In this document: piece after piece, positions 1-64,000 of the stretch
Numbering within the stretch: the stretch's first letter is position 1
Layout: the number at the start of each line of letters is the position of its first letter
Source: Paludibacteraceae bacterium
GTDB lineage: Bacteria; Bacteroidota; Bacteroidia; Bacteroidales; Paludibacteraceae
Assembly (NCBI GenBank): GCA_017446455.1
Contig: JAFSQV010000014.1
Location: forward strand, 4,688-68,687
DNA: 64,000 nucleotides
Direction: 5' to 3'
Notes under the pieces: generated by a model
Seen by the model: only the letters and a program-made list of their open reading frames with translations
What the model was told of the DNA's origin: nothing
The model's database searches: none
Made by a program: the position numbers and the translations under genes

Positions 1-719
1 GGCGCCGTACAACCCTCTAAATAAGAGAGATACGCGCCTTCGTCGGCGACGAGTAACGTGCGCTCGAACTGACCTGTCTTACCGGCGTTGATGCGGAAAT
101 AGGTGCTTAACTCCATCGGACACCGCACGCCTTTCGGCACATAGACGAACGAGCCGTCCGAGAAGACCGCGGAATTGAGTGCCGCATAGAAATTATCGGT
201 CGGAGGAACGACGCTACCAAGATACTTTTTGACCAATTCCGGATACTCGCGCACCGCCTCGGAGATCGAGCAGAAAATGATGCCTTTCTCAGCCAAGGTC
301 TCGCGGAAAGTGGTCTTCACGGATACCGAATCCATAACGGCGTCCACCGCCATGTTTCCGGCCAGCGCCGCACGTTCTTCCAAGGGAATGCCGAGTTTGT
401 CGAAGGTCTTCATGATCTCTTCGTCAATCTCGTCTTTCTGTCCTTGCTCATTCTTAGCTTTCGGTGCGGCGAAGTACGAAATGGCCTGGAAATCTATCTC
501 CGGAATGTCGAGGTGCGCCCAGGTCGGCACAGGCATCGTCTGCCATTTACGGAAAGCTTTCAGACGGAACTCCAGCAGCCATTCGGGTTCGTTTTTCTTC
601 GCCGAAATCAACCGAACGATGTCTTCGTTCAGTCCCGCCGGTACCACCTCCGTCTCCACGTCGGTCGTGAAGCCGTACTTGTACTCTTGAGAAGTAATAT
701 TTTCTATTATACTGTCCAT
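1..719 (-). CDS. sufB: Fe-S cluster assembly protein SufB, N-terminal part (gene runs off the window start)
   Basis: Minus-strand translation from ATG 719-717 reads [56 protein letters not shown]...[33 protein letters not shown], the typical SufB pattern. It is absent from the ORF track because no stop lies inside the window. Confidence 0.85.
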
Positions 720-751
720 AGGTCTTCCTAGGTAGTAATAGGTCTTCCTAA

Positions 752-784
752 GAAAAAATAAGCCGCCCTTTTTTCGGGCGGCTT
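752..784 (-). terminator. rho-independent terminator after tRNA-Cys
   Basis: Minus strand carries an AAGCCGCCC-GAAAAAA-GGGCGGCTT hairpin (761-784) followed by ATTTTTT. Confidence 0.6.
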
Positions 785-858
785 GGAGGCCGGTAGCGGA
801 GTCAAACCGCTCTAAACGGTTTTGCAGACCGCTGACTAAGTCGCTCATCCAACCGGCC
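784..858 (-). tRNA. tRNA-Cys (GCA)
   Basis: Minus strand reads GGCCGGT TG GATG..AGTC A GCGGT CTGCAAA ACCGT TTAG AGCGG TTTGACT CCGCT ACCGGCC T CCA. It has a 7-bp acceptor stem, anticodon GCA, a 4-nt variable loop, the U73 discriminator typical of tRNA-Cys, and an encoded CCA. Confidence 0.85.
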
Positions 859-987
859 GTTCGCGTTCGGTACCCTCGGACTGCCATACGACTGCGTCGT
901 AAGGATAAGTCTCTCGGGCCCTCCGCTCTCCCCAAAAATTGGAAATTTTCGGGGACCCCGATAACTCCATTCTTTGGAAAGCGGGTG

Positions 988-995
988 CAAAAGTA
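988..995 (-). promoter_or_regulatory. Bacteroidota -7 promoter box (TACTTTTG) for the tRNA-Cys transcript
   Basis: Minus strand reads GCAGTACTTTTGCACCC with ATTTGCG about 20 nt upstream, matching the TTTG / TAnnTTTG architecture. A ~125-nt leader precedes the tRNA. Confidence 0.5.
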
Positions 996-1058
996 CTGCT
1001 TTTTTTTGAATTACGCAAATTTTTGGGCATTTTTTTTGCAAATATGGGAAAAAAAGAG

Positions 1059-1066
1059 TAACTTTG
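1059..1066 (+). promoter_or_regulatory. Bacteroidota -7 promoter box (TAACTTTG)
   Basis: GAGTAACTTTGCACCCGC lies 23 nt upstream of ATG 1089, with TTTTGCAAAT upstream. Confidence 0.55.
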
Positions 1067-1088
1067 CACCCGCAAAAGTTTGTGTTAT

Positions 1089-1595
1089 ATGGCAAAATAC
1101 ATCGTTATGGCCGAAGAGGGCGAGTTGCCGTTGATCGACAAAGCCCGCGAAGAGTTGGGGTTGGATCTGCGTGATGCGGAGATTCTTTTTACCGGCGTCG
1201 GCGCAATCAATATCATCCGTTCGCTGCAGCACTTAGACCGCGAGGCGGAGTTGTACAATATCGGCTATGCCGGCAGTGCCAATTTTGATTTGGGCAGTTG
1301 GGTAGAAGTGACGGAAGTGCGACTGAATCATCCGAATGTGACGTACGCGGAGCCGCGCCTGTCGCTGGTGGATGAGTCGCTCGGCGCTGAACTGCCGCCG
1401 GAGCACGAGACACGCCGTGCGATTTGTTATACGAATTGCGATTTTGTGCTGGCGTCGGATTACAAGGATTGTGTGTTCGACATGGAACTGGCGTTCATTG
1501 CGGCGCTGGGATTCAAGAATCTGCATGCCCTTAAGTACGTGAGCGACAACCTTTCGTTGCACGCCTATCACGAACATACGAGGGGAGTTGAGTGA
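1089..1595 (+). CDS. nucleoside phosphorylase family protein (MTA/SAH nucleosidase-like, short)
   Basis: MAKYIVMAEEGE...TGVGAINI...NIGYAGS...CDFV...DMELAFIA...VSD follows the PNP_UDP_1/MtnN motif order. The first ATG in the ORF is at 1089. Confidence 0.6.
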   Translation: MAKYIVMAEEGELPLIDKAREELGLDLRDAEILFTGVGAINIIRSLQHLDREAELYNIGYAGSANFDLGSWVEVTEVRLNHPNVTYAEPRLSLVDESLGAELPPEHETRRAICYTNCDFVLASDYKDCVFDMELAFIAALGFKNLHALKYVSDNLSLHAYHEHTRGVE

Positions 1596-2824
1596 TGACC
1601 ACGATTATCTTAAAACCGCATAAAGAAGAGTCGCTGAAGCGTTTTCACCCGTGGGTGTTCAGTGGCGCCATCGCCCGCATCGTTTTGGATGCGGCGCATA
1701 AGGCTGCTGCGCCGGAAGAGGGTGAACTCGTTTGCGTGGAGAGTGCGAATGGCGAAACGCTGGGTGTGGGGCATTGGCAGGTGGGTTCGATTGCGGTGCG
1801 CATCTTGGAGTTTGGCGTAGCGGAGTTGCCGGCTGATTTCTGGGAACAGCGTGTCCGCGCGGCGTATCAGGTGCGCGCGAGTTTGGGGTTAGTGAGAAAG
1901 GACAACGACACTTTCCGACTCGTTCACGGCGAAGGCGATTGGTTGCCGGGACTGATTGTGGACGTGTATGCGGACACGGCGGTCGTTCAGGCTCATTCGG
2001 TGGGCATGCACGTGTTCCGCGCGGCGATCGCTGAGGCGATTGTGGCGGTAGTGCCGCAGGTCAAAAACGTGTATTATAAGTCCGACGACACCTTGCCGTT
2101 TAAGGCGGCGATAGAGGGGGAGAAGACGGGATGGCTGGTGAGGGGTTCCGAGTATTCGGAGAATTCTGAGGATTCTGAGTTTTGGAGTACGGAGAACGGG
2201 TTGGAGTTTCGGATTGATTGGTTGAAGGGCCAGAAAACGGGATTCTTTGTGGATCAGCGCGAGAACCGCGCGTTGGTGGAGCGCTATGCGGCCGGAAAGG
2301 AAGTGCTGAATATGTTCTGCTACACCGGTGGATTCAGTCTATATGCCCTGCGCGGCGGCGCGAAGCGTGTGGACTCGGTGGATGTGAGTCAGAAGGCGAT
2401 TGACCTTGTGAATGCGAATGTGGCGCATAACTTTCCGAAAGCCAAGAATCATACGGCTGTCACGGCCGATGCCTTTGAGTACCTCACGGCGCAGAAGAAT
2501 GCAGGTCGGACGTTCGATTTGATTATCTTGGATCCGCCTGCTTTTGCCAAGCACCGCGATGCGGTGAAGAATGCTCTGCGCGGGTATCAACGCATCAATG
2601 CGAAGGCGATAGAGATGATTCGACCGGGCGGTATATTATTTACCTTCTCCTGCTCACAGGCGGTGGATAAGGAAGCCTTCCGTTTGGCGGTCTTCAGTGC
2701 GGCGGCTTCCGTAGGAAGAAAAGTAAGGATTCTGCACCAGTTGCATCAGCCGCAAGATCACCCGATAAATATTTACCACCCGGAGGGCGAGTACCTGAAG
2801 GGATTAGTGCTTTATATAGAATGA
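1595..2824 (+). CDS. rlmI: class I SAM-dependent rRNA (cytosine-C5) methyltransferase, RlmI-like
   Basis: N-terminal PUA-like region (LKRFHPWVFSGAI), GFFVDQRENR, FCYTGGFS and LDPPAF motifs. ATG 1595 overlaps the upstream stop (TGATG). Confidence 0.75.
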   Translation: MTTIILKPHKEESLKRFHPWVFSGAIARIVLDAAHKAAAPEEGELVCVESANGETLGVGHWQVGSIAVRILEFGVAELPADFWEQRVRAAYQVRASLGLVRKDNDTFRLVHGEGDWLPGLIVDVYADTAVVQAHSVGMHVFRAAIAEAIVAVVPQVKNVYYKSDDTLPFKAAIEGEKTGWLVRGSEYSENSEDSEFWSTENGLEFRIDWLKGQKTGFFVDQRENRALVERYAAGKEVLNMFCYTGGFSLYALRGGAKRVDSVDVSQKAIDLVNANVAHNFPKAKNHTAVTADAFEYLTAQKNAGRTFDLIILDPPAFAKHRDAVKNALRGYQRINAKAIEMIRPGGILFTFSCSQAVDKEAFRLAVFSAAASVGRKVRILHQLHQPQDHPINIYHPEGEYLKGLVLYIE

Positions 2825-3693
2825 AACTCGTTTGTTTTGATACCGAGACCACGGGTCTGGATGTGCAGAAAGAGCACATTATTCAGTTGTCGTTAGTGAA
2901 GGTGGACACCGCCGATTGGAATGTGGTGGACCAGCGCGATTGGTATATCCTTCCGGAAGGGGAGTTTACGATTCCTGCTGAGGCGGAGGCCGTGCATCAT
3001 ATCTCCAAGGATTTTCTGCTGGAGCACGGTGTGTCGCTGCGCAGCGTGTATGATGATCTGATAGCCTTTACGGAGGGTTGCGATATCCTCTCGTATAACG
3101 GGAACGGGTATGACGCGCCGATCTTGCACTATAACCTGGCGCGCTTGGGTCTGAGCTTCGATTTTGACGGTCGCACGTGGTACGACGCGTTGTTGCTGGA
3201 GCGCATCCATACGGCAGGGCAGGTGGACGAGAACGGCGAGAAGTTGCATAATAACCTGACGGCGGCTTATACCCGCTATTATGGTCATCCGTTCGAAGGT
3301 GCGCATAACTCGTTGGATGATGTGCTGGCTACGATCGAGGTGTTCAAAGCGCAGGTGGCAGCGCATGGATGGGAATGGGCACAGCGCCCGGAGTTCGGGT
3401 TTATCTCTTTCGACCGCTGGTTGGTGAAAAAGGGCGATTATTACTATCTCAATCAGGGCGCGCACCGCAATGAGTCGATTGAGTCGATGCTGCGTATTGA
3501 CCGTTCGTACCTGGAGTGGATCGTGGATAAATGTCCGACGACGGATGAGCAAACCCGCGCGATCATCAACCCGTATATCGGTCGGTATGTATCGCCTTTT
3601 GCGCCGACAGGCACGAATGGAGCAAAACCTTCTTCGCGGGGCAAAAAACGCTCCAAAGGAATCATTACGGACGCCGATTTGAGCCTTTTTTAA
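2821..3693 (+). CDS. DEDDh 3'-5' exonuclease domain protein (DnaQ-like)
   Basis: MKLVCFDTETTGLD (Exo I), YNGNGYDAPIL (Exo II) and HNSLDDVLAT (Exo III, H-x4-D). ATGA overlap with the upstream gene. Confidence 0.75.
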   Translation: MKLVCFDTETTGLDVQKEHIIQLSLVKVDTADWNVVDQRDWYILPEGEFTIPAEAEAVHHISKDFLLEHGVSLRSVYDDLIAFTEGCDILSYNGNGYDAPILHYNLARLGLSFDFDGRTWYDALLLERIHTAGQVDENGEKLHNNLTAAYTRYYGHPFEGAHNSLDDVLATIEVFKAQVAAHGWEWAQRPEFGFISFDRWLVKKGDYYYLNQGAHRNESIESMLRIDRSYLEWIVDKCPTTDEQTRAIINPYIGRYVSPFAPTGTNGAKPSSRGKKRSKGIITDADLSLF

Positions 3694-3846
3694 TGCAGTA
3701 CCTTCGGACTCCGCCTTGCTTCGCAATTCCCCCGAAGCTACGTTCGCACTTCCGTGCAAACGGCAAATATTTTAACAAAAAAGTCCTTTTATGCACGCAT
3801 AATTCATTTTTTTGTTAAAATATTTGCACATTTAAAAAATTTGTAG

Positions 3847-3854
3847 TACCTTTG
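3847..3854 (+). promoter_or_regulatory. Bacteroidota -7 promoter box (TACCTTTG) for tRNA-fMet
   Basis: GTAGTACCTTTGCACCCGC with ATATTTGCAC upstream, about 29 nt before the tRNA 5' end. Confidence 0.55.
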
Positions 3855-3882
3855 CACCCGCTTTTCGAAAGAGAAGATATAT

Positions 3883-3957
<75 letters not shown>

Positions 3958-3960
3958 ACT

Positions 3961-5250
3961 ATGAGAAAGCACTTTATAATCCTCATGACTCTTTACACGC
4001 TCTCCGTTTCGGCGGTGGAGCGTGTTTCGTTAGAGCAGTTACAGGCTGATTGGTCTCGCTATGCCAATCGGATGGTTCAAGTCACGACGCCGCTCGTAGT
4101 ATGCGGTAGTTATTATGACTCTTTGATTCTGGCTCCGGAGCGCTTGTATTGTCCGGAAGAACGCGCGGTGGGTTTGGCGGACGGCGACAGTACGGACTAT
4201 TGGCGCATCCAGGCTTCTAATCGCGCGAACTCGATTTGCGTACATTGTCGTAACACTTATTATAAGGTTCGCACGGGCGATCGTGTGCGCGGGTTTCAAG
4301 CGCGCGTGACAGGTGAGCGGCATTTTGTGACGGGTGCGGGTGTGAAGACTTCGCATGTGCGTGTAACTCCGCTCGCGCGGAAGGAGAAAGATGCAGTGCG
4401 CGTGGTAGGCGCGAATGTGGAGAATCTGTTTGCGGATCTTGGCGGATATGCCACGCGGCGTACGACCCCGAAGCAGAATGCGCTGAAGTTAAGTAAAGTG
4501 GCGAAAGGACTGAAGGCGATGAAGGCGGACCTCTATGCGCTGTGTGAAGTGCAGGTGGGTGATAAAGCGCCGACGATGCTTCTGGAGGCGTTGAACAAAG
4601 GCGGTAAGAAATACGCGTATGTCTCGATGCCGATGGAGAATATGGATCGTATCGGCGGTTGTTTTATCTATCGTACGGACCGCGTGCAACCGTATGAAGC
4701 GCCGCTTTCTGCGTACGCCGATACGAGCAGCCATTACCATGCCCGTATGTTCGCGCAGGGATTTGAATGTCTCGATAAGAAAGGTCAGCCTACGGGCGAA
4801 CGCTTCATTGTCAGTCTGAATCACCTGAAGTCCAAGCGGGCAGGCCGTGGAAACTATGACACGCATCTAAAGAGAATGTCTAATGTGGATTCGCTGTTGG
4901 CGATGCTCCCGCAAGCTGTTGCACTGTATGGCGATTCGGATGTGCTGCTGTTGGGCGATTATAACTGCTATACGCAGGAGTTGCCGATTCAGGCGATTGT
5001 GCGTGCCGGTTATCCGGATCAGTTGATGCGTTTCTGTCCGGATGACTATTCGTATGTATTCCGAGGCGAGATGGGGTATTTGGACCGTTGCTTCGCTTCA
5101 CCGTCCATGGCGACGCAGGTGGTACATGTGCAACCCTGGCACGTCAATACCGATTGGTATTACCAGCATGGCGCGAATAGGTTGAAGGACAAGAGCATGC
5201 ATCGCTACGCGGACCACGAACCAATCATCGTGGATATCAAACTTCAATAA
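3961..5250 (+). CDS. secreted endonuclease/exonuclease/phosphatase (EEP) family protein
   Basis: Start was moved to ATG 3961 because the track start 3931 lies inside the tRNA. Signal peptide MRKHFIILMTLYTLSVSA and C-terminal HRYADHEPIIVDIKLQ (SDHxP-like EEP motif). Confidence 0.7.
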   Translation: MRKHFIILMTLYTLSVSAVERVSLEQLQADWSRYANRMVQVTTPLVVCGSYYDSLILAPERLYCPEERAVGLADGDSTDYWRIQASNRANSICVHCRNTYYKVRTGDRVRGFQARVTGERHFVTGAGVKTSHVRVTPLARKEKDAVRVVGANVENLFADLGGYATRRTTPKQNALKLSKVAKGLKAMKADLYALCEVQVGDKAPTMLLEALNKGGKKYAYVSMPMENMDRIGGCFIYRTDRVQPYEAPLSAYADTSSHYHARMFAQGFECLDKKGQPTGERFIVSLNHLKSKRAGRGNYDTHLKRMSNVDSLLAMLPQAVALYGDSDVLLLGDYNCYTQELPIQAIVRAGYPDQLMRFCPDDYSYVFRGEMGYLDRCFASPSMATQVVHVQPWHVNTDWYYQHGANRLKDKSMHRYADHEPIIVDIKLQ

Positions 5251-5252
5251 GA

Positions 5253-5279
5253 AAAGAGCAGTCATCGAGACTGCTCTTT
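5253..5279 (+). terminator. hairpin terminator after the EEP gene
   Basis: AAAGAGCAGTC-ATCGA-GACTGCTCTTT, an 11-bp stem directly before the att repeats. Confidence 0.6.
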
Positions 5280-5393
5280 CTGTGACCCCGCTGGGCGGGT
5301 TCTACCTTGCACCTGGCGGTGCGAGCTTCTGTGACCCCGCTGGGCGGGTTCTACCTTGCACCTAGCGGTGCGAGCTTCTGTGACCCCGCTGGG
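5278..5393. repeat. tandem array: att core plus 34-bp spacer, 49-bp period, 2 full units and a third core
   Basis: TGTGACCCCGCTGGG occurs at 5281, 5330 and 5379. Units 5281-5329 and 5330-5378 differ at one base (CCTGGCGG versus CCTAGCGG). The spacer contains the GCACC-TGGC-GGTGC mini-hairpin. Confidence 0.9.
5379..5393. repeat. attL core
   Basis: TGTGACCCCGCTGGG is identical to 49207-49221 and is followed by phage DNA. Confidence 0.8.
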
Positions 5394-5434
5394 ACTGCGC
5401 AGATTGTGAGGCCTTATTAGCGCTTGATAGGGAA

Positions 5435-5468
5435 TTTCGGGTGATTTTTCGGGTGAAATTTCGGGTAA
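5435..5468. promoter_or_regulatory. three 12-bp-phased direct repeats TTTCGGGTRA (candidate integrase arm-type sites)
   Basis: TTTCGGGTGA at 5435 and 5447 and TTTCGGGTAA at 5459, between the attL core and the int stop codon. Confidence 0.5.
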
Positions 5469-5527
5469 TAGCCGATTTTCATATTAGCGATTCACAACAC
5501 TTCGCAACAAATCCCGTCAAAATCCCG

Positions 5528-6793
5528 TCATTTTTTCTCTGCCATTCGCTTGAGCACATTCAGTTTCATTTCGTCGTCCACATCCGTGTAACGTGCAAAA
5601 GCGCGCGATCCATCTGCGTGGCCAGTGAAAGATGAAGTGATGCGCTCCGATCCGGTTTCTTTAAATATATGCATCATAAACGTGCGTCTGGCGATGTGCG
5701 AGCTGGCAATCTCCCATAGGTGCTTCGGTTTTGTCTCGAGTGTCTTTGGATCCTGGACCATGATGACGCGATCCATGCCGGCATCCTTCAGTATTTTGTG
5801 AATATCCCGATTGTACACGATGGGGTCGACGAATGGAAGCAAACGCCCATCCGGCTGCCCTTTGTATCTTGATACGATCTCCAAAGCTGTGTCGGAGAGA
5901 GGGACACGCACGACAACCGGGTGACCTTTGCGCGTCTTGCGCGCGATGTACTGCAAGAAGCCATCCTCCGTTACATTGTCCTCACGAAGCTCTATGAGGT
6001 CCGACACACGGCAACCGACGTGGCATTGAAATATAAAGATGTCGCGCTGTGCTGCCATGCTTGGAGAAAGGCCTGAAATCTCATATAAGGCATTGCGCTC
6101 GTCAAGCGTAAGGTACGTCGGTGTTCCATATACCTCGCGTGGAATCTTGTAGCCGCCAAGACCAAACGGGTCCTGCCGCATTTCTCCAATGCGGACGGCT
6201 TCCTTGCATGCGGCGCGGAGCTTCTTCATTCGCGTGACGATAGTATTCCTGCCGCGTATGATTCCGGATTCTCCTTTCTCGTTCATGAGGAACCTGACAA
6301 AAGCGGCTGCATCGTCGGCCGTGAATGTGTCGGTATATAGTTTGCCGTGTTTCTCCTCGAAGCGCTGAATATCGCGCGCAATTACCTCATATATAGCAGC
6401 GGTAGCCGGTTCGAGGTTTTTCTTGTTAGGGTACTCCATAACACATTCGTAGAGCCTGCGCCTGGCTGGTCGCCTGCTCGCATTGATCCCGCGCGCTTCA
6501 TCAATAGTCTGCTGCAGCCATCCGTCGCCGGCATCGTATTGATCCCGCCACCAAGCGTCCAGCACGGTGTTCGTCAGTTCGTCGAGTTCCTGCTGCCTTT
6601 CGCGCAGAGCGACCGCCTCCGGCGTCATTTTGCGAGGTATTGACAAACACCCATCCGCTTCGTTCCAAGCAGCCACAGGCACCGGTATGTGCGTCTTGGC
6701 GCGCTGTGAGAACGTGCCTGCGTAGAAACGCGCAAGCACCTCGGCTTGCCCATTGTACACGCGGGATGATATGCGGAACTTGAGTGTTGGCAT
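5528..6793 (-). CDS. int: tyrosine site-specific integrase
   Basis: C-terminal catalytic pattern ...SHIARRTF...FTGHADGSRAFARYTDV (R..H-x-x-R..H..Y). Start chosen at ATG 6793 (MPTLKFRISS), which overlaps the upstream stop (TGATG). The track ORF extends to a TTG at 6838. Confidence 0.85.
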   Translation of the reverse strand: MPTLKFRISSRVYNGQAEVLARFYAGTFSQRAKTHIPVPVAAWNEADGCLSIPRKMTPEAVALRERQQELDELTNTVLDAWWRDQYDAGDGWLQQTIDEARGINASRRPARRRLYECVMEYPNKKNLEPATAAIYEVIARDIQRFEEKHGKLYTDTFTADDAAAFVRFLMNEKGESGIIRGRNTIVTRMKKLRAACKEAVRIGEMRQDPFGLGGYKIPREVYGTPTYLTLDERNALYEISGLSPSMAAQRDIFIFQCHVGCRVSDLIELREDNVTEDGFLQYIARKTRKGHPVVVRVPLSDTALEIVSRYKGQPDGRLLPFVDPIVYNRDIHKILKDAGMDRVIMVQDPKTLETKPKHLWEIASSHIARRTFMMHIFKETGSERITSSFTGHADGSRAFARYTDVDDEMKLNVLKRMAEKK

Positions 6794-7047
6794 CAGTCCT
6801 TCTTTATAATGAAATCTCCCTCTCCTTTTATGATCCAATCAAGTGAGACACCAAAAACCGTAGAGAGGTAGTAGATATTATCCAAGGAACACGTCATGCG
6901 GCCCTGTTCGATCACAGAGAAATTCTGCGGAAACAGATGCACCCTTGTACAAAATTCACTCTTATTCCTTACGATACCGTCGAGATAAAGCAGTCTGTAT
7001 GCACGAATGAAACGTGCAGCGATCTCGTCTTTGATTTTCCTACCCAT
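6793..7047 (-). CDS. small HTH (XRE-like) DNA-binding protein
   Basis: 84 aa. The pattern ...KSEFCTRVHLFPQNFSVIEQGRMTCSLDNIYYLSTVFGVSLDWII is HTH_3-like. It is translationally coupled to int. Confidence 0.6.
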   Translation of the reverse strand: MGRKIKDEIAARFIRAYRLLYLDGIVRNKSEFCTRVHLFPQNFSVIEQGRMTCSLDNIYYLSTVFGVSLDWIIKGEGDFIIKKD

Positions 7048-7762
7048 TGTTGGTGTCGTTTATCAGTTGTTGACATTTATCTGCAACTGCGTGAGTTGTT
7101 TCTAATGTTTCTTTTGTCTGCTTTGCAGCAGCTTTTCCTTGTGCCTGCGCGTCCGCGACGTGCGCTCGCGTGTATTCCTTATATATATTGATCAGCAAGC
7201 GCCCGTCCTCGGTCATCCAAAAAGGTGACGGCTGGACACCATACGATAAGCAAAGAAGCTGCTGTGTCAGTTTGGAAAGCGATGTGGTCCGTCCGTTATA
7301 AGACACACGTTTATTATCAATAACCGTACAAGTGATGGACGTGTCTTTTTTGAAACGGAGCACGGTGCCAACCGGCAACCCCATAGCAAGGAAGTCCATG
7401 TTCGGTGCTTTTTTACGTTTTGCCTCCTCATCATTGATTTCTTTTTGCACAGCAGTAGTCATGGGCTCAAACTTTCCAATACCTCTCATTAGTTTATCCA
7501 CCGTTTCTGGTGTTACACGAAAAAACTCAGAATTGCCCACACGCTTATCGGAGTAATTATCGTGCAAGATTGCCTCAATGTTCGACAATTCTTCATCTGG
7601 GACTTTATATGCGTATGCACACATGAACGGCTCCGGGACAGCAGTTCCGAGTTCGCGGATTCGATGCCGAATGTCAGTCCTGTGCGTCATTCCGATTTTC
7701 ACCATCCCATTAAAATAGGGATTAGTGAGCACATAAATCAGTCCGTAGTCTTTGCTTTCCAT
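7040..7762 (-). CDS. T5orf172 / GIY-YIG superfamily domain protein with an uncharacterised C-terminal domain
   Basis: The N-terminus GLIYVLTNPYFNGMVKIGMTHRTDIRHRIRELGTAVPEPF...SEFFRV fits the T5orf172 (MUG113) pattern. The C-terminal ~120 aa are not recognisable. Confidence 0.65.
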   Translation of the reverse strand: MESKDYGLIYVLTNPYFNGMVKIGMTHRTDIRHRIRELGTAVPEPFMCAYAYKVPDEELSNIEAILHDNYSDKRVGNSEFFRVTPETVDKLMRGIGKFEPMTTAVQKEINDEEAKRKKAPNMDFLAMGLPVGTVLRFKKDTSITCTVIDNKRVSYNGRTTSLSKLTQQLLCLSYGVQPSPFWMTEDGRLLINIYKEYTRAHVADAQAQGKAAAKQTKETLETTHAVADKCQQLINDTNNG

Positions 7763-7768
7763 AGTTGC

Positions 7769-8002
7769 TTATTTTTGATTAGTGGTTACTTTTTCGTATT
7801 TGTCCGGATATGTCACGATATCAACGATAGAAACTCCGAGAATGTCAGCAATGCGCAGAAGCGTCGAGAGTTTCATATCGTCCGTTTTATTAATACAACG
7901 TGAATATGCTGACTGCAGGATTCCAAGCTTTTCAGCTAACTCTTTTTGACTTAAACCGCGTTCTTTTCGCAGATTTTCCACATTTTTCAAAATATTATTC
8001 AT
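7769..8002 (-). CDS. XRE-family HTH transcriptional regulator (Cro/CI-like)
   Basis: RKERGLSQKELAEKLGILQSAYSRCINKTDDMKLSTLLRIADILGVSIVDIV. A TAATTTTG box (8010-8017, minus strand) lies only ~7 nt upstream of the ATG, so the mRNA may be leaderless. Confidence 0.8.
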   Translation of the reverse strand: MNNILKNVENLRKERGLSQKELAEKLGILQSAYSRCINKTDDMKLSTLLRIADILGVSIVDIVTYPDKYEKVTTNQK

Positions 8003-8056
8003 TTTTTTTCAAAATTACTTGCATATATGACAAAAATGTTATAACTTTGCACCCGA

Positions 8057-8120
8057 ATTGAAAAATTCAAGTTTGCAGACACGGGAGAGTATTGTGAGGT
8101 AACCGCAATACTCTTTTTTT
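8057..8120 (+). ncRNA. candidate small RNA (promoter plus intrinsic terminator, no ORF)
   Basis: TAACTTTG box at 8042-8049, then ~55 nt ending in the AGAGTATTG-TGAGGTAACCG-CAATACTCT hairpin (8086-8114) and a T7 run. It shares AGTTTGCAGACA and GTGAGGTAACC with 45632-45672. Confidence 0.4.
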
Positions 8121-8141
8121 GTCTACAGCCGCCCGCGACCG

Positions 8142-8173
8142 AGGCGCGAGATAGGCGCGAGAGTGGCGCGACC
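8142..8173. repeat. three 11-bp-phased GGCGCGA direct repeats (candidate operator)
   Basis: AGGCGCGAGA at 8142 and 8153 and TGGCGCGACC at 8164, with a related CCGCGACC at 8133. They lie in the intergenic region between two HTH genes. Confidence 0.4.
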
Positions 8174-8242
8174 GTGGCTAATTGACTGAGAGCCGACAGA
8201 GAACCAACAGATACTACTTATAATTGTAAAGTTTCCGAATAG

Positions 8243-8635
8243 TTACCCTGCCAGCACAGAGTCTCGCGGCGCAATAGTATCTCCCCCTTTTAATTCACTG
8301 ATTCGCTCATTAAGTGAATTTATAAGCTCACGTTGCGTTTCTATTGTTTCTTGTTTTGTGGCTATTACATCACGGAGAGAATCAATCAAATCTCGCGCTT
8401 CCGTCTCTTGTAGATCAAGTTTCATGTTGCCATTTCCACGCATAAGCCACTCTGCTGACAAATCTTTATATTGGAATAATATTTCCAACAAGGTGACTGC
8501 AGGGATCGTAGTCTCACCGTTAATATGGTTATTCAACGAGCGAGTTTGCACATTTATTTGCTTGGCCATGGAATTGACACTAAGGCCTTCTTTTTCCATG
8601 AAATAAAGCAGTCTTTTTCTTAGATTTTCTTCCAT
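8243..8635 (-). CDS. HTH plus coiled-coil regulator (candidate prophage repressor)
   Basis: The N-terminal HTH is KEGLSVNSMAKQINVQTRSLNNHINGETTIPAVTLLEILFQY and the C-terminal part is a heptad-rich helix. It is divergent from the early promoter at 8725. Confidence 0.65.
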   Translation of the reverse strand: MEENLRKRLLYFMEKEGLSVNSMAKQINVQTRSLNNHINGETTIPAVTLLEILFQYKDLSAEWLMRGNGNMKLDLQETEARDLIDSLRDVIATKQETIETQRELINSLNERISELKGGDTIAPRDSVLAG

Positions 8636-8724
8636 AAAACTCTCAATTTTTGCCGATTTTCAAAAAAAATGCATTTTTTAGCAAGATTTTTCCAAAATAA
8701 TTTGCGTGTTTGGAAAAATTTTTC

Positions 8725-8732
8725 TACCTTTG
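8725..8732 (+). promoter_or_regulatory. early rightward promoter -7 box (TACCTTTG)
   Basis: TTCTACCTTTGCACTCGC with TTTGCGTG about 20 nt upstream. It is divergent from the repressor-like gene. Confidence 0.55.
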
Positions 8733-8890
8733 CACTCGCAAACGGAAAACAAATGCACCGCAGCCACAAAGAAGAACTAAAAATTGCCGCAAAGGTAATA
8801 AAAAAATACCGAATACGCAAATAAAAACCAATAAAAAATTCAAAAAAAATGAAAGATTAGGATGTATGGACTTAATAGTGACATTCTGTC

Positions 8891-8902
8891 GGGGGGGGGG
8901 GG
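8891..8902. repeat. homopolymeric G12 tract
   Basis: 12 consecutive G residues in the ~235-nt leader between the early promoter and ATG 8969. The tract lies inside a 32-codon sORF (8866-8964). Confidence 0.95.
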
Positions 8903-8968
8903 AGAAGCCCGCCGCATTCAAAAAACAGACATGTAAAAACAATTTATTAACAATTAAAAAATGAAAAT

Positions 8969-9235
8969 ATGGCAAGCGAAAGACAAAACATAGAAGCTTT
9001 ATTGAAAAAAGGAGCCAATATTGCAAATCCTACTCTCAACCCACAAATGAAAGAGAAAGATAAGCTGAAAAAGTTTACTGATTCTGTAAGCAAGTTTATG
9101 ACGGCCGCAGGTTTTCCATGCGGACTCGATTACAGAGGAGCATTCAAAGTTATAGGTAGTAATAAAAACTACATTTACACCGTAGAGGATAAAAACGGCA
9201 AATTAGCTTTTATTTACTCGCACTCTGAATACTAA
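8969..9235 (+). CDS. hypothetical early protein (88 aa)
   Basis: First ORF downstream of the early promoter. No recognisable motif. Confidence 0.5.
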   Translation: MASERQNIEALLKKGANIANPTLNPQMKEKDKLKKFTDSVSKFMTAAGFPCGLDYRGAFKVIGSNKNYIYTVEDKNGKLAFIYSHSEY

Positions 9236-9301
9236 TCATAGGCCATAAGCGGCTGATAGCCGCTTATGGTTGCAATAACCAACAACTAAAACAATATCAT
9301 T

Positions 9302-9553
9302 ATGAGTGTAACAATCGAACAACTGCGCGAACTACGCGCAAGCCTGCCGAAAGGGCAGAAGGACCCATGGGGAGAGTGCTGCATCTCGAAGCGCACACTC
9401 CTGCAGAGGGCATTAAAACGCAACACGCTGGCCGAGCTCACAACCGGCGAGCAAGCGGTAGTACAAGAGTTCATCGTGCATTGCAAGTCGGTGCGTGACG
9501 AGCAGAAGAAACTGGCTGCAGAGATTGATCAACTATCCAATACCGAATTATAA
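9302..9553 (+). CDS. hypothetical early protein (83 aa)
   Basis: Its stop overlaps the next start (TAATG). Confidence 0.55.
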   Translation: MSVTIEQLRELRASLPKGQKDPWGECCISKRTLLQRALKRNTLAELTTGEQAVVQEFIVHCKSVRDEQKKLAAEIDQLSNTEL

Positions 9554-9918
9554 TGAGCACCACCAACCCACTCGAGCAATTAGCCGGCACGCGCAGCGTG
9601 ATCATGATTGACGCTGCCACGCTCCTGGAGTACCTGCACCAAGACCGTGAGGAGACCTACATGGAAGGCATCCGCGAGGGTCGCCGTCTGGCAGAGGCAG
9701 CAGCATTGGCAACGACAGCAGAGCCGCTGACGAAGAAGCAGGCCGCAAAGGCACTCGGATTCTCCGAGGGCACGATTGACAACATGCGACGCCGGGGCGA
9801 GCTGGAGAGCTACGAGTACGGTGGGCAGGTACGGATAGAACGCGCCGAGGTGGAGCGATGGAAACGCACCCACACCGGTCTGTATGCAAAAAGCAAACGT
9901 CTAACCTATAAAAAATGA
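9553..9918 (+). CDS. MerR/excisionase-type HTH protein (candidate Xis or early regulator)
   Basis: LTKKQAAKALGFSEGTIDNMRRRGELESYEYGGQVRIERAEVERWKR fits the HTH_17 pattern. Confidence 0.6.
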   Translation: MSTTNPLEQLAGTRSVIMIDAATLLEYLHQDREETYMEGIREGRRLAEAAALATTAEPLTKKQAAKALGFSEGTIDNMRRRGELESYEYGGQVRIERAEVERWKRTHTGLYAKSKRLTYKK

Positions 9919-11909
9919 CAACAATGAGAACAATCCAACTTGAGCGGATGGCGCTGCGCAACTTCAAGGGCGTACAATCCGCAGACTATGCCTTCGGGCA
10001 AGTAACGAACATCATCGGAGCCAACGGTACCGGCAAGTCCACCATCTTCGATGCGTACCTCTGGTGCCTCTTCGACAAGGACCAGGCAGGCAACAAGCCG
10101 AAAGTGCAGCCGCTGGACGAAAACAACGAAGTGATCCACGACCTCACCACATCGGTAGTGCTTCTTATGAAGATTGACGGCAACGAAATGGTTGTAGAGC
10201 GCCGGCTGAAAGAAACCTGGAGCAAGACGGGCGAGTGTACAGGTACCAAGAGCGAGTACCTTGTGAACGAGGTGCCCATGACGCAGACGCAGTTCCAAGC
10301 TAAAATGAGCGAGATTCTGCCACTTGACAAATGGTTCATCATCAGCTCTATCGGCATCATTCCTAACATGGACCAGAAGACATGCCGGGCGGCGCTACAA
10401 CAGATTGCACCAGCCATTGACGAGAAAGCCATCGCAGCCAAGTACAAAGCGGTCGCCATCGCCATGGCAAAAGGCATATCGGTGGATGAACTTGCCGCGA
10501 TGACCAAGAGTGAAAAGACCAAGGCGCAAAAGGAGCTCGACAGCATCCCGGCACAGCTGGATGCACAGGACCGCCTGCGTGTTGAGGACGATTTCACAGC
10601 GGTAGGAAAGCGCATCGACGAAATCAACGCAGAGGTGCGCCAACTGACAGCAGACATCGACGAAGCCAAGCGCGTAGAGCTCACTCCGGAGGAGATTGCC
10701 AAAGCCGAGCAACGCCGCAAGGAGATGAAGGAAGTGAGCGACAAGATGGCTGATATTGAAAAACAGATCAGCAAGGAGCGTGGCGAAAAGGACTACGCTT
10801 TCGAGAACGAAATGCGGAAAATCAGTCTGTATACCGACAAAGCAATGTCAGATATTGCAGGTTGGCAAAAACAGCTGGATATCTGCAACGAGCGCATAGC
10901 CCAACTGAACACTGAGGTGGATGCAGCCCGCAAACGTTGGATGGAACTAAACGCCACCACGTACACAGGAACGGTACTCGACGAGGTTTGCCCGACCTGC
11001 GGTCAGCGGATCCCGGAGGAGAAGATTGCCGAGGCAGCAGCCAAAGCAGAGGCTAACTGGAAAGCAGCCAAGGTTCAGCAACTTGAGCAGATCAACCACC
11101 AAGGCAAGGCGCTCAAAGCCGAGATCGACAGCCTCACAATACGCGTGGAAAACCTGCAGGCGAATATTGACAAGACCAACGCTATGCTGGACGAGTTCAA
11201 AGCAAGAATGGATGAACTGCATGATCAAGACGGCAAACTGCCGAGCTACCAGGATATGCTGGACGAGAATGCTGAACATGCCGAGTTGCAGAAACGCTAC
11301 AATGCTCTGGTGGCAGAGATTCACGCTGAATCCGAGAGCAACGAAAAGACCGAAGAGGCGATTGCAGCCAAAGTGGAGCCGCTCAAGGCGAAGATGGAAA
11401 GCCTCATGGCCGAACGGTCCGAACTCGAGAAGAGAATGGCGCAGAAAGCCACGAACGAGCGCATCGATGAAGAGCGAAAGCGCCTGCTGGCCAACCAAAG
11501 CACTCTGCAGCAAGCCATCGCCGAATATGAAGCAGCCGAAGCAGATATTGCCGGATTCAAGAAAGAGAAGATCACGGCGGTGGAGAACGGCGTGAGCAGC
11601 CTCTTCCGGATGGTGCATTGGAAGATGTACGAAGCCAACGTGACCAACTCCGGCGAAAAGGAAATCTGCCAGGCCATCATCGACGGTGTGCCATACGAGC
11701 AGCAGAACACCGCCACGCAGGTCAACGCGGGCATTGATATCGTGGAGGCCTTCGGCAAAGCCTACGGCGTGGAAGCACCGCTGTTCATCGACAACGCGGA
11801 GAGCGTAACAGACCTGCTTGATACTGAGCGTCAACTTATCAAACTGACGGTAGTTTCCGGCGCAAAACTGAGTGTAATTGGCCTACCAGAAGAGGTAGAT
11901 TTCGAATAA
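9915..11909 (+). CDS. Rad50/SbcC/SMC-like AAA ATPase with coiled coil and zinc hook
   Basis: Walker A NIIGANGTGKST, a ~450-aa coiled coil interrupted by CPTCGQ, and a C-terminal PLFIDNAESV (Walker B-like). Confidence 0.75.
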   Translation: MTTMRTIQLERMALRNFKGVQSADYAFGQVTNIIGANGTGKSTIFDAYLWCLFDKDQAGNKPKVQPLDENNEVIHDLTTSVVLLMKIDGNEMVVERRLKETWSKTGECTGTKSEYLVNEVPMTQTQFQAKMSEILPLDKWFIISSIGIIPNMDQKTCRAALQQIAPAIDEKAIAAKYKAVAIAMAKGISVDELAAMTKSEKTKAQKELDSIPAQLDAQDRLRVEDDFTAVGKRIDEINAEVRQLTADIDEAKRVELTPEEIAKAEQRRKEMKEVSDKMADIEKQISKERGEKDYAFENEMRKISLYTDKAMSDIAGWQKQLDICNERIAQLNTEVDAARKRWMELNATTYTGTVLDEVCPTCGQRIPEEKIAEAAAKAEANWKAAKVQQLEQINHQGKALKAEIDSLTIRVENLQANIDKTNAMLDEFKARMDELHDQDGKLPSYQDMLDENAEHAELQKRYNALVAEIHAESESNEKTEEAIAAKVEPLKAKMESLMAERSELEKRMAQKATNERIDEERKRLLANQSTLQQAIAEYEAAEADIAGFKKEKITAVENGVSSLFRMVHWKMYEANVTNSGEKEICQAIIDGVPYEQQNTATQVNAGIDIVEAFGKAYGVEAPLFIDNAESVTDLLDTERQLIKLTVVSGAKLSVIGLPEEVDFE

Positions 11910-11944
11910 ATCGCTAAATATCAACTAATTATGCAAAATAACTT

Positions 11945-11992
11945 GCGTGTTCCAAAAAAAAGTGCGTACTTTGCACCGCGTTTGGAACACGC
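11945..11992. promoter_or_regulatory. 12-bp perfect inverted repeat bracketing an internal promoter
   Basis: GCGTGTTCCAAA (11945-11956) pairs with TTTGGAACACGC (11981-11992), around GTACTTTGCACC. Confidence 0.45.
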
Positions 11993-12022
11993 ACAATACA
12001 AACCATTTAAAAATAAGAAGTG

Positions 12023-12244
12023 ATGAATATAAATGATTACATGAATCGTCAGGAAGGACGAAAAGCAAACGGACAATTCTCGCGTGAAGCACTCAATCGT
12101 ATGGCTGATAAATTGCGAGATGTGATCCTAAATCTAAAACAAAGATGGTACACATCACCTAAAGATTACGGACAGGCTCTCGCCAACCGTCCTCGCCACG
12201 CTCATGCTAAAGGGCGCAGGGTTTTACATACAACTAATTTCTAA
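12023..12244 (+). CDS. hypothetical protein (73 aa)
   Basis: ATG 12023 is one codon after the GTG used by the ORF track. Confidence 0.45.
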   Translation: MNINDYMNRQEGRKANGQFSREALNRMADKLRDVILNLKQRWYTSPKDYGQALANRPRHAHAKGRRVLHTTNF

Positions 12245-12265
12245 TCATTCAAAATCCTTACAAAA

Positions 12266-13030
12266 ATGCCAAATCCAACTAACACGCCGGCAGTAGCTCC
12301 GGCAGCGCCCATGCAGGTTTCTTACGAGGTCATGGGACAGAAAGTAACACTCAACGCGGACATGGTTCGCAAGTATCTAACCAAGGGTAACGGAAGCGTA
12401 ACCGACCAAGAGGTGCTACAGTTCATCAGCATCTGCAAGTACCAACAGCTCAATCCGTTCTTAAACGAGGCCTACCTGGTCAAGTTCGCCAACAACAGAG
12501 GCGGCGAGGACAATGCGCAGATCATTGTCAGCAAGGAGGCATTTATGAAGCGCGCCGAGGGTGATCCGCACTACAAAGGCTTTAAAGCCGGACTGATTGT
12601 GAAGCGAGGCGACAGCATTGAATATCCGGAAGGTGAGTTCATGCTGCAATCGGATGTGCTGCTCGGCGGCTGGGCAGAGGTGTTACGCGACGACCGCGAG
12701 TACCCAATTAAGGCTTTTGTGAGCCTTGCGGACTACGACAAAGGTCGCAGCACGTGGAGCCAAATCAAATGCACGATGATTCGCAAGACCGCGCTGGTTC
12801 ACGCGCTCCGCGAGGCGTTCCCTGCCCAACTGGGCGCGCTCTACACCCGCGAGGAGAGCCGCATCGAGGATGTGAACTTCGAGGAAGTACACGAAACCAA
12901 GGTGCAAGCCAACGCTAATGCTGCTCCGCTTCCGGAAGAGGAAGGCAACATGCATGCTGGTGATCCGGAACCGAAAGAGCCTGCAGCCCCAGCAAACGGA
13001 GGTACTAACGAACCAAAGATGGAGTTCTGA
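12266..13030 (+). CDS. RecT/Bet-family single-strand annealing recombinase
   Basis: ...DQEVLQFISICKYQQLNPFLNEAYLVKF...IVSKEAFMKRAE...KTALVHALREAFP fits the RecT/Bet pattern. Confidence 0.75.
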   Translation: MPNPTNTPAVAPAAPMQVSYEVMGQKVTLNADMVRKYLTKGNGSVTDQEVLQFISICKYQQLNPFLNEAYLVKFANNRGGEDNAQIIVSKEAFMKRAEGDPHYKGFKAGLIVKRGDSIEYPEGEFMLQSDVLLGGWAEVLRDDREYPIKAFVSLADYDKGRSTWSQIKCTMIRKTALVHALREAFPAQLGALYTREESRIEDVNFEEVHETKVQANANAAPLPEEEGNMHAGDPEPKEPAAPANGGTNEPKMEF

Positions 13031-13032
13031 TC

Positions 13033-13770
13033 ATGACGCTGACGGTACTTGGAAGCGGGTCCACGGGCAACGGGTATGTCCTGCAGAACGAGCACGAAGC
13101 ACTCGTCCTTGAGTGCGGAATGCCACGGCAGGACTGCCTGGCAGCCTTGGGCTACAACGTAAAGAAAGTGCGCGGGTGCCTTGTGACGCACGAGCACGGC
13201 GACCATGCCGGTTTCATTGAAGACTACATGGAGCTGATGCCATGCTACACCAGCGCCGGTACTGCCAACGCTATCCGGTACCGCAAACAGCGTCGTCCGG
13301 AGGTGCTGGAGGTATTAAGAACCGTCCGGCTTGGTGGATTCAGCGTGCGGCCTATACCGGCAGAGCACGACGCAGCGGAGCCTTTCGCCTATATCATCGA
13401 CCACGAGGAGAGCGGGCGGCTGCTCTTCGCCACCGACACCTACTACATCCGCTACACCATTCCGCATTTGAATAACCTCATGATTGAGTGCAATTACTCG
13501 CTGCCTTTGTTGGAAGCCAACATCGCGTCCGGGCTGGTTCCGGAAGCGCTCAAAGCTCGCACCCTGGAAAGTCACATGAGCCTTGCGCACCTCAAGGAGA
13601 TGCTGACGGCTAATGACCTCACGGCTGTAAACAACATCGTCTTGATCCACATGTCCGGGCGCAACAGCCAACAGGACGCGTTTGTGCGCGAGATAACCGA
13701 GCACACGGGCAAACATACCGTGGCAGCGACAAAAGGCCTCACTATCGAAATAAACAAGACACCGTTCTGA
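13033..13770 (+). CDS. MBL-fold metallo-hydrolase (probable recombination-associated nuclease)
   Basis: MTLTVLGSGSTGNGY...LVTHEHGDHAG contains the HxHxDH motif. Confidence 0.75.
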   Translation: MTLTVLGSGSTGNGYVLQNEHEALVLECGMPRQDCLAALGYNVKKVRGCLVTHEHGDHAGFIEDYMELMPCYTSAGTANAIRYRKQRRPEVLEVLRTVRLGGFSVRPIPAEHDAAEPFAYIIDHEESGRLLFATDTYYIRYTIPHLNNLMIECNYSLPLLEANIASGLVPEALKARTLESHMSLAHLKEMLTANDLTAVNNIVLIHMSGRNSQQDAFVREITEHTGKHTVAATKGLTIEINKTPF

Positions 13771-14717
13771 TGGATAAAGAGCGTGCGACATATACCAAGA
13801 GCACTCCGGACAATCTGGTGCAGATAGTAGGTGGCATAAAATACGCAGGCATTGCCATGCTGGCAATAAGGCTCAATGCCTTTGCGGACGGCGACGAGGC
13901 GCGCGTTTCGATCCAGATGCTCTGCGAGATATTCTCCTGCAGCGTGAACACCATAAAGGAGTACGCGAGACGGTTGGCGATGCTGGATATCTGGCACTTG
14001 AAAACGTTCCACGGACGAGGTGATGTCGCAGTCTGGAAAAAAGGATCAAACTTTGATGCTTATACCACCATAAAACCATCAAACTTTGACGCTTTTGTAA
14101 CTATAGAAAACCATCAAACTTTGACGAAAAAACCATCAAACTTTGACGGTAACAATATAGATAACAATATAGCAGCCGAGCGCGCGGATAAGCGCGCGCA
14201 TGCGGCTGAGAAAAATGCTGCTGCCGATGGCGAGCTGGAGAAGGGCTCGCCCCGGCAGGGAAAGGAGGATAAAATGATACAGCAACAATTCGAGGAGTTC
14301 TGGACCCTATTCGACGCAAAAGACGAATACCAGGACCGCAAAGAGCGCTGCGAGCGCGTGTGGTACAACGCTACCTCCCAGGAGCGCCGCGAGGCTTACA
14401 TCAAGGCTTTGCGCGCCGGCAAGAAGCACCGCGACAACCCGCTCCATTACCTGCAGTACGACACGCCGGAGGAGGCAAAGGCGGAGTTCCCGATCTTCGT
14501 CAACGGTGACGGTTCGATTGCCATGGCATTGAACGAAGCGGAGAATGGCGGACGGCCGTTGGCATTTGTCCGGGGCGGGCTGCAGCTGCATATCAACGAT
14601 AACTTCGCATACATCTACGTCACAGACGCGATTGCGCAGAAGATTCGGGTGATCCGAACCATCCCAAGTCGCGCCATTGAGCATGTGCCTGCGGAGCTAA
14701 GAGAAAATCAACAATAA
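13770..14717 (+). CDS. replication initiator-like protein (wHTH N-terminus) containing intragenic iterons
   Basis: N-terminal HTH-like segment SIQMLCEIFSCSVNTIKEYARRL. The central peptide repeats (K)PSNFD are encoded by the iterons at 14043-14147. Confidence 0.5.
   Translation: MDKERATYTKSTPDNLVQIVGGIKYAGIAMLAIRLNAFADGDEARVSIQMLCEIFSCSVNTIKEYARRLAMLDIWHLKTFHGRGDVAVWKKGSNFDAYTTIKPSNFDAFVTIENHQTLTKKPSNFDGNNIDNNIAAERADKRAHAAEKNAAADGELEKGSPRQGKEDKMIQQQFEEFWTLFDAKDEYQDRKERCERVWYNATSQERREAYIKALRAGKKHRDNPLHYLQYDTPEEAKAEFPIFVNGDGSIAMALNEAENGGRPLAFVRGGLQLHINDNFAYIYVTDAIAQKIRVIRTIPSRAIEHVPAELRENQQ
14043..14172. repeat. iteron cluster plus AT-rich direct repeat (candidate phage origin)
   Basis: CCATCAAACTTTGAC at 14076, 14111 and 14133 and a degenerate GGATCAAACTTTGAT at 14043. 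These are followed by AACAATATAG twice (14151 and 14163). Confidence 0.6.
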
Positions 14718-14743
14718 CTAAAAACCCTTAAAAAACAAAAATT

Positions 14744-15157
14744 ATGATTCTTAATGAAGTAAAAGTGAACTACACCCGCCAGACGGGTGAGGACAACCCA
14801 GGTAAGGTACGCGAGGCGTACTTAGTTGAGAGCATTAGCTGCTCCGATGCAGAAAAGCAAGTAACCGATTATCTTGAGCCTTACATCTTTGGAGACTTTG
14901 AGGCTCCGCAAATCCGGAAGCGTCAGTTCTTTGATGTTTTCGATAATAGAAGCGGGGAATTCTTCTATGAATCCAAAGTAGAGATAATCATAGTTGACGG
15001 AGATAAAGAAACGCGCAAAGCCGTGACGGTGCTCGTACAAGAGAATACGCTGACAGGTGCTTTGGAAGAGCTCAAGCGCAAGATGGAGACCTACGACTGC
15101 GAGATCATTAGCATCAAGAAGTCTGCAATTCTGGAACTCCTGCGTCCTACGAAATGA
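14744..15157 (+). CDS. hypothetical protein (137 aa)
   Basis: Well-spaced ORF with an ATG start. No motif recognised with certainty. Confidence 0.55.
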   Translation: MILNEVKVNYTRQTGEDNPGKVREAYLVESISCSDAEKQVTDYLEPYIFGDFEAPQIRKRQFFDVFDNRSGEFFYESKVEIIIVDGDKETRKAVTVLVQENTLTGALEELKRKMETYDCEIISIKKSAILELLRPTK

Positions 15158-15261
15158 AAGCGCTCATGTTTAGTGTAATAACAATCCTCGTGATGGTTGG
15201 TGTTTCGGCGGTTCTACTCCGCCGGAGCATTGACCGCGAGGAGAAAAACGAAAAGCAATGA
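15154..15261 (+). CDS. small single-pass membrane protein (35 aa)
   Basis: MKALMFSVITILVMVGVSAVLLRRSIDREEKNEKQ, with ATGA overlaps at both ends. It is below the ORF-track length cutoff. Confidence 0.4.
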   Translation: MKALMFSVITILVMVGVSAVLLRRSIDREEKNEKQ

Positions 15262-15815
15262 AAATCTATCCATTACTATTATCGCAGACATTCCCTGCAA
15301 CGCACCCCAGGCACGGCGAGCCGACGTACTTTAAGGAGAAAATGCATAACGCACTCCTTTGGGAGAAAGGAATGAATGTCGGATATGCGCTCAATCCAAG
15401 CTACGCGGTTCCTCAAGATCAGCCGCAAATGAAACTGCATACCATCCGGGCAAACTTTAAACTATGGGTCTATCGGTTCGCAAAGATTTACACCGGCCAA
15501 GCGTGCCTCTCTCTACGGGTGTGGTCCGGCAAGCCTTACGCCAGTAAGCAGATCGAGATTGCCCGGCTGACAAAGGAAGACGGCATTGGTCTGCAGGCGC
15601 TGGAGTTCCTGGAGTTTGATCCGGTATTCAAGCCAGGCATCTGGATCGCCGGCAAAACGTATGAGCAAAGCCAGAAACTGATCCTTGCCAAGAACGACGG
15701 TCTTTCGTTTGACGACTGGAACGCGTGGTTTTTCGGCAAAAAGAAAAACGGCGAACCGCTATATGACCTTACAGAGAAGATGGCAATTATCCATTTCACA
15801 AGTTTTCGGTACTAA
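15258..15815 (+). CDS. ASCH/PUA-like domain protein (tentative)
   Basis: MKLHTIRANFKLW resembles the K-x-x-T-x-R core of ASCH domains. Otherwise uncharacterised. Confidence 0.35.
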   Translation: MKIYPLLLSQTFPATHPRHGEPTYFKEKMHNALLWEKGMNVGYALNPSYAVPQDQPQMKLHTIRANFKLWVYRFAKIYTGQACLSLRVWSGKPYASKQIEIARLTKEDGIGLQALEFLEFDPVFKPGIWIAGKTYEQSQKLILAKNDGLSFDDWNAWFFGKKKNGEPLYDLTEKMAIIHFTSFRY

Positions 15816-15951
15816 TGGCGACGAAAGATTGTAAAAACGGCTGCCCTCCTGGGACGGATATGCGGACTTGTATGCTTGCTTTCATGGAAGGCTGCCCGTA
15901 CCTCTCCAGCAGAGATGGAGATATTTTCGTAAAACAAAACACACAGCAATT

Positions 15952-16767
15952 ATGAGCAAAGCAATTTACATGCCAAAAGGCAAGGCAGGCGAGTACGCCA
16001 AATATGCCTGCAACTTCTACGTCGGATGCAGTAACGATTGTTCTTACTGCTACTGCAAGCGCGGACTGCTGGGACATGCCATGGGCGGCACCACTCCGAC
16101 ACTCAAAAAGTGCTTCAAGGACGAAGACGACGCGCTCAAAGTCTTCGAGCGCGAACTGGCGGCAAACTTACAAGAGTTGCAAAATCACGGATTGTTCTTT
16201 ACGTTCACCTCCGACCCGCTGCTGCCTGAGACGGAAGGTCTGACATTCGCGGCTATCGACACCTGCATCGACTACGATGTGCCTGTTAAGCTGCTGACCA
16301 AGCGGGCGGACTTCGATGTGAGTTCCTATTACGACATACACCTCGACAGTATAGCCTTTGGTTTCACGCTGACAGGCTGCGACGAGTTGGAACGCAACGC
16401 CAGCACAAACGCCGAACGCATAGCCAAAATGAAAGAACTCTACCACCGAGGCTTCAAGACCTTTGCGTCCATTGAGCCGGTGATTGACCTCGGCAAGAGT
16501 TACGACATGATAGCCAAGACGATCGGACACTGCGACCTCTACAAGATAGGCCTGCTGACGGGCAAACGTAACTACACGCCGGAAGATGTGTCGCAGTTCG
16601 TGTGTAAAGTGAACGACATGATTCACCGTCACAACTTCTTCAACAAAGAGGAAGTCAAAGTCTATTGGAAAGACAGCGTGCCGGGGTTCCTAAAGATTGA
16701 GCGCACAGACAAGTGTTTCGATCATTGGTTCTGCGTCGGCGCGGATTATGACATCTTTAATGAATGA
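15952..16767 (+). CDS. radical SAM protein (SplB-like CxxxCxxC)
   Basis: Start chosen at ATG 15952 (MSKAIYMPKGKAGEY). NFYVGCSNDCSYCYCKRG carries the CX3CX2C cluster motif. Confidence 0.6.
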   Translation: MSKAIYMPKGKAGEYAKYACNFYVGCSNDCSYCYCKRGLLGHAMGGTTPTLKKCFKDEDDALKVFERELAANLQELQNHGLFFTFTSDPLLPETEGLTFAAIDTCIDYDVPVKLLTKRADFDVSSYYDIHLDSIAFGFTLTGCDELERNASTNAERIAKMKELYHRGFKTFASIEPVIDLGKSYDMIAKTIGHCDLYKIGLLTGKRNYTPEDVSQFVCKVNDMIHRHNFFNKEEVKVYWKDSVPGFLKIERTDKCFDHWFCVGADYDIFNE

Positions 16768-16860
16768 TCCGTGTTTAAGAATTATCGACCGAATGTTATA
16801 AATCGGAGGGTAGTGGCGCATTATAATCGCAAATAACTTGCACGTGAAAAATAATAGTGT

Positions 16861-16868
16861 TACCTTTG
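16861..16868 (+). promoter_or_regulatory. internal promoter -7 box (TACCTTTG)
   Basis: GTGTTACCTTTGCACCAAC with ACTTGCACG upstream. Confidence 0.5.
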
Positions 16869-16918
16869 CACCAACAAAACGTAAACAACTGATTATCAAC
16901 CTTTAAAACAAAAAGACA

Positions 16919-17089
16919 ATGAAACGGTACAGAGCAGAGCTTTTCAGCAGGCCATTAGGATTATGGATCGAACACTGGCGATCATGTGAAACGCAAGAGG
17001 AAGCCCAAGAAGTATGCGACCTATATACAACTAACCAAGGATACATATACCCAAAGGCAAGAGTCGTAGAGATAGAGACGAAACAATAA
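16919..17089 (+). CDS. hypothetical small protein (56 aa)
   Basis: MKRYRAELFSRPLGLWIEHWRSCETQEEAQEVCDLYTTNQGYIYPKARVVEIETKQ. It is the first ORF after the promoter at 16861 and is below the track cutoff. Confidence 0.35.
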   Translation: MKRYRAELFSRPLGLWIEHWRSCETQEEAQEVCDLYTTNQGYIYPKARVVEIETKQ

Positions 17090-17137
17090 CTAACCAGGCA
17101 CGGGGCTTCGGCCCCTGCCACAAAACCCTTATAAAAC

Positions 17138-17536
17138 ATGGCATTCGAAGTATTTAACATCAACCCGAAAGGGCGCAAGACCGGGGACTGCGTGACGCGA
17201 GCTATCGCAAAGGCAGCCGGCATCACATGGCAAGAGGCGCTTCGCCTCCAGTATGAAACATCGCTCAAGACCGGATGGTCGCTAACCAGCACACAAACGA
17301 TTAACTTGGTGCTGAAGGGACTGGGCTTCGAGGAGCAGACGGTAAGGCCGCTGCCGGGCACAAAACGGCCGACGGTGGCGAAACTCGCTGAGCTCTACGA
17401 CCTCATGAGTGTTGAGAGTATCGTAGTCAAAGTATCCGGGCACCTCACATGCGCTGTCGCAGGAACCATATATGACCTTTGGGACTGCAGCGCGAAGCCG
17501 GCATACAAGTTTTGGATAAAATACGTGGAGGATTGA
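17138..17536 (+). CDS. hypothetical protein with a papain-like Cys/His/Asp arrangement
   Basis: GDCVTRAIA...SGHLTCAV...YDLWD. The order and spacing are compatible with a small cysteine peptidase fold, but this is unverified. Confidence 0.4.
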   Translation: MAFEVFNINPKGRKTGDCVTRAIAKAAGITWQEALRLQYETSLKTGWSLTSTQTINLVLKGLGFEEQTVRPLPGTKRPTVAKLAELYDLMSVESIVVKVSGHLTCAVAGTIYDLWDCSAKPAYKFWIKYVED

Positions 17537-17538
17537 AT

Positions 17539-18021
17539 ATGCAAGAAACCTCGAAAAAATATAAACTTATGAAGACAAAAACTATTCCGTTCGATGCTAA
17601 GATGGCAAAGGACATCCAAGATGGAAAGAATGATGGCAAAATCAAAACGAGAGATTCTAAAGATGTAGATGAGATAGTATTCTTCGGGACACCTTTAGAG
17701 TATAAAGTATATGCAGTAATTAACGGAAGACCACACTCATTTACAGAGAGAGGATTCGAGAGAAGTTGGGATAAAAGCGGCAAATGGCATGGCGACCTCG
17801 TTATCGAAGTGCCCGACAATGAGCCGCAGTTCAAACCGTTTGATAAGGTGCTGGTGCGAAATGAAGATACATCAGCTTGGACTTGTGCTATCTTCTCGCA
17901 TCATATAAATAACACAGTCAGTTTTCTGTATGCTGCAAACAGCTTCTTATGGAAGCAATGCATCCCATACGAAGGCAATGAGCACTTGGTAGGTACTACC
18001 GACAAACCAAAGGAGGACTGA
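17539..18021 (+). CDS. hypothetical protein (160 aa)
   Basis: ATG 17539 lies just after the upstream stop. AT-rich segment. Confidence 0.5.
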   Translation: MQETSKKYKLMKTKTIPFDAKMAKDIQDGKNDGKIKTRDSKDVDEIVFFGTPLEYKVYAVINGRPHSFTERGFERSWDKSGKWHGDLVIEVPDNEPQFKPFDKVLVRNEDTSAWTCAIFSHHINNTVSFLYAANSFLWKQCIPYEGNEHLVGTTDKPKED

Positions 18022-18023
18022 GT

Positions 18024-18362
18024 ATGACAATAAAAGAAAAAATAATCAACCGTCTTAACAAGGGTTTTAACGGTCATTACAATATACCGCATAATGCACA
18101 ATGGAAAACAAATCAAGCGCGAGGTATGTGGGTTCGTTCGCAAGGTGCTCATTCGTGGTATTTTAGCGATTTGAATTTATTTCCGCATGAGTTGGTCGGT
18201 AGTCAATACCCTGCGACAGAATGCCTTAAATGGAAAAGATGGTTGATTGATAAAAAAGAACGAGAGATATATCAATATATAGAAGGAGTAACAACTTATG
18301 ATAGCGAAACTTGTTTGCTCGAAAACATTGATTTAAAAAAATATAACAAACAGGAGGATTGA
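18024..18362 (+). CDS. hypothetical protein (112 aa)
   Basis: Tightly packed in the AT-rich ORFan block. Confidence 0.5.
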   Translation: MTIKEKIINRLNKGFNGHYNIPHNAQWKTNQARGMWVRSQGAHSWYFSDLNLFPHELVGSQYPATECLKWKRWLIDKKEREIYQYIEGVTTYDSETCLLENIDLKKYNKQED

Positions 18363-18364
18363 TT

Positions 18365-18565
18365 ATGACACAGTTTAATCAAGGATGGTGGAATTGCTTT
18401 ACATCGTTTGCAAACAATACGAGAATCGATTACAATTCTGTTTGTATGGAGGTTCTGCGTGGTGCAGGAATAAAAAGAAACGAGGCAGAGTATGCTATAA
18501 AAAAGCAATATGTATATGGAGAGGCGGTTGGTATTATCGAAGAATACTTAAAATTGGAGGAATGA
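18365..18565 (+). CDS. hypothetical protein (66 aa)
   Basis: ATG 18365 is preceded by AGGAGG. Confidence 0.45.
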   Translation: MTQFNQGWWNCFTSFANNTRIDYNSVCMEVLRGAGIKRNEAEYAIKKQYVYGEAVGIIEEYLKLEE

Positions 18566-18876
18566 GTATGATAGACGATCAAATCAAACCACTTGCGTAT
18601 AAAGTAGAACAACTCCGCAACCCGTGGATCAGCGTCGAGGAGAGGTTGCCTGAGAAAGCGAGAGGATTGTATGAGTTAGAAAAAGACGAGCAACACAAGA
18701 TGGTTCTATTTATGACTGCAAACGGCTGGCTATATATAGGATACTTGGACGCAGAGGAGATATGGCGTGCATTCACAGTCCCATTCAAGGGAGCATATCC
18801 AATAGATTCGCTCACATGGTCAAAGGTTACCCATTGGATGCCAATACCCGAATTGAAGGAAGGAGGTGAGCAATGA
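18562..18876 (+). CDS. DUF551-like phage protein
   Basis: WISVEERLPEK...VTHWMPIPE matches the DUF551 signature (W..v.e.lP ... thWmp.P). ATGA overlap with the upstream gene. Confidence 0.55.
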   Translation: MSMIDDQIKPLAYKVEQLRNPWISVEERLPEKARGLYELEKDEQHKMVLFMTANGWLYIGYLDAEEIWRAFTVPFKGAYPIDSLTWSKVTHWMPIPELKEGGEQ

Positions 18877-19040
18877 TGCTATCACAAACAATCATCCCTA
18901 TTTACTTACCAATGCCTTCTACTGATGGCATCCCGGCAGAAGAAGTAAACGTAGTCGTTCTTATAGGAGTAGGTATCATTTGCTTACTATTAGGCTTTTG
19001 TATAGGACTATTGCTGCACGATAAAATCTTCAAAATATGA
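18873..19040 (+). CDS. small membrane protein (55 aa)
   Basis: The segment ...VVVLIGVGIICLLLGFCIGLLLH... is a transmembrane segment. ATGA overlap. Below the track cutoff. Confidence 0.4.
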   Translation: MMLSQTIIPIYLPMPSTDGIPAEEVNVVVLIGVGIICLLLGFCIGLLLHDKIFKI

Positions 19041-19113
19041 TACTTCCCGTGCAAAAATTCATATTTTTATTAACTTTTTCGTAAAATTATTTGCAAGTTC
19101 GGAAATTTTGTAG

Positions 19114-19121
19114 TATCTTTG
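19114..19121 (+). promoter_or_regulatory. internal promoter -7 box (TATCTTTG)
   Basis: TGTAGTATCTTTGCAGCCG with ATTTGCAAG upstream. Confidence 0.5.
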
Positions 19122-19146
19122 CAGCCGAAAAAATATCTACGATAAT

Positions 19147-19359
19147 ATGGCTACACCTAATTCAAATGACAGGAAGGTAGAGCAGGAGCTAAACCAGGTG
19201 CTCAATTACGTCAAGAGCGCGAAGGCGCTCCTGAACAAGATTCTAAACAATCCGGATAACTACTCGAGCCGGTATCTGCAAACGCCAAGGCTCAAGAATG
19301 AAATCCACCAACTCGGTGTCAACCTTAGTGACGCTATTATCCACGCTTCAAATTTATAA
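19147..19359 (+). CDS. hypothetical 70-aa protein, paralog of 20846-21061
   Basis: MATPNSNDRKV... compared with MATPTTADRKV... They share the same length class and an all-helical composition. Confidence 0.5.
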   Translation: MATPNSNDRKVEQELNQVLNYVKSAKALLNKILNNPDNYSSRYLQTPRLKNEIHQLGVNLSDAIIHASNL

Positions 19360-19364
19360 TCGAT

Positions 19365-19577
19365 ATGGCAGTAAGTTTACGTATTACAGCAAGTAACCTC
19401 GAAGCACGAATACGAGGTGTTATGCAAGATGCTAAAGAAGCACAAATCCAGGCGCGAGGCCTTGGAGAAGGCTATGTAGGCGTTGAGGAAGTAAAAATGG
19501 CCACAAAGATATACCTTGAGGCAGCCCAAAAGGCGATCGATTATCTTCACAAGGCCGACAGACAATGGAAACGATAA
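19365..19577 (+). CDS. hypothetical 70-aa protein
   Basis: Compact ORF between the paralog and the methyltransferase. Confidence 0.45.
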   Translation: MAVSLRITASNLEARIRGVMQDAKEAQIQARGLGEGYVGVEEVKMATKIYLEAAQKAIDYLHKADRQWKR

Positions 19578-19619
19578 ATTCCGACTAACAATGCCAATCC
19601 CAACGACCATACTACCGAG

Positions 19620-20843
19620 ATGAATATCGTCAGAACAGAAACAGAGATTATAAAGGTTGCATTACTGCATCCGAATGAAGGGCAGATACCAGATGTACCT
19701 GCCAATCCTCGTTTTATCACTGAGGATGAGTACAAAGCGCTGGTGGATAGTTTGCGAGCAGATAACCTCACAGGAGTACTGCAAGTCAAGGTGTACCAGC
19801 ACAACAATCAATGGATTGTTCTTGATGGTAACATGCGCCTCAAGGCTCTGCAGGAATTGCAGATTGACGAGGTGCAATGTCTTATTGTACCGGAAGGAAC
19901 GGATGCACGCACACTTCGTAAGATTGTCCTCGATTCGAACTCCAACTTCGGCCAATGGGACTGGGACATGCTCTCGGATCAATGGGACATGGACGAGTTG
20001 GATGCTGCCGGCATCGACATTCCCGATCTGGGCGGAGCCAAACCGACGAACACCGAGGCGGAGGATGTGGAAGAGGACGATTTCGACGAGACAACGAACG
20101 AGATCAAGACGCGCTGCCAGGCTGGCGATATCTGGCAACTGGGCGAACATAAACTGCTCTGCGGGGACAGCACAAAGGAAGCGGACATCGCGCGCCTCAT
20201 GGGCAACGAAAAGGCTGACCTTTGGATAACCGATCCTCCGTACAACGTCAACTACGAGGGCGGCACAGACGAGAAGCTCAAGATCGCCAACGACAACATG
20301 AACTCCGGCGACTTCTTTGAGTTCCTCAAGGCTGCATTCACAACGGCCGTCAAAGTGCTCAAGGAAGGGTGCTCGTTCTATATGTGGTACGCAAGCCGCG
20401 AGCATGTGAACTTCGAAACGGCACTCAACGCAGCCGGGCTGACCGTCCGGGAGCAGTTGATCTGGAATAAGAGCAGCCTGGTCCTCGGCCGGTTCGATTA
20501 CCACTTCAAGCACGAGCCGTGTTTGTACGGATGGAAGGATGGCGCGAGCCACAACTGGTACAACGATCGCAGCCAGACGACCGTCATGGATTTCGAGAAA
20601 CCGCGCAAGAACGACCTGCACCCGACGATGAAGCCGGTGCCGCTCTTCGCGTATCAAATAGCCAACTCCAGCAAGAAAGGCGACATCGTGCTGGACACTT
20701 TCGGAGGTTCCGGAACGACCATCATCGCTTGTGAGAACCTCGGTCGCAAAGCCCGCAGCGTGGAACTGGACCCGCACTACTGCGACGTGATCCTCGCGCG
20801 CTGGGAGAAACTAACCGGAAAAGAAGCAATCAAAATTCAATAA
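19620..20843 (+). CDS. ParB-like nuclease domain fused to an N6A/N4C DNA methyltransferase
   Basis: N-terminal ParB-N pattern (LHPNEGQ..., VLDGNMRLKAL), an acidic linker, then FGxG/SAM motifs: ITDPPYN (motif IV) and LDTFGGSGTT (motif I). Confidence 0.8.
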   Translation: MNIVRTETEIIKVALLHPNEGQIPDVPANPRFITEDEYKALVDSLRADNLTGVLQVKVYQHNNQWIVLDGNMRLKALQELQIDEVQCLIVPEGTDARTLRKIVLDSNSNFGQWDWDMLSDQWDMDELDAAGIDIPDLGGAKPTNTEAEDVEEDDFDETTNEIKTRCQAGDIWQLGEHKLLCGDSTKEADIARLMGNEKADLWITDPPYNVNYEGGTDEKLKIANDNMNSGDFFEFLKAAFTTAVKVLKEGCSFYMWYASREHVNFETALNAAGLTVREQLIWNKSSLVLGRFDYHFKHEPCLYGWKDGASHNWYNDRSQTTVMDFEKPRKNDLHPTMKPVPLFAYQIANSSKKGDIVLDTFGGSGTTIIACENLGRKARSVELDPHYCDVILARWEKLTGKEAIKIQ

Positions 20844-20845
20844 TT

Positions 20846-21061
20846 ATGGCAACACCAACAACCGCAGACAGAAAGGTCGCAAGCGGGTATCACCAAGTAA
20901 TCCGCTCGATATCTAAGACACAAGGAGAAGTCAACGAGTTCAAGTATAACGTTAGCAATTCGCAGGCGTATGCTGACCTCCAGAGCGACGTGCGCAAGGC
21001 TGCTGATTTAATAAAAGAGGCAGGTCTACTACTCGCTAAACATCAAAACGAATTTATGTAA
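20846..21061 (+). CDS. hypothetical 71-aa protein, paralog of 19147-19359
   Basis: Shares the N-terminus MATPxxxDRKV and lies immediately upstream of the MetK-like gene. Confidence 0.5.
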   Translation: MATPTTADRKVASGYHQVIRSISKTQGEVNEFKYNVSNSQAYADLQSDVRKAADLIKEAGLLLAKHQNEFM

Positions 21062-21063
21062 CT

Positions 21064-21861
21064 ATGTTTGAAAAAGTGAATCCGAGCCATCCGGATAAGG
21101 TGGCGGACCGTATAGCAGGTGCGATAGTGGACCTCTGCTATAAAAAGAACGACTGCCCGAAGGTGGCTGTTGAGGTGCTCCTGGGCCACGGCCTTTGTAC
21201 CGTGATTGCCGAGACGGGCGAAGTGATAACCGAGCAGGAGGTGTGCGACATCGTTCATCGCATCGCCGGCGCACAGGAAGTGAAGTTCATCTGCGTGAAG
21301 CAAGACATCCACTTGGCGCAGAACCAGCGCAAGAACCCTCGCTGTGGTGACAACGGCATCTTTAAAGGCTCGCCGGTCAGCGCAGAGCAAGCAGAGCTCT
21401 CCAACCTCGCGCACCAACTCTACCAGAAATACCCTACTGACGGCAAGTTCATCGTGAACGGCGGCCGTCTCACCATCTGCCAATCGCAAGCCAAGAACCG
21501 CGACATTCGCAAGTTCTTTGAGGAGAAAGGTCACAAGGAGTTGACCATCAACCCTCTGGGCGAGTGGGAAGGAGGCCCGAATGTGGACAGCGGAGCGACA
21601 AACCGCAAGCTCGGAAGCGATATGGGCGATGGTGTGACCGGTGGTGGTCTGCACGGCAAGGACCTCTCGAAAGCGGATGTGTCCGTTAATATCTTCTGTC
21701 ATATCATGGCGCAAAAGACCAACCGGGACTACAGAGCCGTGTGTGCCATCGGCGACGAATACGTGAACGGCATACCTTTCGCGCAGATCGTGGGTCTGGC
21801 AAAGAACTACATCGACCAGGTTGGCGGATTTGAGAAGTTCGCTGAGTGGGGATTGATCTAA
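21064..21861 (+). CDS. compact S-adenosylmethionine synthetase (MetK)-like protein, 265 aa
   Basis: Collinear MetK motifs are present. SHPDKVADRIAGAIVD corresponds to GHPDKIADQISDAVLD, CGDNGIFKG to GAGDQGLMFGYA, INPLGEWEGGPNVDSGATNRK to [22 protein letters not shown], and GGGLHGKDLSKADVS to GGGAFSGKDPSKVDRS. The protein is ~120 aa shorter than bacterial MetK. Confidence 0.7.
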   Translation: MFEKVNPSHPDKVADRIAGAIVDLCYKKNDCPKVAVEVLLGHGLCTVIAETGEVITEQEVCDIVHRIAGAQEVKFICVKQDIHLAQNQRKNPRCGDNGIFKGSPVSAEQAELSNLAHQLYQKYPTDGKFIVNGGRLTICQSQAKNRDIRKFFEEKGHKELTINPLGEWEGGPNVDSGATNRKLGSDMGDGVTGGGLHGKDLSKADVSVNIFCHIMAQKTNRDYRAVCAIGDEYVNGIPFAQIVGLAKNYIDQVGGFEKFAEWGLI

Positions 21862-21868
21862 AACATCA

Positions 21869-21957
21869 GTGGTTAGAAAGGGCGTCTGGAAGGCGCGTCG
21901 AGGGTTAGTCACAACCTTAAGGTCGCCGTCCGTGGTTCGATTCCACGGCTAACCACT
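21869..21957 (+). ncRNA. tRNA-like element 1 (non-canonical; class II/Sec-like features)
   Basis: 8-9 bp acceptor-like helix GTGGTTAG/CTAACCAC and a perfect T-arm CCGTGG-TTCGATT-CCACGG. The D-like hairpin is GCGTC-TGGAA-GGCGC. There is a 6-bp helix AGGGTT/AACCTT closing AGTCAC (TCA centred) and a 12-nt extra arm. It does not fold as a standard 7-nt anticodon loop. Confidence 0.45.
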
Positions 21958-21961
21958 TACA

Positions 21962-22035
21962 TCGCAGGATGGAGCAACTGGATAGACTCACGAGTATTGT
22001 ACCCGGCATGTGTAGGTTCGAATCCTACTCCGCAA
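21962..22035 (+). ncRNA. tRNA-like element 2 (degenerate; possible pseudo-tRNA)
   Basis: Good D-arm (GAGC-AACTGGATAG-ACTC) and T-arm (GTAGG-TTCGAAT-CCTAC). The loop-like ATTGTAC would give anticodon TGT, but the flanking stem does not pair and the acceptor helix needs a bulge. Confidence 0.35.
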
Positions 22036-22052
22036 CTAACATCTAAACAACT

Positions 22053-22556
22053 ATGGCACAGGAGCTTTGGCAGATAGCTAAACCATTCGGCAGACCGAGG
22101 AAATTCAAAACGCCCAAGGAACTATGGGACGCTTTCATCGCGTATGTCGAGTGGGCTGAAAACAACCCGATAACGGTTGGAAACGAGCGTCGCCAAAAGC
22201 AATCAGCCAAAAGAGGAGAGGAAAAAGCGCAGAGAAAGGAAACGGCTCCGCGCCCCTACTCTCTTGTGGCATTCCGTATACATGCCGGCATCAAACGCGA
22301 CTGGGCAACATTCGCGGCGACTTACTCCAAGAGAAGCCATGACTTTTGTGGAGTCATACAAGCCATCGAAGAGAGTGTCCGCCAGCAGATGGTCGAGCAG
22401 GCTATGGTTGGCAACTACAAAGAGAACCTCGTAGCACGCATCAACGGCATCTCCGACAGCATCAAGCAGGAGGTGAAAGCCGATGTTCAAGCCCGGACAT
22501 CGTTGAGCGTGGGCGAGGCACAAGCGTTCCTTGAGGAATTGGAAAAGACGATCTAA
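22053..22556 (+). CDS. terS: terminase small subunit (putative)
   Basis: PFGRPRKFKTPKELWDAFIAYVEWAENNP is a typical TerS N-terminal HTH. It lies directly upstream of and overlaps TerL. Confidence 0.6.
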   Translation: MAQELWQIAKPFGRPRKFKTPKELWDAFIAYVEWAENNPITVGNERRQKQSAKRGEEKAQRKETAPRPYSLVAFRIHAGIKRDWATFAATYSKRSHDFCGVIQAIEESVRQQMVEQAMVGNYKENLVARINGISDSIKQEVKADVQARTSLSVGEAQAFLEELEKTI

Positions 22557-24013
22557 TGACGAAGCAAGAGGTAATAGCAGCCAAGTGTGTCGCGGACACC
22601 CTGTGGGCGACGCGATACTTCTTCTACGCAGAGAACGGCCGCAAGTTCAATGTGGGCGAACACCACAAGCGTATTGCAGAGAAGCTCGACCGCGTGTTTC
22701 GTGGCGAATGCACAAGGCTTATCATCAACTGCCCGCCGCGTTACTCCAAGACGGAGATGCTAAAGGCGTTTGTGAAGAAGGGTCTGGCAATCAACCCAGC
22801 ATCGAAATACATCATGCTGTCGTATTCGGCTAACCTTGCGCTGGACAACTCCGAACGTATCAAGGATGCCGTGGCGAGCGATTGGTACCGGGATTTGTTT
22901 CCTTGGGTGCAGATTAAAAAAGACAGCCACAGCAAGCAGAAATGGTACACGACGCAGGGCGGTGGCATCTACGCGACATCCTCGGACGGCCAGGTGACCG
23001 GTTTCGGAGCCGGTTTGGTCAAGGAAGAGGGCGCAGAGGACTTTGACATTGAGAGCAACGCAGGTGCCTGGGGTGGTGCCATCATCATCGATGACCCGCT
23101 CAAACCGCTGGACGCAAGTAGTCCTGTCAAACGGCAAAAGGTCAACGACCAGTTCGAGAATACCATCCGGAGCCGTGTGAACGACCGGAGCACGCCGATC
23201 ATCATCATCATGCAGCGTCTTCACAAGCAGGACCTCTGCGGCTACCTGCTGGACCTGGAGCCGGATGAGTGGGAGGTGCTTTCGCTACCGGCGCTAAGCG
23301 TGGACGAGAATGGCAACGAGGTGGCTCTTTATCCGTTCAAGCACACGGTGGAGGAGCTGCACAAGATACGCGCTGCAAACCGGTTCACGTTCGAGACGCA
23401 GTACCAGCAGAACCCGAAAGCCATCAACGAGAAGCTGTGGCTGTTTGCTTTTGACAGAGACAAGCACACCGGGCATGTGGAGTATGATCCGAGCCAGCCG
23501 CTGGTGATGAGCTGGGACTTCAACCGCAACCCGATGACATGCACGCTGTTTCAGCATATCGGGCACCAGGTACGCGGCATCGAGTGCTTCCGCATCGAGA
23601 ACGCCACCACGCGTATGGTATGCCAGGAGATACACAAGAAATACCCGAATGCGTTCTGGTTGGTCACCGGCGATGTGGCAGGTAAGAACTCCACGACGCT
23701 CTCGCTGCTCAATAACTACGACGTGGTCAAGGCCTACTTCGATTTGAGCCGGAGCCAAATGCAGTACTCAGGGACCAACCCAAGGCTCGCCGACAGCCGT
23801 TACTTCATGAACTCGCTGTTTGAGCAATACGACATCGTCTTTGACAAAGAAAAATGCAAGCCGGCCATCTTCGACTTTGAGAACGTGATGTCCGACGAAG
23901 AGAATAAACCCGTGAAGACCTCCCGCGATAACGTAGCGCAGCAGGCGGACTTCCTTGATAACGTGCGCTACTATTTCCATCGGTTCTACAAGGAACTGAT
24001 ACCAAATTACTAA
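22556..24013 (+). CDS. terL: terminase large subunit
   Basis: Walker A-like INCPPRYSKTE and Walker B AIIIDDPLKP. The C-terminal nuclease half shows a D-rich pattern. 485 aa. Confidence 0.8.
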   Translation: MTKQEVIAAKCVADTLWATRYFFYAENGRKFNVGEHHKRIAEKLDRVFRGECTRLIINCPPRYSKTEMLKAFVKKGLAINPASKYIMLSYSANLALDNSERIKDAVASDWYRDLFPWVQIKKDSHSKQKWYTTQGGGIYATSSDGQVTGFGAGLVKEEGAEDFDIESNAGAWGGAIIIDDPLKPLDASSPVKRQKVNDQFENTIRSRVNDRSTPIIIIMQRLHKQDLCGYLLDLEPDEWEVLSLPALSVDENGNEVALYPFKHTVEELHKIRAANRFTFETQYQQNPKAINEKLWLFAFDRDKHTGHVEYDPSQPLVMSWDFNRNPMTCTLFQHIGHQVRGIECFRIENATTRMVCQEIHKKYPNAFWLVTGDVAGKNSTTLSLLNNYDVVKAYFDLSRSQMQYSGTNPRLADSRYFMNSLFEQYDIVFDKEKCKPAIFDFENVMSDEENKPVKTSRDNVAQQADFLDNVRYYFHRFYKELIPNY

Positions 24014-24014
24014 C

Positions 24015-24308
24015 ATGCTAACACGCATCATCATATTGAGCCTTATCATCACAGCCGTCCACGTGACCACGTGGGATGGCATGATTTTCCATCGTCCTGC
24101 AGAGTGGATCGGTGAGTGGCTGGACCGCTGGCACCTGGGCGTGATGCGCAAACCTTTATGGGAGTGCAACATCTGCATGGGCGGCATCTGGACGCTCTTT
24201 CTCGACCCGGTCCTCTTCGGCTGGTCGTGGTGGGTGCTCGTGGATATGCTGTGCGTGATCGGGCTGAACACTTTAATCGCGGCTCTTATCAGTCGCATAA
24301 ACGAATAA
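24015..24308 (+). CDS. hypothetical membrane protein (97 aa)
   Basis: Three hydrophobic segments: IIILSLIITAV, GGIWTLFLDPVLFGWSWWVLV and VIGLNTLIAAL. Confidence 0.5.
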   Translation: MLTRIIILSLIITAVHVTTWDGMIFHRPAEWIGEWLDRWHLGVMRKPLWECNICMGGIWTLFLDPVLFGWSWWVLVDMLCVIGLNTLIAALISRINE

Positions 24309-24312
24309 AAAT

Positions 24313-24549
24313 ATGACAGATTCACAAAGAAACAACGCAACGAGGATACTGCGTTCCTATGGCATTGACCGTTTAACTCTTAACAATCATGCCGGTGCAA
24401 CCTATAGCATCGAGAATGACGGTATAGAGGTGAGAAAGATATCCAAGACCGACTACGAGAAGATAAGAGGCGATTTCGGCCGTTATGGTCTTAAAGTAAT
24501 GGTAAGCAGTGCTGACGGATATGGTCGTCTAATTTTGAAAATTCAATGA
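24313..24549 (+). CDS. hypothetical protein (78 aa)
   Basis: Packed ORF whose stop overlaps the next start. Confidence 0.5.
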   Translation: MTDSQRNNATRILRSYGIDRLTLNNHAGATYSIENDGIEVRKISKTDYEKIRGDFGRYGLKVMVSSADGYGRLILKIQ

Positions 24550-24767
24550 CACATCAAGCAGAGGCATTGGGATTTCGTTTTTCGCGCTACGGCTGTCCTT
24601 GTAACGGCAAGCCGGCCATTTATACCATTGACCACGATGGAGCGCAGCAGACCTTGACCATTTGGCCAATGCGGGACGCGTGGCAGTTGACATCCAAAGG
24701 CCTGCGGCTCGCCGGAGGCAACAAAGAGAACATGACAAATAAAATCAAAGAGATATGGGCCTTATAA
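24546..24767 (+). CDS. hypothetical protein (73 aa)
   Basis: ATGA overlap with the upstream ORF. Confidence 0.5.
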   Translation: MTHQAEALGFRFSRYGCPCNGKPAIYTIDHDGAQQTLTIWPMRDAWQLTSKGLRLAGGNKENMTNKIKEIWAL

Positions 24768-25348
24768 AAGAACTGGCAGAGGTGTGGCGCATCCAATGGG
24801 ATAAAAAGCGCGAACAGAAAAACAAGTACCGCATCGAGTACGCGTTTACGTGCGGCGGCACCAAGTACTACCGCTTTGCCGATATCACAAACCTGCCGTA
24901 TGAGCGCGGGCTGATGGCACTGGTGGCTTACAACGAGGTGGAGATGCGCTGCTCGCGTGAGTTCCTCATCAAGTACCAGGGAGCCGTGGACAAACTGCTC
25001 CACGACCAGAAGATTGACATCTTCAAAATCCAGCAGCTGAACGAGATACTGAAACAGCGTCTGCAACTGCCGACGGATGTGGACTTGCTCTACAAGCTCG
25101 CCAGCATCTGTTTCTTTGACAAGAGTGAGAACCCGGCTGTTTACGAACCAGCCTATGCCGAAAAGAAAATAGCCAAATGGCGGAAAGATAAAGGGGTGCA
25201 CGATTTTTTTATGCAGACGCCTTTGTTGGAATTAATGCCATTCTTAGGGAGTGTCGATACCGATTTAGACACCTTTTCGGCTCTCCAAGCGGAGATAGAC
25301 GCGATCCACTCGCAAGCTCTCCGATTAGCGTCCTCGGCGAAAAAATAG
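24755..25348 (+). CDS. tail assembly chaperone (gpG-like), zero-frame product
   Basis: It lies immediately upstream of the tape measure gene and ends in GCG AAA AAA TAG with an open -1 frame downstream. Confidence 0.55.
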   Translation: MGLIKELAEVWRIQWDKKREQKNKYRIEYAFTCGGTKYYRFADITNLPYERGLMALVAYNEVEMRCSREFLIKYQGAVDKLLHDQKIDIFKIQQLNEILKQRLQLPTDVDLLYKLASICFFDKSENPAVYEPAYAEKKIAKWRKDKGVHDFFMQTPLLELMPFLGSVDTDLDTFSALQAEIDAIHSQALRLASSAKK

Positions 25349-25530
25349 ACGAGTACGAACATTGGAAAGACCTCGTCAGCGAGGGCAACACGGCCAACCT
25401 CGAGAACATGACGTTCTTGGAGTTCATGGCAAAACTGGACCGGCTCATCGATAAGTATGAGAAGGAGGCGAAAGCCGCAAAGGAACGTGCAGAAAGCATA
25501 AAGAACCACAAGCACTATGCCAGAAAATGA
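25337..25530 (+). other. -1 programmed frameshift site and gpGT-like extension
   Basis: An A6 run (25340-25345) sits directly before TAG. The -1 frame continues KIDEYEHWKDLVSEGNTANLENMTFLEFMAKLDRLIDKYEKEAKAAKERAESIKNHKHYARK for 62 codons, to TGA 25528-25530, overlapping the TMP start. Confidence 0.55.
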
Positions 25531-28500
25531 CATCATCATCAAAATAACCGGCGAGGCGGATTTGGATGCGGCGCAAAAGCAGTTGCAGGAACTGACGAAG
25601 CGGTCGGAGGACTACGAGAAGCAGATCGAGAAGCTCAAAGAAAAAGAGAAGCAGGTATCTGCCAGTCTTCGGCAATCTATCAAGAACCGCAAAGAACTCT
25701 CCGATGTATTAATCGAAACACATCGGCAATACAGCAATCAACGCAAGGCTCTCAAAGATAACATCACAGCCAACAAACAAAGCATCAAGGCGCTGACGGA
25801 TCAAGTCAAGGCATACAAGACCTTACATGGTCAGTCAGGCCGTATGGTCCAGCAGCTCCGCGCCATGCGCGAGGAACTCCAGAGGATGGAGGATGCCGGC
25901 GAGTTTGGATCGCAGGCATTTGTGGACCTCGCCATCGCGGCAGGAAAGCTCGAGGACCAGATCGGCGACACCCAGCAGCGCATCCGCATCCTGGCCAGCG
26001 ACACGAAGAACATGGATGCTTTGATGGGTCTTGGTGATGGACTGGCAGGAACATTCTATATAGCCACATCCGGTGCAGAGTTATTCGGCGAGGATATGGA
26101 GGGTTTGCAGCAGGCATTCTACAAGGTGCAGGCTGCTATGTCTATTCTGTCCGGAACACAGCAAATTTACAACTCTCTCCAAAAGGATAGTGCATTTGCT
26201 GTCGTCTTCGGGAACGGGCTCGAAAAAACAAAACAGAAACTCCTGCAGCGATCTACGGCACTCGAGCGGCTGTATAATATCCAGAAAAAGACAGGAGCAG
26301 CCACCAATAGCGCGCAGGCATTTACAACAGGATTGTGGACTAAGGCGCAATGGAAACTCAATGCAGCAATTGCAGCAAACCCTATAGGCGCAACCATCAT
26401 GGCACTTCTTGCCTTGGGAGCAGCCGTCATGGGGATAATATCCGCATATAACAAGTTCGTTAGCACATCCGGAAAAGCGCAAATGAAACTTGAGGAATTG
26501 CGTGCACAGAATGGCGCGAACGAGGCGAAACGTGCGCACGATCACGAAAGGAGGATACAATCCATTGATAACAAGGAAACGAAAGCGCTCGCTGAAGCAA
26601 AGAAACGCTATGCAAGCGAGGTGGAGATGGCAAAAATTAAAGCTAAGAATGCAAAGGAGCGCGCCAAAGAAACAGAGGCGTACACGAAGAAGGAGATTGC
26701 TCTTAACAATCAGGAAGTGGAGCAGTTGAAGATAATCATGGAAGAGTCTCAAAAGGAAGCGGATTCGGCATGGAGATGGTTTGGCCGCAAGAAACGTAAA
26801 CAAAAGGAAGCAGCAGAGGCGCAGCAAAACTACTACGAAGCACTCAGGAAAACGGAGGACCTGGAGCAGCAGAACATCGACACTCAACAAGCCGCAAGCG
26901 ATGCGGAACAGGAGTTAGTAGAGGCGCGTAAAAGCATGACTCTCGAAGCGGAGCAGACCAATATCAACATCATGCGCGATGGAGCTACCAAAGAAATCGC
27001 CTTGATCAACGCGAACTATAGAGAGAAACTTAAGTACATCAAAGGCAACACAAAAGAAGAGATCGCTCTTCGGAAGGCGCTGGAGGACCAGCAGGCTAAA
27101 GAGATAAGCGAAGTTCGCAAGAAATACTCGCTCCAGGCGCTACAAGTTGAAGTCCAGGAGAAGAAAAACCTGCTGACGGCCATGGCACAAAGCCGAGGTA
27201 CAGAAGCGGACTACGAAAAGGAGCTCGAGTTGACGAAGGAAGTTGCTAAAAAAGAGGCGAAGGCTCGCATCGACTCGCTCGACAAAGTGAATATGTCGAC
27301 CAAGGAGTATGCGGCACAAAAGGCTGCAATCGAATTGGAGTTGGCAGAGACCATCAAGAGAATTGATAATGACGAGGCAACCCGGAAGGCAGAGAACGCC
27401 CGCCGGATTACTGAGATAGAGTTGCGGGAAGCAGAGATACGAAAGAATGCTCTCACGGGAGCGGAAGGAGTGGACGAGCAGAAGGCAATATTGGAAGACT
27501 ACTACGCTACCCGTAAGAAGCAACTCGAAGAGAACGCACGCCTGGAGAAAGAGTCGGTTGAGCGCTCCAAAGACACCGAGGAAGTCAAGACGGCCAAGAT
27601 CAAGGCGATAGATGCGCAGTTGAATGCCGACCTTGTGGAACTCAAGAAAGAGGGATCGCAGGCGATGCTTGATGTGGATAAGCAATACTTGACAGAGTTG
27701 GAGATTGCAGCAGACAAAGCAGCAGATAAGGTCAGCAAGGCGGGCACTACAGGCGACAAGCTGAAGGCTCTAAAAGAGCAGTTCGAGGCAGAAAAAGCAC
27801 TCAACGCAGAGCAGATAAAACAACTTGACGAGGCATGGAACAGCGGTGCTCTGACCGATCATAGCGAGTACCTCAAGGAGCGTTATGAACTTACAAAGGC
27901 CACCGTGGACGCAGAGTTGGAGTACCAGCAGAACGCCATCCAAGCCATCGCGGACGGGTTCGATCAGACGCTGAGTTACATCCAGCAGATCAGCGACATC
28001 GCTTTTGAGGCTCTGAGCAGCAACGTCCAGGCTGAGTTGGATGCATTTGAAAAGATGTACACCACCGACTGGGAAGAGGCCCAGAAAAACGCTGATAAGA
28101 AATACCTGACGGAGAAGGCTTACGAGAAGAAGAAAGCGGCTCTCCAGGAGAAGCAGGCGAAATACGCCAAGGCGCAAGCCATCATCAATGCCGGTATCAA
28201 TACGGCGCTCGCCATCACGAACGCGCTCTCGACATGGCCTGTCTCGCTGGGAATTGCCATGGCGGCCATCGTTGGCGCAATGGGTGCTATCCAGATAGGT
28301 GTCATTGCCAACAAGCCTCTCGCTCAGTACGCGAAAGGCCGTAAGGGCGGCAAAGGCGAATACGCGCTCGTCGGAGAAAAAGGACCGGAGGTTATGTACG
28401 TGCCTGACGGTGCGAGCATTGTCCCTAACAGCCTCATCGCTACTCCGGAAGCATGGCCAAAGTTCGGTGTTCCGGAGCTCCCGCACACCGACAGAGAAAT

Positions 28501-28693
28501 AATGCGCTACGCGGCCGAACAGACTGCGTTTGGAGCGTCCATCGACTATGACCGGATGGGCGCGTCTGTGGCCGAGCATTTGCCCAAACAGCGCAACGTG
28601 ACAGTCAACGTGGATCGCTCGGGCGTGCATATCCTCGACGGCGGCAATAATCGCACATACCTCAACGCTAAATACAACGGATCATGGAGCTGA
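25517..28693 (+). CDS. tail tape measure protein (putative)
   Basis: 1058 aa with long E/K/A/Q coiled coils. Gly/Ala-rich hydrophobic segments (AANPIGATIMALLALGAAVMGIISAY and INAGINTALAITNALSTWPVSLGIAMAAIVGAMGAIQIGVI) are typical of tape measure proteins. Confidence 0.65.
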   Translation: MPENDIIIKITGEADLDAAQKQLQELTKRSEDYEKQIEKLKEKEKQVSASLRQSIKNRKELSDVLIETHRQYSNQRKALKDNITANKQSIKALTDQVKAYKTLHGQSGRMVQQLRAMREELQRMEDAGEFGSQAFVDLAIAAGKLEDQIGDTQQRIRILASDTKNMDALMGLGDGLAGTFYIATSGAELFGEDMEGLQQAFYKVQAAMSILSGTQQIYNSLQKDSAFAVVFGNGLEKTKQKLLQRSTALERLYNIQKKTGAATNSAQAFTTGLWTKAQWKLNAAIAANPIGATIMALLALGAAVMGIISAYNKFVSTSGKAQMKLEELRAQNGANEAKRAHDHERRIQSIDNKETKALAEAKKRYASEVEMAKIKAKNAKERAKETEAYTKKEIALNNQEVEQLKIIMEESQKEADSAWRWFGRKKRKQKEAAEAQQNYYEALRKTEDLEQQNIDTQQAASDAEQELVEARKSMTLEAEQTNINIMRDGATKEIALINANYREKLKYIKGNTKEEIALRKALEDQQAKEISEVRKKYSLQALQVEVQEKKNLLTAMAQSRGTEADYEKELELTKEVAKKEAKARIDSLDKVNMSTKEYAAQKAAIELELAETIKRIDNDEATRKAENARRITEIELREAEIRKNALTGAEGVDEQKAILEDYYATRKKQLEENARLEKESVERSKDTEEVKTAKIKAIDAQLNADLVELKKEGSQAMLDVDKQYLTELEIAADKAADKVSKAGTTGDKLKALKEQFEAEKALNAEQIKQLDEAWNSGALTDHSEYLKERYELTKATVDAELEYQQNAIQAIADGFDQTLSYIQQISDIAFEALSSNVQAELDAFEKMYTTDWEEAQKNADKKYLTEKAYEKKKAALQEKQAKYAKAQAIINAGINTALAITNALSTWPVSLGIAMAAIVGAMGAIQIGVIANKPLAQYAKGRKGGKGEYALVGEKGPEVMYVPDGASIVPNSLIATPEAWPKFGVPELPHTDREIMRYAAEQTAFGASIDYDRMGASVAEHLPKQRNVTVNVDRSGVHILDGGNNRTYLNAKYNGSWS

Positions 28694-31419
28694 CGCATAG
28701 ATTAAATGTTCAATACGAAACATCCGAAATTACAACTCCGGAGGAATATTTCGTAGTGCCTATTTGCAGCTACGCGACTCCAGGCGGAGGAACAGAGTAC
28801 ATTGCGGAAGGCGGACTACCTACTTCCATATTTCCGGAAACTGGCGAAAGCTTGCATGGCTCAGGCGGGATCACGATTCCGAGCGGAAAGACAGCCAGGA
28901 TAGTTATTCCTGTGTCCGGAGTGGTCGTGATGACAACGTACCCACAGCTCGAGAGCTTCACGGTGGAGACAACAAGCGGAACGAAAACCGTGTCTGGAGT
29001 TCCGAATGCTACACTGGCGCTGCTCAACGATGCGCCAAGCAGGACGGTAGAGGTTTCTGGAGGAAACACTATCTGGATCATTTGCAAAGCTGCAGGTGTG
29101 ATTGAAAACCTAAGCGTGGAGATCATATCTCCGCACGAATATGCAGTTATCAACGAGCCTGTGGGGTTCGACGATCTGCAGATGACGATGAAGCGCAATG
29201 ACTACCATGGCATGGGAGCGGAGGTGTCGCTTGGAACGCTGGAGTTCTATGGGCTTGCATACGACTTGATTAAATCTTCCTACGACGACGATATCGACAA
29301 CGAGGTCATTTACTCAGTACTCGACGCGAGCAACAACACTCTCTTTCGTGGTGTCCTCGACCTTTCCACATGCAGTTTTTCTCGCGCGGACTACCAGAGC
29401 GTAAAAGTGAAGGTCGGCGAAGTTGGCCCGAAGACCATCTTCAACAACCGTACAGACAAGGAAATCGACATGGACGATCCGAAGACCATCGACGGCAGCG
29501 CCGTTACAAGTCCAACCTGGAAATCGCTTCACATCCCGATGAAGCACCTGCTGTACACGATCCTCTCGAAGCGCGATGTGGACTCGGAAGAGATATATCA
29601 AAGCGCAGGAGATGGGCAAACCAGCGGATCAAACTATATTTATTTTTACACATGGAAGAATACTTTTAGTGGGAATCCAGCTCCTAACGCTCTCTTCTTG
29701 CCGTTAGGAGAGAACCCGTCCGTAGAGTTCGGAACATTCGCAGAGCAGACACCGCCTTATACAACAAGCGGAGTGATTAACAGCGCTGTGGATGATATAA
29801 GAGTCGTCAATCCGCAATACTACGCAAATGCGGATCACGAAACGAAGTATGGATCAAATACAGAAGCCAATGTTAGAGCGCATCTCGAGTTAGAGATACG
29901 CCACTGGAGATGCTTCTATCAACTTGTCGCAGGAGGAGGCTACGACAGACAATCCGCTAAGTACTCCTACTATGTGAGACTCGTCGGGTACTACGAAAAA
30001 GACGGAAATCATTTTATAAATGGCAATCAGGTATACATATCTGCCGGTGACGGCGAACCTGCAAGGCAGACTATCACTTTAGACTTAGAGAACCAAATAC
30101 CAGCTGATGTTTCATTAAGGTACTATTTGGAGTTCACTCCTGGTTATGTGTATAGGGGCACAAGCGGGGATTATCAGGATGTCCTGCCGCAACAGATAGA
30201 AGCGTGGATCAAAATAAAAGCAGGATCGTATTTCAAAATGACGATGTACGACAACCTGCCCGAAACGAACGTCAACGCGGATATGCTCCTGGTGCATGAT
30301 GCGCTCAACGTGGTGTCGCACGCCATCAGCGAGAACGTGCTGCCTGTCAAGAGCGACTGGTATCGCACGCCGGACAGCCAATGGGAGTCCGGAACGCTCG
30401 GTGGAGGCGCACTCAAAGCAATAACGAACGGGTACAAGATACGTGGCCTTTTTACTGATGGAGTGCTGAAACGAAACATGCCTATGTCCTTTAAGGCGCT
30501 CATCGAGAGCCTTTCGGCATTGGATAACATCGGATGGGGATTCTCCACGGAGAGCGGAACTACCTGCGTGCGCGTTGAGCGCTGGGACTGGTTCTACAAA
30601 GACACCGTAGTCCTGACGCTTGATCACGTGGCAGAGATTACAAAGGATGTGTACATAGACCGCATCCCGACAGAACTCAAGATCGGATATAAGAAATACG
30701 CAACGCAAGAGCAGTACAACTCCATCGAAAGTCCGCACGGTACACGAAACTACATAAATGGCATCAAGGCCGTTAGTAAGGAAATTACAAAGGAGTGTGA
30801 GTTCATCGCGGACAACTACGCCATCGAAGAGACAAGACGCGCCAGAACGCAAAAGAACGCAACGGAAGAAACCACCTACGATGAGAGCATCTTTATCTTT
30901 GAGCTCATCCGGAAAGGACCGTCCTCCGGAACGCGTGTGTACTCCATCGGTCACACGGCTGTGGACGCTGAGAATGTGGGCCGTGCAGAGGAATTTATCA
31001 ACGCGAAGCTAACCCCGTACAACATGGCCAAGCGCTGGCGTGACTACCTTTTTGCTGCGAACAACACAACACCACTCAAGTTTACGACCGGCGAGATTAA
31101 CTACAAGGCAGCGTTTGGAGTGATTCCGGAAACAGACACGGTGAGTGGCGTGGTCACAGATTCACTGCTCCCGTTCGGAGGGACGAGCAAACAAGCTGAG
31201 AACCTGGATGTTGAATACCAGCAGGCGAAGTTCAAAGCAGAGAAACTCACGTTCTCCTACCCGCTGACAATCGCGCAGTACAACGCCATCAAGGCAAACC
31301 CATACGGCCTCGTCCAACTGACGGAAGGCAATACCACCATCGCCCAGGGCTGGATTCTGGACTTCAAATACAAGTTCGAGGACGGCATGGCTGATTTCAC
31401 ACTCATTGCTAAACGATAA
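28684..31419 (+). CDS. tail tip / distal tail-baseplate protein (putative, 911 aa)
   Basis: It overlaps the TMP stop. Size and position fit a Dit/Tal-type protein. No motif recognised. Confidence 0.45.
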   Translation: MELTHRLNVQYETSEITTPEEYFVVPICSYATPGGGTEYIAEGGLPTSIFPETGESLHGSGGITIPSGKTARIVIPVSGVVVMTTYPQLESFTVETTSGTKTVSGVPNATLALLNDAPSRTVEVSGGNTIWIICKAAGVIENLSVEIISPHEYAVINEPVGFDDLQMTMKRNDYHGMGAEVSLGTLEFYGLAYDLIKSSYDDDIDNEVIYSVLDASNNTLFRGVLDLSTCSFSRADYQSVKVKVGEVGPKTIFNNRTDKEIDMDDPKTIDGSAVTSPTWKSLHIPMKHLLYTILSKRDVDSEEIYQSAGDGQTSGSNYIYFYTWKNTFSGNPAPNALFLPLGENPSVEFGTFAEQTPPYTTSGVINSAVDDIRVVNPQYYANADHETKYGSNTEANVRAHLELEIRHWRCFYQLVAGGGYDRQSAKYSYYVRLVGYYEKDGNHFINGNQVYISAGDGEPARQTITLDLENQIPADVSLRYYLEFTPGYVYRGTSGDYQDVLPQQIEAWIKIKAGSYFKMTMYDNLPETNVNADMLLVHDALNVVSHAISENVLPVKSDWYRTPDSQWESGTLGGGALKAITNGYKIRGLFTDGVLKRNMPMSFKALIESLSALDNIGWGFSTESGTTCVRVERWDWFYKDTVVLTLDHVAEITKDVYIDRIPTELKIGYKKYATQEQYNSIESPHGTRNYINGIKAVSKEITKECEFIADNYAIEETRRARTQKNATEETTYDESIFIFELIRKGPSSGTRVYSIGHTAVDAENVGRAEEFINAKLTPYNMAKRWRDYLFAANNTTPLKFTTGEINYKAAFGVIPETDTVSGVVTDSLLPFGGTSKQAENLDVEYQQAKFKAEKLTFSYPLTIAQYNAIKANPYGLVQLTEGNTTIAQGWILDFKYKFEDGMADFTLIAKR

Positions 31420-31424
31420 GAAAA

Positions 31425-32201
31425 ATGCTGGAAAACCAATTTATAAAATGCGCGAGTTCGACTCCGAGCACATGGGGCGCAGCTCCGGTGTTCGTGATCG
31501 TAGGGAGTGCCAGGACCTTGACGCTCAACCACATTAATCTCTTTGTGCCTGGAGACGTGACAAAACTCACCTATTTGCTATCCGGAGTAGTAAACACGTA
31601 TACCGTAGATGTTGCATCGTCCACAAACGACTATAAGATAGTCGGCATCCGAGACGATCTGTGGCATATATGGGACTGGTTTCTCGGAGGCCAGGCGAAA
31701 GTCGTGGTGCAAGCGAAACGCGGAGACGGAACGTACCTCTATAGCAATCCCATCATCCTCTTAAACGAGGCAGTTGATAAGGATAGCGAGAGATTTGCTT
31801 TTGTCAAGTACAGATGCGACGAGGATGCGCTCGGGTTTCCGTTCAGTCAAGAGCCGACAAAGTACGTCAGTATAGATCTCCCCATTCGTTTGCATTCGCC
31901 GCAACTCGTCCAGGATGAGAAAACATACGTGAAAGCAAACGGCGAGGTGGTGACGCTTTATGCTAAGTACTACAAAGAGTGGGATGGAGAGACGGAGTAT
32001 CTGTCAGCCGAAATGCACGATAAGATAGTGGCCGCGCTGTCGTGCGACGAGGTGTATATCAACGGCAAGCGCGTGACCAAATCCGAAAAATACGAAATCG
32101 CCTGGGACGCATACGACCTGGACTGCGACGGAGAAACAAAACTGGCTATGGCAACATTTAAGGTGCGCGAGCACATCACACAACGAAATTCAAATTATTA
32201 A
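31425..32201 (+). CDS. tail-associated protein (258 aa)
   Basis: Call rests on position after the tail tip gene. Confidence 0.4.
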   Translation: MLENQFIKCASSTPSTWGAAPVFVIVGSARTLTLNHINLFVPGDVTKLTYLLSGVVNTYTVDVASSTNDYKIVGIRDDLWHIWDWFLGGQAKVVVQAKRGDGTYLYSNPIILLNEAVDKDSERFAFVKYRCDEDALGFPFSQEPTKYVSIDLPIRLHSPQLVQDEKTYVKANGEVVTLYAKYYKEWDGETEYLSAEMHDKIVAALSCDEVYINGKRVTKSEKYEIAWDAYDLDCDGETKLAMATFKVREHITQRNSNY

Positions 32202-32206
32202 GAACT

Positions 32207-34030
32207 ATGCCTATTAACATTTCTGATGTAGCAGCAGTAGCGTCTGCTTTGTCTGGTCGCTATTCCAATAGAGCGGAGTGCGTCGAGCTCGCACGCAAAC
32301 TGCGCGTACACGCCAATGGCGAGCTACCAGGCCATCTGCTGACTGATCGCCGACCCAACGAGCCGGAGGAAATCAAGAAGTACCGAGAGAAAATCTACGT
32401 ACCGAAAACCAAGCAGGCTGTTTCCAAGGTTATCAACTCCCTGGAGAAGATTCGTCGTGCGCAGGACTGGTACATCAAGTACGACAACGAGGCTATTCCC
32501 AAGGTGGTGGCCGAGCAGGAGACGCTGGAGCGTTACTGCGAAGAGAACTACCCTGGCTTCACGAGCATTACCAACTGGGCGTTTTCGGAGCTGCTCAAGC
32601 AGTCGCTGATTGACGCTAACGGCGTGGTGGCTGTTGTGGTGGATGAGACGCCGGCCAACAAAGGTCAGTACTGCAAGCCCGTTGCAAAATTCTTCAACTG
32701 CGACCAGATCGTGGAGTACCGCGATGGCGATTATATCGTGCTCCGCAGCAACGACAAGGTGGAGTACCCGGTCAAGAGCCGCGACGGCATGAAGATCGTG
32801 CGCACAGAGAAAGGCGGTAACGTGATGTACTTACTCACTAAAAACGAATGTATCCGCTACGAGCAGAACGGCACCAATAACTACAAGAACGCCATCACAT
32901 ACACGCACAACATTGGCCAACTTCCAGCATGGAAAGTGGGCGGTTTGTACCATTCGCGCGTAAACAACGACACGATCTACGAGAGCCGTCTGGCTGGCAT
33001 GGTTCCGGACCTGGATGAGGCGGCACGCGAGTACAGCGACCTGCAGGCGGAGATCGTGATGCATATCCATTCGGAACGCTACGCGTACACGAACACCGAG
33101 TGTCCGGACTGCAAAGGTCTTGGGCACGTAACAGGCGAAGACGGCAAGACGACCAGATGTCAGAGATGCGGCGGTACCGGGCATATCCTCAACTCTACAC
33201 CATATGGCACGATCCTGGTGGACTCAGCACGTGCTGGCGAAAATCAACTCCCAACTCCACCGATCGGTTATATCCAGAAGCAGACGGATATCGCCAAGTT
33301 GCAGGACGAGCGCATCCGCAACCATATCAAGGATGCGCTGGCGGCCGTGAACATGGAGTTCCTGGCCGAGACACCGATTGACCAGTCCGGAGTGGCCAAG
33401 GCCTACGACGCTAACGAACTGAATAACTTTGTGAACTCCGTGGCCGAGGACCTGGTGCGCAATATCGACAACGTGTACAAGTTCATCAACGAGTACCGTT
33501 ACCGGACGATCGTGCCGGACGAGGAGAAGCGCCGTGCGATGCTGCCGTCTGTCAACGTGCCGACGAAATTCGATATCGCAAACACGACCATCCTCATGCA
33601 GGAGCTCCAGGGAGCACGCCAAGCGGAAGCCAACCCGGAGACAATGCGCGTGCTGGAGACCAACTACGCAAAGATGCAGTTTAATACGGAACCGGAGGTG
33701 GCAGAGCGCCTGCAGACCATCTTTGACATGGATCCGCTGTTTGGCGTCAAAGAGGAAAACAAAATGACGATGCTGCAAAACAACGGCATCACCGAGACGG
33801 CCTACATCATTTCCTGCAACATCCACGCGTTTGTGCGCCAGGCTATCTACGAGCACAAGGACTTCTGTGAGTGGACCTACGACAAGAAAAAGGAACTTCT
33901 GGAGCAGTACGCCGAGGAGGTACGCAAGGACGCAGAGAAGCGTGCGGAGAAAAACGCCCAGCAATGGCTGGATTTCGGCGGCCTTGGCGACGATAAACCC
34001 AAACCGGGTGAACCCATCCAAAGAGCCTAA
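32207..34030 (+). CDS. portal protein (putative) with an inserted CxxCxGxG zinc-finger pair
   Basis: 607 aa, directly upstream of the MuF (SPP1 gp7-like) gene as in SPP1-type head modules. It contains CPDCKGLGH...CQRCGGTGH (33101-33184). Confidence 0.5.
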   Translation: MPINISDVAAVASALSGRYSNRAECVELARKLRVHANGELPGHLLTDRRPNEPEEIKKYREKIYVPKTKQAVSKVINSLEKIRRAQDWYIKYDNEAIPKVVAEQETLERYCEENYPGFTSITNWAFSELLKQSLIDANGVVAVVVDETPANKGQYCKPVAKFFNCDQIVEYRDGDYIVLRSNDKVEYPVKSRDGMKIVRTEKGGNVMYLLTKNECIRYEQNGTNNYKNAITYTHNIGQLPAWKVGGLYHSRVNNDTIYESRLAGMVPDLDEAAREYSDLQAEIVMHIHSERYAYTNTECPDCKGLGHVTGEDGKTTRCQRCGGTGHILNSTPYGTILVDSARAGENQLPTPPIGYIQKQTDIAKLQDERIRNHIKDALAAVNMEFLAETPIDQSGVAKAYDANELNNFVNSVAEDLVRNIDNVYKFINEYRYRTIVPDEEKRRAMLPSVNVPTKFDIANTTILMQELQGARQAEANPETMRVLETNYAKMQFNTEPEVAERLQTIFDMDPLFGVKEENKMTMLQNNGITETAYIISCNIHAFVRQAIYEHKDFCEWTYDKKKELLEQYAEEVRKDAEKRAEKNAQQWLDFGGLGDDKPKPGEPIQRA

Positions 34031-34103
34031 GAAAGACGAACCTACGCAAGAATAGTAACGCGACCATCACGGGACCATCTCCCAAGAACAAGCCAATAAC
34101 ACC

Positions 34104-36245
34104 ATGACCGAACTAAAGGATGTCATAGAGACGCTGGATCAAGCGGCCGATTCGTTTGACGGCATCGCCACCAAGGAGCAGAAGAAAATCTACGACGAGG
34201 TGGTGGTGCTTGCCAAGGACCTGGAAACAGATGTCCATGGCAAAGTCAAGCAGTCCATCGCCAACCTCAAACGGCTGACTCAGATTAAAGCCAAGCTCGC
34301 TGCCCTCTCCAAAGATAAGGAGTGGGTGGCGGGCATTACGCGTTTCGCGCAGTACTTCGGGCACCTACAGAAGATGCAGAACGAGTACTACTCGCAGCAT
34401 TTCACGGAGAGCACACTTGGCATGAATGCGCAAAAGAAAAACCAACTGATGCGCGAGATGGCAGTGCAGAACACCATGGAAGCGCTGATGGGCGACGGAT
34501 TGAAAGCCAACGTGACTGACAAACTCAACGACATCCTGCTGCGGGCGGTTACGTCCGGGGCCAAGTTTGCGGACCTGCAGGACGAGCTGCGCGCACACCT
34601 CATGGGCGAGAATGGCGGCAAGGGAGCCTTTGCACGCTATGCCACCACATACGCCACGACGGCGCTTTCGCAGTTTGCCGGCCAGACCAACAAACTCATG
34701 ACGGACGACCTCGGCCTGGAGTGGTTTATGTACACCGGAAGCAACAAGGAAACAACGCGCGAGTTTTGCGAGCACCTAACCAAGAAGAAGTACATCCACA
34801 AGTCAGAGATACCGACGATCCTCACGGGCAAGATTGACGACTACCAATGCGCCATCTACGAGAAGACAGGTCTGCCATTGGGCATGATCGCCGGCACCAC
34901 GCCGGAGAACTTCCAATGCAACTGCGGCGGTTGGAACTGCCGTCACCAACTCGTGCCGGTGCATGAATCCGCTGTGCCTGCAAACATCCGTGCAAAGTTC
35001 AAGCAGATACGGCCTACAATTGAAAAGCCTATAGGCCAGCAGCCGATTGACCTTTCGCAGTACAGAGAGCAAATCAGCAATATTGAAAAGTATATCGCTG
35101 AACATCCGAAGTCCGCAAAAATAAAAGGATATCTGGATGGTGTAAAGCAACTTGCTAAAGAAGGTAACGAAGACTTATTGAAGTCTGTATTAAAAGCAGC
35201 AAATGCGGATATTAGAAAGTTTGAGGCTTCTGCAAATGTGAAGACCAAAAAGAATGCTGCTATAGAAGAAAGCCATAAAGAATGGACACAATGGACTTCT
35301 CAAAACGAAGCATGGCTCAGTGTAACGAAGTCTAATGCCTCAAAAGCCGGTATTGAAATCGAAGAATTATTAGATAAAACAAAGTCCGCGAAGGAACTCG
35401 ACAAATTAAAGACTACTATCGGAGAGGCAATAAAACAAAGGCAAAATGAATTTGACGATGCCGTTTCGAAGGCATCCGATATCGTTTACGAACTTATACA
35501 AGAAGGAGAATCGGATATCGCCATCGACTTTGAAGATAAGATTCAAAAGTTTAATTGGGATGGAATTAAGAATGATGCAATGCGTCAAAAGCAACTTGCA
35601 GAACTTAATGATATTATTGTCCGTGGAAAAGAAACACTTAAAAAGGTCCGCGAGCCGTTATATAAAAATGTTGTCAAAAGACTCAAAGCAAGAAATATTG
35701 CGTATCACAAAATTAACACTAATGAAAGCGCAATCTCAGAAGAAGAAATTATTAAGAAGGTAGGAATAAACGATCCTGTCGGGTATTGTTCATCACTTGC
35801 TTTTGCCTATGCGGCAAACAAAGCTGGCCTTGATGTTGTGGATTCGCGCGGAGGAAAGAGTGCAGAATTCTTTAGTACCGATGCTCAAATAATGGAAATA
35901 GCACGATCTCTTGGAGGCGAGCAATTGTTCTCAAAGAATGAAGTGGCTGATGCTTATGCAGTACTTGCTAAAGTTCAAGAAGGGCATGAGTATTATTTTG
36001 GATGCGCAAGGCACGCTGCTATCGTTCGCAAAAAAGGTGGCGAATTAGAGTTCCTTGATTTGCAGGAGTTCTATAAAGATGGAAACGGATGGAGAATACT
36101 ATCTCTTAATGAATTAAGAAGAAGGTTTGACGCAAGAAACATCAATCAATTTGCAACCGCAACAGTCCTTGTAGATTTAAACAACATGCGTAATTCACTC
36201 GCGTTTAAGGATATGGTTGGATATATCCATAACCCTAAAAAGTAA
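34104..36245 (+). CDS. MuF / SPP1 gp7-family head morphogenesis protein with a long C-terminal extension ending in a Cys/His domain
   Basis: MuF core ...TREFCEHLTKKKYIHKSEIP...NCGGWNCRHQLVPV (aa ~190-290), then coiled coil. The C-terminal ~180 aa read ...VGYCSSLAFAYAANKAG...GCARHAAIVRKKGGELEFLD. GC content drops from about 35,000 onward. Confidence 0.7.
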   Translation: MTELKDVIETLDQAADSFDGIATKEQKKIYDEVVVLAKDLETDVHGKVKQSIANLKRLTQIKAKLAALSKDKEWVAGITRFAQYFGHLQKMQNEYYSQHFTESTLGMNAQKKNQLMREMAVQNTMEALMGDGLKANVTDKLNDILLRAVTSGAKFADLQDELRAHLMGENGGKGAFARYATTYATTALSQFAGQTNKLMTDDLGLEWFMYTGSNKETTREFCEHLTKKKYIHKSEIPTILTGKIDDYQCAIYEKTGLPLGMIAGTTPENFQCNCGGWNCRHQLVPVHESAVPANIRAKFKQIRPTIEKPIGQQPIDLSQYREQISNIEKYIAEHPKSAKIKGYLDGVKQLAKEGNEDLLKSVLKAANADIRKFEASANVKTKKNAAIEESHKEWTQWTSQNEAWLSVTKSNASKAGIEIEELLDKTKSAKELDKLKTTIGEAIKQRQNEFDDAVSKASDIVYELIQEGESDIAIDFEDKIQKFNWDGIKNDAMRQKQLAELNDIIVRGKETLKKVREPLYKNVVKRLKARNIAYHKINTNESAISEEEIIKKVGINDPVGYCSSLAFAYAANKAGLDVVDSRGGKSAEFFSTDAQIMEIARSLGGEQLFSKNEVADAYAVLAKVQEGHEYYFGCARHAAIVRKKGGELEFLDLQEFYKDGNGWRILSLNELRRRFDARNINQFATATVLVDLNNMRNSLAFKDMVGYIHNPKK

Positions 36246-36250
36246 CTTTA

Positions 36251-36460
36251 TCAACGAGCACGATACGGAAACTCGCTATCAAAAATTGCACGTTCTCCAG
36301 GAGTGAGATTGTTTGGGTAGTCCTTAAGATAACTAAAGATTTTAATTTTGTCAAAAGAGAACAAGAAATCACCCGTCTTGAGATTCGGGATAGTTGCTAC
36401 GTTCCAGATGACATTAGATTCATCTTCTTTAAAAAACTCATATATAACATCGTTTTCCAT
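36251..36460 (-). CDS. hypothetical 69-aa protein, opposite-strand moron (immunity candidate)
   Basis: It is the only minus-strand ORF inside the late region. It has its own TACCTTTG box (36483-36490) and AGGAG before the ATG, and lies in an AT-rich segment. Confidence 0.5.
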   Translation of the reverse strand: MENDVIYEFFKEDESNVIWNVATIPNLKTGDFLFSFDKIKIFSYLKDYPNNLTPGERAIFDSEFPYRAR

Positions 36461-36482
36461 AAGGAGATAGTTATTCTGGTCG

Positions 36483-36490
36483 CAAAGGTA
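36483..36490 (-). promoter_or_regulatory. promoter -7 box (TACCTTTG) for the moron
   Basis: Minus strand reads GCGTACCTTTGCGACC, 23 nt upstream of ATG 36460. Confidence 0.5.
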
Positions 36491-36625
36491 CGCTTTTTAT
36501 TTGACACGTGCAAGTTTTTTGGCAAAAAAGTGCTGAAAAAAGTGTAATTTTCATCATTTCGACAAAAAATTCACTTTTTAATTATTTATTTCATTATTTT
36601 ATTTGCAGATACAAAAAATTATTAC

Positions 36626-36633
36626 TATCTTTG
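36626..36633 (+). promoter_or_regulatory. promoter -7 box (TATCTTTG) restarting rightward transcription
   Basis: ATTACTATCTTTGCAACCG with ATTTGCAGA upstream, 27 nt before ATG 36660. Confidence 0.5.
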
Positions 36634-36659
36634 CAACCGAATTTAAAAACACCAATATT

Positions 36660-37007
36660 ATGGCAACATACATCTTCGATAAACCGTTTCTTGATAAAGC
36701 CATCGCCGGAGTCCGTGCACTTAAGCTTGCCGAACTGAAAGCTCGCAAGGAAATAAGCTGGTGGCTTGATAGCCGGCACAAGAGTGCTGTTGTTGCTGAA
36801 TACCGCCAACTCGGTGGACGTGGTGCAGGCATCGCAATTGATCTGGACGTAATGACTGAGGACGGATATTCGGATAAGAAGAACATCGGATTGTCAACAT
36901 CTGGGACAGGTCAGTCAACTGCCAACTCCGAGGAGAGGGCGTTTGATAGCGTGAAGCAATCCGCACTCCGTAGATTGGAAGTATTGAAATCAAGGGGAAT
37001 CATATAA
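36660..37007 (+). CDS. hypothetical protein (115 aa)
   Basis: Start chosen at ATG 36660 (MATYIFDK), downstream of the promoter. Confidence 0.5.
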   Translation: MATYIFDKPFLDKAIAGVRALKLAELKARKEISWWLDSRHKSAVVAEYRQLGGRGAGIAIDLDVMTEDGYSDKKNIGLSTSGTGQSTANSEERAFDSVKQSALRRLEVLKSRGII

Positions 37008-37084
37008 ACAACTCGAGCGCCATCGTCTCGTATGTGTCTCGTAAGCGTCTCGTAAATATGTCGTAACATAAAAAAATTACAATC

Positions 37085-37504
37085 ATGACTCAAAAGTACA
37101 TCAAAGTAACGCCGAAAGGCGAGAAAGAGGGACGAGTAGTGCTCGCATCCCTTAAGAGCTTCTTCGTTAGTCAAGGCGCGAAGATTGAAACTCCCACTCC
37201 GGAAGAGATTGCTGCTGAGTTTCCGGAAGAGCGCAAGGTCAGCGCAACGTCGGCGCAACCGCAGCAGAGCCAGCAGGCTGTAAACGCAGTCATTGCCGAG
37301 CAGAAGGTAACCATCGAGAAGCAGGCCGAGACGATCAAGGCCCTCGAAGAGGAGCTGAAGACCGTCAAGGAGGAGCGCGAAAAAGCCTACGAGCAGGTAG
37401 CGGCTCTCGGTAAGTCCCTCGAGGAATCCGAGCAGTTGATTGCCAAACTGCGTGCTGACGCAGACAAAGGCGCAAAAACCTCCGGCAAGGAGAAAGGCGA
37501 ATAA
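37085..37504 (+). CDS. scaffolding-like coiled-coil protein (139 aa)
   Basis: E/K/A/Q-rich helix (EKQAETIKALEEELKTVKEEREKAYEQVAALGKSLEESEQLIAKLRADADK). It lies upstream of the capsid gene. Confidence 0.5.
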   Translation: MTQKYIKVTPKGEKEGRVVLASLKSFFVSQGAKIETPTPEEIAAEFPEERKVSATSAQPQQSQQAVNAVIAEQKVTIEKQAETIKALEEELKTVKEEREKAYEQVAALGKSLEESEQLIAKLRADADKGAKTSGKEKGE

Positions 37505-37528
37505 CACAAACTCTAAAACACAAATCAT

Positions 37529-38416
37529 ATGACTTTAGGAGATTTTCTCAACAACCTGGCGGCCAAAACCGGCCTGCAAAATGATCAAGCCTTTATTGAT
37601 TTGCTGTCCTCTTCCGAGCTCTCTCAACACGAGATCAGCGACGAACTGGCACAACGCATCGACGGAGGCCTTATGTCGCTCGATGGAGCGAAAAACAACC
37701 GTGACGTACTGAACCACTACAAGCCTATCGTGCTCAAGGCTATCGACGACAAGTTTGCCGTCCTGGCCGAGAAATACGGTATCGCGGACAAGATTGCTGC
37801 CGAGAAATCCTCGTACAACAAGCTTGACATCCTCGAGCAGGCGCTGGCCGCCAAGCTGGCCGACGCGGAGGCGAGAGTGCAAAGTGCAGGCGGGCAGAAG
37901 AGTGAAGAAGTGACACGGCTGACCAAGCAGATCAGCGACTTGCAGGGACAACTACAGACACTGACTGCATCCAAGGAGGCAGAGTTGAAATCGCTGCGCG
38001 ATCAATACTCGAAGAGCCAACTGGACATGCTCATCAACTTCGATCTCAAGGGACGGAACTATGCCAATGCGGAACTTGGCGACACCAACGTGGATATTGC
38101 TCACGCTATCATCTCCAAGGCGCTGCAGGAGCAGAAAGCCGTCATCGTGAACGACAACGGAGTGCTCAAACTCAAGCAGGCCGACAACCTCGACCTGGAC
38201 TTCCTTGACGGTCAGTACAAGCCGGTATCGTTCAGCGACTTTGTATCCCGCACGCTTGCGGACAAGCATCTGCTGGCTGTGCAAGGAAATGGCGACGATG
38301 ATCACAGGACACCTCCTGCTCCCCCTGCACCGACAATTCCGACCGGACAGGACAACAGGAACACCAGACAGTTTGAAGCAGCCTTAGCTGCCTCAATGGC
38401 TGACGACGAAAATTAA
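37529..38416 (+). CDS. scaffolding / head-associated protein (295 aa)
   Basis: Central coiled coil, a Pro-rich C-terminus, and position directly before the major capsid gene. Confidence 0.5.
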   Translation: MTLGDFLNNLAAKTGLQNDQAFIDLLSSSELSQHEISDELAQRIDGGLMSLDGAKNNRDVLNHYKPIVLKAIDDKFAVLAEKYGIADKIAAEKSSYNKLDILEQALAAKLADAEARVQSAGGQKSEEVTRLTKQISDLQGQLQTLTASKEAELKSLRDQYSKSQLDMLINFDLKGRNYANAELGDTNVDIAHAIISKALQEQKAVIVNDNGVLKLKQADNLDLDFLDGQYKPVSFSDFVSRTLADKHLLAVQGNGDDDHRTPPAPPAPTIPTGQDNRNTRQFEAALAASMADDEN

Positions 38417-38434
38417 TCAAAAACATCAACTACT

Positions 38435-39589
38435 ATGCCAATTACAGGTACTGGCTTTGCGCAAGCCCTCAAAAAAAACATCGGCCTTATTGCTAAGGAG
38501 AATGATCCTCAGTTGAAAGTCACTCCGACCGGCTTCCTCAAGTTGCTGCTTGAGAACAACGCCCTGGTTGAGATTAACAACATCGAGGAGCTCCGCAAGG
38601 GCCAGAAGCGCACCATCAAACTGCGTTATTTGCAACGCGGTTCCGAAAGCGAGGTAACGGACGTTGACAACTGCGACACCAACACGGTGGACGGTTGGAA
38701 AGAGAGTGAAATCCCGACACCTCAGTTCTCCAAGATCGGCATCTTCATTCCGGACGACGAGTTCCGTCAGTACGAGGAAGAGGCTATCCAGACGCTCGCA
38801 TTGGGCGACGGCCAGCAGGCTCCGCTGATGCGTGGTTTCTACGAGATTCTGCTCACCAAGCTCATCGGCTTGATCAGCAAGATTGACACCAACCTCATCG
38901 CTGCACAAGCGCTCAAATGGGGCGAGAATGCGGCATACAGCCCGCGTACCGGCGCTAAAGTTATCGAGCTGGGTAAGACCGCCGATTTCAATAGCGGTTA
39001 CGTCAAGCTGCAAGAAGATGCGCTCATCAACGAGCTGAACGGCGACCTGCTGCTTTGCGGCAACGGTCTGATAACCCGCTACGACATGTACCACCGACTG
39101 AAAGCAGGTAACGATGCTAACGGTATCGGCGCTCTGCCTCTCAACGCGTACTACGATCCGCGCACCAAGGCCGGATGGGGTACTGACCACTTCGGAGTGT
39201 TCGCAAAAGGCACCATCGGCTTCGTCGATTGGAATAAGAACGTAGGTCCTTATGCAGGTGAGAAAGGCGGTCACAACTTCTTCACGCTTCCTATCCCTGT
39301 AGAGCTCGCAAACGGCACGCTGTCTGCGCTTGTGCTTGACGCACAGATGTTCTACGGAGCATGTCCGGAGTACGATGGCGATGGCGTGCTGACGAAAGAT
39401 CGCGGATGGAACATCATCCTCTCGAAGCACTACGGCCTGTTCAACTTGCCGGACAACGCATTTGCATCGAGCGACATCCTCTATAAGGTCAACGGCTCGC
39501 TGCACTACGTGGCACAGGAGAAAGCGGAGGTAACTACCGTAGAACCGACTGCATCGGCGGTATTCAAAACGCAGGAGCAGACTGAGTAA
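38435..39589 (+). CDS. major capsid protein (putative)
   Basis: 384 aa, preceded by a strong RBS-free short spacer, in the canonical position after the scaffold genes. Its GC and codon use are typical of highly expressed late genes. Confidence 0.6.
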   Translation: MPITGTGFAQALKKNIGLIAKENDPQLKVTPTGFLKLLLENNALVEINNIEELRKGQKRTIKLRYLQRGSESEVTDVDNCDTNTVDGWKESEIPTPQFSKIGIFIPDDEFRQYEEEAIQTLALGDGQQAPLMRGFYEILLTKLIGLISKIDTNLIAAQALKWGENAAYSPRTGAKVIELGKTADFNSGYVKLQEDALINELNGDLLLCGNGLITRYDMYHRLKAGNDANGIGALPLNAYYDPRTKAGWGTDHFGVFAKGTIGFVDWNKNVGPYAGEKGGHNFFTLPIPVELANGTLSALVLDAQMFYGACPEYDGDGVLTKDRGWNIILSKHYGLFNLPDNAFASSDILYKVNGSLHYVAQEKAEVTTVEPTASAVFKTQEQTE

Positions 39590-39600
39590 CCGGAACGATT

Positions 39601-40119
39601 ATGCTTGACGAACTGAAAGGATATATCGGATTAAGAAGCAACGGCGACACAGAGGCACCAAGTGGCCTCTATGTCGACGCGCTTCCCGATATCAACCTGA
39701 CTATCATTGAGCGTATCACGACGAATGAGGAAGACAGCTGCGAAACATGGTCCCGCATTGAAAAGCGAGCGTTGTTGAAATTCCGGACGCTATTCATCCG
39801 GGAAGTCAACAAATGCCATAAGATCAACGCTATCGATAAATGCGAATGCCTCATTGTTAATAACAAGGAAGTTCTTGCAACAGCCTTGTGGTATATCATG
39901 GGCGCTGAGGTGATGATCACCCGCAAAGAATCGAGCCGGATCAATGCGGCGACCATAGATCGCGGAAAAAACGACGAGCTCCGGGCGTATTTCGAGGACC
40001 AGTTCCAGAAAGAGCTCGAGGTGGCCGTCAATAGCATAGACGTTCACAACTCTACTTGCTTTCCGGACGAGCAGCCAAAGCCAAATGCAATAGTGACCAT
40101 TGAAACTCCTATCCTCTAA
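39601..40119 (+). CDS. head-tail connector / head completion protein (putative)
   Basis: 172 aa. Call rests on position after the capsid gene. Confidence 0.4.
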   Translation: MLDELKGYIGLRSNGDTEAPSGLYVDALPDINLTIIERITTNEEDSCETWSRIEKRALLKFRTLFIREVNKCHKINAIDKCECLIVNNKEVLATALWYIMGAEVMITRKESSRINAATIDRGKNDELRAYFEDQFQKELEVAVNSIDVHNSTCFPDEQPKPNAIVTIETPIL

Positions 40120-40556
40120 TGGAACTCACGACCAACATGCCAGTGGTGCTCAATACCGTCAATATGAAGTTGTCGGCATTGGATATCAAACGCATGACGA
40201 ACATACAAGCGACTACGCTGATGGCAGTCATGCGCGACCGCATCCATGTACAAGGACGAGATTCCAACGGAGCGCCGATTGGTGTATATACACCAAAGTA
40301 CATCAAGTACTCGCGTAAGAAAGCCGGCCGTGGAACTGACAGCAAGGTTATCTTATCGCTGACAAGACAGATGGAAAATGGGTATATCTTGGTAGAGTTA
40401 CCAAACGGCACCGGTATCGGATTCTCGACGCACGAGGACTTCCAAAAGGCCGGATGGTGTGAGGAGACTTACAAAAAGCCTATCTTCAAGCCGACAGCCG
40501 AGGAAACGGCAATGGTCAACCAAATAGCAGAAGAATACATTGCTAAACACCTATAA
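40119..40556 (+). CDS. head-tail joining (HK97 gp10-like / virion morphogenesis) protein (putative)
   Basis: 145 aa. MAVMRDRIHVQGRDSNGAPIGVYTPKY...SLTRQMENG resembles this family. ATGA-type overlap with the upstream gene. Confidence 0.45.
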   Translation: MELTTNMPVVLNTVNMKLSALDIKRMTNIQATTLMAVMRDRIHVQGRDSNGAPIGVYTPKYIKYSRKKAGRGTDSKVILSLTRQMENGYILVELPNGTGIGFSTHEDFQKAGWCEETYKKPIFKPTAEETAMVNQIAEEYIAKHL

Positions 40557-40558
40557 GT

Positions 40559-41080
40559 ATGCACAGCGTCATTCGTTCAATCAATGAGGTGCTTAATGGC
40601 ATTTTTAAGCCAGGGGCTAAGGTTCATTTTTATGGACTGGCAGAATCTGTCGCTGCTCGCGATTCGAAAGGAGAAAAGGTTGTGCCGGCGATAGTACTCC
40701 CAGACGGCGAGTGCTTCGACGTATATGGACTGGCCGACATGAAGAACGCTACTTTCTATCATCGTCTGCAGAGTTCGCAGTTTGGATCGGTGCAGTCTTT
40801 TGGTAGCACAAAGGACTACGAGAAGACAAGCGATGTATCGCTTATTGTTTTTGGTAAGCGCCAAGTGTACGATCAGTTCGTGCTGGCAGACACCGTCTGC
40901 GCGGCTCTTGGAAAAATGAAGAATGTGACGCTGCAGGGAGTTGATTACAACCTGCTGCAGGTGTTTGCAACGGAGTACAGCGGCCTGTCCTGCTTCCTTA
41001 ATCCGGATTACTTCTTATTTAGAATCAATTATCGTATAACCAGCACCCTTAATAGGTGCACAAATATTGAAAAACTATGA
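40559..41080 (+). CDS. neck / tail completion protein (putative)
   Basis: 173 aa, in the connector block. Confidence 0.4.
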   Translation: MHSVIRSINEVLNGIFKPGAKVHFYGLAESVAARDSKGEKVVPAIVLPDGECFDVYGLADMKNATFYHRLQSSQFGSVQSFGSTKDYEKTSDVSLIVFGKRQVYDQFVLADTVCAALGKMKNVTLQGVDYNLLQVFATEYSGLSCFLNPDYFLFRINYRITSTLNRCTNIEKL

Positions 41081-41661
41081 GTTTACAACGAATCACATGT
41101 GATGGTGCCTCTGGCACTCCGCTGGTTCATACCTGCGACCCTTGCGAGCGAGAGCTTGGTCGTGTCCGTGGTGCGTGCCTTGTAGATGGGTCGTTTGATT
41201 TTACGGCTCTTATTGCTGCATTGAAAGGTTCTGATCCATCTGCAGCCCAGAACCTCTTTGAACAAGCGATTGAAGATGGAGATATACACCTCATCTCAGA
41301 GACTACCGGTACCTACGATGGCGGTTCTCCTCAGACAGGAGATGGCTACGGGGACGAAGAAACACGTCTGCTCGGTTATCTGCACACGCTGAACTTCAAG
41401 GACCCGTCGTATGCCGGCAACAAAGACTTCTACGAGCAAGCAGAGAAGGAGCACTGGAAACTAATCTGGCGAACAGAGACATTGTTGCACTTCGTCAACA
41501 AGCCTGCAGGTATCCAAGCGATCGCTCCTGTAGAGACGGACCTGACATCTGCTGTCGTATGGGACGTAACGGCTACCTGGAAGTCCAAGGAGAAGCCGGA
41601 AATAGCTCCACTTGCACACCTTGCAAAGTATTTCGAAGGATGCTGGGAAACCACTCCTTAA
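41077..41661 (+). CDS. structural protein, possible major tail/tube protein
   Basis: 194 aa. It is the last gene of the connector block and overlaps the upstream stop. Confidence 0.35.
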   Translation: MSLQRITCDGASGTPLVHTCDPCERELGRVRGACLVDGSFDFTALIAALKGSDPSAAQNLFEQAIEDGDIHLISETTGTYDGGSPQTGDGYGDEETRLLGYLHTLNFKDPSYAGNKDFYEQAEKEHWKLIWRTETLLHFVNKPAGIQAIAPVETDLTSAVVWDVTATWKSKEKPEIAPLAHLAKYFEGCWETTP

Positions 41662-41719
41662 GAGCTATCTAATGGCATAGGCGGCTGACTACTGCCTATG
41701 CTAACTAATTTTAACAAGT

Positions 41720-42670
41720 ATGGAAACGCTAAAAATTGTAAAGGGCCAGCCGTTTGTGTTGTGGATTCCAACTATCATGCTCAACGCCGATGGCGAGCAG
41801 GAGATAGATGCCAGCACGCTCACAGATGTCGTTGTGACAGCGAGCAGCGGGTGTGATAAATATACCATCGACCACCACGCGCACGAGCACTGGCTCGTGC
41901 TGGAATTTGACGACAGCCTGAAAATAGGCCCGTACAGAATAACTATCACAGGGTTCCTTGAAGGAGGGCGCAAGTTTTGTCTTGCGCTTGCTAAACCGCT
42001 CGAGATCGTCAACTGGGACAGCGAAAGCAACTGGGACCGCTTCATCGTAGGCGACCATATCGAACTGACGGATCATCCGTTCATAACGGGTGAGTTTCTC
42101 ACAGATGCGGAGTTTGAAGCCTTGAAAGAAGAGTACCGCGAGAAGAACGCGCAACTCGACCAGGCGATCGCAGATGCCGAAGCGGCAAAGGAACACTATG
42201 ACGAACTCGCCGAGCAGTTGAGCGGAGTGGCGCAGGAAGCGACATCGCATGAGATACTAACCAAAACGGAAGCGGCGAAAGATGCAGCAGTAGAAGCAAA
42301 AACCGCAGCGCAGGCAGCAGAAACGACGACACAAGGCACGGCAAACAAGAACGAGATACTTGCGGCTATTGCAGCAAACGCCGGAATTCCTACTTTGACC
42401 ATACCAAACACAACGGCAGCGCAGGAACTTGCACCGAATGTGTTGTATATCTTTTCATCCCGCACAAACGAACTGACCCTCACAATAGGCGCGCCTATTG
42501 TGGGTATAGCCAACGAGTATCACTTTTTTGTCGTATGTGGTGCGACCGCACCGACAATCAATTTCCCTGCTGGTATCACATGGAACGGCGGCAGCGCACC
42601 GACTATTGCAGCCGACAAGACCTACGAGGTATCTATATTGAATAATGTTGCAGCATATTTTGAGGTATGA
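41720..42670 (+). CDS. fibre/whisker-like structural protein (316 aa)
   Basis: N-terminal beta-rich domain, an Ala/Glu-rich coiled coil (AIADAEAAKEHYDELAEQL...AAKDAAVEAKTAAQAAE) and a C-terminal beta domain. Confidence 0.4.
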   Translation: METLKIVKGQPFVLWIPTIMLNADGEQEIDASTLTDVVVTASSGCDKYTIDHHAHEHWLVLEFDDSLKIGPYRITITGFLEGGRKFCLALAKPLEIVNWDSESNWDRFIVGDHIELTDHPFITGEFLTDAEFEALKEEYREKNAQLDQAIADAEAAKEHYDELAEQLSGVAQEATSHEILTKTEAAKDAAVEAKTAAQAAETTTQGTANKNEILAAIAANAGIPTLTIPNTTAAQELAPNVLYIFSSRTNELTLTIGAPIVGIANEYHFFVVCGATAPTINFPAGITWNGGSAPTIAADKTYEVSILNNVAAYFEV

Positions 42671-43026
42671 GAAAGACATTCGAGAAAGACGGCAAAATAC
42701 GCAGTTTTGAGATCGAGAACGACCGCATACTTGCGACAATAGAGATAGGTGGCGATTGGGTAGCAAACCCAACGCTTGAAGTCTTTTTAGCAGATGGCTG
42801 GCAAGAGTATATCGCACCCGTGCCCGAACCATACATACCGACATATGCAGAGTTAGTAGAGCAGTATATTCGTGAGCATGGCTACGAGACCTACGGCGCA
42901 GAGTTGGCAGTAGTGAACAATTATTCCGAGAACCCGTCCGAGTATTTGGAATCGTGGCAGCACTATCAAGGTGTCCGCCATGAGGCAAAGATTTGGGCAC
43001 AATCCCAACCCCACCGCGATGAATGA
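42667..43026 (+). CDS. hypothetical structural-module protein (119 aa)
   Basis: ATGA overlap with the upstream gene. Confidence 0.45.
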   Translation: MRKTFEKDGKIRSFEIENDRILATIEIGGDWVANPTLEVFLADGWQEYIAPVPEPYIPTYAELVEQYIREHGYETYGAELAVVNNYSENPSEYLESWQHYQGVRHEAKIWAQSQPHRDE

Positions 43027-43669
43027 TGTACTGCTAAATAGACGGAGAGAGATGATGCAAGTAAGCAAGTCTAAGGATAACGTCATCTTATATACGACTA
43101 CTGACGGTAATCCTATCCCAGATAAAACCAACTACGCTTCTGGAGTAAATCTTATTAGCAACACTTATGAGAATGGTGTAGGTACATTGACATTTGACGG
43201 TGTGATTACTACCATTCCGAATAGTGCAGGATTCCATGGTATTACAACTCTTGAATCAGTAGAGTTCCCAGATAGCATCGTGAATTTTGGATACGGTTTG
43301 TTTAATGGTTGTTCGGGGCTTAAATCAGTTAAGTTGCCGCAATACATAACAAGAATCGATACATACACGTTCTATAGTACAGGACTACTTACGCTTGAGA
43401 TACCAGATGGAGTAACGTATATTGGTACATATTGTTTTATGCGTAGTTATAATTTCAAAATATTTGAACTCCCCGCAAGTCTAACGAGCATCGGACGACA
43501 GGCATTCTTAAGCACAGCAATAACGGATATAAAGATTTTGAACACCACTCAAAAGGTAAATGGTGCGGCTTATATGTTTGACAACCCAATAATAAGAGTG
43601 CCGAACGCATTGCTTTCCGAGTATCAAGCAGATAGTAACTGGAATGTGTATAGACTGGCTGGATATTAA
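43019..43669 (+). CDS. BspA-type leucine-rich repeat protein (candidate receptor-binding/adhesion protein)
   Basis: Repeats of the type F.GC..L.S(V/I).(L/I)P..(V/I)..I....F (ESVEFPDSIVNFGYGLFNGCSGLKSVKLPQYITRIDTYTF...). Start chosen at ATG 43019; ATG 43052 is an alternative. Confidence 0.65.
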   Translation: MNDVLLNRRREMMQVSKSKDNVILYTTTDGNPIPDKTNYASGVNLISNTYENGVGTLTFDGVITTIPNSAGFHGITTLESVEFPDSIVNFGYGLFNGCSGLKSVKLPQYITRIDTYTFYSTGLLTLEIPDGVTYIGTYCFMRSYNFKIFELPASLTSIGRQAFLSTAITDIKILNTTQKVNGAAYMFDNPIIRVPNALLSEYQADSNWNVYRLAGY

Positions 43670-43670
43670 A

Positions 43671-44162
43671 ATGTATAACTTCAAGACCTGCATCGTCCTT
43701 CTGCTCTGCGCGTGCTTCGGTGGTTGCAGATGTCCCGAGTGCGTAACGACAACCGAAGTCGAGAAGGTCGTAAAAGTTGTAGAACGTGACACGACCATCG
43801 TGACGAAAGCGGACTCCGCAAGCGTGAGCGCGCTGCTCAAATGCGATAGCGCGTATAACGTAGTGCTCTTTGAACTTGTCAGCATACAAGGCGAGCGTAT
43901 CAAAGCACAGGCGAACACGAAGAAGCAGGGCAAAGACCTTGCGCTTACGCTGAACTGCAAAGAGGACTCGCTGCTGACCGAGATACAACTGCGCGACAGT
44001 ATCATCGCCACCACTACGACCAACACGAAGATCATCCGGGAGAAGTATGTGCCTGGCTATTACAAGTTCGTATCATGGGGCTTTTGGATATTGCTCGCCA
44101 TCCTCATCCTTCTTGGAGCATGGAAGATATTGAAGACATATCTCAAAAAATCAATCATATGA
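43671..44162 (+). CDS. unimolecular spanin-like protein (N-terminal lipobox plus C-terminal TM)
   Basis: MYNFKTCIVLLLCACFGGC (lipobox-like FGGC) and a C-terminal FVSWGFWILLAILILLGAWKIL. Start at ATG 43671. Confidence 0.5.
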   Translation: MYNFKTCIVLLLCACFGGCRCPECVTTTEVEKVVKVVERDTTIVTKADSASVSALLKCDSAYNVVLFELVSIQGERIKAQANTKKQGKDLALTLNCKEDSLLTEIQLRDSIIATTTTNTKIIREKYVPGYYKFVSWGFWILLAILILLGAWKILKTYLKKSII

Positions 44163-44341
44163 AAGAGTTCTGGAAAACTTGGCAATTCTGGACTGCGGTA
44201 GTCTCAGTCATTCTGCTCATCGTAGCGGTAGTGTTGTACTTCGTATCTCCGAAATTCTGCTATGCGGCGAGCGGTCTGCTCATTGGCGCATTCGCAGGCT
44301 TCATCGGCGGGTATTTTGTAGCGAAGAAAGGAGGCTACTGA
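44159..44341 (+). CDS. holin-like protein (60 aa, 2 TM)
   Basis: WQFWTAVVSVILLIVAVVLYFV and AASGLLIGAFAGFIGGYFVA, with a charged C-terminus KKGGY. ATGA overlaps on both sides. Confidence 0.55.
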   Translation: MKEFWKTWQFWTAVVSVILLIVAVVLYFVSPKFCYAASGLLIGAFAGFIGGYFVAKKGGY

Positions 44342-44742
44342 TGAGCCAGATAGAGATTGCATTGCAGATTATTACTACCATCGTCGGACTGATCGGTGGT
44401 GGTGTTGGTATCTATTTCTGGCGTGTCAATCGCGAACTCAAGCAGCAAGAGGTGGAGAAAGCGGCCATTGAAAACGAGATGACACAGGCTGGTGCTTGGC
44501 GCGGACTATACGAGCAGGAACACGCCAAGTGCGAGCAGAAGAGCGCGGAGAAGCGAGAACTCTATGCCGAGCGCGACCGATTGAGAGACGCGAACTCCAA
44601 GAAAGACTTGCGAATCGAGCAGTTGTGTTGGTATTATTGCACACGGCCGAACTGCGACAAGCGTAATCCTCCGCACCGATTTGACGAGCGCGGATACGAG
44701 ATTCACGCAGAGACATTTGATAACAATAAAAAGAAGGAGTGA
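44341..44742 (+). CDS. N-terminal TM plus coiled-coil protein (holin/antiholin or i-spanin-like)
   Basis: IALQIITTIVGLIGGGVGIYFW followed by a charged helical region. Confidence 0.45.
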   Translation: MSQIEIALQIITTIVGLIGGGVGIYFWRVNRELKQQEVEKAAIENEMTQAGAWRGLYEQEHAKCEQKSAEKRELYAERDRLRDANSKKDLRIEQLCWYYCTRPNCDKRNPPHRFDERGYEIHAETFDNNKKKE

Positions 44743-44746
44743 TTGT

Positions 44747-45178
44747 ATGGAGGTTATTTTGCATAGGGCATATAAGAATCCCAATTATACCATAGGCAAA
44801 TTGTATATTGACGGCAAGCCGTGGCGCGACTGCTGCGAGGACCCAGACAGGTGTCTAAACATGTGGATGCCGCTCAAGGACATCGAGGCGAAGAAGGTCT
44901 ATGGCGCCACAGCCATCCCATGCGGCCGTTACGAGATCACACTGACCCACAGCCCAGCATTCGGAAGAGTGCTGCCGCTGCTCAACGGTGTACCCGGATG
45001 GAGCGGCGTGCGGATTCACGCAGGCAACAGCCCCGCCGACTCCAAGGGATGCCTGCTGCCGGGAGATAACAAGGCGGTAGGCAAGGTGCTCAACAGCCGA
45101 GCTGCCGAGAAAGAACTTGTCGCACTCATGCAAGCCGCTCATGCACGAGGCGAGAAAAACTACATCACTATCATATAA
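44747..45178 (+). CDS. candidate endolysin: DUF5675-like protein with a YkuD-like H...GC motif
   Basis: MEVILHRAYKNPNYTIGKLYIDG...IPCGRYEITL...VRIHAGNSPADSKGCLLPG. The His-x10-Gly-Cys spacing resembles the L,D-transpeptidase catalytic motif. It is the last gene of the lysis block. Confidence 0.4.
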   Translation: MEVILHRAYKNPNYTIGKLYIDGKPWRDCCEDPDRCLNMWMPLKDIEAKKVYGATAIPCGRYEITLTHSPAFGRVLPLLNGVPGWSGVRIHAGNSPADSKGCLLPGDNKAVGKVLNSRAAEKELVALMQAAHARGEKNYITII

Positions 45179-45579
45179 TGACCATTAACGAGTTTAGAAA
45201 ACGGCAGGAGAAACGTAACAAAGGAAAGGCTGCAGCCTCGGAGCACGATTTGCAGGTGCAATGCGTGCATATCTTCCGGATGCTATATCCGAATCAATGG
45301 CGACTACTGATGGCTATTCCAAACGGCGGCTACAGAACTGCCACGACAGCGCGTAAGATGCACGCGGAGGGAGTGCAGGCCGGTGTACCGGACATGCTGC
45401 TTGCAGTGGCCCGAAAAGGCTATCACGGCCTTTGGATTGAAATGAAAAACGGCAAGGCAGGAAGAGTTTCCGAGCTCCAGAATGAGATGATCGCCAGACT
45501 GAAAGCAGAAGGCTATGCCTGCGCCGTCTGCCGAACACAAGAAGAATTTATCAACACCATCAAAGAATACATAGATTAA
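45178..45579 (+). CDS. VRR-NUC domain nuclease
   Basis: The PD-(D/E)xK pattern ...GVPDMLLAV...GLWIEMKNGKAG...Q fits the VRR-NUC signature. Confidence 0.7.
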   Translation: MTINEFRKRQEKRNKGKAAASEHDLQVQCVHIFRMLYPNQWRLLMAIPNGGYRTATTARKMHAEGVQAGVPDMLLAVARKGYHGLWIEMKNGKAGRVSELQNEMIARLKAEGYACAVCRTQEEFINTIKEYID

Positions 45580-45591
45580 TCGTAAAATATA

Positions 45592-45730
45592 GGCAGGGTA
45601 CAAAAAAACTCCCTGCCGGCTAAAGTCAAGGAGTTTGCAGACATATTGACTTTAGACAAAGGTGAGGTAACCACCACGACAGAGAGTAATACTCCAAGTT
45701 GTGCGGTTACCTCGCTTATGTTTTATGTCT
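45592..45730 (-). ncRNA. candidate structured small RNA
   Basis: Minus-strand TACCTTTG box (45738-45745), then three hairpins. These are GAGGTAACC...GGTTACCTC (45664-45713), CTAAAGTCAA/TTGACTTTAG (45620-45655) and GGCAGGG/CCCTGCC (45592-45617). No credible ORF is present. Confidence 0.4.
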
Positions 45731-45768
45731 GCGAGTGCAAAGGTACAACAAAAATTTGACATACGCAA

Positions 45769-46080
45769 ATGAAAAGTGAACTTTTTGCAAAAATTCTTGC
45801 TGTTGTGGCTCAAGTTACGGAATTGGAGCCACAAAAAATCCTATCTAAAACAAAGACAGAAGACCTCGTCGCCGCGCGCAGCCTATTCGTACACCAATGC
45901 GTAAGATTCGGAATACCGCCGATATCTATTGCAGAGTTTATGAACCGCAGTAAAACAAAGTGTATCGCAAGGAGCCTTGAAGCATACAACAGCTACTATA
46001 GAACCTCCTATTTATTCCGAGAGATGGACAACATGATCGCAAGTATGGTCCATAAAGATGCCGCATCTATGCCACAATAA
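45769..46080 (+). CDS. DnaA domain IV-like HTH protein
   Basis: ILAVVAQVTELEPQKILSKTKTEDLVAARSLFVHQCVRFGIPPISIAEFMNRSKT resembles the DnaA C-terminal DNA-binding domain. Confidence 0.55.
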   Translation: MKSELFAKILAVVAQVTELEPQKILSKTKTEDLVAARSLFVHQCVRFGIPPISIAEFMNRSKTKCIARSLEAYNSYYRTSYLFREMDNMIASMVHKDAASMPQ

Positions 46081-46126
46081 ATCCGCAACTATCCCACTAC
46101 TCTTTCTTTATGTCGGAGAGAAGCAG

Positions 46127-46134
46127 TACCTTTG
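46127..46134 (+). promoter_or_regulatory. promoter -7 box (TACCTTTG) of the right-arm operon
   Basis: GCAGTACCTTTGCACCGTC, 62 nt upstream of ATG 46197. Confidence 0.5.
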
Positions 46135-46196
46135 CACCGTCTTTTGAAAGCGCGCAAAAAGGCACAAAGTGAAACAATCAAATCATTATTACAACT

Positions 46197-47060
46197 ATGG
46201 CAGAAAGTACAACCATTTACACTCCGGACGCAGGTTCGGCAAGTGTAAATAGCATGCTCCCTTGGCTGATGGGTAATCATGGTGGCTTCGGCGGTAACGG
46301 CTGGAGTGACCTGATTGCGCTGTTGGTCGTATGGGGCATCTTCGGCAACAACGGCTTTGGTGGTGGCTTTGGTGGTAACAAAGCAGCTCTGACTGCGATG
46401 GCTACCAATAACCAAGACCTGATTATGCAGGCTGTTGCCGGCAACCGTAGCGCCATCTCTGAGTTGGCAGGAAACCTCAATGTTTCCATCAATGCCGTAC
46501 AGCAGAGTCTCAATGCGCTTGGTCTCGGTATTCAGCAAGTGGGCAACCAAGTTGGTATGTCCGGCTTGCAGGTTATCAACGCTATTCAGTCCGGCAATGC
46601 CGACATCGCTTCCAAACTCGCTTCTTGCTGCTGCGAGACCCGCAACGCGATCACAACCCAAGGCTTCGAGAACCGTCTGGCTACTCTCCAGCAGACAGAC
46701 GCTATCAACGCCAAGATTGCGGAGCAGACCCAGGTTATCAACGACAAGTTCTGTGACCTGGAGAAGCGCGAGATGCAAAGCAAGATTGATGCTCTGGCTC
46801 AACAGAACACCATCCTGCGTGGCACAATCGACAACGCAAACCAGACAGCAGCCATCCAAGGCTACGTGGCGCAAACCGTCGCTCCTGTTGCTGCATCGCT
46901 CAATGAGTTGAGCAAAGAGGTGACAGCCATCAAAGGCTGTATGCCTCAGTCTGTAACCATCCCGTATTCGCCTGTTACAGGTGTTCCGACGGCTGCATTG
47001 GCTTTTGCCGGACTGGGCGCATATGGTTACGGCTATGGAGGTAATGGATTCTTCGGATAA
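46197..47060 (+). CDS. glycine-rich / coiled-coil protein of unknown function (287 aa)
   Basis: N-terminus GGFGGNGWSDLIALLVVWGIFGNNGFGGGFGGN, a central Q/N/A-rich helix with SCCCE, and C-terminus GLGAYGYGYGGNGFFG. Confidence 0.6.
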   Translation: MAESTTIYTPDAGSASVNSMLPWLMGNHGGFGGNGWSDLIALLVVWGIFGNNGFGGGFGGNKAALTAMATNNQDLIMQAVAGNRSAISELAGNLNVSINAVQQSLNALGLGIQQVGNQVGMSGLQVINAIQSGNADIASKLASCCCETRNAITTQGFENRLATLQQTDAINAKIAEQTQVINDKFCDLEKREMQSKIDALAQQNTILRGTIDNANQTAAIQGYVAQTVAPVAASLNELSKEVTAIKGCMPQSVTIPYSPVTGVPTAALAFAGLGAYGYGYGGNGFFG

Positions 47061-47078
47061 TGAAGAAAGGAGGGCACT

Positions 47079-47423
47079 ATGTGGGACTTCTTTAATTTCA
47101 TACCGATGCTCCTCGTGAATCGTCGCGGTTCCTTGTTGCTGCCAACTACCGGTCTTTCCGTTAGTGCAACTGCCGCGACATTCACCCTCCCGTCGTACCG
47201 CGTATGTGGTCCTCGCGGCACCATGCTCATCAAGATTTCACAAGCGTTCCCGGACGGTGCCACCGCCACACTGCCTATTGTGTTCACTGCTAACGGTGGT
47301 ACGCAGGCGGCAACAAAAGTCGGTGGTGATCCGTTGACGATTGCTGACATCCCGGGCACGGGTGTTTACGAGTTCTACTACGACCGCGAAAGCAGCACCT
47401 TGCAACTGCTTGGAGCTGCATAA
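47079..47423 (+). CDS. hypothetical protein (114 aa)
   Basis: Same operon. Beta-rich composition. Confidence 0.5.
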   Translation: MWDFFNFIPMLLVNRRGSLLLPTTGLSVSATAATFTLPSYRVCGPRGTMLIKISQAFPDGATATLPIVFTANGGTQAATKVGGDPLTIADIPGTGVYEFYYDRESSTLQLLGAA

Positions 47424-47469
47424 ACGGCGAAAGAGCAAATCAAGTTAAATCAACTAAAAGTCAAACAAC

Positions 47470-47982
47470 ATGTTCAGTACACTTCGTAAGGGCACGCTCG
47501 TTTATGTGCTCAAGAAAGACGGCAAACCATCAGTAGACATATGTGAAGTTGCCGAGGTCACGCCTCCAGCATTCACAGCAGGCGCTACTACATTCCAACC
47601 AGGCTTCCCATTGCAGCAGCGGACAACCGTTGATGCAAAAGTCAAATCCGGTGACCAGGTGCTCGAATTCAAGCAGCTGCCATCCGATGCAACTATCTTC
47701 AGCTACAACGGCCAGACGGTCGTTGCTGACAACAAAGACGACATCCTTCGCGAGATTGAATCTATGCGAAATATCAGTGCAGAGGCACTTGCCTCTGTTG
47801 ATAAGCACAAGGAGATCGTGAGTTGCTGTGATGAGATCATTGCAAAACTCAACCCTCAAGTCCGTAGTGCTGCAGAAAACACAAGGGCTATGGAAAAGCT
47901 CAACGGCAGAGTGGACGGTTTGGAAAAGTCCATCGGGGACCTAAAAGGCATGCTCTCCGAGGTGCTGAAACAAAGAAAGTAG
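47470..47982 (+). CDS. hypothetical protein (170 aa)
   Basis: Same operon. The C-terminus is coiled coil. Confidence 0.5.
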   Translation: MFSTLRKGTLVYVLKKDGKPSVDICEVAEVTPPAFTAGATTFQPGFPLQQRTTVDAKVKSGDQVLEFKQLPSDATIFSYNGQTVVADNKDDILREIESMRNISAEALASVDKHKEIVSCCDEIIAKLNPQVRSAAENTRAMEKLNGRVDGLEKSIGDLKGMLSEVLKQRK

Positions 47983-47994
47983 GAGGACACCGCA

Positions 47995-48252
47995 ATGGGA
48001 CTTTTTATTATCAGCAAAAAAGACGGCTCAAGCGTTGACGAACTGCGCGAGTTCAAACACAAAGTCAAGACCGCAAAGAAGCTCATGGAAGAGATTTGCG
48101 AAGATGTCGAATCCATGGAGGCTGAGTACGGAGGAGACTACAGCGAGCGCAGTCGGTACCGCGAGCACTGGGACGATCGCGATCGTGAACGCGAACGCTA
48201 TCGCGACGAGATGGAACGTGACCGCTACCTTAGTGAGCGTAGACGTTACTAA
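47995..48252 (+). CDS. hypothetical protein with an RD/RE-rich tail (85 aa)
   Basis: The C-terminus reads RSRYREHWDDRDRERERYRDEMERDRYLSERRRY. Confidence 0.45.
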   Translation: MGLFIISKKDGSSVDELREFKHKVKTAKKLMEEICEDVESMEAEYGGDYSERSRYREHWDDRDRERERYRDEMERDRYLSERRRY

Positions 48253-48302
48253 TCAGTAACCCGGGCAGGGGACTAATGTTCTCTGCCCTTAATTTTGAAA
48301 TT

Positions 48303-48704
48303 ATGAATAAGACAATATATGAAGATATGCCGCGCGAAATGCGTGCATACCTAAGCAACTACGGTTGGCATTTCAATAAGGCTCTGCAGGAATGGGCAGC
48401 GTCACATATGCGCGACAAATCCGGCAATCCAATCAAAGCGTACACAAAGGAATCGCTCGATGCTCTCCTTAAAGCTTATGCTGTCGATTTGAAAACTGAC
48501 CACATATACGATGCGCTGTATGTGGCTAATATGTGCAGGGCCGATTTCTACGGATCGTCTGTTGCCGACGAGGCGCATCTGGTCAAGTACGTGGCCGATT
48601 ACGTGAATGATCCGGACGGATATGAAGGCATGCCGTTTGTGCGGTTCTACGCAGACACTTGCATGAAGAACGACTGCACAATCTACTGGGAAGATTTCAT
48701 ATGA
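48303..48704 (+). CDS. hypothetical protein (133 aa)
   Basis: Start moved to ATG 48303, after the GGGCAG...CTGCCC hairpin. Confidence 0.5.
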   Translation: MNKTIYEDMPREMRAYLSNYGWHFNKALQEWAASHMRDKSGNPIKAYTKESLDALLKAYAVDLKTDHIYDALYVANMCRADFYGSSVADEAHLVKYVADYVNDPDGYEGMPFVRFYADTCMKNDCTIYWEDFI

Positions 48705-49120
48705 TCCGGCAGACGATAAATATCGAGCAGTACGGGTGGGATGCTTACGTTTATATGGCAGCCACACCAGCAGACGCACCGGAGATTATAGGCGTACTGG
48801 AAAGTATAGGTATCAGCGCTGCGCAATTTATGAAAGCAGAGAGACATCTTCAGAGTGCTGTTCGTGATAGCGGAATGACATACTCTTCCGGAAGAACGCG
48901 CGAGAGCGTAGTCGTTATCTCCAGGAGTACATCGCCAGAAGAAACAATCAACACATTTTCACACGAACTGCGCCACCTGGCCGACGATATTGCAGAGGCA
49001 CTCAACATCCCGCATCGCGGAGAGGAAGTTGCATACCTTACTGGAGATATCGCGTGTGCGCTTGCGGGTTCATTACTGCATATCGCTTGCGAATGTCCAA
49101 AGTGCCGAAATGCCGGATAA
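48701..49120 (+). CDS. HExxH zinc-metallopeptidase-like protein (139 aa)
   Basis: FSHELRHLADD plus a C-terminal CECPKCRN. ATGA overlap with the upstream gene. It is the last prophage gene. Confidence 0.5.
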   Translation: MIRQTINIEQYGWDAYVYMAATPADAPEIIGVLESIGISAAQFMKAERHLQSAVRDSGMTYSSGRTRESVVVISRSTSPEETINTFSHELRHLADDIAEALNIPHRGEEVAYLTGDIACALAGSLLHIACECPKCRNAG

Positions 49121-49160
49121 ATAGCGAATTTTCGTCAAAATCTCGTCAATTTAAAAATAA

Positions 49161-49205
49161 AAAAGAACGTAAAATGCTAATACACAGCACGATACGTTCT
49201 TTTTT
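49161..49205 (+). terminator. rho-independent terminator at the prophage right end
   Basis: AAAAGAACGTA...TACGTTCTTTT stem followed by a T-run, directly before attR. Confidence 0.6.
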
Positions 49206-49206
49206 A

Positions 49207-49221
49207 TGTGACCCCGCTGGG
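49207..49221. repeat. attR core (identical to the 3' end of tRNA-Arg)
   Basis: TGTGACCCCGCTGGG is identical to 5281, 5330 and 5379. Confidence 0.85.
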
Positions 49222-49282
49222 GCTCAAACCCAGAACCTTCAGAACCGGAATCTGACACTCTATTCAATTGAGCTACGGGGCC
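49209..49282 (-). tRNA. tRNA-Arg (CCG)
   Basis: Minus strand reads GGCCCCG TA GCTC AATTGAATA GAGT G TCAGA TTCCGGT TCTGA AGGTT CTGGG TTTGAGC CCCAG CGGGGTC A. 74 nt. Confidence 0.85.
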
Positions 49283-49289
49283 GAAGAGG

Positions 49290-49976
49290 TTACCTGCGGT
49301 TTCCTCCTAAAAAGATCAGTATGTAATACACCAGTGTGGCGAGCGACGAGAGGGCGGCTACGACGTAGGTATAAGCGGCGCTATGCAGTGCATCGGACGC
49401 CATCTCTGTGGTCTCGCGATCGGTGAGGCCTGATTCTTGCAACCAGTTTACGGCGCGCTGACTGGCGTTGACCTCCACCGGTAAGGTGATGAAAGAGAAG
49501 AGGGTCGTCAGTGCGAAAAGACCTATGCCTGCCAGCAGGATCTGCGGGAAACTCTCAATGAGCAGCATACCGGCGAGGAGAATCCACGTCATCCAGTTGC
49601 TGGCAAAAGACACTACGGGTACTAAAGCCGAGCGCATCTTCAGCGGCGCATAAGCCGTGGCATGTTGAACCGCATGTCCGCATTCGTGTGCGGCTACTGC
49701 TGCGGCTGCTACGTTCGTACCGTAATACACATCTTTCGAGAGATTGACGGTCTTGGTAGCCGGATTATAATGGTCGGTGAGTCGACCGTCGACATGCGTA
49801 ATCTGCACATCCGTGATACCGTGGTCACGCAGCATCTTTGCCGCCACGTCGCGCCCGTTCATCGGCAGGGCTTCTTTGCTGTATCGCTCAAATTTCTGCT
49901 TGAGCGAATAGGACACGAGCCAACTTGCCAAGGCGATGGCGATGAAGATGATCCAATAGATAGTCATTGTACTCAT
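49290..49976 (-). CDS. membrane zinc metallopeptidase (YugP/Zn_peptidase_2-like)
   Basis: AAHECGHAVQH motif with flanking TM segments. Confidence 0.75.
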   Translation of the reverse strand: MSTMTIYWIIFIAIALASWLVSYSLKQKFERYSKEALPMNGRDVAAKMLRDHGITDVQITHVDGRLTDHYNPATKTVNLSKDVYYGTNVAAAAVAAHECGHAVQHATAYAPLKMRSALVPVVSFASNWMTWILLAGMLLIESFPQILLAGIGLFALTTLFSFITLPVEVNASQRAVNWLQESGLTDRETTEMASDALHSAAYTYVVAALSSLATLVYYILIFLGGNRR

Positions 49977-50452
49977 GCTTTTGCTTTCTTTTGTGCTTTC
50001 AATTCCAGCATTTTACATTTGCGGCATTCGCCATAGAGCAGGAGCGTATAGTGCTGCATAAAAAAACTCTGGGTCTTCTGCTCCCGGATGATATAGTCGA
50101 TAGCCGGTGAGCGAAAATTGGTGGTTCGTCCGCACTTCTGGCATATGCGTTGCATCCGGATCGAGTTGCCGGTGATCAGTTCATACTCCGTTGCCTGGTG
50201 TCCTTTTTGCCGCTTGGTAGCATGGATAATCTGCGCATCCAGGAAGAGTTGCAAGCAGTTATATATCGTTCCCGTCGAGACTCCGTCCGACTGACAGGCA
50301 TTTTCCAAGTGCTCTGCGGTGAAGGGCTGAGGCAACATACATGCTTGCTCCAACACCTTTTCCCGGATAGCGGAATAGCGACCATCGTGCTCTTGCAAGT
50401 ACGCATTCATCCGCTCCAGTGCTGCACCGAAGATTTTGAAGACCTTGCCCAT
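49973..50452 (-). CDS. Fur-family transcriptional regulator
   Basis: wHTH (STGTIYNCLQLFLDAQII) plus CxxC...CxxC (CQKCGR...CRKC). Confidence 0.75.
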   Translation of the reverse strand: MGKVFKIFGAALERMNAYLQEHDGRYSAIREKVLEQACMLPQPFTAEHLENACQSDGVSTGTIYNCLQLFLDAQIIHATKRQKGHQATEYELITGNSIRMQRICQKCGRTTNFRSPAIDYIIREQKTQSFFMQHYTLLLYGECRKCKMLELKAQKKAKA

Positions 50453-51582
50453 TAGATCGCTTTGATATATGCGCGGTGTTGCTTATGCCGCTTGTGGTCA
50501 AACTGCGTAAAATTCGCAATGTTCTTGGTGTTCGTCTCCAATATGTTGGTCGTCTCCAATATTTTGATACCGTACTTGTTGATGATAGGTATCTGGTCCT
50601 GGAAGAACAAGGCATTGATGCCTTTGTCCTGGTAGTCCGGACGAACGGCGATGAGCAGAAAACTGAACGAATTCATCTTTTTTGCCCACAGCGCTTTCAG
50701 CAGGTAGTACCAGCCGAGCGGCAGTAATTTGCCATGACATTTACGCAACGCATCCGAGATGTCAGGCATACCCAAACCGACACCTACGATCTCGTCTTTC
50801 TCATTTACAACCAAGGTCACGAAGTCGAAGTTCAGCAGCGGGAAATACATGTTCTTGTAGTAGTTCTTCTGCTTCATCGTCATCGGTTGGAAGTTGTACA
50901 AAGTCTGGTAGGCCTCGTCAATGACGTCCATATACTCGATGCCGTACTTGCGCACCAGTTCGCGCGAGTTCTTCACTTTGTCCACGCGTACGTGCGAGCG
51001 TTCCTTTACTATATCGGCGATGCGGCATAAGCGCTCCGGACAGCCGTTGGGCGGATAGACTCGGAACTCAAACCAGTCGGCTTCTTTTGTTAGTCCGTAG
51101 GCCTCCATATGCTTCACGTAATACGGGTAGTTATACAGCGAAGCCATCACCGCGGGATAGTCATACCCGTCAATGAGCAAGCCTTCGTGGTCGAAATCCG
51201 TAAATCCTACCGGACCGTTCAATGCATCCATGCCACGTTCTTTTCCCCACGCTACAACGGTATCCAGCAGGGCACGACTTACCTCCAGGTCGTCAATGAA
51301 ATCGATCCAACCGAAACGGACATGCTTGTATCCCCATTTCTCGTTGGCTCTGTGATTGATGATACCGGCGATACGTCCCACTGCTTGACCGTCCTGGAAC
51401 GCCATCCATAACTGAAACTCGCACACCTCCAACGCAGGGTTTTTCTCCGCGTTGAAGCAGTTCATCTCATCGAAGAAGAGGGGAGGACAATAGTACGGAC
51501 AATCGGCATACAAACCATTAGCGAACTGAATGAATTGTTTCAGTTCGCGCTTCGTGTTGATTTGTCTGATCTCTATTGCCAT
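50452..51582 (-). CDS. GNAT-like acyltransferase family protein
   Basis: Start moved to ATG 51582 (MAIEIRQIN) so it does not overlap tRNA-Ala. Contains IAVRPDYQDKGINALF, an acetyl-CoA-site-like segment. Confidence 0.5.
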   Translation of the reverse strand: MAIEIRQINTKRELKQFIQFANGLYADCPYYCPPLFFDEMNCFNAEKNPALEVCEFQLWMAFQDGQAVGRIAGIINHRANEKWGYKHVRFGWIDFIDDLEVSRALLDTVVAWGKERGMDALNGPVGFTDFDHEGLLIDGYDYPAVMASLYNYPYYVKHMEAYGLTKEADWFEFRVYPPNGCPERLCRIADIVKERSHVRVDKVKNSRELVRKYGIEYMDVIDEAYQTLYNFQPMTMKQKNYYKNMYFPLLNFDFVTLVVNEKDEIVGVGLGMPDISDALRKCHGKLLPLGWYYLLKALWAKKMNSFSFLLIAVRPDYQDKGINALFFQDQIPIINKYGIKILETTNILETNTKNIANFTQFDHKRHKQHRAYIKAI

Positions 51583-51586
51583 TAAG

Positions 51587-51659
51587 TGGAGCATAGGGGA
51601 GTCGAACCCCTGACCTCAACATTGCGAACGTTGCGCTCTACCAACTGAGCTAATACCCC
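51587..51659 (-). tRNA. tRNA-Ala (CGC)
   Basis: Minus strand reads GGGGTAT TA GCTC AGTTGGTA GAGC G CAACG TTCGCAA TGTTG AGGTC AGGGG TTCGACT CCCCT ATGCTCC A. The G3:U70 identity pair is present. Confidence 0.85.
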
Positions 51660-51665
51660 TTTTTG

Positions 51666-52058
51666 TGGAGCTAGCGGGAGTCGAACCCGCGTCCAAACAA
51701 GGAACAATTCCGCTTTCTACACGCTTATCTTGGCCTTCGTTTTCGTCCGGTAGCAAGACCCAAGCCACCAACTACCGGCTTATCTGCTAAGTTCTCGATA
51801 CCGCATCGCAGCCTGCGATATCTATTCTGTGAATTCCCGCACCGCTATATCCTTTCAGCCCACAGACTCGGCTTGGAGCGATGTCTCGTTCAGGCGCCTT
51901 GCGCCCGAAGAAAGCTAATCTACTATACTTCGATTAGGCAGCGAGAGCATACTCATAGTTGTTGCCAGTTATGTGTCGAAGCGAGATTTACGAGCGTTGC
52001 CTCATTGCTCGGCGTGCTTACACAACCATTCTACCTGCTGTCAAAACCAAATAGCCCC
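51666..52058 (-). ncRNA. ssrA: tmRNA
   Basis: The 5' end GGGGCTATTTGGTTTTGACAGC pairs with the 3' end TAGCTCCA (G3:U70), and the T-arm is GCGGG-TTCGACT-CCCGC. The internal tag reading frame GGC AAC AAC TAT GAG TAT GCT CTC GCT GCC TAA encodes GNNYEYALAA. Confidence 0.85.
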
Positions 52059-52136
52059 CGGAGGTGTCCCCGTTAATCGGGGAAACCGGCCTCCGCCGGA
52101 AGGGGCACTATACCCCTTGATTGCTAAAAGCGAGCG

Positions 52137-52144
52137 CAAAATTA
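52137..52144 (-). promoter_or_regulatory. promoter -7 box (TAATTTTG) for ssrA and tRNA-Ala
   Basis: Minus strand reads GCAGTAATTTTGCGCTCGC, about 80 nt upstream of the mature tmRNA 5' end. Confidence 0.5.
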
Positions 52145-52181
52145 CTGCTTTTTTTTGAATTATGCAAATATTTTTGAATTT

Positions 52182-52952
52182 TTATTCAAAAGAGAGGTAC
52201 GGAGCAAGGCGTTTGAGTTCGTTTTCGCTGAATTCCGGAAGGTGTTGCAAGTCCTCAATGCCGTTTAGACGTGTGCGCTTTCTGCGCAGTGTATAAACAG
52301 CTTTTGCCTGCTGGTAGCGGATGTACGGATGACGTTGAAGTCGCTCTGCTGAGCTGCTGTTAACAGGAATCTGCTGTACCTCGTTGCTATCCGCCGTGAA
52401 ATGGCTTAATAAGGTGTCCAAACGCAGTTTGACAAACTCTTCGTCCGTCAGTTGGGTCGGACTGATATACCCGCCTAACTGCTCCCTATATCGGATAATC
52501 TGCATGGCGGTATATCGGCCGATGCCGCGGATGAGTTGCAGTTCGGCAGTGTCCGTATGGTTGAGATCCAAGACGGTATCTTTCTTGATATGCCGCGCAT
52601 AATACCATCCTACGGAGTCGCGCCAGAGAGAGTCGGCTACGCGAAAAGAATCATAGGCCAGTTGCCGCTCGCGTTTCCATTCGTCGCGCCGCATAGAGTC
52701 TGCCAAGCGAAAGGAGTCATAGCGCTGTTCGCGTTCTTTGGACCATTGCGCATATCGTAACGAATCGACACGCCGCATCGAGTCCTTGCGCTGCTCCCAT
52801 GTGCGTTTGACAGGTTCTTGCGGTGCTTGTAATTCGGGGTAGTTAGAAGGCCACAAAGCCACGGTCAACCAAATGATCAGGAAGATACCGAAGAGAATAA
52901 ACGCACCGATACGTTGCTCTTTAGCCAAGATATGTCGGTCTTTCTTAGCCAT
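52182..52952 (-). CDS. ComEA-like helix-hairpin-helix DNA-binding protein
   Basis: N-terminal TM segment. The HhH motifs read LNHTDTAELQLIRGIGRYTAMQIIRYREQLGGY and SAERLQRHPYIRYQQAKAVY. Confidence 0.65.
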   Translation of the reverse strand: MAKKDRHILAKEQRIGAFILFGIFLIIWLTVALWPSNYPELQAPQEPVKRTWEQRKDSMRRVDSLRYAQWSKEREQRYDSFRLADSMRRDEWKRERQLAYDSFRVADSLWRDSVGWYYARHIKKDTVLDLNHTDTAELQLIRGIGRYTAMQIIRYREQLGGYISPTQLTDEEFVKLRLDTLLSHFTADSNEVQQIPVNSSSAERLQRHPYIRYQQAKAVYTLRRKRTRLNGIEDLQHLPEFSENELKRLAPYLSFE

Positions 52953-54030
52953 TGACAGTCATATCTGCTGTACCATCAGCGAGGTGCGAGGTGACTTGAT
53001 CGCCCGGCTGCAGATCTGCGATAGAACGAATGATTTTTCCGTCTTTGGTCAAGAGACTGTATCCGCGTTGATAGATGCATTCAGGGTTACATGCCGCTAA
53101 ACGTTGCTCTAAGAGTTCTACGCGATGTTGGCGAACAAGAATCTGCCGTTCCGCCGTGCGGTGCAGGCGTACCAGCAAATCCGCGAGTCGGTCTATCTGC
53201 GCGTCCATCCGATGAATAAGCCATTCGGCAACGGCCGTAGGGGTCTTGAGTGCTTCGTGCGCCACCAGATCCAAGACCGATATGTCGCGGGTGTGACCGA
53301 TGCCGGTCAGTACCGGCAGCTCGCACTGCGCACACACGGCGCAGAGGGTGTAGTCGTCAAAACAACTGAGGTCTGCTGTAGCTCCTCCGCCACGAATGAT
53401 GACTACGGCATCGAAAGCCTGACTGTCTATCTCATCCAGCGCCGCGATGATGGAAGGAGCAGCCCCTTCGCCTTGCATCGTAGCCCCGAAAAGGGATAGA
53501 AGGAAAGAATAAGGAGAAGCTTCTAACTGGTGCTTGAAGTCTTCGTAGCCGGCCGCTTTCGGCGAAGAGATAACGGCGATGCGGCGAATGAGAGTAGGCA
53601 AGGGGAGTAATTGCTGGGCGTCTAAGAGTCCGTCTTTCTGCAGTTGGGCAATCGTCTGTTGCCTTTGCCGTGCGAGGTCGCCGAGTGTGTAACTCGGGTC
53701 GATGCCGATGATAGAGAGACTCAATCCATAAACGGCGTGGTACTGTATCTCCACTTCTACGAGCACCGACATGCCCGGTTGCAGCGCTTGCCCTGTCTCC
53801 GACTCAAAATAGGCCGTGAGCATCTCTTTTGTTCCGGCCCAACAGGTTGCCCGCATCTTCGCGGACTTTCCTTCAATGAGGTCCAGATACATGTGGCCTC
53901 CGCGTTCGCTGAGGCTGCTGATCTCGGCTTTCACCCAATACGAAGCGGCCAGACTGTCGTCCAGCGCTTCACCGATGAGGGCGCATAGTTCGGAGAGAGT
54001 TAGTGTCGCCACGGGTCGCAAAGGATACAA
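52945..54030 (-). CDS. xseA: exodeoxyribonuclease VII large subunit
   Basis: LSELCALIGEALDDSLAASYWVKAEISSLSERGGHMYLDLIE (OB fold) and ...IAVISSPKAAGYEDF...VVIIRGGGATADLSCFDD. Confidence 0.8.
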   Translation of the reverse strand: MYPLRPVATLTLSELCALIGEALDDSLAASYWVKAEISSLSERGGHMYLDLIEGKSAKMRATCWAGTKEMLTAYFESETGQALQPGMSVLVEVEIQYHAVYGLSLSIIGIDPSYTLGDLARQRQQTIAQLQKDGLLDAQQLLPLPTLIRRIAVISSPKAAGYEDFKHQLEASPYSFLLSLFGATMQGEGAAPSIIAALDEIDSQAFDAVVIIRGGGATADLSCFDDYTLCAVCAQCELPVLTGIGHTRDISVLDLVAHEALKTPTAVAEWLIHRMDAQIDRLADLLVRLHRTAERQILVRQHRVELLEQRLAACNPECIYQRGYSLLTKDGKIIRSIADLQPGDQVTSHLADGTADMTVNG

Positions 54031-55178
54031 CGCTGTTGTGCCTTTAAACTAAAGAGGACCGTAAAGCGTACGCCGACCGTGAGATTACGCACCCAGAGTT
54101 GATTGCCGTTAGCGACATCCGTCGTGAAGACGTGATTCATCTTGAAGGTATGGAAATCATACAGTCCGCGTTGTTGTGCCTCTATCTTTGCCGGATCGGT
54201 CTCAGCTTCGTTGATGTTGAGATCGTATAGTTTATTGGTCCCGTTGGGGCTGATGTTGGGCAGACTGATGTCGATAAAGGCCGCGATACGCATGCGGCAG
54301 TCTAAGTTATCGGACTTGCTGGTGCGGTATTGCTGAATCACCTCATAGGTGTTGAACTCATATCCACCTTCGAGGTGACCGATAATATCGAGATTCTCGA
54401 CACCGGTTTTACCCAAGCGAATCGGCAGTTTACCTCCGTCGGCAGAGAGCGGTACATCTTTGCGGAAGCCATGATTATCCATTTCCTCAAAAACACCCAT
54501 ATAATCGTCGAAGACTGCACGCGAGGTACAGGTGGCATTGATGCGTGTCTTTCCGCCGAAGGCGTAGTTGACTTGCGCGCCGAGCATCACATAACCCACA
54601 CCGCCTTGACCGGAGATATAATAACCGAAGTTGATAGGCAGTTGAGCGTAATAGAGTTCCGCCATGTCGCTGCGTTCGCCGAAGACATGCTTCATGTTAA
54701 ACGGCATACCGTCGTAGGGGTCGGTCATCGGATAGCGTTTTCCGATATCCGGATTGGAGAATCCATTGAGGAATGTGGACGCACTCGCTGGAATACTTTC
54801 TGCCTTAAGCGGTGTGGTCACATGCTGAATACCCACGCCGACACCGGTCTGCAAGAAGAAGTTCTTGACGTGGTACTCGTATAGGAACTTGCCGTTAGCG
54901 GCCCATCCGCCCGGCGTACTTTGAACTCCTTGAATATTAGACAGGAACGTACTCCAACCTCCATCTACGGAGAAACCGAGGTAGTGGCCCGATCCGGTAT
55001 ATGTGGTGGAATGCAGGCCAAGCGAGTTCCGGGTCTTATTCGCATCCCTAGCGGAGAAGCCTTTCACTTTCGAGAGGTTTCTCTCCGCCTTGGAGGATGT
55101 GGAATAGCGGTTCTGCCCCCATGTCGCAATAGAGGCGAGGCAGAGGCTTAGAACGATGATTTGTCGCAGTTTGGACAT
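54000..55178 (-). CDS. outer-membrane beta-barrel protein (putative)
   Basis: Signal peptide MSKLRQIIVLSLCLASIATWGQ and alternating aromatic/Gly-rich strands (GYVMLGAQVNYAFGG). It lies immediately downstream of the giant T9SS cargo gene. Confidence 0.5.
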   Translation of the reverse strand: MSKLRQIIVLSLCLASIATWGQNRYSTSSKAERNLSKVKGFSARDANKTRNSLGLHSTTYTGSGHYLGFSVDGGWSTFLSNIQGVQSTPGGWAANGKFLYEYHVKNFFLQTGVGVGIQHVTTPLKAESIPASASTFLNGFSNPDIGKRYPMTDPYDGMPFNMKHVFGERSDMAELYYAQLPINFGYYISGQGGVGYVMLGAQVNYAFGGKTRINATCTSRAVFDDYMGVFEEMDNHGFRKDVPLSADGGKLPIRLGKTGVENLDIIGHLEGGYEFNTYEVIQQYRTSKSDNLDCRMRIAAFIDISLPNISPNGTNKLYDLNINEAETDPAKIEAQQRGLYDFHTFKMNHVFTTDVANGNQLWVRNLTVGVRFTVLFSLKAQQRCILCDPWRH

Positions 55179-58100
55179 GTGTCTTTTACGATTACTTTAA
55201 TGGCTCTATATGATTCTTTTGACTCCTTATCCGACGACCATACCTGAACGATATACATTCCTTCTACGGACGGTATGGACACCGGTGTGGACTGGCCGTG
55301 GTATGTGCCTTTGGAGATGAACTGACCATCCACGGTGTTGATGCGGTACTCGCCGCTGCTGTTCTCGTTGAGCGAGAGGATGTGTATGGATCCTCCGCGC
55401 GGAACGCAGGTGGGCGTTACAGCAATATAGTCACTCGAAGGACCGTGGTCTTTGCCCGGGTCTGTCGAGGAGTTCGGCATGGCTTTTACGACGATCGGAC
55501 AGGTGGGCTCGGAACTGATCACCGCGCCTGTGATGTCCGTCTCAGTGAGCACGACGTGGTATTCCGCGGTTTGCTCCGAGTCGTATATCAGACCTTCCGG
55601 CACATAGAGATACGGTTTGGTGTATCCGAACATCTTTTGTCCGTTGCGATACCACTGGAAGCCGTTCCATGCATAACCGCCGTTGTTGTTCTCATCCAGT
55701 AAGACGATCAGGTCACCATGGCGCTGAACCATCACCCATGCGGGGTAGTTCACTTTCACCTCGATATCATAGGTCATCTGACCTGCGCCGGAGCAAGTGC
55801 CGTTCTGGAAACTGATGGTTGCATGATAAACACCGGGCGTCGGATAGTCTTCACGTGCTTCGAGGTTCGGAATCGGCAGGTCGAGTGCGTATACCGAGTC
55901 TACTTTCCATTCACTTTCCGGACGAACGATAGCCTGGTCGATGATATCCACGAAGCCTATCTCATGCGCATCGTAAGCATACTGGATGCTGAAGCTTGTG
56001 GGGTGACCGCCTTTGTACGAATAGCGAATGGCATAGGTTGCTTCGGTATTTGCTTCGCCGAAGCATACGGGAGTAGGCTCGACGGTGATCTGCGAGGACT
56101 TCACAATGGAGAGGGTAAGTGTGGTTTTGGTCTTACATGGCTTGCCCTCCTCTTGGACGAACCTCACGTACGTGCCTGCCGTGCTTAAGATAGTATCGCC
56201 GAATTGGTAAGTCTCGCCTTCGCATATCGTAGCGCTCATGGTGATAGGCGGCAGCGATTCGAGGATCTCATAGTAGAGCGTGAGCACGGAGTCGCAGAAA
56301 CATGCTACCGTCTTCAAGCTATCGCGTACGATGTATGAATGGCCGATTTCCAAGTCCGTAGGAACGATATTGCCCGACACTTTGTTCGTCGCATTGCCTT
56401 TCGCGTCTGTATAACGATTGATCGGATTGCCTGCACTGTCAAACAAGTATAAGTTGCTCGGGATATGCTCTTCACCATTGCGCAACAGCCAGTGGAAATC
56501 ATCGTCGTTATAGCATACCATCGTGTCATAGGTATACGGCTCGATATAGATGGCTCGGAAGCGTCTCAAATCCGCTTCGTCACCCTCGCAAGGCCATACA
56601 CCATATGCAGGGGTGTAACTAACGATGACTTCGCGGGTGTCGATACATGTGACGGTTGGGTCTTGCGGCTGTATGATGTTACGTATAGTATCCGGAACCG
56701 TTGTTCCTGCCTTATAACATACGGAATCCCGTTTCCAATCCGGGGACCATTTAGGATCGTTGAAGCACCTGTTCTTAGGCTCACGTACCACTCCGTCGCC
56801 GAAGACTACCAAGTCTAATATACAAATAGAGTCAACGCAGATACCGCGGCTCAGATATTGCTTAGCGCATAAGGTATCGGTTGCTGTTGCATGCCGATTT
56901 TTCAAAACCTGTTCGCTAACGACAATATCTTTGTGACCTACCCAATGATAGGTGTCGCTTGCGCACACCTCAACGGTACCAAGACTTTCGCTTACGTTCG
57001 CATTTACCAAATAGGTTGGATAGACGGTTACATTTTGCACAAACACCTCGAAAGAACCGTCAGCATTCAGTACAGTGTCTATCAGCAGGTAGGTGCGCGT
57101 ACCGTCCGCGTTATAGTGATAGTCTTTGCTACCACGGTTAGGGGAGGGGTCGAAATAATCGACCTCGTCGATGACATTTCCGTTCTCGTCGTAGTAGTAG
57201 CGGAAGTAATCTCCTGTCGTATAGGTGAACGTATGGTAGCGTGTGCCATCCGCGCGCGCTACGGTCGTGTCGCCGCCAAAATGCCACGGTTCGGTTACTC
57301 CTTCATCCATCACATCGCCGTTATCACCCAGATTGACTGCGGGTAAGATATTTGTCTTGTTTACCGTGATATTCAGGAAGGTCGTACTATCGCAAGATAT
57401 ACTTCCCTGTGTTCCGTCGGAGAGTTGTGAACTATGGAAGATACCGCTTAAGGCACCTGCTGTTTCCTTCTCTATAAGATCCTCCGTGATGATGACCGCA
57501 GAGTCCACTTTCGCCACAGTCTTGAGTTCCTCCAAATCCTTTATGCTCGGATGGGTGAGGAAGAAGTCCTGACCTACAAAGAGCACCTGCGGATTCGTGA
57601 AGAAACGCAGCGTGTCATACGAATAGAGCGTGCGCTCATACGTGGAGCGATCTTTGTTGGCATCCTCCCGGTAAATAGGAAGCACGAACATACGTACGCC
57701 CTCGATACTATCGCATTCTACCGGCTCCTTATCGCCGGTTTCAGGGTCTGTCCAATACTTCGTTTTGGTCTTTAAGTCATTACCGGCTATCAATACGGTA
57801 TCTTTGTCTACGGAGAATACGATACCTTTGAATGTTCTTGTCTCTCCTGGAACTTGGCACAATGTAGTATCTTCCGTCGTGACATAAGCCGGATAAATCG
57901 TCAGGTGTCGATAGAAATGCGCATCCAGACCTGCTACCGGCCAAGGAGGAGAAACGGTCTTACGATGTTCCTCTAACCGGACGGTTTTCGGTAACTCACT
58001 CAGATCAGTATAGTAGTCTTGTAAATCCACAGAGATAATGGTATCTCCGGCTTGCCAAGTATAGGGTGTCTCGTTGCTACAAGCCCATGCGTACGTGTGT

Positions 58101-61100
58101 TCTTCTTGTACGTCCGCTACCGGAACCTGCAAAGTCACTGTCGAGTCGCAGACATCCGTCAACGAACCGTCATCGCGCGTATAGGGGCGAGTGGTGATGG
58201 TCGTTGTCAACGTATACATATTCTTGCCCGGAACTACGGTCCATCCTTCCGGTACCACTCCGTATTCTTGGAGCACGGCGATGGGCTTGCCCCCGGGGTT
58301 CGGGATGGTGTCGGTAAGCACTCTCTCTCCGGCCCAGATCACGCCGTGCCACTCAAACCATTGTTGGGTCGAGATAGGCGTGTAGGTCTCCTTGGTCTCG
58401 TATACGGGTTGAAGGATAACCGTCTGATAATAGATTCTATGGCAAGGAATGTCCACAATCGTATCCGCCAGTTCGTAAACGATACGCGCAGTCTTGGAGC
58501 GATTGATACGCAGCGGATTGGTCTCGTTGTGGTAACGCTTCCTGGTGTTAGGCTTGCCTTTTTCATAGGCCCAGAACGGAGAGTGCTCCGGCCATTTATG
58601 TTCTATTTGCGTGCCGTTATCGTAGCAATATACAACCGTGTCGTAATGAGTCTCTACCGGGTTGACTGTCACCTTGTATTGTATGATATATGGACAACCA
58701 TCCGAGTTGACACATTCTATCTCGGGGCTGTAATACACAACTCCCGTTAGAGAATCTCTCGGGTTGAAGACCCATTCGAAGGTTTCGTCCTTGATGTCAC
58801 GGTCAGAACGCTTGTTGACAATCAATAGAGGATCATCTTTACATAACTCTTTCTCCTTGATGCGCGTCTCATCGTGGTGGAGGAAGGTGAGGTGTAAGAT
58901 ATGGCGTTCACCGACACACCCGGAGAAACCGGTACCGGCAGGATAGGTGGCTCTCGGGTGATTATATACACATACATTCGTTCCCTCATGTATACCGTCT
59001 ACACCGACTTGATAGGGAATGTCTATGTGCTTGGTAAATCGTCCGTCGTACCAGTTGTAGTCAAGAGACCATGTGAATCGCGTATTACAGGTCGTTTCGT
59101 CATCGTGTATGTACTCTGTGATGGGCCAAACATAGAAACTCAGTTTCAGCGAATTGTCACATCCGAGGACTTTGCGCGATGAATGAAGCGTAGCGCCGTA
59201 CTTGTCAATCCACTCCTGCATCTTGTCACTACAATCCGTCTTGAGAATGATGTCGGTGCTTTCAAACTGCCAATACAACTTACTGTCGCCCAGGTACGTC
59301 CAGCCATTAGCTCCTATATTGCCATTGTTCTTGCAGGCGGTAAACGTGCCGGGGAAATCAAAGTTCTTAAAGAAATCGCCGAATTGCCTGTCTTTGAGTT
59401 GGTCGGGGACATCTGCCAGATCATCTTCACACAGATAACCGAGGTCCAGTACTTTTACGTCACTTTGGCAGAGCAGTACGCGTAGCGTGGCAATCGAATC
59501 ATTCTCACATCCGTTGACGGTGGTATAATATTGCGTGAAAGCGCTATTTCCGTCGACTCCGTTTTCTCCTACTACTAGCGGAGTGAGTACACTTTCTTTT
59601 GTCTCCGGGTTTACGAAGAACTTAATGTAATATTTACCGTCTTGCTCTACGATGTCAGGATCGTTGGTACAACGGATAAGCCAGGTGGTATCGTTGTAAC
59701 TGCGGAACGTACGCACGATGGTACTCAGTGTGTCTTTCTGCCAGTTGTCTTGCTCTGTCTCATCGCACAAAATAGGCTGGCGATATAGAATGGCACGCAC
59801 CTCAAAGTCCTCATACGGATGGCGCTGTCTGGCTGATCTGTCTTTCTCCGGCAACACGAAGAACCTCGTCTCGAGGAACGGATTGCTTAGACCGCCTTCT
59901 TGGTATTCGTACTTGTGCGTTGCGTCGTCCACATGCGTGTATTCCGTACGCGCTTGGTTACTTTGATTGATACGCATCACTTCCCACTTGATAGCGTCCC
60001 AATCGTTATGGATGATAGCCGGGAAACGCAATTTAGTGCTGTCGCATATGAAAATCGTGTCGTATTGAGTCGGTATATTGGGCAGCACTACTTTGTCCAG
60101 ATACCAACCGCCGCCGTTCGCTTTGTCCGGATACTTGGCGTTGAAATCTGCGCCATGTACTTCCTTTGGCTCGTATTTCTTGGAGAGGAACAATGAGTCC
60201 TCCACCGGTGTGCAGTCGTAGCCAATCGGGTAGAGACACGCTTGACTATTCTCCAAACCGTATACATATCCGCCGAAACCTTTCTCCGCAGCCGTGAGAA
60301 TCTGATAACCTTCTTCCTCACTCGGAATAGGAATGCGGGCATATTGGTAGTTGGAATAAACACTTCCGGGTAAGTTCTTGAACAAACTCGGAGGTACGGC
60401 CGTCCCGTTGCGTTTGAGCGTGGGAATGGTCGTTTTCTTTGCCCACACTACCAACTCATAACTCATTGGTTGTATCTCTTTCAGCGGATTTTGATACGTT
60501 GCGAATACCGCGGTGTCCGTCAAGTGTTCCAACGGCGTAATCATCGTCATGGACGGGTCACCTTGGTACTGCGGGATATTGTTCACCAGATATCCGTTGT
60601 AGACGGCACTGGAGGTGAAGAGGTTGACCTGAATCGGTTTGTCTGCCTTGATAACCACCGTACTGTCTTCCAACGTAGCACCGAAGCCGTGCACGTGGTA
60701 CGCATCAATGAGTCTCGACCACTTTTCTCCGGAGAGCATGTTGTCCTTCGTCTGTGGTCCTTGGGCGGTGGTTAACGTCACTTTGGTGCCGTTGTCCCGC
60801 GCGATGATATCCACTTTATTGATCTGCGTATGAAGACCTGTCAACGGCACAATGAATTCCGTGCCCCAGCGGTCAATCGGCAATAATTGCTCAAAAGCAT
60901 GGTCGAAGGTTGCATTCGGCAGGTCGGTGGTGAAAACGGCCGTTTGGTTTCCGCTCCATACCGCTACCGGCCGATCTGCACAGATCGTTGCTCCGGATAA
61001 GTCAATGGTATTCGCCGGGTTCTCCGGATCAGCCGTTGCGCGAACAATATAAATCTGGTAAGGCTGCGGGAAAGTCGCCGTCAGTGTGCCGGTACTTCCT

Positions 61101-61723
61101 TTGCTGGTTTTTACGTTATCCGGCAACTGGATTTTAATATTCGTACCGGCCGCTGTGGACATAACTACAAACTCCGTTGCGATATTGTCTTCTTTGTTAC
61201 AAGCTACGATATATTCGTGTCCCAGCGCTTGTTTCGGCAGCACATGCGAACCGTCCAAAGAAAGACTCTTGTCGGTAGTACCAATCTGGTTGACCGCATA
61301 CACGGTCATCTTCACGCCGTTCTTACTATAGATGTGCACACCTAACGTGAGCGGGGTCTCTACATTGTCTTTCTCGTGGGTGATATCCCAATAAGCGAGA
61401 TCCGCGTCCATGTCGATGACCTCCGTGGAGTTAACCGCCACGGGGTATTCCTGACGAAATGAACCGCATTGCACAACCACTGTATTCTCCGTGATCTCCG
61501 GATGACCGGGCACTTCTCGGGAACTAACCAAGAATTGCAACTTCAAGTCAGGAGCATTCCGCTGAGCGGTTCCGTTCGGCAAAAAAGTGGTGTAGAAATC
61601 ATAACCCTCGGTACTCGTCACCGGAGAAACGGATAAAGTCGCTTGAGCCCGCATAACAAGGGCCAAACAGAGGGCATATATCAGTACTAATAATTTACGC
61701 ATGTGTCTCATGTTCGTGCACAT
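55148..61723 (-). CDS. giant Cys-rich cell-surface protein with a T9SS type-A C-terminal sorting domain (2191 aa)
   Basis: Signal peptide MRKLLVLIYALCLALVMRAQA; alternative starts lie at 61711 and 61702. The C-terminus ...VTPTCVPRGGSIHILSLNE..YRINTVDGQFISKGTY....EGMYIVQVWS....YRAIKVIVKD fits the Por_Secre_tail pattern. Confidence 0.7.
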   Translation of the reverse strand: MCTNMRHMRKLLVLIYALCLALVMRAQATLSVSPVTSTEGYDFYTTFLPNGTAQRNAPDLKLQFLVSSREVPGHPEITENTVVVQCGSFRQEYPVAVNSTEVIDMDADLAYWDITHEKDNVETPLTLGVHIYSKNGVKMTVYAVNQIGTTDKSLSLDGSHVLPKQALGHEYIVACNKEDNIATEFVVMSTAAGTNIKIQLPDNVKTSKGSTGTLTATFPQPYQIYIVRATADPENPANTIDLSGATICADRPVAVWSGNQTAVFTTDLPNATFDHAFEQLLPIDRWGTEFIVPLTGLHTQINKVDIIARDNGTKVTLTTAQGPQTKDNMLSGEKWSRLIDAYHVHGFGATLEDSTVVIKADKPIQVNLFTSSAVYNGYLVNNIPQYQGDPSMTMITPLEHLTDTAVFATYQNPLKEIQPMSYELVVWAKKTTIPTLKRNGTAVPPSLFKNLPGSVYSNYQYARIPIPSEEEGYQILTAAEKGFGGYVYGLENSQACLYPIGYDCTPVEDSLFLSKKYEPKEVHGADFNAKYPDKANGGGWYLDKVVLPNIPTQYDTIFICDSTKLRFPAIIHNDWDAIKWEVMRINQSNQARTEYTHVDDATHKYEYQEGGLSNPFLETRFFVLPEKDRSARQRHPYEDFEVRAILYRQPILCDETEQDNWQKDTLSTIVRTFRSYNDTTWLIRCTNDPDIVEQDGKYYIKFFVNPETKESVLTPLVVGENGVDGNSAFTQYYTTVNGCENDSIATLRVLLCQSDVKVLDLGYLCEDDLADVPDQLKDRQFGDFFKNFDFPGTFTACKNNGNIGANGWTYLGDSKLYWQFESTDIILKTDCSDKMQEWIDKYGATLHSSRKVLGCDNSLKLSFYVWPITEYIHDDETTCNTRFTWSLDYNWYDGRFTKHIDIPYQVGVDGIHEGTNVCVYNHPRATYPAGTGFSGCVGERHILHLTFLHHDETRIKEKELCKDDPLLIVNKRSDRDIKDETFEWVFNPRDSLTGVVYYSPEIECVNSDGCPYIIQYKVTVNPVETHYDTVVYCYDNGTQIEHKWPEHSPFWAYEKGKPNTRKRYHNETNPLRINRSKTARIVYELADTIVDIPCHRIYYQTVILQPVYETKETYTPISTQQWFEWHGVIWAGERVLTDTIPNPGGKPIAVLQEYGVVPEGWTVVPGKNMYTLTTTITTRPYTRDDGSLTDVCDSTVTLQVPVADVQEEHTYAWACSNETPYTWQAGDTIISVDLQDYYTDLSELPKTVRLEEHRKTVSPPWPVAGLDAHFYRHLTIYPAYVTTEDTTLCQVPGETRTFKGIVFSVDKDTVLIAGNDLKTKTKYWTDPETGDKEPVECDSIEGVRMFVLPIYREDANKDRSTYERTLYSYDTLRFFTNPQVLFVGQDFFLTHPSIKDLEELKTVAKVDSAVIITEDLIEKETAGALSGIFHSSQLSDGTQGSISCDSTTFLNITVNKTNILPAVNLGDNGDVMDEGVTEPWHFGGDTTVARADGTRYHTFTYTTGDYFRYYYDENGNVIDEVDYFDPSPNRGSKDYHYNADGTRTYLLIDTVLNADGSFEVFVQNVTVYPTYLVNANVSESLGTVEVCASDTYHWVGHKDIVVSEQVLKNRHATATDTLCAKQYLSRGICVDSICILDLVVFGDGVVREPKNRCFNDPKWSPDWKRDSVCYKAGTTVPDTIRNIIQPQDPTVTCIDTREVIVSYTPAYGVWPCEGDEADLRRFRAIYIEPYTYDTMVCYNDDDFHWLLRNGEEHIPSNLYLFDSAGNPINRYTDAKGNATNKVSGNIVPTDLEIGHSYIVRDSLKTVACFCDSVLTLYYEILESLPPITMSATICEGETYQFGDTILSTAGTYVRFVQEEGKPCKTKTTLTLSIVKSSQITVEPTPVCFGEANTEATYAIRYSYKGGHPTSFSIQYAYDAHEIGFVDIIDQAIVRPESEWKVDSVYALDLPIPNLEAREDYPTPGVYHATISFQNGTCSGAGQMTYDIEVKVNYPAWVMVQRHGDLIVLLDENNNGGYAWNGFQWYRNGQKMFGYTKPYLYVPEGLIYDSEQTAEYHVVLTETDITGAVISSEPTCPIVVKAMPNSSTDPGKDHGPSSDYIAVTPTCVPRGGSIHILSLNENSSGEYRINTVDGQFISKGTYHGQSTPVSIPSVEGMYIVQVWSSDKESKESYRAIKVIVKDTCPNCDKSSF

Positions 61724-61739
61724 TATTCATTTTAGGGCG

Positions 61740-61747
61740 CAAAGATA
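61740..61747 (-). promoter_or_regulatory. promoter -7 box (TATCTTTG) of the giant gene
   Basis: Minus strand reads TTGTATCTTTGCGCCC, 17 nt upstream of ATG 61723. Confidence 0.5.
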
Positions 61748-61795
61748 CAAAAAATTTTGCATCTACACAAATAAAAATACAATTTTTATACCAAA

Positions 61796-63169
61796 TCAGC
61801 GATTTTTAATAAGAAAAGTACTAAAAAGAATAAAAATCAGGTAATACGCAACAACCATTCCTAACCCGATATGCACCGAGACTGTACTGCCCGGAAGATG
61901 CTCTATCCAACCCGTCGAATGATTCATTGCCCATGCCAAACCGTACGTCATTTTGCCCATCATCGTTCCCAACCAACTGCAGCCTAAGACAATCGTAGCC
62001 AGCCCGCAAGGAACTAACACTGTCGCGAGCGGCAAAACAATCAGATTAGTCAACAGAAAATAGCAACTTATTTGCCCGAAATAGAACATCGTGATAGGTA
62101 AAGTACCTATCTGCGCCGCAAGAGACACGATGATAATCCCAAGAAAATAGAGTCCGATTTGTTTGAAAATTCCTTCCTTTGAGGGCAGGGTAGGAGTCAG
62201 GTTTTTTGCCATCACTACGATCGCTGCCGTAGCCGCAAAACTCAGCTGAAAGCTGACGCTCCATAAATCCGTCGGGCGCGCTGCCAAAATCAATACCGCT
62301 GCTGCGGCGATGGTATTCAGACTAAAGGCCGGCCGGTACAGCATTCGTCCCACTTCAAAGATCGTCACCATCGTCACCGCCCGGACTACCGAAGGTGTCA
62401 TTCCCGTCAACCACGCGTAGCCCCACATCACCGCAATAACAACTCCACTAATTATGCACCGGCCTAAACGGTTCTCATACAGCGGTTTGAAGCGTCCGCC
62501 TAAGGTCAAGAGCCACAATACCAACCCGTACAAAATACCCGTGTGCAAACCACTCACGGCCAGCACATGTGCAGCGCCGGAGGCCTGAAAGTGCCGCCGT
62601 ATCTCCGGGTCAATATCATCTTTATAACCCAGCGTCAACGCACCCGTTGTGGCCAATTCATCTCCACTCAAACCGGCTGCAGCCAAGCGCCGGTACAAGC
62701 GCACTTGCAAAGGCTCTGTATGTTCCTTTGCCGGCAAAAGATTGTACCGCGCTGCGAACGCTCTGCCCGTCCTTCGCGACCATTCAATCTGCGTCTTCGC
62801 CACTACGGTATCACCCCAACTCGGCAAGGCCCGCGTACTATCTCGCAATAGATACAAATAAACCTCTAAGCCTCTAATCCCTAACTCACTAATCCCTAAC
62901 TCACTAATCCCTAACTCACTTATCCCTAACTCACTCATCCCTAACTCCTTCATCCCTATCACCTTCGTCTCAAACCGCTCGCACTTGGCTGTCGGTTTCG
63001 GCGCACTCTCAATCACAAATCCGTACGTCTTCACCTCTTCCCGCTGAGCTTCTGTACCCGTTTCTTCTGTCTGCGGCACAAACGGTCGAAAATGGTCGAA
63101 AAGAAGTATTGCTGCTACCAATGGCAACAGCAATACAATCATCGGGTATGCACGTATTTTGCTTAGCAT
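61796..63169 (-). CDS. comEC: ComEC/Rec2-family DNA internalisation channel protein
   Basis: Polytopic protein with ASGAAHVLAVSGLHTGILYG (competence domain signature). The N-terminal region contains a (SELGI)n repeat. Confidence 0.75.
   Translation of the reverse strand: MLSKIRAYPMIVLLLPLVAAILLFDHFRPFVPQTEETGTEAQREEVKTYGFVIESAPKPTAKCERFETKVIGMKELGMSELGISELGISELGISELGIRGLEVYLYLLRDSTRALPSWGDTVVAKTQIEWSRRTGRAFAARYNLLPAKEHTEPLQVRLYRRLAAAGLSGDELATTGALTLGYKDDIDPEIRRHFQASGAAHVLAVSGLHTGILYGLVLWLLTLGGRFKPLYENRLGRCIISGVVIAVMWGYAWLTGMTPSVVRAVTMVTIFEVGRMLYRPAFSLNTIAAAAVLILAARPTDLWSVSFQLSFAATAAIVVMAKNLTPTLPSKEGIFKQIGLYFLGIIIVSLAAQIGTLPITMFYFGQISCYFLLTNLIVLPLATVLVPCGLATIVLGCSWLGTMMGKMTYGLAWAMNHSTGWIEHLPGSTVSVHIGLGMVVAYYLIFILFSTFLIKNR
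62861..62965. repeat. in-frame 15-bp tandem repeat (about 6-7 units) inside comEC
   Basis: Three perfect units of AATCCCTAACTCACT (62876-62920) are flanked by degenerate units. The repeat encodes KELGM-SELGI-SELGI-SELGI-SELGI-RGLEV. Confidence 0.9.
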
Positions 63170-63239
63170 GTGCTTATCATGTGCTTATCATCTCGGGGTA
63201 ATATCGTATCCTACCCATCCTTATAATATACAAAGTATA

Positions 63240-63890
63240 TTATGCCGTGATTTTCATCTTATGTATCACTTCTATTGGATCTTTCGCTCCGAAGACGGCA
63301 CTGCCGGCTACCAGCACATCCGCGCCGGCGTCGAACAATGCATGCGCATTCTCTGCGTTCACACCGCCGTCAATCTCAATCAGCGTCTGCAGTCCCCGCT
63401 CCTCTATCTCCGCCTTGATAAAGCGAATCTTATCCATCGTCTCGGGAATGAATTTCTGGCCTCCGAAGCCCGCAAAAACCGACATTAGCAACACCATATC
63501 CACCTTGTCCAAATACGGAACCAAACGTTTTACGTCAATGTCCGGATTGATGGTAAGACACGTCCTCACGCCCTTCGCCTTAATCAAATCCAGGATAGGC
63601 AGCGGATCGTCCACAGCCTCCAAGTGAAAACCGACCGACCACGCACCCGCATCGCAAAATCGCTCCACGTATTTCTCCGGATGAACGATCATCAGGTGCA
63701 CATCCAGCGGCTTTGTGCAATACTTGCGCATCGGCTCCATCAGCGGAAAACCGAACGAGATATTCGGCACAAACGTACCATCCATCACGTCCACATGCAA
63801 CCAGTCCGCTTCACTGCGGTTAATCATTTCCAAATCCTGTGCCAAATGACCGAAATCGGCCGACAAAACACTTGGTGCAATCAGTCTCAT
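63240..63890 (-). CDS. rpe: ribulose-phosphate 3-epimerase
   Basis: MRLIAPSVLSADFGHLAQDLEMINRSEADWLHVDVMDGTFVPNISFG is a classic Rpe N-terminus. Confidence 0.9.
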   Translation of the reverse strand: MRLIAPSVLSADFGHLAQDLEMINRSEADWLHVDVMDGTFVPNISFGFPLMEPMRKYCTKPLDVHLMIVHPEKYVERFCDAGAWSVGFHLEAVDDPLPILDLIKAKGVRTCLTINPDIDVKRLVPYLDKVDMVLLMSVFAGFGGQKFIPETMDKIRFIKAEIEERGLQTLIEIDGGVNAENAHALFDAGADVLVAGSAVFGAKDPIEVIHKMKITA

Positions 63891-64000
63891 TTTGATTCGT
63901 TAAATACAAGTTTATATCCTTTGCCTCTCACCGCCGCAATCGAGTATCCGGCGCGTTCCAAAAATCGACGTAAGTGATTGATATACACGCCCATAGAGCG
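63887..64000 (-). CDS. response regulator, C-terminal winged-helix fragment (gene starts beyond the window end)
   Basis: Minus-strand frame reads ...MGVYINHLRRFLERAGYSIAAVRGKGYKLVFNESK*, the OmpR/PhoB-type trans_reg_C ending. Its TGA overlaps the rpe ATG. Confidence 0.6.
   Translation of the reverse strand, partial: RSMGVYINHLRRFLERAGYSIAAVRGKGYKLVFNESK

Follow-up and report, generated by a model that had tools for sequence, protein, structure and literature searches.

A widespread six-gene accessory cassette of Bacteroidales phages with conserved regulatory signals and a zincin-like product

The block at the att end of the prophage

The stretch of DNA that was analysed (64,000 nt; the window) contains a prophage whose attR end carries six genes, g1 to g6, packed into positions 46197-49120 of the plus strand. 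The gaps from g1-g2 through g4-g5 are 18, 46, 12 and 50 nt, and the start of g6 overlaps the end of g5 by 4 nt (ATGA), an arrangement of translational coupling. The tight packing noted in a preliminary description of this DNA was thus borne out, as was the promoter that it had placed at 46127. The promoter is represented by a Bacteroidota-type -7 box, TACCTTTG (46127-46134, plus strand), which lies 63 nt 5' of the g1 ATG and is followed on its 3' side by an imperfect inverted repeat. The same box was observed in 8 copies in the window against 1.46 expected; one of these copies stands directly 5' of tRNA-Met. Upstream of the promoter is a small gene for a 103-aa helix-turn-helix (HTH) protein (45769-46080, plus strand), which resembles DnaA domain IV (Pfam Bac_DnaA_C, E 2.5e-5) and is a probable regulator of the block. 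A lipobox-plus-TM protein and an Rz-like protein are encoded further upstream (43644-44742), and the holin-, u-spanin- and Rz-like candidates of the prophage are all 5' of the block.

The block closes with a strong hairpin (49157-49207; -22.4 kcal/mol, z -4.87) with A6/U6 flanks. Since it qualifies as a terminator on both strands, it was deduced to end both the operon and the minus-strand tRNA-Arg. The hairpin ends where the att core and the tRNA-Arg begin: the attR core, TGTGACCCCGCTGGG (49207-49221, minus strand), is the 3' end of tRNA-Arg(CCG) at 49208-49282. At the opposite end of the prophage, attL (5278-5393, plus strand) has the core three times: the copies at 5281-5295 and 5330-5344 each belong to a complete 49-bp tandem repeat unit, that at 5379-5393 stands by itself, and next to the repeats is the integrase gene (5528-6838, minus strand). 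As had been proposed, the block is a self-contained unit at the attR end of the prophage, with a promoter of host type and a terminator of its own.

The earlier picture of the operon needs one correction: a second strong, GC-rich hairpin followed by a T-rich tail (48263-48288, plus strand; -21.9 kcal/mol, z -4.75) at the g4/g5 junction divides the block into g1-g4 and g5-g6. This hairpin is a predicted attenuator or terminator. A TAATTTTG box is found just 3' of it, at 48290, and a longer alternative start of g5, at 48276, falls within it.

The six products

The product of g1 (287 aa; 46197-47060, plus strand) matched phrog_16490 (E 3.9e-39). The motifs previously listed for it, GGFGGNGW, GNNGFGGGFGGN, the CCC triplet and the C-terminal GYGYGGNGFFG, were all found, and the protein begins with a Gly/aromatic-rich segment that encloses a short hydrophobic helix, continues as a long helical rod and closes with a Gly/Tyr/Phe-rich C-terminal tail. 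Alignments of homologues showed invariant polar residues and the CCC motif in the rod, and the homologues average 7.2 Cys. Homologues make up more than 5,646 clusters, all of them unnamed and lacking a Pfam domain, and relatives occur on at least 550 IMG/VR contigs. The AF2 model, built from 78 sequences, was of low confidence (pLDDT 57.6), which ruled out a fold search; it placed helices at 37-49 and, as a single helix, across 123-248. A positive-inside analysis of the flanks of the hydrophobic helix gave equal K/R counts (1.26 versus 1.12). In intermediate filament proteins such as keratin, a Gly/aromatic-rich head and tail enclose a long alpha-helical rod. The head of g1 differs in containing the hydrophobic helix, and the resemblance is one of architecture only; we know of no bacterial or phage context for a keratin-like architecture.

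The three products that follow are small and were all predicted to have no signal peptide. That of g2 (114 aa; 47079-47423, plus strand) matched phrog_31654 (E 4e-13) and cr272_1 gp51 (5e-23), is beta-rich with a variable central loop, and was found after g1 in 82 loci. For g3 (170 aa; 47470-47982, plus strand), a match to phrog_28898 (E 4.6e-19) was obtained, and a word-indexed search returned 5 close relatives. Its model (AF2 pLDDT 84.5) has a small N-terminal beta-barrel followed by two long C-terminal helices, so that of the two products previously called beta-rich only g2 fits that description throughout. Foldseek gave no match of the g3 model to the PDB better than E 0.2, and its sole matches in BFVD were uncharacterised crAss-like proteins. 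The product of g4 (85 aa; 47995-48252, plus strand) has 53% charged residues and contains the reported tract, RDRERERYRDEMERDRY, which is rich in Arg, Asp, Glu and Tyr and leads to a basic C-terminus. Most of the related loci examined have an ORF of 50-125 aa with 40-70% charged residues in the gap between g3 and g5, and the ORFs at this position end in ...ERRG(R/V)...R(Y/R).

The acidic product of g5 (133 aa; 48303-48704, plus strand) had been regarded as an ORFan. It belongs to Pfam DUF7841 (PF25223), whose profile it matched over positions 1-113 of 114 with 95.5 bits (E 3.1e-27; cut-off 25.2), and it also matched phrog_38431 (E 1.7e-38). An exhaustive profile search yielded 1,055 representative clusters. 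The 150 that were listed are without exception short stand-alone proteins, and no informative domain fusion was found among them. The ORFan label was likewise lost for g1, g2 and g3, the PHROG matches of the four products ranging from E 4e-39 to 4e-13, while g6 matched a PHROG weakly (8.5e-5).

The product of g6 (139 aa; 48701-49120, plus strand) is described as mini zincin-like. Both the HELRH motif and the Cys-rich tail (CECPKC) of the preliminary description were present. Among 17 diverse homologues of 27-38% identity, H88, E89, H92, G107, E108 and Y112 were invariant, giving the site pattern HExxH...GE...Y, with the GE pair 14 residues after HExxH. The combination of HExxH with a conserved downstream third ligand or catalytic residue predicts membership of the zincin (HExxH) clan. 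A profile search returned 179 proteins, none of them named, and the Pfam matches, all sub-threshold, were all to zincin families (DUF6782, SprT-like, M76, MPTase-PolyVal and M78). Assignment to individual families was rejected: DUF6782 scored 16 bits against a cut-off of 27, Peptidase_M78 scored 12.9 against 22, and MPTase-PolyVal was matched at E 0.045 by only one of the 17 members. An ImmA/ImmR-type pair was also rejected for g5/g6, as searches of Pfam, NCBIfam and PDB profiles gave no HTH family for g5 and DUF7841 was its sole match.

The earlier failure to match any product to a known phage structural or defence family agrees with our searches of PADLOC, NCBIfam, PDB sequence profiles and Foldseek, which revealed no defence, structural or solved-structure homologue and no characterised exclusion, lysis or envelope homologue. 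For the six products, PADLOC, NCBIfam and Pfam gave nothing significant except DUF7841, and PDB profile searches with g1, g5 and g6 gave nothing below E 0.02. The best matches in PADLOC-DB v2, neither of them significant, were ZorA (E 0.0056, coiled coil only) and RmrA (E 0.0099). Identity of g1 with Zorya ZorA was rejected: g1 has a single hydrophobic helix and ZorA is a multi-pass MotA/ExbB-type channel, of which only the tail was matched (model positions 446-589 of 700).

Distribution, conservation and regulatory signals

The block belongs to an accessory unit, here called the cassette, that is widespread among Bacteroidales phages and passes between them horizontally; the window contains a copy of it. 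The conserved order is g1, g2, g3, a small charged g4, g5 and g6. It was found in Bacteroides phage C3_41T2LP and in the crAss-like phages cr272_1, cr116_1 and csAssE-Sib. Of 80 IMG/VR loci, about 70 had it, about 60 of them with g6 as well, and among 60 loci taken from genome collections it was seen in 38. Conservation of the block, one of the checks suggested earlier, thus extends to the whole cassette across phage genomes. The pairwise identities of the five detectable genes drop in step across loci, indicating co-divergence. The carriers are unrelated phages of gut Bacteroidales, including several Crassvirales families, with unrelated virion types and genomes of 23-172 kb. Most are free phage genomes, among them Crassvirales with no integrase nearby, and the cassette was present in only one of 300 other bacterial genomes of the host's order. 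In temperate phages (the window prophage and L092) it lies beside attP and the integrase gene. Its accessory status was deduced from cr116_1, where it sits between the orthologues of crAss001 gp30 and gp31, exactly where crAss001 has nothing.

Regulatory signals recur with the genes. A homologue of the 103-aa HTH gene stands directly 5' of g1 on the same strand at about 40 of the 80 IMG/VR loci and about 20 of the 60 genome loci, and at other loci an HTH_17 gene takes the place of the DnaA-like gene. A TAnnTTTG box was located 30-70 nt 5' of g1 in 17 of 29 dereplicated loci, compared to 9% of background windows, and a perfect palindrome about 7 nt 3' of the -7 box was found at 11 of 16 loci, compared to 13% of control sites. 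One such palindrome, TGTAAGCTTACA, overlaps the predicted transcription start; the palindromes are predicted operators. Hairpins comparable to that in the window were present at the g4-g5 junction in 14 of 51 loci and at the g3-g4 junction in none of the 51.

Literature searches with DUF7841, the names of carrier phages and descriptive terms found no account of the cassette. It is new by exclusion, in that its sequences are already deposited as hypothetical proteins, PHROGs and a DUF while the system itself is without description. The human gut virome is dominated by Bacteroidales phages, crAss-like ones among them, and for most of their accessory genes no function has been assigned. Being large and very common, with clear regulatory signals and a conserved catalytic site, the cassette, with its six co-evolving genes and a regulator spread across phage families and lifestyles, presents a well-defined target, and the cultured Bacteroides uniformis phage C3_41T2LP offers a carrier for laboratory work. 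Its function could expose a new step in Bacteroides envelope handling or in phage-phage competition.

Candidate functions

We tentatively favor, at somewhat less than an even chance, that the cassette encodes a regulated accessory complex acting at the cell envelope during infection, for superinfection exclusion or for modulation of lysis and egress. The HTH gene is followed by a promoter predicted to be read by host RNA polymerase, usually with its palindromic operator, then by g1-g4, the predicted attenuating hairpin and the coupled g5-g6. The g1 product would insert into the cytoplasmic membrane by its short Gly/Trp-flanked hydrophobic helix and oligomerize through its helical rod of about 19 nm; g2, g3 and the charged g4, made at similar levels, would assemble on it. 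The DUF7841 protein and the mini-zincin, made in smaller amounts, may form a catalytic or regulatory pair that, for example, cleaves either part of the complex or a target in the host. During phage development the complex would exclude superinfecting phages or tune lysis and egress, and it would confer no trait on a lysogen. The fuller picture, a new multi-protein envelope apparatus for exclusion, lysis control or egress, in which a membrane-anchored keratin-like coiled coil and three small partners are controlled by DUF7841/mini-zincin and switched by HTH protein and operator, is put forward more guardedly still.

This interpretation is consistent with the synteny, co-divergence, accessory status and rarity in bacterial genomes, with the conserved -7 box and palindrome, the HTH neighbors and the g4-g5 hairpin, and with the position beside attP and integrase in temperate phages. 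It also draws on the hydrophobic helix, Cys content and 123-248 helix of g1 and on the invariant active-site residues of g6. Against it stand the lack of homology to characterised exclusion, lysis or envelope proteins, the equal K/R flanks and low-confidence model of g1, and the fact that the window prophage already has holin-, u-spanin- and Rz-like candidates. The genomic context is divided. Holin, endolysin or spanin genes adjoin the cassette, or its g5 or g1-like genes, in the window, cr272_1, cr116_1, cr53_1, cr4_1, PD691P6 and BF503P2. However, a Pfam/PHROG census of 28 dereplicated loci showed heterogeneous flanks (DGR reverse transcriptase, anti-repressors, capsid, PhoH and integrase), and the lysis-gene association was therefore deemed anecdotal rather than general.

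The closest likenesses among lysis proteins are Rz-type i-spanins and T4 holin T, which cross the membrane once and have a large domain with Cys residues on its far side. Like these, g1 has an N-terminal hydrophobic helix, a long helical domain and conserved Cys, and it is often, if anecdotally, near holin, endolysin or spanin genes. It is nevertheless about twice as long as Rz and has no sequence similarity to it, with a lipoprotein partner neither embedded nor adjacent, and its Gly/aromatic-rich termini are atypical of spanins and holins. Membership of either class was rejected, as defining features are missing; for a two-component or unimolecular spanin, no lipobox gene was found in g1-g6 or in overlapping frames, despite the hydrophobic helix and rod of g1. 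The superinfection-exclusion proteins T4 Imm/Sp, P22 SieA and HK97 gp15 are, like the cassette, accessory, patchy and phage encoded, with a membrane protein (presumed for g1), and in temperate phages both are found at the lysogeny end with their own promoter. These systems comprise one or two genes, and no homology was found between them and the cassette, whose six co-evolving genes include a predicted peptidase. Exclusion of other phages, one of the roles first suggested, is possible.

Alternatively, the genes could form a virion accessory set, with g1-g3 as fibre, decoration or ejection proteins and g4-g6 as assembly or processing factors. The long coiled coil of g1, with its hydrophobic Gly-rich ends, would then be a membrane-active ejected protein. 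In searches, the coiled coil weakly matched reovirus sigma-1 (E 0.033) as well as virion-protein PHROGs; these matches, the variable loop of g2, the depositors' annotation "viral fiber/spike" and the late-region location of crAss-like cassettes amid tail, lysis and capsid genes all point this way. Furthermore, the crAss001 head fibres gp21 and gp29 are also patchy, exchangeable accessories among the small late crassvirus genes (PMC10172136), and gp29 lies amid lysis genes, at the site occupied by the cassette in related phages. However, specific docking to capsid or tail is hard to reconcile with the unrelated virion types and genome sizes of the carriers, and in C3_41T2LP, csAssE-Sib and the window prophage the cassette follows recombination or regulatory genes rather than structural ones. 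A dedicated operator-controlled promoter with an HTH gene would be unusual for structural genes, g1 has a membrane-type hydrophobic helix, and hhalign comparison of five cassette profiles with 20 crAss001 proteins (gp2-gp40, gp21 and gp29 included) gave no match above 20% probability. We consider a virion role unlikely.

We regard as improbable, too, a conflict module for counter-defence or inter-phage competition, in which the zincin would act as effector while g1 served as a sensor or scaffold anchored in the membrane. The patchy, horizontally transferred cassette does occur in variable regions by anti-repressors, DGRs, HNH genes and one Tad2-like gene, and small zincins of the PolyVal, ImmA and Rosmer types are known in conflict systems. 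The weak matches to MPTase-PolyVal, RmrA and the ZorA tail are in line with this, but they fall far short of family thresholds, and the HExxH motif or a coiled-coil composition accounts for them. The mobile-element zincins (MPTase-PolyVal PF18818, DUF6782, ImmA/IrrE M78 and SprT-like) resemble g6 in being small and phage borne with HExxH...GE...Tyr, and ImmA is coupled to ImmR much as g6 is translationally coupled to g5; yet the best Pfam score of g6 is below the cut-off, its Cys-rich tail is foreign to those families, and g5 has no recognisable HTH. Known anti-defence genes, moreover, are mostly single and small rather than co-evolving six-gene operons, and a nuclease, NTPase or other typical effector is absent.

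Compared with an envelope complex of the phage, cargo for lysogenic conversion or host defence that a prophage would express to benefit its lysogen, as first suggested, is very improbable: the att-end position with host-type promoter and terminator, shared in its integrase-adjacent placement by L092, is that of a moron, but morons are carried mainly by temperate phages, whereas this cassette co-evolves as a phage unit, is PADLOC negative, and by its free-phage distribution and rarity in bacterial genomes argues against a lysogen-specific function. Further possible carriers for laboratory work are isolates whose assemblies have the cassette, namely Alistipes putredinis DSM 17216, Bacteroides gallinarum DSM 18171 and Parabacteroides species, in which it presumably sits in prophages.

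Layout of the block in its prophage

The six genes g1 to g6 at the right end of the prophage (46197-49120, plus strand) were concluded to form a real, widespread, regulated, and accessory phage unit that belongs to no described system. The preliminary description had proposed a tightly packed block with its own promoter and terminator, and these features were all recovered. The promoter box, TACCTTTG, is located at 46127, 63 nt upstream of the first ATG, and is one of eight copies in the window (1.46 expected), another of which lies 5' of tRNA-Met. The intergenic gaps of 18, 46, 12, and 50 nt are followed by a 4-nt overlap, an ATGA combining the g5 stop and the g6 start. The block is closed by a hairpin at 49157-49207 (−22.4 kcal/mol, z −4.9), which was deduced to be a terminator on both strands because of its A6/U6 flanks and therefore also to serve the tRNA-Arg reconstituted by the phage end. 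A second strong hairpin with a T-rich tail is present at the g4/g5 boundary (48263-48288; −21.9 kcal/mol, z −4.75), and since it covers the longer g5 start, g5 was assigned to begin at 48303 (133 aa). Every protein motif quoted in that description was confirmed. Its designation of the products as ORFans was abandoned, as g1, g2, g3, and g5 matched phage protein (PHROG) families of unknown function with E values of 4e-39 to 4e-13.

The prophage spans approximately 44 kb of a Bacteroidales chromosome segment whose nearest public relatives were Paludibacteraceae and uncultured Bacteroidales MAGs. The attR site is the 3' end of a tRNA-Arg(CCG) gene (49208-49282, minus strand), where the att core TGTGACCCCGCTGGG occupies 49207-49221, and three further copies were found at 5281-5393 beside the tyrosine integrase (5528-6838, minus strand). 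The interval 22.5-36 kb of the window encodes TerL, the portal, and a MuF/protease-like head protein. The lysis group (43.6-45.2 kb) is followed by a VRR-NUC nuclease gene (45178-45579) and a DnaA-domain-IV-like HTH gene (45769-46080). Between these two genes is an ORF-free interval (45580-45768), into which a second TACCTTTG box (45738-45745, minus strand) is directed leftwards. In the attL array (5278-5393), full 49-bp tandem repeat units, 98% identical to each other, contain the first two copies of the 15-nt core, and the third copy stands by itself; outside the core, the unit did not match the tRNA. The array may consist of scars left by past integrations, or it may provide secondary att sites. 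Genes for tRNA-Ala and tmRNA (tag GNNYEYALAA) are located at 51586-52058, just outside the prophage downstream of attR.

Occurrence of the cassette in other phages

The carriers of the cassette include both virulent and temperate phages, whose architectures are unrelated. The identical six genes in identical order were present in Bacteroides uniformis phage C3_41T2LP, preceded by Holliday-junction resolvase, DnaA-like HTH, and HNH genes. The series was also found in the crAss-like phages cr272_1 (Suoliviridae), cr116_1 (Steigviridae), and csAssE-Sib, and it was rearranged in cr53_1 and cr4_1 (g5-like, g1, g2, g3-like). IMG/VR contained at least 550 confirmed relatives of g1, and 80 of these loci, on contigs of 23 to 172 kb, were fetched; using crude ORF calls, with ORFs split by TAG recoding in some loci, the order g1>g2>g3>g5 was observed in about 70 and included g6 in about 60. 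In most loci examined, the gap between g3 and g5 was filled by the g4 counterpart, an ORF of 50 to 125 aa in which 40 to 70% of the residues are charged and the basic end has the form ...ERRG...R(Y/R). In an independent set of 60 loci from genome collections, 38 had all five detectable genes in order. The pairwise identities of these five genes, highest for g1, fell in step across loci, and the cassette was therefore deduced to evolve as a unit.

The accessory status is illustrated by cr116_1, where the cassette lies between orthologues of crAss001 gp30 (45% identity) and gp31 (47% identity). The same site in crAss001 is only a 235-nt gap, and no cassette homologues were detected elsewhere in the first 45 kb of that genome. 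Among other genomes of the host's order, g1 was found in 1 of 300, and 57 loci were found among 185,579 species genomes, with carriers including Alistipes putredinis DSM 17216, Bacteroides gallinarum DSM 18171, and Parabacteroides species. Many cassette contigs of 88 to 185 kb were binned as Clostridia, Bacilli, Bifidobacteriaceae, Rickettsiales, and others, and have the appearance of complete phage genomes that were wrongly assigned to unrelated MAGs.

In temperate carriers the cassette adjoins attP and the integrase, and it again abuts the integrase in a second temperate phage, one whose portal is of the P22 type (locus L092). Lysis genes adjoin the cassette or its g5/g1-like genes in the window, cr272_1, cr116_1, cr53_1, cr4_1, PD691P6, and BF503P2. 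Other flanks were heterogeneous (DGR reverse transcriptases, anti-repressors, HNH, crass capsid, PhoH, repressors, and integrases).

In Parabacteroides phage PD691P6 (2281-5959 of the fetched locus), the g1-like protein is shorter (226 aa); it has a Gly-zipper-like N terminus and the CCCETKG motif, lacks the Gly/Tyr tail, and is followed by a 62-aa ORF, g3, a 212-aa g5, and, directly downstream, holin-like, endolysin, and spanin-like genes. Bacteroides phage BF503P2 (3872-6525) carries only g5, ahead of the same holin type. The six genes checked in cr272_1 (4219-9660), from the cassette and its neighborhood, contained 10 in-frame TAG and zero in-frame TAA or TGA codons, a pattern that agrees with reports of TAG reassignment in some crAss-like phages.

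Predicted products and possible role

The g1 family (46197-47060 in the window) comprises more than 5,646 clusters in a large protein collection, none of which was found to have a Pfam domain or a name. The protein contains a short hydrophobic helix (LIALLVVWGIF) embedded in Gly/Trp/Phe-rich sequence, whose flanking charges showed no topology preference, and a helical region that includes a CCC motif and numerous invariant polar residues, the family averaging 7.2 Cys. A PxTVxxPYSP motif precedes the C-terminal Gly/Tyr/Phe tail, which ends in FWG, YWG, or FFG. The low-confidence AF2 predicted structure (pLDDT 57.6) consists of a helix at 37-49 and a single helix at 123-248 of approximately 19 nm. 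Protein g2 (47079-47423) is beta-rich with a variable loop, and g3 (47470-47982) was confidently modeled (pLDDT 84.5) as a small beta-barrel to which two long C-terminal helices are joined, a fold that matched none of the solved structures. Together with g4 (47995-48252), these products would form a membrane-anchored rod with stoichiometric partners.

The g5 product (48303-48704) was assigned to Pfam DUF7841 (95.5 bits); its family has 1,055 representative clusters, with short stand-alone proteins throughout among the 150 matches listed. The g6 product (48701-49120) has invariant residues H88, E89, H92, G107, E108, and Y112; it was below threshold for all Pfam zincin families and had one weaker PHROG match, also to a family of unknown function (E value of 8.5e-5). 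The two would presumably act as an attenuated, coupled DUF7841/zincin pair. No signal peptides were seen on direct inspection of the g2 to g6 sequences.

A cell-associated envelope complex for superinfection exclusion or for control of lysis and egress is tentatively favored, with somewhat less than even confidence. This reading fits best because of the division into g1-g4 and g5-g6, the occurrence in both virulent and temperate carriers, and the lysis-gene and attP/integrase neighbors. An accessory role in the virion and a conflict module are less likely readings, with equal, low probability. Of the cargo functions first proposed (lysogenic conversion, exclusion, or defense), superinfection exclusion is retained as an option, and a function specific to the lysogen is unlikely.

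Regulatory signals

A TAnnTTTG box precedes g1 by 30 to 70 nt in 17 of 29 dereplicated loci, compared to 9% of background 150-nt windows. Approximately 7 nt past the box, a perfect palindrome (arms of at least 4 nt) was present in 11 of 16 loci, compared to 13% of control boxes; examples are TGTAAGCTTACA, TGTAACGTTACA, TGTTGATCAACA, and AAGTTGCAACTT. The window's own repeat at this position is imperfect. The gene upstream of g1 usually encodes a small protein with an HTH domain (Bac_DnaA_C or HTH_17 type).

Of 51 loci, 14 had a T-tailed hairpin at the g4-g5 junction and none had one at the g3-g4 junction, a difference that is only indicative because the scanned stretches differ in length. In the window, the hairpin is immediately followed by TAATTTTG (48290-48297), which resembles the Bacteroidota-type −7 promoter element. 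Only 6 nt separate this box from the g5 ATG, so that if it serves as an internal promoter, which is possible, the resulting g5-g6 transcript would be near-leaderless.

The palindromes of the cassette promoters, approximately 50 to 70 nt 5' of g1, belong to a family TGT(A/T)A..T(T/A)ACA, seen in the fetched loci L003, L023, L075, L078, L013, L006, L017, and L036. The variants differ between loci and may covary with the type of the upstream HTH gene (DnaA_C-like or HTH_17).
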